Shown here: piece by piece, positions 1-20,168 of the stretch
Position numbering within the stretch: the stretch's first letter is position 1
How the letters are laid out: each line of letters opens with the position of its first letter
Program-made: the position numbers and the translations under genes
IMG/VR virus record: IMGVR_UViG_3300033153_002015
Coordinates: 1 to 20,168 of that record
Strand: one strand, 5' to 3'
Source of the DNA: a virus
Length of the DNA: 20,168 bases
Notes under the pieces: generated by a model
What the model was told of the DNA's origin: nothing
The model's input: the letters and a program-made list of their open reading frames with translations, nothing else
Databases searched by the model: none

Positions 1-326
1 GTGAAGTGACGACGCACCCATTCGTAGATCGCGGCCTGGCCTTTGATGGAGACCTTGTGCCCGCCCCGCGTGCCGGACTCGACGACGCCAGCGTACGGCG
101 CATGGTTGAAGAGGATGACTATCGCACCCTTCTTCTTCACCTTGCGTATTCGCTTCACCTTCCACGCGGCAGCCAGCTCGTGTTGGTCGAACGGTGTCTT
201 GCCCGAGATGTACGTTCGGCCCCTCTCGGCGCTTACTGCAACGGCATGCTGGATGAGCTTCGCCGTCACACGACCGTGTCGCTTCAGCTCGGCCTTGAGC
301 CCTCCTGGTTCGATCGCGATGCCCAT
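1..326 (-). CDS. Partial CDS (start at 326, runs off the left edge): HK97 gp10-like head-tail / tail-completion protein
   Basis: It is absent from the ORF track because it has no stop codon in the window. My own minus-strand translation from ATG 326-324 is MGIAIEPGGLKAELKRHGRVTAKLIQHAVAVSAERGRTYISGKTPFDQHELAAAWKVKRIRKVKKKGAIVILFNHAPYAGVVESGTRGGHKVSIKGQAAIYEWVRRHF, open to position 1. The NHAPYAGVVESGT segment matches the APYA-x3-E-x-GT signature I associate with the HK97 gp10 family. The start overlaps the upstream stop as TGATG. Confidence 0.55.
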   Translation of the reverse strand, partial: MGIAIEPGGLKAELKRHGRVTAKLIQHAVAVSAERGRTYISGKTPFDQHELAAAWKVKRIRKVKKKGAIVILFNHAPYAGVVESGTRGGHKVSIKGQAAIYEWVRRHF

Positions 327-811
327 CAGGTCGACTCCTGACCTGAGCGGAGGAACACGACCCAGCCCATATCCTTCTCGCGATCCACGAACGGAGGCTT
401 GCCGACATTGAAGGTCTTCGTCCGGTTTGCCTGACCGTGCGCCTCTTTGATGCGCCAGAAGAAGCGCTGGTTCTTGCCCATCGACGCGCGCACGCCAATA
501 AGCTCTGCTTCGATGTACGACAGGGACACCTCGCGAAGACGAATCTCCCCGAGCTGATCGATGCCGCACGTTGCAAGCTCGTATCGGTACCCGTCCCAGA
601 TGTCGATGACCGGCTGCGAGGTAATCTCTGTCTCGACAGACGAAACGGATCCCTTGCCAACCACGCCACCCGACCACGTTTCGTGGACGGTGTAGGCGCG
701 ATAGGCGCGCACGCCGAACTCTGTGTGAAGCTCGTCGCGCAGGGAATCGATCACGTCGACAACGAGGCTGTCGACGAGAACATCCGAATCGAGTACGGCA
801 GAACCACCCAT
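326..811 (-). CDS. Hypothetical virion / head-tail joining module protein (161 aa)
   Basis: Intact ORF with ordinary protein-like composition. Its ATG lies 4 nt after the stop of the upstream gene, and its stop overlaps the next start. It sits between a structural protein and the gp10-like gene. I recognise no motif. Confidence 0.65.
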   Translation of the reverse strand: MGGSAVLDSDVLVDSLVVDVIDSLRDELHTEFGVRAYRAYTVHETWSGGVVGKGSVSSVETEITSQPVIDIWDGYRYELATCGIDQLGEIRLREVSLSYIEAELIGVRASMGKNQRFFWRIKEAHGQANRTKTFNVGKPPFVDREKDMGWVVFLRSGQEST

Positions 812-815
812 GGTC

Positions 816-1739
816 TTACGTGATGGTCATGCCCTTGAAGTTCATGATGCGCCAACCGGCCGCGGTCCACACCAGCTCGCCGGCTTCGAGAAGCGCATCG
901 AGGTCAATGCTTGTGCCGTCGGCGAAGTTCGCCGGGGTCAGCGTACCGTCTGGCGTGGTGGCTGCGAGGATGACCACGAACTTCTTGATCTGCCCCTCGT
1001 AGCGACCATCGGCCAGCGTGTACGCCTTCGTGCCGGTGACGGAAATCAGCGAGGTGAGCACGTCCAGGGACAGTGCCCCGCTCGTGACGGTCTCCAGGTC
1101 CACCGGCAGGTTTGCAACCAGCTCCGTGGAGAGACCCCTGTTGATGGTTGCCACCGGCGTGCCCGAGGTGTACGCGGTCGTATTGGCGCGCACGCGAGCC
1201 GCGGCGCCGCGGGCGACGACGACGGAGCCGGCAGCCGTGAGGGGGAGGCCGACGTTGTGCCAGTCGGAACCGGCCGCGCTGAGCGAGACCTGCATCTGCA
1301 CGGTAGCAGTGAAGGTGCCGCTCAATCCGATGACGCACTGTTCGCCGCCATCGAGTGCGGTTGCTGCGCCGGCCGCAACGCTGCTTGCAATCGCGAGCGT
1401 TCCAGACTTGAAGGTGCGCTCCAGTAGGTGCGCCGACAAGGACGAGTCGTGAAGGATTGTTCCGACGGGCGTGCCCGAGGAGTAGCTCGACACCGTTGCA
1501 CGCACGCGACGCGCACGGCCAGCTTCGAGAGTGCGCTGGCCGGTCGCAGTGGTGATGAAGATGTCACCAAGGGAATACCAGGCCGAACCGGAGGTATCCG
1601 GCGACCACTGGAACTGGACGCTGGCGTTATGGGTACCGCTCAGGCCGACTGTGATCGGCGAGCGAGGGGATACGGCTACCGGCGTCGACGACGTGTCGGT
1701 GACGGGGATGCCGAGATCTTCTGATACGTAGCTGGACAT
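816..1739 (-). CDS. Structural protein (307 aa) with two tandem copies of a ~65-aa beta-rich module plus a C-terminal domain
   Basis: SD GGAGAG lies 6 nt upstream of ATG 1739. There is an internal duplication: aa 29-95 ITVGLSGTHNASVQFQWSPDTSGSAWY...RRVRATVSSYSSGTPVGTI versus aa 135-199 CVIGLSGTFTATVQMQVSLSAAGSDWH...ARVRANTTAYTSGTPVATI. It lies in the head/connector gene block. Confidence 0.75.
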   Translation of the reverse strand: MSSYVSEDLGIPVTDTSSTPVAVSPRSPITVGLSGTHNASVQFQWSPDTSGSAWYSLGDIFITTATGQRTLEAGRARRVRATVSSYSSGTPVGTILHDSSLSAHLLERTFKSGTLAIASSVAAGAATALDGGEQCVIGLSGTFTATVQMQVSLSAAGSDWHNVGLPLTAAGSVVVARGAAARVRANTTAYTSGTPVATINRGLSTELVANLPVDLETVTSGALSLDVLTSLISVTGTKAYTLADGRYEGQIKKFVVILAATTPDGTLTPANFADGTSIDLDALLEAGELVWTAAGWRIMNFKGMTIT

Positions 1740-1823
1740 GGTTTGCTCTCCGTTGGTTTAATGTCCGCCCCCCGACGCCGACCAACACTGGAGATGTAGT
1801 ACCAGCGCCGAGGAGAAGACGAA

Positions 1824-2240
1824 TCACTTGCCGACGTAGTTGCCTCCACCAGAGGAACCACCAGGACCAGCGAACGAGCGAATGCGCGCGCCGCCGAACT
1901 GCCCGCCGCTGCGAGTCTCGACGCCAAGCATTCGAGCGAGGTCTTCAACCCAGCGGTCACCTTCAGCCTTCAACTGATTGGTCTCCTGCTGGCGTAGCTC
2001 GATCGAGCCGACTTTGTTTGCCTTCAACCGCGAGTGCGCGCCGCGCAGCTTCGTCTGGATGTCGGAGATGTTCGCGAGGATGCCGTCGTTCGCGAGTAGG
2101 TCGGTGACCTGAAGCTCGTGCTCGGGCTCCGTAGACAGCGCCGACATCGCCTGTTCGAGGCGGCTATCGGACTGGTGGAAGCGGGCCGACCATCCCAGCG
2201 CGCGCCGAACCGCAGCCCTTTGGGTGTCGGTGAGTGCCAC
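1824..2240 (-). CDS. Hypothetical head/connector module protein (138 aa), helical N-terminal part and Gly-rich C-terminus
   Basis: Intact ORF whose ATG lies 3 nt after the upstream stop. The sequence MALTDTQRAAVRRALGW...LKAEGDRWVEDLARMLGV...GGSSGGGNYVGK is protein-like. Function is not recognisable from the sequence. Confidence 0.7.
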   Translation of the reverse strand: MALTDTQRAAVRRALGWSARFHQSDSRLEQAMSALSTEPEHELQVTDLLANDGILANISDIQTKLRGAHSRLKANKVGSIELRQQETNQLKAEGDRWVEDLARMLGVETRSGGQFGGARIRSFAGPGGSSGGGNYVGK

Positions 2241-2243
2241 GAG

Positions 2244-2594
2244 CTACCCCTTGCCCTTACCCTTGCCACTGCCCTTGCCCTTTGCGGGCTTCGGCTCGTC
2301 CGGTACACCGGGCGGCTTCACCGACTTCGACATGGGCTTCGGGGCCGGCTTTGGGGGCGTCGGCTTCGGAGGCGTTGGCTTGACGACGTTCGAGACGTTC
2401 AGCTGCCCTGGCGTGGCCTTCGACTTCGCGACGAATCCAACGCGGTTGAACGCCTTCTCGTAGCAGATCGGGCCGACGCATGACTCGCCTGGCTCACTCG
2501 TGTAAACCGTGGGAGGTCCGCCGGGCGCATTCCCGATCTCCAGTCGCAAAGTTCCCGCGCTCGGATTCAGGTACTTCTGCATGGGGATGCTCAT
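2244..2594 (-). CDS. Small protein (116 aa): ~55-aa N-terminal domain plus a Pro/Lys-rich and Gly/Lys-rich low-complexity tail
   Basis: An AGGAGA motif lies upstream of ATG 2594. The tail reads KPTPPKPTPPKPAPKP...PGVPDEPKPAKGKGSGKGKGKG, encoded by short imperfect tandem DNA repeats at about 2245-2400. Confidence 0.6.
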   Translation of the reverse strand: MSIPMQKYLNPSAGTLRLEIGNAPGGPPTVYTSEPGESCVGPICYEKAFNRVGFVAKSKATPGQLNVSNVVKPTPPKPTPPKPAPKPMSKSVKPPGVPDEPKPAKGKGSGKGKGKG

Positions 2595-2630
2595 CGTGCG
2601 TGGATCTCCTGTGTCGGTGAACGAAAGGGT

Positions 2631-2668
2631 GCGCGAGAGCCCGAGAAGGAAAAACCGGACTCTCGCGC
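2631..2668 (-). terminator. Strong hairpin (13 bp including one G.U) between the 108-aa and 116-aa genes. Candidate partial terminator or attenuator
   Basis: Minus strand: GCGCGAGAGTCCG-GTTTTTCCTTCT-CGGGCTCTCGCGC, followed by ACCCTTTCGTTC, which is only a weak T-run. It starts 14 nt after the TAA at 2682. Confidence 0.4.
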
Positions 2669-2681
2669 GAGGGGGTGTCGC

Positions 2682-3008
2682 TTACTTGAGGGTCTTGTCG
2701 ATGCCGCCGGCCGCCATGACGATGCCGCCAGACGTGGTCGCAGTCTGGTTGATGCGAACCTTCTTGAGCCCAGCCGGAAGCTGGTACCAGGCAACCGCCG
2801 TGAGACCAGCAAGGCTGTTCCCGAAGATGTCGTCCAGTGCAGCGAAGTTCGTCCCGTCGACGCTGCCTTCTACGGTGAAGGTGCCAACGAAGGAGGCGGT
2901 CTCCTCGTAGACATTGACGCAGACCGGATCGAGGTTCTCGACGTTGACCGCCGAGGAAATCTCGACCGCGTCGGTCTCGCTGGTCAGTCCGTACATGTGC
3001 TTTGACAT
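2682..3008 (-). CDS. Putative capsid decoration / auxiliary head protein (108 aa). Carries a third copy of the module repeated in the 307-aa protein
   Basis: SD AGGAGAG lies 7 nt upstream of ATG 3008, immediately downstream of the major capsid gene. FVGTFTVEGSVDGTNFAAL...LKKVRINQTATTSGGIVMA parallels GLSGTFTATVQMQVS...DW...RVRANTTAYTSGTPVATI. Confidence 0.65.
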   Translation of the reverse strand: MSKHMYGLTSETDAVEISSAVNVENLDPVCVNVYEETASFVGTFTVEGSVDGTNFAALDDIFGNSLAGLTAVAWYQLPAGLKKVRINQTATTSGGIVMAAGGIDKTLK

Positions 3009-3034
3009 TGGTGTTCTCTCCTGATGAACCGAGC

Positions 3035-3048
3035 GGGGCTTACGCCCC
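3035..3048 (-). terminator. GC hairpin with a GNRA-type loop just after the capsid gene. Candidate attenuator or RNA-stability element
   Basis: Minus strand GGGGC-GTAA-GCCCC lies 27 nt after the capsid TAA. It has no U-tract, and the next gene's SD follows directly. Confidence 0.3.
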
Positions 3049-3075
3049 TGTCAGTTAGCTAGCGCGATGGACTGC

Positions 3076-4140
3076 TTACGCAGCGAGGTTGGTGATGTAG
3101 CCGCACGCGTTCGGGCGTTTGACCATGATCTGCGGGTAGCAGTAGAGGGCGAACTTGAACGCGTCGCCCGTGATTGCGAGCGGCTGAATGCGCGCGTAGA
3201 GCTTCGACTTGTTCTTGCCGAACTGCTCTTCGGGGGTACCGGCGAGGCCGATCGTTCCCATGGCGCGGTTCATCACGTCAGGGCTGTCGATGAGCTGACA
3301 GATCTTCACGTGGCGCGAGTTCAACGCGGTGACCTTCTGCACGGGATGCAGAACGTCTTCGATGACCGGGATGCCGTCGAACTCCAGCACCTGGTAGCCA
3401 CCGTCTAGCTTGATGACGGTGCCATCGTTGCGTCGGACGCTGTCGGTGTACCGGCGCTCGGCCTGGTACGCGAGACCGAGCTTTTCGTGCTGGACCGGAT
3501 CGGTGATGAAGATGTCGGGACGCTCACCACTCGCCGAGTAGATCACGCGGCGCAGTTCACGCATAAGCGTGAAGGCGTTCGCCTGGAAGTCTCCAGCTCC
3601 AGCGTCGACCACGTTCCCTTGCCACTGCGCGACACCCGAACGATCGATGCCGGCGTAGATGCCGGTGTCGCCGATGGCGTCAACGGTACCAGCACCGAGG
3701 GATCCGTAGAGCCCGTGCATGTTGTTCGTGGCGCCAGTGCCGGTGTAGATGTCCGCTGCGATGGCGCGCGCGAGACGCTCCACCGAATCACCAAGCTCGT
3801 CAACGAGCAGCGCGGCAAGCTCGGCGGGGTTGCCGGCGGCGCGGGCAGCTGCCATCGCCTTACCAGTGACGCTGAAGGCGTCGTGGTAGGTGCCGTACTG
3901 GAGAACGGCGGCCGACTTGGTGTCGTTGTTGAAGGTTGTGACGTCGGCGCCATCGGAGATGACGGCGGTGGTCGGAGTTGCGGTACCCGTGCGAACGGAC
4001 CACTGAACGTTCTTGCCTGTGCCAGGCGAGATGTCCAGCACCTGAGCGGCGACACAGGAACGGTTGATCTGATTCGCGATCTCATCGAAAAATAGTTCCG
4101 AGAGGGTCGCGTCGATGGTCGAGAATGAAACAACAGCCAT
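3076..4140 (-). CDS. Major capsid protein, HK97-fold, P22-coat-like (354 aa from the ATG at 4140)
   Basis: It lies directly downstream of a scaffold-like gene. ATG 4140 has SD GAGG with a 5-nt spacer (ACGAGGCACGCATG). The GTG at 4203 that opens the longer track ORF has no SD and sits inside a hairpin. By memory the sequence resembles the P22 coat family: ERPDIFITDPVQHEKLG versus P22 YFFNPQDYKKAG, and C-terminal FALYCYPQIMVKRPNACGYI versus P22 IALWYGVNATRPEAIGV. Confidence 0.85.
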   Translation of the reverse strand: MAVVSFSTIDATLSELFFDEIANQINRSCVAAQVLDISPGTGKNVQWSVRTGTATPTTAVISDGADVTTFNNDTKSAAVLQYGTYHDAFSVTGKAMAAARAAGNPAELAALLVDELGDSVERLARAIAADIYTGTGATNNMHGLYGSLGAGTVDAIGDTGIYAGIDRSGVAQWQGNVVDAGAGDFQANAFTLMRELRRVIYSASGERPDIFITDPVQHEKLGLAYQAERRYTDSVRRNDGTVIKLDGGYQVLEFDGIPVIEDVLHPVQKVTALNSRHVKICQLIDSPDVMNRAMGTIGLAGTPEEQFGKNKSKLYARIQPLAITGDAFKFALYCYPQIMVKRPNACGYITNLAA

Positions 4141-4393
4141 GCGTGCCTCGTAAATGTTGGTGGGTTGCAGGGTCCGCGCTGTTCGCTGCGCTGGCGTGCT
4201 CACCGAGGTGAGTTATGCAACGTGCGTGTTGCCTCCGTGCAACCCAGTCGAGGCCGGGTGTACGCAAACCATCCGCCCCCTTTCCGTTCGTGTCAAGTTA
4301 ACGAACGCAGCCGGCCGCACCACTTCACGAAGAAGCGATGCGGCCGATGATGCCGTAGGTATGGCTTGCTGTACCGATTCGGCGTCTTAGCCG
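4141..4393 (-). promoter_or_regulatory. Structured ~250-nt leader between the scaffold and capsid genes, containing four hairpins
   Basis: There are perfect or near-perfect inverted repeats (plus-strand coordinates). 4313-4345: GGCCGCA...TGCGGCC with an inner CTTC/GAAG stem. 4285-4307: CGTTCGT-9 nt-ACGAACG, with a TTGACA in the loop on the minus strand. 4228-4243: GTTGC-6 nt-GCAAC. 4199-4212: CTCAC-CGAG-GTGAG. No convincing ORF is present. Confidence 0.4.
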
Positions 4394-5152
4394 CTACTCG
4401 ATGGCGCCGAACAATTGTTTCCCGAGATGAGTCATCAGCTCTCCCCTGGACGGCTTCTCTCCCGGGCGCCTGGCTGGCGGGCGTCCACCCTTGTTGCCGG
4501 AACCGGATACGTCGACCGGCGGGAGGAACACTTTGCCCTCATCGGTACCGAGGTACTCGACGATGCCCTCGTCGATAGGCAGAAGCTCTGGCCCCCACTC
4601 GCGCTTGAAGCGCATGCAGATGTTCCCGTCCTCGTCGCGCTCGATGAGCTTCTGGTCGAGATACAGGTACGCGGAAGCTGCGCCGAGGCGAGCGTCATCG
4701 ACGCCGCCCTTCCGCAGTGCGTTCGTGAGCGAGCTGCGCTCCTGTTGCACTACGGCCTTCTGCTTCTCCGCTGCTGCTGCGTTCTCGGTGGCTTCGAGCT
4801 TCTCGCGGATAACCTTCTGCTCTGTCTTCATCTTCGCCAGCTCGATCTCGGCAGCGCTCGGCGGCTTGTCGCCTGGTGCCGGTGTCTCCGGTGCCGCTGG
4901 TGTCGGCGGCTGGAAGCTCTTCATGGCCTCGCCGATACCACTGGAGATCATGCCCGAGAAGTCGAGCCGCTTCAGGTGCCCAGTCACCGCGCTGTTCACC
5001 ATGTTCGCGAGCTTCTTCTCGTCGATAGCTGGCGCCGCGGGCGGGTCGCCACCGTCGCCACCACCGGCTGGCGGGTCGTCATCCGCAGAGCAGACCAGGC
5101 CGGACGTCGGCACCATCACGTTGAACGCATTCCGTAGATTCTCGAACTTCAT
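4394..5152 (-). CDS. Scaffolding protein (252 aa)
   Basis: It occupies the slot immediately upstream of the capsid gene. SD GGGGAGAAG lies before ATG 5152. The central region is charged and looks coiled-coil (AEIELAKMKTEQKVIREKLEATENAAAAEKQKAVVQQERSSL), with Pro/Ala-rich linkers and a basic C-terminus. The assignment rests on position and composition, not on a motif. Confidence 0.65.
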   Translation of the reverse strand: MKFENLRNAFNVMVPTSGLVCSADDDPPAGGGDGGDPPAAPAIDEKKLANMVNSAVTGHLKRLDFSGMISSGIGEAMKSFQPPTPAAPETPAPGDKPPSAAEIELAKMKTEQKVIREKLEATENAAAAEKQKAVVQQERSSLTNALRKGGVDDARLGAASAYLYLDQKLIERDEDGNICMRFKREWGPELLPIDEGIVEYLGTDEGKVFLPPVDVSGSGNKGGRPPARRPGEKPSRGELMTHLGKQLFGAIE

Positions 5153-5193
5153 ACTCTTCTCCCCTGTTGGATTTCTGCTGCGGTGTGCAGCGG

Positions 5194-5418
5194 TTAACTT
5201 GGTCTATAGCTGAGCAGTTCGTCAAGGTACGTCTTCTCTGGCGTCATATCGATGTCCCAGTCTTCGGCTAGAATCTCCAGCCCGACCGGGTCGTCTTGAC
5301 TGCGCCAGATGACGATCCACTCGTCTTGCGTTAGCGGTCTCTTCAGCGACTTGTAGTACCGCTCTGCTGCATCCAGGTCGTTGCGTGGCATGTCCACGAT
5401 GTTCAGATTCTTCGCCAT
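5194..5418 (-). CDS. Small acidic protein (74 aa), translationally coupled to the giant MuF protein. Candidate cognate inhibitor or immunity protein
   Basis: Its ATG overlaps the giant gene's TAA by 1 nt (TAATG at 5420-5416). By my count it has 16 D/E against 9 K/R. Sequence: MAKNLNIVDMPRNDLDAAERYYKSLKRPLTQDEWIVIWRSQDDPVGLEILAEDWDIDMTPEKTYLDELLSYRPS. I recognise no family. Confidence 0.6.
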   Translation of the reverse strand: MAKNLNIVDMPRNDLDAAERYYKSLKRPLTQDEWIVIWRSQDDPVGLEILAEDWDIDMTPEKTYLDELLSYRPS

Positions 5419-8400
5419 TATGGTCGGCTCTTCTTCTTGGCGGACGCCAGTGCATCGCGCATTGCTTTTCGCTTATCCTTCGGGAACAGGACGATGAACG
5501 CGTCGGTGAATGCGTCGGCGCCGTCGTGCCTGTCCGTCGACTTCTTCATGTCACGGGAGACCCTTGTCAGGATCTCGAAGGCGTCGTCGCGCGACACATC
5601 ATGCGATGCAGCAATGCCGTCAGTGAGGGTATCGATCCAGGTGCCATACGATCCACCGTTTCGCTGCATGCTGCGCGCTACCCCGTAGTACCTGTGCATG
5701 ATGTCGCGCGCGGAGACCTCGGTGACGACCTCCTCGACGATCTTGCCGTGTCCGCGATACGCCTTCGTGCCCATGTTGCCGTGCCCATGAACCGCTTCGT
5801 GCACGATGGTGCGCATGCCCTGCGAGTTGTCGTACAGCTCTTTGCCTGGATGTTCTTTTATCTTGTCGAGCGATGCGGTCATCTTCTTCAGCAGCTTCAG
5901 CGTCTCCTCACCCTTCCTGTGGTACTCCCTGCTGAAGACGGCACGCCTCTTCTTGTCCTCGGCTTCTGTGAAGTTCGGGTGGTTCTTAAATGCATCCAAC
6001 AGCTTCGTCTGGTTGCGGTGCCATCCGGTGCGTTCCTTGACCGCTGCACGGTGCGCATCGATGTCGACACGTGCTCGCACGCTGAGCTTGCCGAACGCCT
6101 TGAGATCTGCGCGCGACTTCTTCGCCAGAGCTGGCTTGGCGAACTGCTTCGTGAACTTCTTCGCCTTCTTGATTTGCGTATCGCGAATATGGATTCGACC
6201 GTTCCATGCGTGCGTACCCAGCGCACCGCGCGGGTTCTTCTGAATCATGATGTCGTCGACGTCTTGCGGTCGCTTGTGCAAGCCATCGAGGTCGAGGACG
6301 TCGTCGATGCTCTGACGTACCAGAGTCCAGTCGCCACTCTCGAAGCCTGCGCGCGTGTTCGTTGCGCGCGACGCAACGAGGGCAACAGACTCGGCTCGCT
6401 CCTTGGGAGTCATTGCCGCGGCGACGTCTTTCATCTTCTGCCGCGCTTCCTTCAGTAGCTTCCTGTTCTTTGGCGACTCGGCGATCTTGTTCAGATCGGC
6501 GATGTCAGATTCAAGGATCTTCTTCCGCGCCTGGTCTTTCCACCTCCACCTCTTCTTGTACCTGATCTTGTCCAGCTCTTTGTCGAGTGGCTTCAGCTCG
6601 GCATACAGTCGATCGAAGAGCTTCTTGAAGTCGGAGGATACCTTGACCATCTCCTTCTTCCGCTTTGCGGGCGTGTCGAGGTCGACCGGTCGCTTCATCT
6701 TCTTCCCGGCGGGCTTGCCGGGCACCTTGTCGTTCTGCTCCTTGGTGGCGTCCGGGTGGATAGTGATCTCAGGGGCTGGCTTGCCCTTCTTCTTCAGGCG
6801 GTACCCGCGGATACGCTCGCGCGTGAGCCGTGCCTTCCGCTCACTCTTGCTCTCGCCAGGCAGCCACACCTTGCCGAAGCTCGTGCCCTTAGGAAACACC
6901 TTCGCCTCGACGACGCTGGTGTCGGGCTCGGGCTCTTCCTTCTTCGGCTTCACCTTCGTGTGGCGACGCCAGAAGCTGTCGATGTCCTTCTTGCTTGTGC
7001 CGTCGTATAGCAGCACCGCCATGCCTGTGGTCGCATCAGTGACCCAGAATTGAGGCTTCTGTTTGCTGTCGTCTACCCAGGCACGGTGAACCGTGAACTC
7101 GGCGCCCGTGAGCTTGCGCCATACGGTGATACCGTCCGCCGGTACCCGCGACCTGAACTTCACGGGCTTCTCGTGCTCCTTGTCGGCGTGCTCGTATTCG
7201 CTCCAGAACGCTGCGACGTCTAAGCTGCTAGTTGCGTCGTAGGTGCGTACGCGTTTGCCACGTTCGCCGATGAGGGAGAAGAGGGGCCTCCCTCCTTCAC
7301 GGTCGTAGTCGTGATCTACCCTGCGCCTCTTCTTCGTCCCCTTGCGCTGAACCATAAGCCCGCTATCTGGGACGCCCGGCACGCTGTCGACGGCCTCCGG
7401 GTACAACTTCGTCGGCGTGTGCTTGAACGGAAGATAGGTGCTCCAGAAGCGAGACAGCGCCGCGATGTCGTCACCCCTCCATCGAACAGATACGGCCTTC
7501 GCGCCGTCAGCTGGTCGCAGTACGAACCATGGCCCCTTCTTCTTCTCCTCGTCATCCCATCCGCGCGTGACGACATACTCGCGGGCGAACCTCTGCCCCC
7601 ACACTGACTGGCCATCGGTCGGCGCCGTGGAGTGGAACGAGTCAGTCGCTGGCTCGATCGGGTTGTATGTTTTCCAGAACGACTTGACGTCCAGCTTGTC
7701 CGTAGCCAGCCAGCTACCGTACACGCGAACGCCTCCGTCGATTGGCTCGACTGCGAAGACTGGAAATTGCTCTTCGGCATCGGAGAAGCTGTGCCGCACA
7801 ACATACTTGCTGCCTGTGATCTTGTTCCAGACGATCTGGTTTTTCTTCGGAGCACTCGCTAGCGGCTTGCCTCCGACGGGCTTCGGTGGCGGCTTGACCT
7901 CGCTCTTCGAGTAGTGGCTCCAGAACATGGCGACGCCGCTCTTCGTGTCACCACGCAGCCGCTCTGCCTGCGAAGGGCCGCCCGACACGACTAGCCACTT
8001 GCCGCCGTACACCTTCGCGCGTTTCACCACGAGCTTCTTGCCGGTGTCCCTCACCCATACCGTAGATCCGTCCTCCGGTGCGTTGGCATCCCACTCGGTC
8101 TCTTCCTTCTCGGGCTTCTTCTCGGTCTTCTCCTTCGAGTACCCCTTCCAGAACATCAGGACTGCATGCGCAGCTGAGCCGCGGTACTTCTGTGACTCGC
8201 CGCCCCTCTCGTTCTTCGCGAAGAACCACAATCTGCCGTCGGCGTCGGTCTCGCGAACGACGGTGAACTTCGAGCCGTAGCGCCTCCCCCACACGGTCAT
8301 GCCGTTAGTGGGTGCACCCTTCGCCCACTTCTTGGGTGTGCGGCTGAACAGTGACCAGAATGTTCTAATATCGTCTGGGGCGTCGCCCTCGTAGAACCTC

Positions 8401-9959
8401 GTTGTCGCACCGCCGTCGACGCGCAGTGCTTGAAATATCGGATTCTGCTTCTTGGCGTCGCTGTACTGGTGGAGGATTTCCCACTTCTTCCCGGTCTTCT
8501 TCGACCAGACGAAGCTACCCTTCTTTGGCGCGTTCGCGTGGAACGGGATCGGCTTGAGCTTGTCCGGCTTGGTCTTCGTGTGGCGATCCCAAAACAGTTC
8601 GACCTGTAGCTTGTTGTCGCCTGGGTACTTGCCGACCTGGCGTGTCTTGTCGCGAACGACGATCCAGATCCTGCCGTCGTCTTCGGTCAAGCGCTTCGTT
8701 GTGCGGCGCTCGCCGGTCTTGACATCCCATACGACCTGACCATCGAACGGCGCACCCGCAACCCACTCTCGCTTCTTCTTCGGCGGCGGCTTCGGTGGCG
8801 CGGCTACCTGTTCCTTGTCGGTTGCATGAGGGTGAATGGTGTCATCGGGTATCAGTAGCCCCTTCTTCTTCGCGCGATACTTCCTTATGCGCTCCTTGGT
8901 CATCCGCGCCTTGCGTGCCGCCTTGTCTTCGCCCGGCAGCCAGACCTTTCCGAAGTTGGCGCCGCTTCGCTTGTGCGGCGGCTTGTCGAGGTCGGGCTTA
9001 ATCCTTGGCGCCTTCGGTAGCAGGTTGCCTGGATGCGGCTTACCTCGGTCGCCGGATTCTGGCGGCGCACCTTCGGCGTCCATCTTCCAATCCTCGTGCC
9101 ACGCCACGATCACACATCGGCAATTGGGATGGGCCGGCGGTTCGATGTGCCGCGACGTGTACGACTTCTTGGCCCCTCGCCATTTGCCTACGAACTCCTC
9201 GTCAACCGCCCTCACCTGACCATCGAGGCTCTTGCACTGCGGGCACCGCCGCCAGTCGTACGCAGCATCCCACCGGTTCTTTATGCCGGGGTCGACCTTC
9301 GCGATCTCTCTGATGCCCTCCTTGTGATAGACGTTGTATGCGTGCATCACCTCGGTGCGTGCCACCATCGACGCGCGCCGCGAGAACTGCCCGAACACGC
9401 CCGGCATGTTCCGCTTCAGCCGTTCACCTGTTTCGCGAATGGTCTCGCCCTTCACGCGCCCGACCGCAAGCTCTTGAACGAGCCGCTTGCGGATGTCGCC
9501 AGAGTAACGCCGAGCTGAGCGGGGGAAGCGCTTCAGTACCAAGCTGTCGCCGCGCGCGAGCACGATCGCCTCGTCCATGGCGACCGAGTTCATCTCGCCG
9601 TCGAACAGATGCCCGAACCGAAGCATCTCGTCTTCGACGTTCTTCATCGACAGAGACGCAGCGTCCTTCGCGCTCAGGTTCAACCCTTCGACAAGCGCTG
9701 GCTCTGTCTCCTTCAGTGTGTTGAGAGCAGAGCGAACCTGTTGCAGCGCGCTACGGAGCTTCTGCGTGGTGAACCTCTTGTCCCCGTCCTCTTTGTCGAG
9801 CCACTTCTTCAAGTCCTTGAGAAGCTCGGCACGGGCCTGCGCGAGGATGGGTGCCACCTTCCTGGCTACCGGCGTAGGAAGCCCGTCCACGGCTGCCGCT
9901 GACCGTTGCAGGACAGCCTGGTACTCCCTGCGCTGCTTGCCGGTGATTTTGCGCGCCAT
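5418..9959 (-). CDS. Giant (1513 aa) MuF / SPP1 gp7-family head morphogenesis protein. It is fused to an 8-unit repeat array and a C-terminal HExxH (zincin-like) domain, i.e. a polyvalent virion protein
   Basis: The N-terminal ~290 aa carry the MuF signature: RRASMVARTEVMHAYNVY...NRWDAAYDWRRCPQCKSLDGQ...IEPPAHPNCRCVIV. Eight ~70-aa repeats span aa 398-1005. HEAVHGHG is at aa 1387-1394 (HEAVH = nt 5787-5801). The gene sits in the canonical portal-to-MuF-to-scaffold slot. Confidence 0.9.
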   Translation of the reverse strand: MARKITGKQRREYQAVLQRSAAAVDGLPTPVARKVAPILAQARAELLKDLKKWLDKEDGDKRFTTQKLRSALQQVRSALNTLKETEPALVEGLNLSAKDAASLSMKNVEDEMLRFGHLFDGEMNSVAMDEAIVLARGDSLVLKRFPRSARRYSGDIRKRLVQELAVGRVKGETIRETGERLKRNMPGVFGQFSRRASMVARTEVMHAYNVYHKEGIREIAKVDPGIKNRWDAAYDWRRCPQCKSLDGQVRAVDEEFVGKWRGAKKSYTSRHIEPPAHPNCRCVIVAWHEDWKMDAEGAPPESGDRGKPHPGNLLPKAPRIKPDLDKPPHKRSGANFGKVWLPGEDKAARKARMTKERIRKYRAKKKGLLIPDDTIHPHATDKEQVAAPPKPPPKKKREWVAGAPFDGQVVWDVKTGERRTTKRLTEDDGRIWIVVRDKTRQVGKYPGDNKLQVELFWDRHTKTKPDKLKPIPFHANAPKKGSFVWSKKTGKKWEILHQYSDAKKQNPIFQALRVDGGATTRFYEGDAPDDIRTFWSLFSRTPKKWAKGAPTNGMTVWGRRYGSKFTVVRETDADGRLWFFAKNERGGESQKYRGSAAHAVLMFWKGYSKEKTEKKPEKEETEWDANAPEDGSTVWVRDTGKKLVVKRAKVYGGKWLVVSGGPSQAERLRGDTKSGVAMFWSHYSKSEVKPPPKPVGGKPLASAPKKNQIVWNKITGSKYVVRHSFSDAEEQFPVFAVEPIDGGVRVYGSWLATDKLDVKSFWKTYNPIEPATDSFHSTAPTDGQSVWGQRFAREYVVTRGWDDEEKKKGPWFVLRPADGAKAVSVRWRGDDIAALSRFWSTYLPFKHTPTKLYPEAVDSVPGVPDSGLMVQRKGTKKRRRVDHDYDREGGRPLFSLIGERGKRVRTYDATSSLDVAAFWSEYEHADKEHEKPVKFRSRVPADGITVWRKLTGAEFTVHRAWVDDSKQKPQFWVTDATTGMAVLLYDGTSKKDIDSFWRRHTKVKPKKEEPEPDTSVVEAKVFPKGTSFGKVWLPGESKSERKARLTRERIRGYRLKKKGKPAPEITIHPDATKEQNDKVPGKPAGKKMKRPVDLDTPAKRKKEMVKVSSDFKKLFDRLYAELKPLDKELDKIRYKKRWRWKDQARKKILESDIADLNKIAESPKNRKLLKEARQKMKDVAAAMTPKERAESVALVASRATNTRAGFESGDWTLVRQSIDDVLDLDGLHKRPQDVDDIMIQKNPRGALGTHAWNGRIHIRDTQIKKAKKFTKQFAKPALAKKSRADLKAFGKLSVRARVDIDAHRAAVKERTGWHRNQTKLLDAFKNHPNFTEAEDKKRRAVFSREYHRKGEETLKLLKKMTASLDKIKEHPGKELYDNSQGMRTIVHEAVHGHGNMGTKAYRGHGKIVEEVVTEVSARDIMHRYYGVARSMQRNGGSYGTWIDTLTDGIAASHDVSRDDAFEILTRVSRDMKKSTDRHDGADAFTDAFIVLFPKDKRKAMRDALASAKKKSRP
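6945..8768 (-). repeat. Protein-level tandem array: eight diverged ~67-73-aa repeats inside the giant MuF protein
   Basis: Approximate units are 8768-8565, 8549-8331, 8330-8124, 8099-7899, 7868-7653, 7640-7422, 7394-7182 and 7160-6945. The shared pattern is AP-x-DG-xx-VW...TG..(F/Y/W).V.(R/H)...(W/F).(V/F)...(Y/R).G...(V/I)..FW..(Y/H). Examples are APFDGQVVWDVKTGE...VELFWDRH, APTNGMTVWGRRYGSKFTVV...VLMFWKGY and VPADGITVWRKLTGAEFTVH...IDSFWRRH. Confidence 0.85.
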
Positions 9960-9962
9960 AGG

Positions 9963-10283
9963 TCAGTCGATCGGGATGAACTCTCCGCTCTCCTCGTCGA
10001 ATGCGTACCGGCCAGGAGGTAGATCGATCGATGCGTCGTCGACGGTGAGTTCGAGCTGCATCACGGTGATGGGGATGTGGATCATCATCTGGCTCGGGTT
10101 GTCGGGGTCGAACGTCACATCGATATCCGGCGTTTCCTCGACACCTGCCTCTTCCAGCCAACCAGACAACGACTCCATCATCCGCTGCGCGACCAAGTCA
10201 GGCGTGACGACGGTACCGACCAAGTCGGCGAGACCTTCGCGCATTTGCTTTGCCAGGCGCGCAACTGCAATCTCGTCGCTCAC
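9963..10283 (-). CDS. Small, strongly acidic protein (106 aa) between the portal and MuF genes
   Basis: Its GTG start overlaps the portal stop as GTGA, and its stop lies 3 nt before the MuF ATG. It is rich in D/E (..EEAGVEETPDIDVTFDPDNP..DDASIDLPPGRYAFDEESGEFIPID). Function is unknown. Confidence 0.65.
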   Translation of the reverse strand: MSDEIAVARLAKQMREGLADLVGTVVTPDLVAQRMMESLSGWLEEAGVEETPDIDVTFDPDNPSQMMIHIPITVMQLELTVDDASIDLPPGRYAFDEESGEFIPID

Positions 10284-12100
10284 TTCTTCCTCGTGTCGAC
10301 CATCTTCTTGCGGCCAACTTCAGGCTTCTCTGGTGGAGCCGGGGGCTTGTCGTCGTCCTCGTCCTCTTCTTCGAGGTCCTCTTCTTCGATGTCACCAGCT
10401 CCAGGGTGTACTTCGATGCGGTCCATCATTGGCGAGAACTGGTCGTCAGTGATGTTCATCATCAGCTCGGTCTCGATGTCGTCGAGGTCGTCTGCTGTTG
10501 CGTTATCCCCGAGTGTGACCTTCGCCAGCGCGAACTTGAACAGGCGCTGAAACGTGGCCGATGGAATCGAGATGCCTTCGAGGGTGACCCCCTTCTCGAT
10601 CTCATCTGACGCTTGCGTCTCATCGAACTTGTCGCAGCCAGCGGCGTTCCACTGCGGAGCAAGGTCGGCTTCGCCGCGCACACACGAGACCATCCCGTAC
10701 ACCTTCTCGGCGAACGAGCGAAGCAGAACGCCCAGCGCATCGAGGACCGTGGTCTTCGACGACTTGTCTTGCTTCTTCGACTCGCCGCTTCGCCCCACGG
10801 TCGCCGCGTTCGTGTCGACAGCCAGGGACATCTGATGCGTTACGCGATGCATTTCGTTCTTCGTGTCGACACAGCTCGCGCGCGCTTCGCTGAACGGCCC
10901 CGGGTCAGGGCCGACGAACTCGGCGCGATCCTGGTGACCTCGCTGCTGGACGTACCCCTGCCCCCTTGCCTGCGTCGTCGCGCGTTCCGGGTTCTCCTGG
11001 TTCGCGGATACGCCAGGCACCTGCGTTCCGCCCATGGACGTCTCTTCTGGTCCGTGGAATTCATACAGCTCTGGCAGTAGCGATTGCAGCTCGGCCCAAG
11101 CCAGGCCGCTGCGCTTGTTGAAGTGCTCGCGCGCCAAGCCTTCGAGCTTCGCCATGGCCCACAAGCCTTCGGGCACAGTGAGGCGAACCAGCGGTACCTT
11201 GCCCGTGGAATACGTGCCCTCATTGACCAGCCGCACAAGATCTGTATCCTTGGGCTTCTCGTCGGCCTTGTGGCGCAGCTCGTATCGAGACCAGCCATTC
11301 GTGTCGTAGTAGGTCCACCGCTGCGTGTGCACGTCGCGCGACGAGAACAGGTTCTCGCGCTGGGCTTCAACCGTGTGAACGAGCGCCCATTGCAGGGTGT
11401 TCGATTCATCCTCCTCCCAGTCGATGACGCTCTCCGGTTCGATGCGTACGGCGTAGGCGTCGAGTGCACCGCTCATCTTCTGGTCGAGCCTATCTGCGTA
11501 TACCGGCTCTTCGTTTCCGAGGCCGCGCATGTCTGGAAGGTCGACGAGTACCCATGCTGTTCGACAGATGAGCGAGTTCAGCATGCAGTCGCGCAGCTGT
11601 TCGTTGAACGGGGTCACCTCTGAATCGACGTGCGACGTGTCCTCGTGGAAGGCGTCGTACCATGGAGGGTATGAGCCCTTCTCCTTCGTCGAGTCGTTCG
11701 TGTCCATGGTGATGGGTGTGTTGCACAGCATCGACACGATGTCGTCGATGATCTCCCCGGCGTATGGCGTGTAAAAAGCGCGGTTGCATCGCTCTTCGTA
11801 GACGCTCGGGTGCTCGTTGCGGTGAGGGGGAAAGACCTCCTTCATCACAACAGGATCGTCCATTAGCATCTTGCCGCCGGAATACAGCGCGCGCAACCGA
11901 CGCCAGTACCCAGCGGCGTAGTCCGGGTGCGTCACCTTCAGCAGTCGATACGGGATGGCGCCAGGCCCGCCCTCGGTTTCGGTCTGCGTGCCCTGGGGGA
12001 AATCTGCGTGCCGTGACTCGGCGCGTTTGATGGTGCGGTGTCGAGCTTCATTGTCGGAGATGCCCTCTCCGCTGCCCTGCATTGAATCGTTGCCTGCCAT
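10280..12100 (-). CDS. Portal protein (606 aa)
   Basis: Its size and its position between TerL and MuF fit a portal. The N-terminal segment YEERCNRAFYTPYAGEIIDDIVSML resembles the conserved (Y)xxRxxRAxYxNxxxxxV opening of DUF4055-type portals, as I remember it. It has an acidic C-terminal tail (EEEDLEEEDEDDD). Confidence 0.8.
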   Translation of the reverse strand: MAGNDSMQGSGEGISDNEARHRTIKRAESRHADFPQGTQTETEGGPGAIPYRLLKVTHPDYAAGYWRRLRALYSGGKMLMDDPVVMKEVFPPHRNEHPSVYEERCNRAFYTPYAGEIIDDIVSMLCNTPITMDTNDSTKEKGSYPPWYDAFHEDTSHVDSEVTPFNEQLRDCMLNSLICRTAWVLVDLPDMRGLGNEEPVYADRLDQKMSGALDAYAVRIEPESVIDWEEDESNTLQWALVHTVEAQRENLFSSRDVHTQRWTYYDTNGWSRYELRHKADEKPKDTDLVRLVNEGTYSTGKVPLVRLTVPEGLWAMAKLEGLAREHFNKRSGLAWAELQSLLPELYEFHGPEETSMGGTQVPGVSANQENPERATTQARGQGYVQQRGHQDRAEFVGPDPGPFSEARASCVDTKNEMHRVTHQMSLAVDTNAATVGRSGESKKQDKSSKTTVLDALGVLLRSFAEKVYGMVSCVRGEADLAPQWNAAGCDKFDETQASDEIEKGVTLEGISIPSATFQRLFKFALAKVTLGDNATADDLDDIETELMMNITDDQFSPMMDRIEVHPGAGDIEEEDLEEEDEDDDKPPAPPEKPEVGRKKMVDTRKK

Positions 12101-12103
12101 GAT

Positions 12104-12493
12104 CTACCTCTTACCCGGTCGGGGCTTGCGCTTTTTGGTCTTCGTCGTAAGCCCGGCGTCCACGGCGAGCTTCTTCAGTTTGACCTCGGTGAGGTCCTGC
12201 ATCTCGACGATGTCATGCATCTGAGTTGTGGCCATGTCGATGCCGGAGAAGTCTCCGGCGCCGCACACGATGCACAGGCCATTGTCTCCCATGATGCACT
12301 CGGGGCCGTCGAGCGGCACGTTGCACGGTGTCGGGCCTTCTGGGATGTCCTTCACACGGATGAGGGGGAACGGATTCGGTACCCGTGCATCCTGGTCAAC
12401 ACGTCGAGCCGCGCGTGCGCCACCTCGCCGATCTGGGGCTGGTGGGGTACCGCTGATGTTGACCGTCTCCTTGATTCGCTTGCCTCGTGCCAT
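12104..12493 (-). CDS. Small protein (129 aa) with a Cys4 cluster and a C-terminal HeH/SAP-like basic motif
   Basis: It lies between TerL and the portal. The Cys cluster is C57-x8-C66-x7-C74-x2-C77. The C-terminus DLTEVKLKKLAVDAGLTTKTKKRKPRPGKR resembles the helix-extension-helix (SAP / Rho-N-like) motif. Confidence 0.6.
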   Translation of the reverse strand: MARGKRIKETVNISGTPPAPDRRGGARAARRVDQDARVPNPFPLIRVKDIPEGPTPCNVPLDGPECIMGDNGLCIVCGAGDFSGIDMATTQMHDIVEMQDLTEVKLKKLAVDAGLTTKTKKRKPRPGKR

Positions 12494-12505
12494 GGTCTCT
12501 CCCTG

Positions 12506-20168: not shown

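Follow-up and report, generated by a model that had tools for sequence, protein, structure and literature searches.

A 1513-residue viral MuF fusion protein with eight tandem repeats and a C-terminal HExxH domain

The locus and its gene order

The window analyzed in this work is the whole of a 20,168-nucleotide stretch (positions 1 to 20,168 of the IMG/VR record IMGVR_UViG_3300033153_002015), and all features described below lie on its minus strand. In the order of this strand, TerL (12506-14020), a 129-aa ORF, the portal gene (10280-12100) and a 106-aa ORF precede the gene under study (5418-9959), hereafter termed the fusion gene. It is followed by a 74-aa ORF, a scaffold-like 252-aa ORF (4394-5152) and the major capsid protein (MCP) gene (3076-4203). 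The single 1513-aa ORF reported in the initial annotation is present at exactly these coordinates, with its ATG at 9959 and its TAA at 5420-5418. It encodes a protein of about 172 kDa with a net charge of +110 and a pI of about 10. Read-through of the TAA by a possible suppressor tRNA would extend the protein by 4 residues only.

The portal protein, on which the MuF domain of the fusion protein presumably docks, matches phrog_145 at 1.7e-25 and is weakly SPP1-like. The MCP is recognized by HK97-type capsid models, namely SU10_MCP (24.9 bits compared to a cut-off of 24.1), phrog_9953 and, weakly, Phage_capsid, whereas no P22 coat family in Pfam or PHROG matches it. The gene order thus bears out the earlier assignment of the fusion gene to the slot between portal and scaffold-coat genes, but the description of this module as P22-like is not supported. 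When the complete window was compared by megablast with 50,697 GenBank phages, nothing matched.

The 74-aa ORF (5194-5418) encodes an acidic protein, and its ATG overlaps the TAA of the fusion gene (TAATG). A 78-aa acidic ORF occupies the equivalent slot in L001, the locus of a relative; the two proteins show no similarity to each other and match no family. The 74-aa ORF may form part of the fusion system.

MuF domain, basic modules and repeat array

The fusion protein is composed, from its N terminus, of a MuF domain, a Pro/Lys linker, a K/R-rich module, eight repeats, a second K/R-rich module, a basic stretch and an HExxH domain. The MuF (SPP1 gp7-like) head-morphogenesis domain spans aa 1-295 (9075-9959). 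The Pfam family Phage_Mu_F (PF04233) was detected at aa 164-284 with 59.2 bits (cut-off 29.6), the signature PPAHPNCRC is found at aa 274-282, and matches to PHROG head-morphogenesis families (241, 4728 and others), with E values down to 1e-17, are confined to aa 17-307, in agreement with the earlier proposal that MuF takes up only the first 290 residues or so. A tblastn search with the fusion protein against the 50,697 GenBank phages likewise returned matches confined to this domain. SPP1 gp7 and Mu gpF measure a few hundred residues. As in the SPP1 gp7 type, the gene neighbors that of the portal and precedes those of the scaffold and MCP, but the protein carries about 1200 additional residues after MuF, and the C-terminal domain of Mu gpF (PBECR/Ct_MAD) is absent from it.

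The MuF domain is followed by a linker that is rich in Pro and Lys in composition (aa 296-332; 8964-9074) and by K/R module A (aa 333-380; 8820-8963; FGKVWLPGE...RKAR..RERIRKYRAKKKG), which has a net charge of +8. The second K/R-rich copy that had been noted is indeed present as module B (aa 1025-1072; 6744-6887). Both modules are 48 aa long and share 60% identity at the protein level (BLASTP 2e-24) and 70% at the DNA level. Module B is followed by a Lys-rich stretch (aa 1078-1232; 6264-6728), which is probably helical and is partly conserved in the related proteins P0004-P0007, P0012, P0013, P0019 and P0020.

The two modules flank an array of repeats (aa 399-1005; 6945-8765) that was defined by a repeat HMM, alignments and AlphaFold. 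Eight tandem repeats of about 70 aa had been anticipated, and the HMM identified eight domains with i-E values between 1e-24 and 1e-27 each, at aa 399-465, 473-542, 545-611, 623-687, 701-770, 775-847, 861-926 and 935-1005. The unit consists of a core of about 67 aa with a period of about 75 aa, and most repeats carry a net charge of +2 to +7. AlphaFold modeled the repeat at a pLDDT of 97.7 as four strands followed by a helix. The four-strand topology, the C-terminal helix and the size are shared with small beta-barrels of the Tudor, chromo, KOW and SH3-like types, which also provided the best Foldseek matches (E values above 0.1, TM scores of 0.35-0.56). However, none of these matches was significant (best E values of 0.3-0.4 and TM scores of at most 0.51 against the PDB; best E value of 0.1 and TM scores of at most 0.58 against BFVD), and neither an aromatic cage nor a known binding motif could be assigned to the repeat. 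An Sso7d-like relationship was dismissed following a null result in hhalign. The repeat profile had no match in a word-indexed protein search, and Pfam searches with separate segments of the fusion protein at E values up to 10 yielded noise only. None of Pfam, PHROGs, NCBIfam and the PDB sequences yielded a hit to the repeat, which upholds the view that it belongs to no described family. So far this sequence family has been seen in three proteins only.

Three independent proteins from metagenomes, P0002, P0011 and P0032, share with the fusion protein a close MuF domain (49-57% identity) and the HExxH end. Their middle regions vary, comprising two K/R modules with two repeats, two K/R modules with no repeats, and a single repeat with no K/R module, so that the repeat number among these relatives is 0, 1, 2 or 8. 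This pattern suggests that cargo modules have been gained and lost freely. The arrangement of P0011, with two K/R modules and no repeats between them, makes it unlikely that these modules are mere cleavage sites. The locus of P0002 (L001), which stems from SRR14699982, is syntenic with the window, reading portal, small ORFs, fusion, small ORF, scaffold and MCP. Scans with the subfamily MuF were also carried out. Among 80 MuF loci in IMG/VR, none had repeats or K/R modules, and a metagenome scan with the subfamily MuF DNA pattern revealed one true relative, which was truncated and interrupted by an intein.

The long ORF could in principle be an artefact, arising from chimeric assembly, a frameshift or duplication by the assembler, and it does come from a single metagenomic contig whose protein cluster has one member. 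Such an origin is nevertheless extremely improbable. Codon bias is uniform over the whole ORF, with GC3 values of 0.75-0.82 throughout that equal those of the portal, TerL and MCP genes, and its start and stop codons are both closely tied to adjacent genes. The repeats are only 24-46% identical in pairwise protein comparisons and at most 80% identical in short DNA stretches; since the gene contains no DNA tandem repeat, the eight copies are not an assembly duplication. An artefact is strongly disfavored because independent relatives share both ends and differ in the middle. The recurrence of the module order in P0002, P0011 and P0032, that is, in independent assemblies, speaks against a frameshift or assembly fusion.

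The C-terminal HExxH domain and its relatives

The last domain of the fusion protein spans aa 1233-1513 (5421-6263). It contains a hairpin motif (GTHAWNGRIHI, aa 1248-1258) and a helical insertion at about aa 1270-1372. The HExxH motif that had been noted at the C terminus is present as HEAVH at aa 1387-1391, followed by EEVVTE (aa 1409-1414), R1418 and a GSY motif with Y1437. An exhaustive phmmer search with aa 330-1513 against 1.84 billion representatives retrieved 113 matches, essentially all of them on this region; the domain accounts for at least 113 protein clusters. HExxH is kept in 113/113 matches; together with it, the EE, the following E and the Y are invariant among the relatives, and the R is nearly so (98%). 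The invariant EE is located 17-18 residues past the second His and the invariant E four residues further.

Gluzincins, such as thermolysin or M1-type enzymes, are defined by HExxH and a downstream Glu. The domain described here resembles them in the Glu 17-18 residues after HExxH, which lies in an ExxxE/D-like helix motif, and in a conserved Tyr further on. By analogy, this Glu would be the third zinc ligand. The domain differs from gluzincins in having no detectable sequence homology to solved structures or Pfam peptidase families. PDB sequence searches, one starting from a lone sequence and two from profiles, turned up no relevant match, searches of PHROGs and NCBIfam with 47 HExxH cores returned noise only, and none of the toxin and peptidase families of Pfam matched the C terminus of the fusion protein, in support of the previous statement that the domain falls outside described families in Pfam, PHROGs, NCBIfam and PDB sequences. 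The AlphaFold model, built on a three-sequence alignment, was poor (pLDDT 55.7), and its Foldseek hits were meaningless helical-bundle noise; the zincin fold is hence proposed from motifs. An identity with the Ct_MAD domain was rejected, as Ct_MAD was described as COG2369, the C terminus of Mu gpF (PMC5576092), whereas the core of the present domain is HExxH.

Zincin metallopeptidases (MPTases) have been identified as the main hub of phage polyvalent proteins, for which autoprocessing was proposed (Iyer et al. 2017; PMC5512222). In a widespread phage-type MPTase clade of these proteins, a His ends strand 2 and the third residue past HExxH is an Asp (PMC5512222). The first feature is resembled by a conserved GxxGxH motif upstream of HExxH, whose His is placed in the strand before the active-site helix. 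In contrast, the Asp is missing from the fusion family, in which the consensus is HExxHGxSP, with G-x-[SG]-P and no D after the motif. An hhalign comparison of the HExxH profile with the MPTase region of N4 vRNAP (aa 2130-2448), a region that no Pfam MPTase model recognizes, aligned 16 columns around HExxH at a probability of 26%.

In about 109 of the 113 matches the domain forms the C terminus, and a Pfam MuF domain is found on the same polypeptide in 46 of the 74 full-length relatives. Other architectures are MuF+ART+HExxH, NUDIX+2H+GNAT+HExxH, portal+HExxH and MuF+2xHExxH, which shows the relatives that end in this domain to be clearly polyvalent. MuF-only relatives are also found within the same clade (L011, L014 and L015). 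A tblastn search with two other HExxH-domain members against the 50,697 GenBank phages gave no match, and scanning genome contigs with the peptide pattern VEEVTTE produced no confirmed locus; a hand-made DNA pattern for HExxH...EE..TE..AR detected four MAG loci.

The absence of a capsid maturation protease from the module, which the initial annotation had pointed out, was confirmed by Pfam and PHROG searches between portal and MCP. No HMM for prohead proteases (S78, S78_2, U35, Mu-like I, ClpP-like) matched any ORF of the window or the C-terminal domain, and none was matched by the downstream small or scaffold-like ORFs of L001, L002 and L007. The HExxH domain, delivered by MuF into the procapsid, would be rightly placed to mature the capsid or remove the scaffold itself, which would account for the missing prohead protease gene, and such a role had been left open. 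It is, however, quite unlikely because relatives have canonical prohead proteases next door: the HMM method that found none in the window detected Peptidase_S78_2 (E 4.7e-30) in L003 and a Mu-like_Pro protease (E 2e-15) in L006, each directly downstream of the MuF-HExxH gene. Moreover, the MuF-only members of the clade do without the domain, and protease-free systems of scaffold plus coat, such as P22 and SPP1, are common anyway. The domain also caps enzymatic cargo (ART, NUDIX), which points to an effector context instead.

Proposed role of the fusion protein

We put the probability at slightly above one half (about 0.55) that the fusion protein is a true minor head protein that follows a plan of anchor, cargo and C-terminal zincin. 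In SPP1, a small number of gp7 copies are brought into the procapsid by the portal, and the protein supports the onset of infection (PMC6316719). Homology to this protein and the position next to the portal gene suggest that the MuF domain would dock on the portal and that few copies of the fusion protein would be enclosed in the procapsid. The basic middle region may act as modular cargo, consisting of two K/R modules that bracket eight barrels arranged as beads on a string. It would most likely contact nucleic acid, namely the packaged DNA end, or serve as an extended tether; with few copies per capsid, no more than about 1% of the charge on the DNA could be neutralized, which makes bulk DNA condensation implausible.

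The residues of the C-terminal domain are consistent with a gluzincin-type metallopeptidase in which HExxH would provide two zinc ligands and the catalytic base and the Glu of EExxxE the third ligand, with the conserved R and Y nearby. The cargos that the domain caps in relatives differ (ART, NUDIX, 2H, GNAT), and it would therefore most likely serve to process the polyprotein, by which cargo is freed from the anchor either in the head or, following ejection, in the host. Secondarily, it might cleave host proteins.

This reading agrees with the general concept of anchor plus cargo, or polyvalent proteins, put forward at the outset, as in relatives the domain sits at the end of MuF+ART, NUDIX+2H+GNAT and portal fusions. 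Like polyvalent proteins, the fusion protein is encoded by a virion-module gene and possesses a MuF anchor, HExxH with a downstream Glu and a modular, variable content. It differs from them in that only one of its four module types is a predicted enzyme, that no LPD domains were found, and that its cargo is a repeat array and not enzymes.

Another family to be compared is that of the MuF polymorphic toxins, which are reported to contain a metallopeptidase domain in 20% of cases and to be followed, for the most part, by a putative immunity gene (Jamet et al. 2017; PMC5576092). They share with the fusion protein the MuF N terminus, a C-terminal extension whose delivery together with the DNA is predicted, and a small ORF after the gene. 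The peptidase might accordingly be a toxin for non-immune bacteria and the 74-aa protein its immunity protein. The 74-aa acidic ORF overlaps the stop codon, and the presence of a non-homologous ORF at its place in L001 recalls the variability of immunity genes. We assign this explanation a low probability. The HExxH domain matches no polymorphic-toxin model in Pfam, is not a known toxin domain common to other toxin families, and forms a conserved constant end, not one of many alternative tips. Furthermore, the downstream small ORFs resemble neither each other nor any family, and no sign of lysogeny was seen within the 20-kb window. A further difference from these toxins is the long array between anchor and tip.

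A role as ejectosome protein, in which the array and the helical regions, once released through the tail, would form a trans-envelope tether or conduit and the metallopeptidase would aid passage through the wall, also appears unlikely. Such a role has been proposed for large head-internal proteins of podoviruses. One precedent is gp47 of phage phi24B, a polyvalent protein of 2811 aa that carries a metallopeptidase domain, is abundant in the virion and was proposed to be a trans-periplasmic conduit (bioRxiv 10.64898/2026.04.10.717836). By our estimate, eight domains of about 2.5-3 nm would roughly span the periplasm. However, no fixed array length is needed, because close relatives have 0, 1 or 2 repeats. 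No transmembrane or lytic domain (lysozyme, M23, NlpC) was found in the fusion protein, and a tail sheath is present in the GenBank phage closest to it in portal and MCP. Nor are HExxH gluzincins known as typical peptidoglycan peptidases.

A further-reaching version of the minor head protein reading is tentative and, as a whole, rather doubtful. It states that the repeat is the founding member of a nucleic-acid-binding small-barrel family, loaded into the capsid via MuF in tunable copies where it protects or holds the DNA end that is first to enter the cell, and that the gluzincin is a widespread self-processing release protease that liberates whatever cargo lies between the anchor and itself.

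MuF-anchored cargo is a known phage route for co-injecting proteins with DNA, the rules of which are poorly defined. New here are a previously unseen repeat domain and an uncatalogued HExxH domain within this known design of anchor plus injected cargo. The repeat is compact, folds confidently in prediction, has no significant relatives outside these proteins and is present in eight copies in one phage. The HExxH domain was found in more than 100 protein clusters and closes the polypeptide behind variable cargo, so that a small domain now allows the idea of polyvalent self-processing to be tested directly. Both domains could serve to define new families. If the barrels do bind nucleic acid and the protease does release them, the fusion protein would represent a cassette by which tailed phages could deliver proteins in a general and programmable way.

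Architecture and integrity of the fusion gene

The gene for the fusion protein, 1513 amino acids long, occupies positions 5418-9959 on the (-) strand; translation starts at the ATG at 9959 and ends at a TAA (5420-5418). GC3 amounts to 0.75-0.82 in each 150-codon block, equal to that of the portal, terminase, and capsid genes, and this uniformity indicates a single reading frame with a single codon bias from end to end. The ATG is located 3 nt past the stop of a 106-aa ORF, and a 74-aa ORF begins within the stop codon (TAATG), a tight spacing as expected of an operon. The initial annotation had considered that an assembly or frameshift artefact might have joined separate genes. We give this scenario practically no credence, since single-ORF fusions of MuF and HExxH domains recur in independent assemblies (the relative proteins P0002, P0011 and its group, and P0032), and the ORF, with its intact start and stop, is real.

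Phage_Mu_F was the only Pfam match (aa 164-284, 59.2 bits; cut-off, 29.6), and the PHROG head-morphogenesis and minor-head families matched aa 17-307 only, confining MuF to the N-terminal part as initially proposed. The remaining proposed segments, all encoded on the (-) strand, are also present: a Pro/Lys linker, a first K/R module (aa 333-380, 48 aa), eight tandem repeats, a second K/R module (aa 1025-1072), and the C-terminal HExxH region. The K/R modules share 60% identity, and only 70% at the DNA level. An HMM built from the repeats detected eight domains (i-E 1e-24 to 1e-27), which are 24-46% identical to each other and show no orthology pattern. Tandem Repeats Finder saw no tandem array in the DNA. 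The repeats represent old, diverged duplications and not an assembler artefact. The protein is very basic: its net charge is +110 and its pI about 10, and the individual repeats mostly have charges of +2 to +7.

The AlphaFold model of the repeat, based on a 10-repeat alignment, consists of four strands followed by a helix (pLDDT 97.7, pTM 0.83). Foldseek found nothing significant in the PDB, where Tudor, chromo, KOW, and SH3-like barrels were best (E >= 0.3, TM <= 0.51), or in BFVD, where uncharacterised phage proteins were best (E >= 0.1, TM <= 0.58). A word-indexed profile search found no relatives beyond a close subfamily, to which repeat matches were also confined in an exhaustive phmmer search of 1.84 billion cluster representatives, and the repeat and K/R HMMs had no other match across the 115 proteins or the 92 loci retrieved. 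The array is, as first suspected, not a recognised family, and the repeat is a new sequence family with a predicted generic small-barrel shape.

A variable middle and a conserved C-terminal domain

Members of the close subfamily have in common the MuF domain (49-57% identity) and the HExxH end, and differ in the middle. The window protein has 2 K/R modules and 8 repeats, P0002 (925 aa) 2 and 2, P0011, P0114, and P0115 (810-817 aa) 2 and none, and P0032 (725 aa) none and 1; the last repeat was detected at E 2e-13 by the repeat HMM, from which P0032 had been left out. The full architecture thus recurs in the same order in P0002, whose locus L001 is syntenic with the window, and with a varied middle in the others. 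In these proteins, the middle region acts as an assortment of movable modules, and since P0011 has two K/R modules with nothing between them, these are probably functional units and not merely cleavage sites. A MuF gene of this subfamily at locus L090 (Ga0310813_10199695, 197-1639, (+)) is broken by a Hint/intein-like insertion right after the HPNC of HPNCRC; Pfam Intein_splicing matches 3 of 74 HExxH-family proteins, and inteins break the MuF domain in P0029 and P0066. Inteins thus appear to use the zinc-ribbon-like motif of MuF as a site of insertion.

Gluzincins are characterized by HExxH, followed further along the chain by a Glu that lies in an ExxxD/E helix; a Tyr assists in catalysis. 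The C-terminal domain of the window protein, preceded by a Lys-rich stretch that is probably helical, contains the hairpin motif GTHAWNGRIHI (aa 1248-1258), HEAVH (aa 1387-1391), EEVVTE (aa 1409-1414), R1418, and GSY (Y1437), all encoded on the (-) strand. A helical insertion of ~100 aa (aa ~1270-1372; nt 5844-6152, (-)) separates the hairpin from HEAVH. The length of this GxHxWxGxI-to-HExxH segment is highly variable across the family: it is short in P0002 and at loci L002 and L003, whereas the window protein and many other members have ~100 aa or more here, of helical character. The domain seems to tolerate insertions at this internal point.

When aa 330-1513 were used as the phmmer query (E <= 1e-3), 113 matches were obtained, essentially all on aa 1360-1505, and eight reached back to about aa 1130. 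HExxH is kept in all 113 (consensus: G.H.W.G.I ... rTlVHExlHGxSP....aYrGxGxvvEEVTTEvaAR ... GSY). The motif, an EE 17-18 residues past its second His, a Glu four residues further, and a Tyr are invariant, and one Arg is nearly so. Because the conserved HExxH, Glu, and Tyr match the gluzincin pattern, these residues correspond to the formula of a predicted active zinc metallopeptidase. The domain was not recognised in Pfam, PHROGs, NCBIfam, or PDB sequences, consistent with the first impression that it lies outside described families, and tblastn did not find it in GenBank phages. Ten sampled clusters were all metagenomic and mostly singletons, and a DNA pattern applied to 185,579 species-representative genomes retrieved four MAG contigs (two Polyangiaceae, one Gammaproteobacteria, one unclassified).

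In about 109 of the 113 proteins the domain is C-terminal, and 46 of 74 full-length relatives carry Pfam MuF. Other arrangements are MuF+ART+HExxH (P0037), NUDIX+2H+GNAT+HExxH (P0072), NUDIX+2H+HExxH (P0105), portal+HExxH (P0057), and MuF with two HExxH domains (P0086). At locus L005 (DASTPP010000195.1, a Polyangiaceae MAG; (-) strand) the domain is internal. A long stretch of poly-proline links it to about 300 additional C-terminal residues that had no Pfam match at E <= 0.001, MuF being the sole match for that protein.

The head gene module and its phage

Every gene of the region is on the (-) strand, in the transcription order ParB-N/DNA methylase fusion, 182-aa ORF, TerL (phrog_38, 1.7e-70), 129-aa ORF, portal (phrog_145, 1.7e-25), 106-aa ORF, fusion, 74-aa ORF, 252-aa scaffold-like protein (L001 and L002 have homologous scaffold-like ORFs), and MCP. 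The proposed portal-MuF-scaffold-coat slot was thus seen, with the small 106-aa and 74-aa ORFs between. However, the designation "P22-like" is unsupported, because the MCP, which did not match the P22 coat family, was recognised by SU10_MCP (24.9 bits; cut-off, 24.1) and to a weak degree by the HK97-type Phage_capsid model. Among 50,697 GenBank phages, none is closely related to the window, which is an entire JGI contig. The portal (27%) and the MCP (29%) come nearest to those of a metagenome-assembled phage that encodes a tail sheath.

Several further features were noted. Just upstream of the terminase genes, a ParB N-terminal domain is fused to an N6/N4 DNA methylase (14610-15884, (-); phrog_498, E 6e-105), and an HNH endonuclease ORF is found at 16046-16471. 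Five ORFs 3' of the MCP (326-3008, (-); 108, 116, 138, 307, and 161 aa) had no Pfam or PHROG match. Two adjacent tRNA genes (17539-17689, (-)) score about 47 bits each, above the threshold of the Rfam tRNA model. One is tRNA-Leu(AAG), and ARAGORN assigns the other the anticodon TTA of an ochre (UAA) suppressor, with an ambiguous anticodon-arm register: ARAGORN's register places a G at position 33, and an alternative one, which has two mismatches in the stem, gives Leu-UAA. Of 19 genes in the window, 9 end in TAA, the most frequent stop (fusion, MCP, and TerL among them), and its read-through would add only 4 residues to the fusion.

The acidic 74-aa ORF (5194-5418, (-)) shares its first base with the final base of the fusion stop. 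L001 has an acidic 78-aa ORF in the equivalent place (7163-7399, (+)), with no sequence similarity between the two. The product could act on the highly basic fusion as a chaperone, inhibitor, or immunity-like partner, or be unrelated to it; that the fusion is a polymorphic toxin with this ORF as its immunity protein seems improbable.

Proposed function

The initial annotation left open a maturation role for the HExxH domain, and its observation that the module lacks a capsid maturation protease holds, as no prohead protease was detectable in the window with Pfam or PHROG. We nevertheless doubt strongly that the domain is a maturation protease: in two relatives a canonical prohead protease, Peptidase_S78_2 (E 4.7e-30) at L003 and Mu-like_Pro (E 2e-15) at L006, is encoded directly downstream of the MuF-HExxH gene, and the same MuF clade includes MuF-only proteins (L011, L014, and L015). 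For these reasons, the domain is an optional extra that does not, in general, take the place of maturation proteases.

The sequences point to a recurring plan of capsid anchor, variable cargo, and constant C-terminal zincin, in which the K/R modules and repeat array of the window protein fill the cargo slot. For this pattern, Iyer et al. 2017 proposed that zincin-like peptidases process polyvalent proteins, and named an MPTase region in the N4 vRNAP (PMC5512222). We favor, at roughly 55%, a mechanism in which MuF would dock on the portal and carry a few copies into the procapsid, the basic middle region would contact DNA or act as an extended tether, and the peptidase would cleave either the polyprotein or targets in the host, acting inside the head or once ejected. 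For SPP1 gp7, the portal targets a few copies to the procapsid interior, and the protein supports the start of infection (PMC6316719). Bulk charge neutralisation is unlikely: for a genome of around 50 kb, as many as 12 copies would balance only ~1% of the charge on the phosphates. We also hold it unlikely that the fusion is an envelope-spanning ejection protein. Zinc binding, cleavage, and packaging are predicted, as is the HExxH fold.

Polyvalent proteins, MuF toxins, and the anchoring of cargo by MuF were already known. What is new is the cargo, composed of the K/R module and a repeat family present in three proteins, with an eight-copy expansion, and the finding that the HExxH end is a member of a sizeable family that forms the terminus of many anchor-cargo proteins and that none of the domain libraries searched contains.

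Follow-up and report, generated by a model that had tools for sequence, protein, structure and literature searches.

To our knowledge, phage proteins that enter together with the injected DNA are the earliest weapons a host meets, and few have been characterised. Gluzincins of the thermolysin and neprilysin type carry the layout HExxH...ExxxD, and the serralysin inhibitors Inh and AprI act in trans on zincins beside which they are encoded. Among MuF polymorphic toxins, 89% are followed by an ORF of less than 150 aa, versus 25% of short MuFs, and 20% of the toxins have a metallopeptidase domain (Jamet et al. 2017, PMC5576092). The available part of an account of polyvalent proteins (Iyer, Burroughs, Anand, de Souza, Aravind 2017, PMC5512222) describes their MPTase core as three strands with an HExxH helix and a Glu helix.

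The window (the whole stretch of DNA that was analysed, 20,168 nt) holds a giant gene for a minor head protein, with the portal gene (10280–12100) on one side and scaffold-like and MCP genes on the other (Table 1). The encoded protein runs in the order MuF, motif A, eight repeats, motif A', K-rich helical linker and HExxH domain. An N-terminal MuF domain, in keeping with the MuF-type locus that the sequence-only reading had proposed, was recovered by Pfam (PF04233, E=8e-16), and PHROG head-morphogenesis families match over aa 17–307. At the DNA level the motif A copies form repeat D1, 104 nt at 70% identity. The tandem repeats share the signature AP-x-G-xx-VW...tG...FW-x-Y, with HMM i-E-values per copy of 1e-21 to 1e-27; the array is a spacer or another module separating MuF from the protease domain. 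The tail had been called lysine-rich, and the last 439 aa of the protein indeed contain 60 K and 40 R against 62 D/E. Since homologue alignments begin near aa 1183, the linker lies outside the conserved domain. Long K-rich and low-complexity linkers flank the HExxH domain.

Table 1. Features of the giant gene and its small neighbour (nt, window positions; aa, giant protein)
Feature	aa	nt	Strand	Basis or remark
74-aa acidic ORF, family S1		5194..5418	(-)	16 D/E vs 9 K/R
Giant minor head protein gene		5418..9959	(-)	1513 aa; ORF and translation
MuF (Phage_Mu_F) core	164-284	9108..9470	(-)	Pfam PF04233, E=8e-16
Motif A copy 1	336-384	8808..8954	(-)	FGKVWLPGE...TIHP.AT.KEQ
Eight tandem repeats, ~65-80 aa each	399-1005	6945..8765	(-)	between MuF and protease domain
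Motif A copy 2 (A')	1028-1076	6732..6878	(-)	C-terminal flank of repeat array
Lys/Arg-rich helical linker	1077-1182	6414..6731	(-)	composition
Conserved C-terminal zincin-like domain	1183-1513	5421..6413	(-)	166 homologue clusters and AF2 model
GTHAWNGRI motif	1248-1256	6192..6218	(-)	strands 2-3 of small sheet
HEAVH	1387-1391	5787..5801	(-)	invariant in 102 + 81 aligned homologues
EEVVTEVSAR	1409-1418	5706..5735	(-)	E1410, E1414 invariant; E1409, T1413, R1418 >=90%
GSY motif	Y1438	5646..5648	(-)	invariant Tyr
S1 homologues adjoining HExxH-domain genes				L001-L008, L015-17, L034-L037

The C-terminal domain belongs to a family that was detected only by an exhaustive HMMER scan, which gave 166 homologue clusters at 50% identity. 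HEAVH was found where the sequence-only reading had put it, at nt 5787–5801 (aa 1387–1391 of the 1513-aa protein). An HExxH occurred in 5.5% of shuffles of the giant protein, so the motif by itself is weak evidence; we take HEAVH as a real motif because it is conserved across homologues, HExxH being kept at the aligned position in all 150 of the homologues listed from the 166 clusters. Independent alignments, one of 102 sequences and one of 81, agree that H1387, E1388, H1391, E1410 (+19), E1414 (+23) and Y1438 (+47) are invariant. H1387 and H1391 are predicted zinc ligands, E1410 the predicted third ligand and E1388 the predicted catalytic base, while Y1438 is a candidate transition-state stabiliser by analogy with other gluzincins. 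The proposed fit to a metzincin-like HExxHxxG proved coincidental, that G position being G, S or M across the family. A full metzincin assignment (HExxHxxGxxH with a Met-turn) was rejected too: the window reads HEAVHGHGNMG, and neither a Gly at +3 nor a His at +6 is conserved. Judged by its residues, the signature is gluzincin-type, not metzincin-like. The family has a signature of its own, EExxTExxAR...GSY, and the GTHAWNGRI motif follows a family consensus of GxHxWxGxI, with conservation of 90% or more for the G of WNG.

The AF2 model of the domain (aa 1183–1513) reached a pLDDT of 94.4 and a pTM of 0.89; a single-sequence AF2 model was set aside at pLDDT 52.6. The modelled chain passes from N-terminal helices through three strands and a variable helical hairpin to the HExxH helix and then the Glu helix. 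In domain numbering, helices within residues 3–42 precede strands at 55–57, 66–68 and 74–76, and the hairpin, a variable coiled coil, occupies 94–187, inserted before the HExxH helix. HEAVH forms the C-terminal end of helix 189–209, and E1410 and E1414 both lie on helix 221–243, directly after it. The model thus predicts a zincin-type topology: a helix-borne HExxH, a Glu on the next helix, and a sheet of at least three strands plus a helix before the active-site helix.

Significant similarity to a characterised zincin was found with neither Pfam, PDB profiles nor Foldseek. Pfam zincin models, PF18818 included, gave no match even at E≤5 with the window protein and 68 homologues, and PDB searches with phmmer and hmmsearch gave none either, profiles of the full (A2) and core (A9) alignments returning only noise. 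Foldseek against PDB and BFVD, a search dominated by the coiled-coil hairpin, found no match at E≤1e-3; its best zincin matches were the M4 enzymes vibriolysin and LasB (TM 0.24, E>2). PHROGs gave no match for the C-terminal domain. There was no match when the window domain and the consensus-like member P0009 were queried by tblastn against 50,697 phage genomes, or when the whole region was queried by megablast, and a word-indexed homologue search with the 410-aa C-terminus returned nothing. The domain is therefore previously unannotated, absent from Pfam, PHROGs, PDB and those cultured phage genomes; the family members come from uncultivated phage contigs. Among 149 homologues the HExxH domain is fused to MuF in 74, and the other fusion partners are portal proteins (L010 and L011) and the polyvalent-type domains ART, NUDIX, 2H, GNAT and InPase. 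The polyvalent protein of L034 is built as MuF-HExxH-...-ART.

The small ORF has the composition first read from it, 74 aa with 16 D/E against 9 K/R, and the TAATG overlap was confirmed: its ATG (5418–5416) shares nt 5418 with the TAA of the giant gene (5420–5418). From this arrangement the ORF is read as translationally coupled to the giant gene. It is a real gene, because protein-level homologues exist in 13 other loci, with 28–42% identity in the six aligned with that of the window. This family, S1, has a length of about 60–75 aa, is net acidic in nine of ten proteins, and carries the motifs D-x-P-RNDL, a conserved Y and (L/S)QDDP. Pattern-based searches sampled about 20 loci. S1 adjoined a HExxH-domain gene in 14 of 14 distinct loci, four of them found by searching with S1 alone, and stood in none of eight MuF-only relatives, as a pair that belongs together had been expected to behave. 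In one of these relatives, L020, whose portal and MCP PHROGs are those of the window, the stop of the MuF gene overlaps the start of the scaffold gene. In L003 the S1/HExxH pair stands apart from the scaffold and MCP genes. From its constant place beside the domain we conclude that S1 and the domain are a functional pair. A mirror-tree comparison of the two gave a low and uninformative correlation (rho 0.20, p=0.18).

In five other loci the place of S1 is taken by a further small family, S2, which is likewise missing from the eight MuF-only relatives. S2 directly adjoins the HExxH gene in L014/18/19, and it does the same in L010 and L011, where that gene is a portal fusion; in these last two S2 lies on the opposite strand, which shows that co-translation is no general rule. 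Each HExxH locus that could be read has a small ORF, either S1 or S2 or one that matches them in position alone, as do the two ORFs of L012 and L013. With hhalign, neither S2 nor those two ORFs could be linked to S1 above control level. Pfam scans of S1 and S2 returned noise, with matches to XisH, Prok_Ub and other models that failed to reach the cut-offs, and scans of metagenome contigs with S1 profiles gave no matches.

We lean, with moderate confidence, towards a capsid-delivered, zincin-like peptidase of gluzincin type whose dedicated small partner, S1, keeps it latent until ejection. Direct support comes from how the protein is built, from its conserved active-site signature and head-protein fusions, from a topology confidently predicted to be of zincin type, and from the strict co-occurrence of S1 with the domain. 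The giant protein would be an internal head protein of MuF type, anchored at the portal by its MuF domain, and it would for that reason be packaged and leave the capsid with the DNA. The C-terminal 330 aa would act as a gluzincin-like zinc metallopeptidase, binding metal through H1387, H1391 and E1410, using E1388 as general base, and with E1414 and Y1438 as accessory residues. During synthesis S1 would most likely bind the domain stoichiometrically and, we infer, act as an inhibitor or 'immunity-like' escort that restrains it while it is still inside the producing cell or the capsid. Proteolysis would begin only after ejection into the next host and might be directed at host proteins, at the giant polypeptide itself, or at both. 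Inhibitor or escort is thus the probable role of the partner. Its tight coupling to a structural gene expressed late suits a chaperone equally well as an inhibitor.

It is possible, though on balance unlikely, that S1 is an assembly or packaging chaperone, which would fold or solubilise the basic domain, or escort the MuF fusion into the procapsid, and then be released, leaving catalysis unregulated. The 1-nt overlap would give stoichiometric co-expression with the late structural gene, S1 is needed only where the extension is present, and the producing cell lyses anyway, so that protection may be unnecessary. S1 is also acidic and the window's domain strongly basic (net charge +23); however, in the S1-bearing loci L003, L005 and L015 the domain carries a net charge that is negative or close to zero, so simple charge shielding is not general. 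A chaperone also fits poorly with two unrelated small families, S1 and S2, tracking one catalytic domain, a pattern often seen where a toxin has its antidote, and with the retention of a small partner by the portal fusions and by the polyvalent protein of L034, whose assembly routes differ.

A second possibility that we hold to be unlikely, without discarding it, is that the domain mainly autoprocesses, cutting its own polypeptide in the head or after ejection rather than host proteins, with S1 timing the cleavage. Such cleavage would free the repeats or, in relatives, ART and NUDIX domains. Autoproteolysis has been proposed for the MPTases of polyvalent proteins, P1 DdrB for example, in the available part of PMC5512222. 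The domain sits in multi-domain proteins that bear further effectors (with ART in L034, and in the NUDIX, 2H, GNAT and InPase fusions), its flanking linkers are long, and the portal-tethered copy in L010 would need cleavage for release. Most family members, however, are MuF plus domain only, with nothing further to free, and no conserved cleavage motif was identified. Self-cleavage is in any case compatible with the capsid-delivered, S1-restrained peptidase that we prefer, not exclusive of it.

More speculative, and in our estimate rather improbable, is a new, phage-specific protease/antiprotease module, of which S1 and S2 would be the antiprotease side. S1 would plug the zinc site in trans and be either co-packaged or stripped off during packaging, and the portal-proximal protease, armed only on ejection, would cleave a host defence or housekeeping protein. 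The plug would be, for example, a carboxylate of the invariant RND or QDD motif of S1, an 'aspartate switch'.

The sequence-only reading had seen a MuF toxin/immunity pair. Its MuF domain, HExxH conservation and small-ORF linkage stood; besides the HExxHxxG fit, its polymorphic-toxin frame did not. We therefore think it quite doubtful that this is a classical MuF polymorphic toxin, with a swappable, growth-inhibiting C-terminal toxin used in competition and S1 protecting lysogens. The layout of MuF, extension and small ORF does fit PMC5576092. A rough NJ tree mixes short and long MuFs, from which it follows that domain and partner come and go together among MuF proteins. But at the distances sampled the C-terminal domain looks like a conserved family rather than a swapped cassette: its divergence runs roughly parallel to that of MuF, at 27–32% identity versus 23–35% (no close relatives exist). 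Polymorphic-toxin trafficking domains of T6SS, T7SS, CDI or Rhs type accompanied it in none of the 149 homologues, and a scan of genome contigs gave no matches and hence no prophage copies. S1, being coupled to a late gene, would not be expected to be expressed in a lysogen. Since the domain is conserved and not common to other toxin systems, the strict label of 'polymorphic toxin' is unsupported. Jamet et al. derive their Ct_MAD from the C-terminal region of COG2369, in which we see the PBECR domain that ends Mu gp30; on that description Ct_MAD was considered and rejected as an identity for the window's domain.

That the domain is a prohead maturation protease and S1 a scaffold-related factor is highly improbable and was rejected: the interval from the portal to the MCP gene of the window showed no S78, U35 or S49 protease, but domain-bearing relatives encode a prohead protease of their own nearby (XkdF-type S78_2 in L015, Mu-like_Pro in L014), S1 is separated from the scaffold gene in L003, and L020, which shares the window's portal and MCP families, lacks the domain and has no protease at all; heads of this type therefore mature without a protease.

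The zincin-like family newly defined here is sizeable, with a minimum of 166 clusters at 50% identity, and its members are joined to MuF and portal, which are domains of head delivery; with its small partner the domain makes a clean two-gene module. Were the partner an inhibitor, it would represent a new class of protein inhibitor of metallopeptidases and an example of a phage keeping a packaged enzyme latent. Were the protease to hit host defence proteins, it would add a further anti-defence mechanism.

Compared with known systems, S1 resembles Inh and AprI by analogy, as a small protein adjacent to a zincin with a proposed block in the producer; it differs in its size of about 60–75 aa and has no sequence relationship to them. 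The domain resembles the thermolysin and neprilysin gluzincins in how HExxH and E(+19)xxxE are spaced and set on helices, and in an invariant downstream Tyr, whereas its second acidic residue is Glu, not Asp, and its C-terminal subdomain is all-helical and unrelated (TM 0.24, no significant similarity). With the MuF polymorphic toxins (PMC5576092) the locus shares the N-terminal MuF, a C-terminal extension that is here predicted to be enzymatic, and a small ORF directly downstream only where the extension is present. By contrast, the window's domain is not common to other toxin families, nor is it variable between relatives at the distances sampled, and it comes from uncultivated phage contigs rather than Firmicute prophages.

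The polyvalent-protein MPTases (PF18818; the C-terminal domain of ArdC) can be compared as far as the available part of PMC5512222 describes them. The window's family differs in giving no PF18818 match, in lacking an Asp at +3 after HExxH, and in carrying both a signature of its own, EExxTExxAR...GSY, and an inserted coiled-coil hairpin that varies. It also has a dedicated small partner gene, none being mentioned for the MPTases in that part of the account. What the two share is a three-stranded sheet, HExxH helix and Glu helix, a conserved His ending strand 2 (H1250 here), and a setting in head-delivered proteins, with MuF and portal fusions and the company of ART, NUDIX, 2H and InPase domains.

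The window is an entire JGI contig (20,168 nt, GC 61%). What the sequence-only reading had noted of the gene pair was verified: HEAVH occupies residues 1387–1391 of the giant protein (nt 5787–5801), the C-terminal 439 aa of that protein are K/R-rich (K+R = 100), the 74-aa ORF has 16 D/E against 9 K/R, and at the TAATG junction the ATG of the small ORF and the TAA of the giant gene overlap by one base. An HExxH string arose in 5.5% of shuffles of the giant protein, so the motif by itself proves nothing. The giant size is explained by an insert of ∼2.1 kb that separates MuF from the protease region and in which two copies of a 49-aa motif (at the DNA level a 104-nt repeat of 70% identity) bracket a repeat array. 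The same modules occur in fewer copies in three family members, P0040 (2+2), P0099 (one repeat) and P0143 (two motifs). Elsewhere in the layout, the methyltransferase fusion gene lies immediately upstream of the terminase genes, and in loci L002 and L004 the portal–MuF gap holds a 191–193-aa gene in place of the small ORF of the window.

Features of the window and of compared viral loci
Feature	Source	Coordinates	Strand	Remark
ParB-N-like + DNA methyltransferase fusion, 424 aa	window	14610-15884	minus	phrog_498, E=6e-105
Large terminase	window	12506-14020	minus	head module
129-aa ORF	window	12104-12493	minus	other flank of portal gene; no Pfam (<0.1) or PHROG match
Portal	window	10280-12100	minus	head module
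106-aa ORF	window	9963-10283	minus	head module, portal–MuF side; no Pfam (<0.1) or PHROG match
Giant 1513-aa protein	window	5418-9959	minus	head module
49-aa K/R-rich motif, two copies	window	8808-8954 and 6732-6878	minus	FGKVWLPGE...TIHP.AT.KEQ
Eight tandem repeats, ~65-80 aa each	window	6945-8765	minus	AP.G..VW...tG...FW.Y
74-aa ORF (S1)	window	5194-5418	minus	head module
Scaffold-like 252-aa ORF	window	4394-5152	minus	head module, next after S1
Major capsid protein	window	3076-4203	minus	head module
Scaffold-like gene	L001	8631-9314
Scaffold-like gene	L006	4768-5091
Scaffold-like gene	L007	4733-5605
Scaffold-like gene	L020	6566-7447		phrog_206
MuF-HExxH protein, 904 aa	L005	2280-4994		contig common to L021, L033
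Phage_portal_3-HExxH fusion	L010	1769-4597
S2	L010	4594-4848	minus
MuF-HExxH-...-ART polyvalent protein, 984 aa	L034	69-3023
S1	L034	3995-4162

With the C-terminal 410 aa of the giant protein there was no match in Pfam, PHROGs or PDB sequences, in a word-indexed protein search, or among 50,697 phage genomes searched by tblastn. When 1.84 billion representatives were scanned exhaustively by HMMER with aa 1183–1513 as query, 166 clusters matched (E ≤ 1e-3), and HExxH stood at the aligned site in 150 of 150 among the matches listed. Conservation was judged on two independent alignments, of 102 and 81 sequences. H1387, E1388, H1391, E1410, E1414 and Y1438 were invariant in both; E1409, T1413 and R1418 were at least 90% conserved in each; Y1401, G1405 and the G of GxHxWxGxI reached 90% only in the larger. 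The family signature is RT(L/V)VHExxHGx(G/S)P-x5-Y-x-G-x-G-x3-EE-x2-TE-x2-AR...GSY. Of the HExxHxxG fit first proposed, the HExxH part is thus conserved but the final G is not, varying across the family, and a third His is absent. Thermolysin and neprilysin pair HExxH with ExxxD on the following helix. Given HExxH with E-x3-E on the next helix, no conserved G and no third His, the signature is, as a motif, gluzincin-like rather than metzincin-like. Comprising at least 166 clusters at 50% identity, the family seems limited to contigs of uncultivated phages, mostly high in GC: homologues P0003–P0151 matched none of 50,697 cultured phage genomes, and scanning 185,579 reference genomes by pattern was likewise negative.

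A confident AlphaFold2 model of the HExxH domain (pLDDT 94.4, pTM 0.89; 102-sequence alignment as input) places, in order, N-terminal helices; a three-stranded sheet with GTHAWNGRI on strands 2–3; a helix and then a long helical hairpin that distant members lack; a helix with HEAVH at its end; a helix bearing E1409, E1410 and E1414; and 4–5 more helices. The same core is described for the zincin-like metallopeptidase domains (MPTases) of polyvalent proteins by Iyer et al. (PMC5512222). Foldseek gave no significant match to the model in PDB or BFVD, because coiled-coil matches dominate; the only zincins it listed were vibriolysin and LasB, at TM 0.24. Profile searches of PDB sequences with the family found no match, nor did Pfam zincin models in 68 homologues even at E ≤ 5. 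The putative membership among zincins is hence based on motif, spacing and predicted topology rather than on demonstrated homology.

A word search with the 74-aa protein matched itself alone. Nevertheless, in L001, L002 and L004, the loci of the closest HExxH homologues, the downstream genes encode clear relatives of it, with the shared pattern D-x-P-RNDL...Y...LT...L-x-LQDDP..FE..W. Of the S1 family to which they belong, nine of ten proteins are net acidic, with a charge of −2 to −15. Viral contigs were scanned with the domain profile and, separately, the small-protein profile. S1 was found in 14 distinct loci (the window, L001–L008, the L015–17 group and L034–L037), adjacent to the HExxH gene in all 14, with an overlap usually of −8 to +31 nt; neither S1 nor S2 was present anywhere in eight distinct MuF-only loci. 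S2, a second small family unrelated to S1, replaces it in five loci (L014, L018, L019, L010, L011), with a 4-nt overlap in the first three. L012 and L013 have a small ORF in this position, whose homology to S1 is not established. In L003, P0154, recovered by S1 profile search, sits directly 3′ of a 619-aa MuF-HExxH protein, and three reverse-strand genes plus a 521-aa gene separate this pair from scaffold and major capsid protein (MCP) genes; the small gene therefore goes with the HExxH gene and not with the scaffold gene. Short MuFs are interspersed among HExxH+S1 proteins in a rough MuF tree, implying that domain and partner were gained or lost together. The gene after S1, or after a short MuF, encodes a conserved scaffold-like protein with the motif (V/M)N.A(V/I).(T/S)H(L/M).R, of which only the L020 copy matches a scaffold PHROG. 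Of the MuF-only loci, L020 has the stop codon of MuF overlapping the start of the scaffold gene, and in L024 the gap between the two genes is only 132 nt.

By Pfam scan, 74 of 149 homologues have a MuF domain and one a portal fusion; further partners are ART, NUDIX, 2H phosphoesterase, GNAT and InPase. These MuF and portal fusions attach the domain to proteins inside the capsid at the portal. Four homologues have an intein inside MuF (Intein_splicing matched in 4/68); in L005 it splits MuF within HPNC/RC. In L010, and likewise L011, HExxH follows a Phage_portal_3 portal via a long A/K/E-rich linker; the S2 gene abuts the fusion gene on the opposite strand, then come a 125-aa P-loop gene (kinase-like, GAPRAGKTT) and a separate MuF gene downstream. 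The C-terminal ART-like region of L034 was recognized by eye as R-S-E-type (YRG...STT...EEELL), and its S1 follows ∼970 nt further downstream, beyond three small genes on the reverse strand that resemble an inserted moron.

A MuF-anchored head protein here carries a conserved zincin-type active-site signature, and the small gene, co-transcribed and translationally coupled with it, tracks the HExxH domain specifically. The MuF and portal context and the literature (PMC5512222, PMC5576092) suggest that the giant protein is packaged and ejected. The HExxH domain is predicted to be an active metallopeptidase, and S1 to bind it. On balance we lean toward S1 as a stoichiometric inhibitor or escort, which would silence the peptidase in the producing cell or capsid and release it on ejection. 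That S1 is instead purely a chaperone seems less likely; the mirror-tree correlation between S1 and the domain was uninformative. A peptidase acting mainly in autoprocessing, which is compatible with inhibition or escort by S1, we likewise consider less likely. A prohead protease was rejected: XkdF-type (L015) and Mu gpI-type (L014) proteases adjoin the domain, and L020 shares its portal (phrog_145) and MCP (phrog_9953) families with the window but encodes neither a protease nor the HExxH domain. The two genes make a well-delimited, testable module within the class of injected phage proteins, which is poorly understood.

According to Jamet et al. (PMC5576092), an ORF shorter than 150 aa follows 89% of MuF toxins, compared with 25% of short MuFs, and a metallopeptidase domain is present in 20% of the toxins; the HExxH + small ORF layout follows the same rule. 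The proposed pairing of effector and partner is borne out, but the polymorphic toxin label is not: other toxin systems do not share the domain, T6SS, T7SS, CDI and Rhs trafficking domains were found in 0/149 homologues by Pfam scan, and its divergence is roughly that of MuF, which suggests that it was not swapped. In manner of working it resembles the polyvalent MPTases described by Iyer et al. (PMC5512222), but it lacks a PF18818 match, carries a distinct signature and comes with a dedicated partner. From these sequence comparisons we rate the family as a probable unannotated zincin clade of head-delivered phage proteins with two previously undescribed partner families.

What the first reader, a model, noticed from the sequence alone, without database searches (positions are those of the whole stretch)
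6945..8768. Array of eight diverged tandem ~70-aa Trp-rich repeats of unknown family
Read directly from the translation, each unit opens with (A/V)P-x-(D/K/N)G-xx-VW. It then has a basic beta-hairpin-like K.TG..(F/Y/W).V.(R/H), a second aromatic strand (W/F).(V/F), and closes with (V/I)..FW..(Y/H).

The units are:
- R1: APFDGQVVWDVKTGERRTTKRL...LQVELFWDRH
- R2: APKKGSFVWSKKTGKKWEILHQ...IRTFWSLF
- R3: APTNGMTVWGRRYGSKFTVVRE...VLMFWKGY
- R4: APEDGSTVWVRDTGKKLVVKRA...VAMFWSHY
- R5: APKKNQIVWNKITGSKYVVRHS...VKSFWKTY
- R6: APTDGQSVWGQRFAREYVVTRG...LSRFWSTY
- R7: VPDSGLMVQRKGTKKRRRVDHD...VAAFWSEY
- R8: VPADGITVWRKLTGAEFTVHRA...IDSFWRRH

The DNA copies are too diverged for recent slippage, so the array appears to be maintained by selection. 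Small basic aromatic beta-domains in tandem suggest a nucleic-acid-binding or cell-wall-binding beads-on-a-string module. Inside a head protein, that could organise or escort the packaged genome end.
Basis: seen in the sequence. Interest (0 to 1): 0.65.

Follow-up and report, generated by a model that had tools for sequence, protein, structure and literature searches.

The report
Orphan repeat array in MuF protein
A phage head-internal (MuF-type) protein carries eight old, diverged copies of a small basic domain that matches no described family and was found in only two other proteins in public data; the repeats are real, but what they bind is still unknown.

Summary
Window 6948..8765 (minus strand) encodes eight units, each a 57-64 aa core joined by 10-20 aa K/P-rich linkers. 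They lie inside one 1513-aa ORF (5418..9959). Every unit scores 41-63 bits against a profile built from the other seven; shuffled copies reach at most 10 bits. Similarity is at protein level only, and third codon positions are near random.

The host protein is a MuF/SPP1-gp7 minor capsid protein encoded just after the portal gene. It ends in a conserved HExxH..EE module that looks zincin-like, followed by a small acidic ORF.

The unit matches nothing in Pfam, PHROGs, NCBIfam, PADLOC or PDB sequences. AlphaFold2 gives a very confident fold (pLDDT 97) of four beta-strands plus a C-terminal helix. Foldseek finds no significant match; the best weak hits are Tudor/SH3-like barrels.

An exhaustive profile search of 1.84 billion proteins found the unit in only two other MuF-HExxH proteins, with 2 and 1 copies. 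More distant MuF-HExxH proteins have none. The array is therefore a lineage-specific, copy-number-variable insertion in the basic linker.

The most likely role is inferred, not shown: a flexible, multivalent, polyanion (DNA)-binding string inside the capsid. I rate it a new variant of a known kind, of moderate interest.

The parts
5418..9959 (-). Whole gene: 1513-aa MuF-type minor capsid / polyvalent protein, net charge +110, pI about 10
   Evidence: ORF list and translation; charge; full-length relatives P0002 and P0006 keep the same N- and C-terminal modules in frame
9072..9911 (-). MuF / SPP1 gp7 head-morphogenesis domain (aa 17-296; Pfam core aa 164-284)
   Evidence: Pfam PF04233 E 8e-16, 59.2 bits against cutoff 29.6; PHROG head-morphogenesis families; TIGR01641 phageSPP1_gp7 at 34.8 bits, below its cutoff of 39.65
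8808..8960 (-). Basic motif copy 1 (aa 334-384): FGKVWLPGE..RKARMTKERIRKYRAKKKG..TIHP
   Evidence: Local alignment with copy 2 scores 198; 64% DNA identity. Two tandem copies in P0002
8754..8807 (-). P/K-rich linker leading into the array (aa 385-402)
   Evidence: Sequence; equivalent P/K-rich linkers in all MuF-HExxH relatives
8580..8753 (-). Unit R1 (aa 403-460)
   Evidence: leave-one-out score 56.5 bits; AF2 model pLDDT 97.3 with strands 13-16, 22-29, 35-41, 44-50 and helix 54-63
8346..8531 (-). Unit R2 (aa 477-538)
   Evidence: leave-one-out score 61.9 bits; closest to R5
8139..8315 (-). Unit R3 (aa 549-607)
   Evidence: leave-one-out score 59.0 bits; closest to R6
7911..8081 (-). Unit R4 (aa 627-683)
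   Evidence: leave-one-out score 51.6 bits; closest to R1
7665..7853 (-). Unit R5 (aa 703-765)
   Evidence: leave-one-out score 63.4 bits
7434..7625 (-). Unit R6 (aa 779-842)
   Evidence: leave-one-out score 60.0 bits
7194..7373 (-). Unit R7 (aa 863-922), the most diverged copy
   Evidence: leave-one-out score 40.7 bits; clusters weakly with the first unit of P0002
6960..7145 (-). Unit R8 (aa 939-1000)
   Evidence: leave-one-out score 63.2 bits
6732..6884 (-). Basic motif copy 2 (aa 1026-1076)
5421..6347 (-). C-terminal module (aa 1205-1513) shared with MuF proteins that lack the units; largely helical
   Evidence: HMM of the last ~150 aa finds L004, L005, L006, L012, L013, L087, P0009 and P0010; AF2 mean pLDDT 56, with the last ~135 aa at about 62-93 by 10-residue block
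5718..5801 (-). HEAVH...G.G...EEVVTE motif (aa 1387-1414), a candidate zinc site of a zincin-like peptidase
   Evidence: H, E, H, G, E, E, E invariant across 10 diverse sequences; top Foldseek hits are M4 thermolysin-like peptidases but not significant, E 0.4
5194..5418 (-). Small acidic ORF (74 aa, pI 4.3) whose start overlaps the stop of the MuF gene; conserved partner of the HExxH module
   Evidence: relatives sharing the RND and QDDP motifs follow the MuF-HExxH gene in L001, L002, L004, L005, L012 and L013
10280..12100 (-). Portal gene (context)
   Evidence: PHROG 145 portal, E 2e-25

Best explanation
The eight units are independently folding copies of an orphan small domain: four antiparallel beta-strands capped by a C-terminal helix, with a core of about 58-64 aa. 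They were inserted and amplified in the flexible, lysine/proline-rich linker of a capsid-internal MuF (SPP1 gp7-like) protein, between the portal-binding MuF domain and a conserved HExxH (zincin-like) C-terminal module.

Shown here:
- The units are real and ancient, and their similarity is kept at protein level.
- The host protein is a MuF protein in a terminase-portal-MuF-scaffold-capsid module.
- Copy number among relatives is 0, 1, 2 or 8, so the array is dispensable for the basic MuF-HExxH design and is a lineage-specific add-on.
- The whole protein is extremely basic.

Inferred: MuF brings a few copies of the protein into the procapsid through the portal. There the array and its basic linkers act as a multivalent, sequence-independent binder of the packaged DNA near the portal. 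The string would hold, brake or escort the genome end that leaves first. Because each bead is small, the chain can stay flexible and could in principle be threaded out with the DNA, carrying the C-terminal enzyme. More copies would mean more DNA contacts and longer reach.
For: - Repeats are real.
- MuF domain and gene order: ParB-methyltransferase, TerL, portal, MuF, scaffold-like ORF, major capsid protein. The same order is seen in the two homologous contigs.
- The unit folds alone with pLDDT 97.3 as four strands plus a helix. P0006 has a single unit, so it is an autonomous domain.
- Copy number is 8/2/1 in the three proteins that have the unit. It is 0 in six or more further MuF-HExxH proteins.
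- Charge: protein net +110; array +32; units in the relatives +6 to +10; linkers rich in K and P.
- The weak fold neighbours are Tudor, KOW/Spt5 and chromo-type small barrels, which typically bind nucleic acids or peptides.
- Literature: SPP1 gp7 is carried into the procapsid by the portal in a few copies, was described as a DNA-binding protein, and supports the start of infection (PMC6316719). MuF domains carry C-terminal cargo thought to be delivered to the host (PMC5512222, PMC5576092).
Against: - No binding activity was tested or can be tested here.
- The eight units themselves are only mildly basic (+1 to +5). Much of the charge lies in linkers and other regions.
- No DNA-binding family matched by sequence or structure.
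- A few copies per capsid cannot matter for bulk charge neutralisation.
- From my own memory of Vinga et al. 2006, SPP1 gp7 was not co-ejected with DNA. Ejection of this protein is therefore an open assumption.
- The family is so rare (three protein clusters) that the array could be nearly neutral baggage.
Confidence: 0.4

Rival explanations
1. The units are protein-binding modules. Each small barrel-like domain grips a host protein, such as a defence or repair factor, or a phage head component. The array would then be a multivalent trap or decoy delivered with the genome.
For: - The weak fold neighbours (Tudor, chromo, SH3-like) are classic peptide binders.
- Polyvalent MuF fusions are proposed to carry anti-defence cargo (PMC5512222).
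- The eight copies are strongly diverged (23-40% identity), which could reflect different targets.
Against: - There is no match to any known anti-defence or defence family.
- The conserved positions are mostly hydrophobic or aromatic, judged from the sequence pattern only. No conserved ligand-pocket motif could be identified without coordinates.
Confidence: 0.2
2. The array is a passive spacer. It sets the length and flexibility of the tether between the portal-bound MuF domain and the C-terminal enzyme, with no ligand of its own. Small beads keep the chain soluble and threadable.
For: - Copy number varies freely (0, 1, 2, 8) in otherwise collinear proteins.
- The array sits inside a linker that is already long and low-complexity in all relatives.
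Against: - Surface-type positions also keep a pattern: the basic K-x-T-G-K-K hairpin, an R/H at the end of strand 2, and Y-x-G.
- A spacer could be made more cheaply from the P/K linker alone, as the zero-copy relatives do.
Confidence: 0.15
3. The protein is a polyprotein. The C-terminal HExxH peptidase cuts the linkers and releases eight small basic internal proteins into the capsid or the host.
For: - The conserved HExxH..EE motif.
- Iyer et al. propose that zincin-like peptidases process polyvalent proteins (PMC5512222).
- Short exposed linkers lie between every unit.
Against: - The linkers share no common cleavage motif.
- The peptidase fold is not confirmed: Foldseek E 0.4 on a model of mean pLDDT 56.
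- The HExxH module also occurs in proteins with no units to release.
Confidence: 0.1
4. The units are cell-envelope-binding repeats, analogous to SH3b or GW modules. They would position the C-terminal metallopeptidase on peptidoglycan during genome entry.
For: - Tandem basic modules of 60-80 aa with conserved Trp recall the GW/SH3b cell-wall anchors of Gram-positive surface proteins. This is a resemblance from my own knowledge, not a test.
- Some virion-borne peptidases attack peptidoglycan (PMC5512222).
Against: - No unit hits SH3b, GW, LysM, SPOR or PG-binding Pfam models even at E up to 10.
- No SH3b or GW structure appears among the top Foldseek matches.
- A MuF protein sits inside the head, not on the tail tip.
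Confidence: 0.1
5. There is no real repeat: the similarity is a by-product of biased composition.
For: The protein is compositionally biased, with 20.6% K+R and 4.5% Trp in the array.
Against: - Composition-preserving shuffles never approach the observed scores.
- The unit recurs in two independent metagenomic proteins.
- The AF2 fold is confident.
Confidence: 0.01

Closest known systems
SPP1 gp7 / phage Mu F minor capsid proteins (Pfam PF04233 Phage_Mu_F, TIGR01641)
   Same: The N-terminal domain matches above the Pfam threshold, including the conserved PPAHPNCRC end. The gene lies directly downstream of the portal gene in a head module.
   Different: gp7-type proteins are about 300 aa. This one is 1513 aa, with an eight-unit array, two basic motifs and a roughly 440-aa C-terminal region. 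It scores below the TIGR01641 cutoff.
MuF polymorphic toxins and MuF-anchored polyvalent proteins (Jamet et al. 2017, PMC5576092; Iyer et al. 2017, PMC5512222)
   Same: The layout is MuF, then linker, then a C-terminal enzyme-like module, followed by a small ORF of under 150 aa. About 20% of MuF toxins carry a metallopeptidase domain (PMC5576092).
   Different: The C-terminal module matches no Pfam toxin or peptidase model. In what I read of either paper I found no report of an internal tandem array of one small domain. Toxicity and immunity are untested.
Tudor / chromo / KOW SH3-like small beta-barrels (for example 53BP1 tandem Tudor, ERCC6L2 Tudor, Spt5 KOW)
   Same: Similar size, an antiparallel beta-meander, and in some cases a C-terminal helix. 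These are the top Foldseek PDB neighbours.
   Different: None is significant: E at least 0.1, TM at most 0.44, RMSD 4.4-9 A. There is no sequence similarity.
Uncharacterised small phage proteins in BFVD (for example Bacillus phage Spock U5PXU8, Microbacterium phage Appa A0A2U8UHS7, Escherichia phage nieznany A0A6B9WUD4)
   Same: These are the best structural neighbours: TM 0.53-0.60, RMSD 3.2-3.5 A over about 60-69 aligned columns.
   Different: E-values are 0.03-0.3, so not significant. Identity is 14-17%. They are single-domain proteins of unknown function, so they say nothing about role.
Thermolysin-like (M4) gluzincin metallopeptidases, for the C-terminal module only
   Same: HExxH followed about 18-23 residues later by invariant glutamates. 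M4 peptidases are the top Foldseek hits.
   Different: The match is not significant (E 0.4, TM 0.22) and the model is poor. There is no Pfam peptidase hit.

Membership tests
MuF / SPP1 gp7 minor capsid protein family | Sequence match to the Phage_Mu_F domain above the curated threshold | tested here: met
   PF04233 E 8.2e-16, 59.2 bits against cutoff 29.6, aa 164-284; PHROG head-morphogenesis families. TIGR01641 is below its cutoff: 34.8 against 39.65.
MuF / SPP1 gp7 minor capsid protein family | Gene sits in the packaging/head module next to the portal gene | tested here: met
   TerL 12506-14020, portal 10280-12100, MuF 5418-9959 and major capsid protein 3076-4203 are all on the minus strand. 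The same order holds in L001 and L002.
MuF / SPP1 gp7 minor capsid protein family | Binds the portal and is present in a few copies inside the capsid | not testable with these tools
   Needs virion proteomics or pull-downs. Known for SPP1 gp7 (PMC6316719).
MuF polymorphic toxin / polyvalent protein | C-terminal extension with an effector (enzyme) domain | tested here: inconclusive
   HExxH and downstream Glu residues are invariant in 10 sequences. No Pfam match, and the structural match to M4 peptidases is not significant.
MuF polymorphic toxin / polyvalent protein | Small ORF (under 150 aa) immediately downstream, a candidate immunity gene | tested here: met
   A 74-aa acidic ORF at 5194-5418 overlaps the stop codon. 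Relatives lie downstream of six other MuF-HExxH genes. An immunity function is not tested.
MuF polymorphic toxin / polyvalent protein | Toxicity or anti-defence activity after delivery to the host | not testable with these tools
   Needs expression and infection assays.
Any curated repeat or domain family (Pfam, PHROGs, NCBIfam, PADLOC, PDB sequences) | Profile match of the unit | tested here: not met
   Each unit scanned against Pfam at E up to 10 gave only a chance DUF1684 hit at E 0.22. PHROGs, NCBIfam and PADLOC match nothing in the array. A profile search of PDB sequences had a best E of 0.14.
Tudor / chromo / SH3-like small beta-barrel | Significant structural superposition on a family member | tested here: inconclusive
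   Best Foldseek PDB hits are 53BP1 and ERCC6L2 Tudor domains at E 0.1-0.4, TM 0.36-0.44. They are the top neighbours but below significance.
Tudor / chromo / SH3-like small beta-barrel | Aromatic cage or other family-specific ligand pocket | not tested
Only secondary structure and pLDDT were returned.
SH3b / GW / LysM / SPOR cell-wall-binding repeats | Sequence or fold match to a cell-wall-binding module | tested here: not met
   No such Pfam hit at E up to 10, and none among the top 50 Foldseek PDB matches.
Zincin-like metallopeptidase (C-terminal module) | HExxH plus a third zinc ligand downstream, conserved across relatives | tested here: met
   H1387, E1388, H1391, E1409, E1410 and E1414 are invariant in alignment A6 of 10 sequences.
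Zincin-like metallopeptidase (C-terminal module) | Zincin fold (active-site helix packed against a beta-sheet subdomain) | tested here: inconclusive
   AF2 mean pLDDT is 56; only the last ~135 aa are confident and they are all helical. The Foldseek top hits are M4 peptidases at E 0.4.

The most novel reading that the evidence does not exclude
The unit is a previously undescribed small nucleic-acid-binding fold. One phage lineage has amplified it into a copy-number-tunable, threadable 'DNA brake/escort' inside the capsid. The eight beads would grip the first-ejected genome end and leave through the tail with it, towing a zincin-like enzyme into the host.
Probability: 0.2. Interest if true: 0.6.

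Novelty: new variant of a known kind. Interest (0 to 1): 0.4.

Why it matters
MuF-anchored head proteins are thought to be a general route by which phages carry cargo into the capsid and possibly into the host. What sits between the anchor and the cargo has received little attention.

Here that linker holds a confidently folding orphan domain. It occurs in only three protein clusters out of 1.84 billion representatives searched, with 1, 2 or 8 copies. That natural copy-number series is a ready-made experiment on what linker domains do for genome retention, ejection or cargo delivery.

If the unit binds DNA, it adds a new small DNA-binding fold. If it binds nothing, it shows that phages can build threadable spacers from miniature domains. 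The family is very rare, so the general impact is limited unless distant relatives are found by structure.

Tried and rejected
1. Two word-index homology searches, one with the 8-unit profile and one with the 746-aa array region, returned nothing, not even the protein itself. The K/P low-complexity words probably swamped the candidate list. The exhaustive HMM search replaced them.

2. The other hits of the exhaustive search (P0003-P0005, P0007, P0008) were rejected as relatives. They match only a hairpin-sized part of the profile. P0004 and P0005 are BNR/Asp-box proteins, P0003 carries PKD/Ig-like domains, and P0008 carries CarboxypepD_reg/SdrD-B repeats.

3. Scans for more family members gave 175 loci:
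- IMG/VR with the C-terminal profile, the full-length alignment, the portal, P0002, P0006 and a GKVWLPGE DNA pattern.
- GTDB genomes with the full-length alignment.
- JGI metagenomes with the C-terminal profile.
A six-frame HMM scan found the unit only in L001-L003.

The 5-row version gave mean pLDDT 56, and its Foldseek search was not significant.

5. There is no DNA-level repeat. Megablast of the window against GenBank phages found no match.

6. The cell-wall-binding reading found no support.

Full report
**Where the finding sits**

The coordinates 6945..8768 fall inside a single minus-strand ORF, 5418..9959, of 1513 aa. They correspond to aa 398-1005.

Neighbouring minus-strand genes are as follows:
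- a ParB_N-DNA methyltransferase fusion, 14610-15884
- the large terminase, 12506-14020
- the portal, 10280-12100
- a 252-aa scaffold-position ORF with no family match, 4394-5152
- a major head protein, 3076-4203

The window is therefore the head module of a tailed phage or prophage. It has no close cultured relative. Megablast of the window against GenBank phages finds nothing, and the terminase is at most 31% identical to any deposited phage.

Yes. Eight units can be delimited at aa 403-460, 477-538, 549-607, 627-683, 703-765, 779-842, 863-922 and 939-1000. Window coordinates are given.
- Cores are 57-64 aa and linkers 10-20 aa, giving a period of 72-84 aa.
- Pairwise protein identity is 23-40%. 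Codon-aligned DNA identity is 33-55%, and Tandem Repeats Finder sees no array.
- 26 of 28 pairwise Smith-Waterman scores beat all 300 composition-preserving shuffles, with mean z of 10.
- In a leave-one-out test every unit scores 41-63 bits against an HMM of the other seven. The best of 500 shuffles of the same unit reaches 10 bits.
- A six-frame scan of the window finds exactly these eight copies and no others.
- Identity by codon position is 0.51, 0.44 and 0.39, against random expectations of 0.28, 0.26 and 0.33.
- Units pair up as R1/R4, R2/R5 and R3/R6. This points to an old duplication of a three-unit block.

**The host protein**
- Residues 17-296 are a MuF/SPP1-gp7 head-morphogenesis domain. 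Pfam PF04233 scores 59.2 bits against a cutoff of 29.6, and several PHROG head-morphogenesis families match.
- A 50-aa basic motif follows at aa 334-384: FGKVWLPGE..RKARxTxERIRxYRxKKKG..TIHP. Then comes a P/K-rich linker, the array, and a second copy of the basic motif at aa 1026-1076. The two motif copies are 64% identical in DNA.
- The remaining roughly 440 aa are largely helical and end in a conserved module containing HEAVH...EEVVTE (aa 1387-1414).
- The whole protein has net charge +110 and a pI of about 10. The array contributes +32, and single units +1 to +5.

**What the unit is not**
- No unit matches Pfam even at E up to 10.
- PHROGs, NCBIfam and PADLOC match only the MuF part or nothing.
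- A profile of the units finds nothing in PDB sequences; the best E is 0.14.

**Fold of the unit**

AlphaFold2 on R1, with the eight units as the only alignment, gives mean pLDDT 97.3 and pTM 0.83. The model has strands at 13-16, 22-29, 35-41 and 44-50 and a helix at 54-63 of the 67-aa construct. This is a four-stranded antiparallel meander capped by the helix that carries the invariant FW.

Foldseek against the PDB gives no match at E below 0.001. The best are 53BP1 and ERCC6L2 Tudor domains and Spt5 KOW-type barrels, at E 0.1-0.4 and TM at most 0.44. Against BFVD the best are uncharacterised small phage proteins, at E 0.03-0.3 and TM 0.53-0.60. The fold looks like a small SH3/Tudor-like beta domain with a helix, but membership of any such family is not established.

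**Distribution**

An exhaustive hmmsearch of the 8-unit profile against 1.84 billion representative proteins returned eight proteins at E up to 0.001. Apart from the window protein itself, only two are true relatives:
- P0002: 925 aa, two units, E 2e-15.
- P0006: 725 aa, one unit, E 5e-5.

Both are MuF proteins with the same C-terminal HExxH module. Both sit in syntenic portal-MuF-scaffold-capsid contigs from metagenomes.

The other five hits match only a hairpin-sized part of the profile. P0004 and P0005 are BNR/Asp-box proteins, P0003 has PKD/Ig-like domains, and P0008 has CarboxypepD_reg-type repeats. P0007 was not scanned against Pfam and was rejected from its sequence and its 24-residue match.

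Scans of IMG/VR, GTDB genomes and JGI metagenomes with the C-terminal profile, the full-length alignment, the portal, the two relatives and a DNA pattern for the basic motif brought in 175 loci. A six-frame HMM scan found the unit only in the loci already known.

One limit applies. A single diverged copy scores near the detection threshold of a 69-position profile. Distant single-copy relatives may therefore have been missed.

**The array is an insertion**

The C-terminal HExxH module is more widespread than the unit. MuF-linker-HExxH proteins without any unit occur in L004, L012, L013, L087, L005/L167 and L006, and as fragments P0009 and P0010. All have a P/K-rich linker after the MuF domain.

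The basic design is therefore MuF, basic linker, HExxH module. One small clade has placed 1, 2 or 8 units in the linker.

In a 10-sequence alignment the residues H, E and H of HExxH, two glycines and three glutamates 18-23 residues downstream are invariant. That is the signature of a gluzincin-type site.

The AF2 model of the C-terminal 309 aa is poor overall: mean pLDDT 56, with only the last ~135 aa confident. Foldseek is not significant, although its top hits are M4 thermolysin-like peptidases at E 0.4. 'Zincin-like' is thus inferred from the motif, not demonstrated.

**A conserved partner gene**

A 74-aa acidic ORF (5194..5418, pI 4.3) starts on the stop codon of the MuF gene. Relatives sharing the RND(L/V) and QDD(P/S) motifs follow the MuF-HExxH gene in L001, L002, L004, L005, L012 and L013, whether or not units are present. 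It tracks the HExxH module. It sits where immunity genes of MuF toxins sit (PMC5576092).

**How it most likely works**

Established knowledge:
- SPP1 gp7 is carried into the procapsid by strong binding to the portal, in a few copies. It was described as a DNA-binding protein, and particles lacking it are only about 25% infectious (PMC6316719).
- MuF domains are fused to many effector domains thought to be packaged and delivered to the host. About 20% of MuF toxins carry a metallopeptidase domain, and zincin-like peptidases are proposed to process polyvalent proteins (PMC5512222, PMC5576092).
- From my own memory of Vinga et al. 2006, gp7 anchors released DNA to the particle, slows DNA exit, and was not detectably co-ejected.

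Against this background, the best-supported reading is that the array is a flexible string of autonomous small domains inside the capsid, tethered at the portal by MuF. The extreme positive charge of the protein, the histone-tail-like K/P linkers, the basic hairpin conserved in the units and the gp7 precedent all point to multivalent, sequence-independent binding of the packaged DNA near the portal. Copy number would set valency and reach.

Whether the chain then leaves with the DNA, carrying the HExxH module, or stays behind as a brake cannot be decided here. No binding activity has been tested, so I put this at about 0.4.

Rivals, some of which are compatible with the main reading:
- Protein-binding or decoy modules (0.2).
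- A passive spacer (0.15).
- A polyprotein cut at the linkers by its own peptidase (0.1). The linkers share no common motif.
- Envelope-binding repeats that position a muralytic peptidase (0.1). No support.
- A compositional artefact, which is excluded.

**Novelty and verdict**

The host protein is a member of a known kind: MuF-anchored multidomain head proteins. The repeated domain is not in any library searched. It has no significant structural neighbour and is found in three protein clusters worldwide. I found no report of an internal eight-fold array of one small domain in the passages of the two MuF surveys that I read.

I classify it as a new variant of a known kind, with interest 0.4. 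It is a real, clean and unexplained feature with a natural 0/1/2/8 copy-number series. However, it is very rare, and its function rests on inference.

Noticed in passing
window 5194..5418 (-); also L001 7163-7399, L002 12175-12360, L004 7206-7430, L012 8411-8611, L013 4568-4798, L005 10604-10816: A small acidic ORF (74 aa, pI 4.3) is translationally coupled to the MuF gene. Relatives sharing the 'RND(L/V)' and 'QDD(P/S)' motifs follow every MuF-HExxH gene examined except L087, with or without the repeat units. It sits where an immunity or inhibitor gene would sit for the C-terminal HExxH module.
   Followed up: partly
window 8808..8960 and 6732..6884 (-): A 50-aa basic motif (FGKVWLPGE..RKARxTRERIRxYRxKKKG..TIHP) occurs twice and brackets the array, with 64% DNA identity between copies. 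P0002 has two copies in tandem upstream of its two units, and P0006 has none. A DNA pattern scan of IMG/VR for GKVWLPG(D/E) gave five matches, none in a relative: no unit or C-terminal HMM hit, and the downstream basic motif is absent. No family match.
   Followed up: partly
window 6960..8753 (-), units R1-R6: Units pair as R1/R4, R2/R5 and R3/R6. This suggests the array grew by an old duplication of a three-unit block rather than one unit at a time.
   Followed up: partly
window 5421..6347 (-), about aa 1290-1380: The window protein has a helical insertion of roughly 100 aa just upstream of the HExxH helix, relative to P0002 and P0006. L012 and L013 have comparable helical, coiled-coil-like insertions at the same place.
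   Followed up: no
window 14610..15884 (-): A ParB_N-like domain fused to a DNA methyltransferase (PHROG 498, E 6e-105) lies upstream of the terminase genes. L002 has a separate ParB_N gene next to a PF20691 (TAGT) gene at the equivalent place.
   Followed up: no
L005 7910-10597 and L006 7649-10087: More distant MuF-HExxH proteins carry an extra region of about 450 aa ahead of the MuF domain. This shows that the HExxH module travels with MuF in several different architectures. The extra region was not identified.
   Followed up: no
whole window: There is no megablast match to any GenBank phage, and the terminase is at most 31% identical to deposited phages. Portal relatives in IMG/VR (42-46% identity; L168-L170) show no unit or C-terminal HExxH-module hit in a six-frame HMM scan. 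The window comes from an uncultured lineage.
   Followed up: partly
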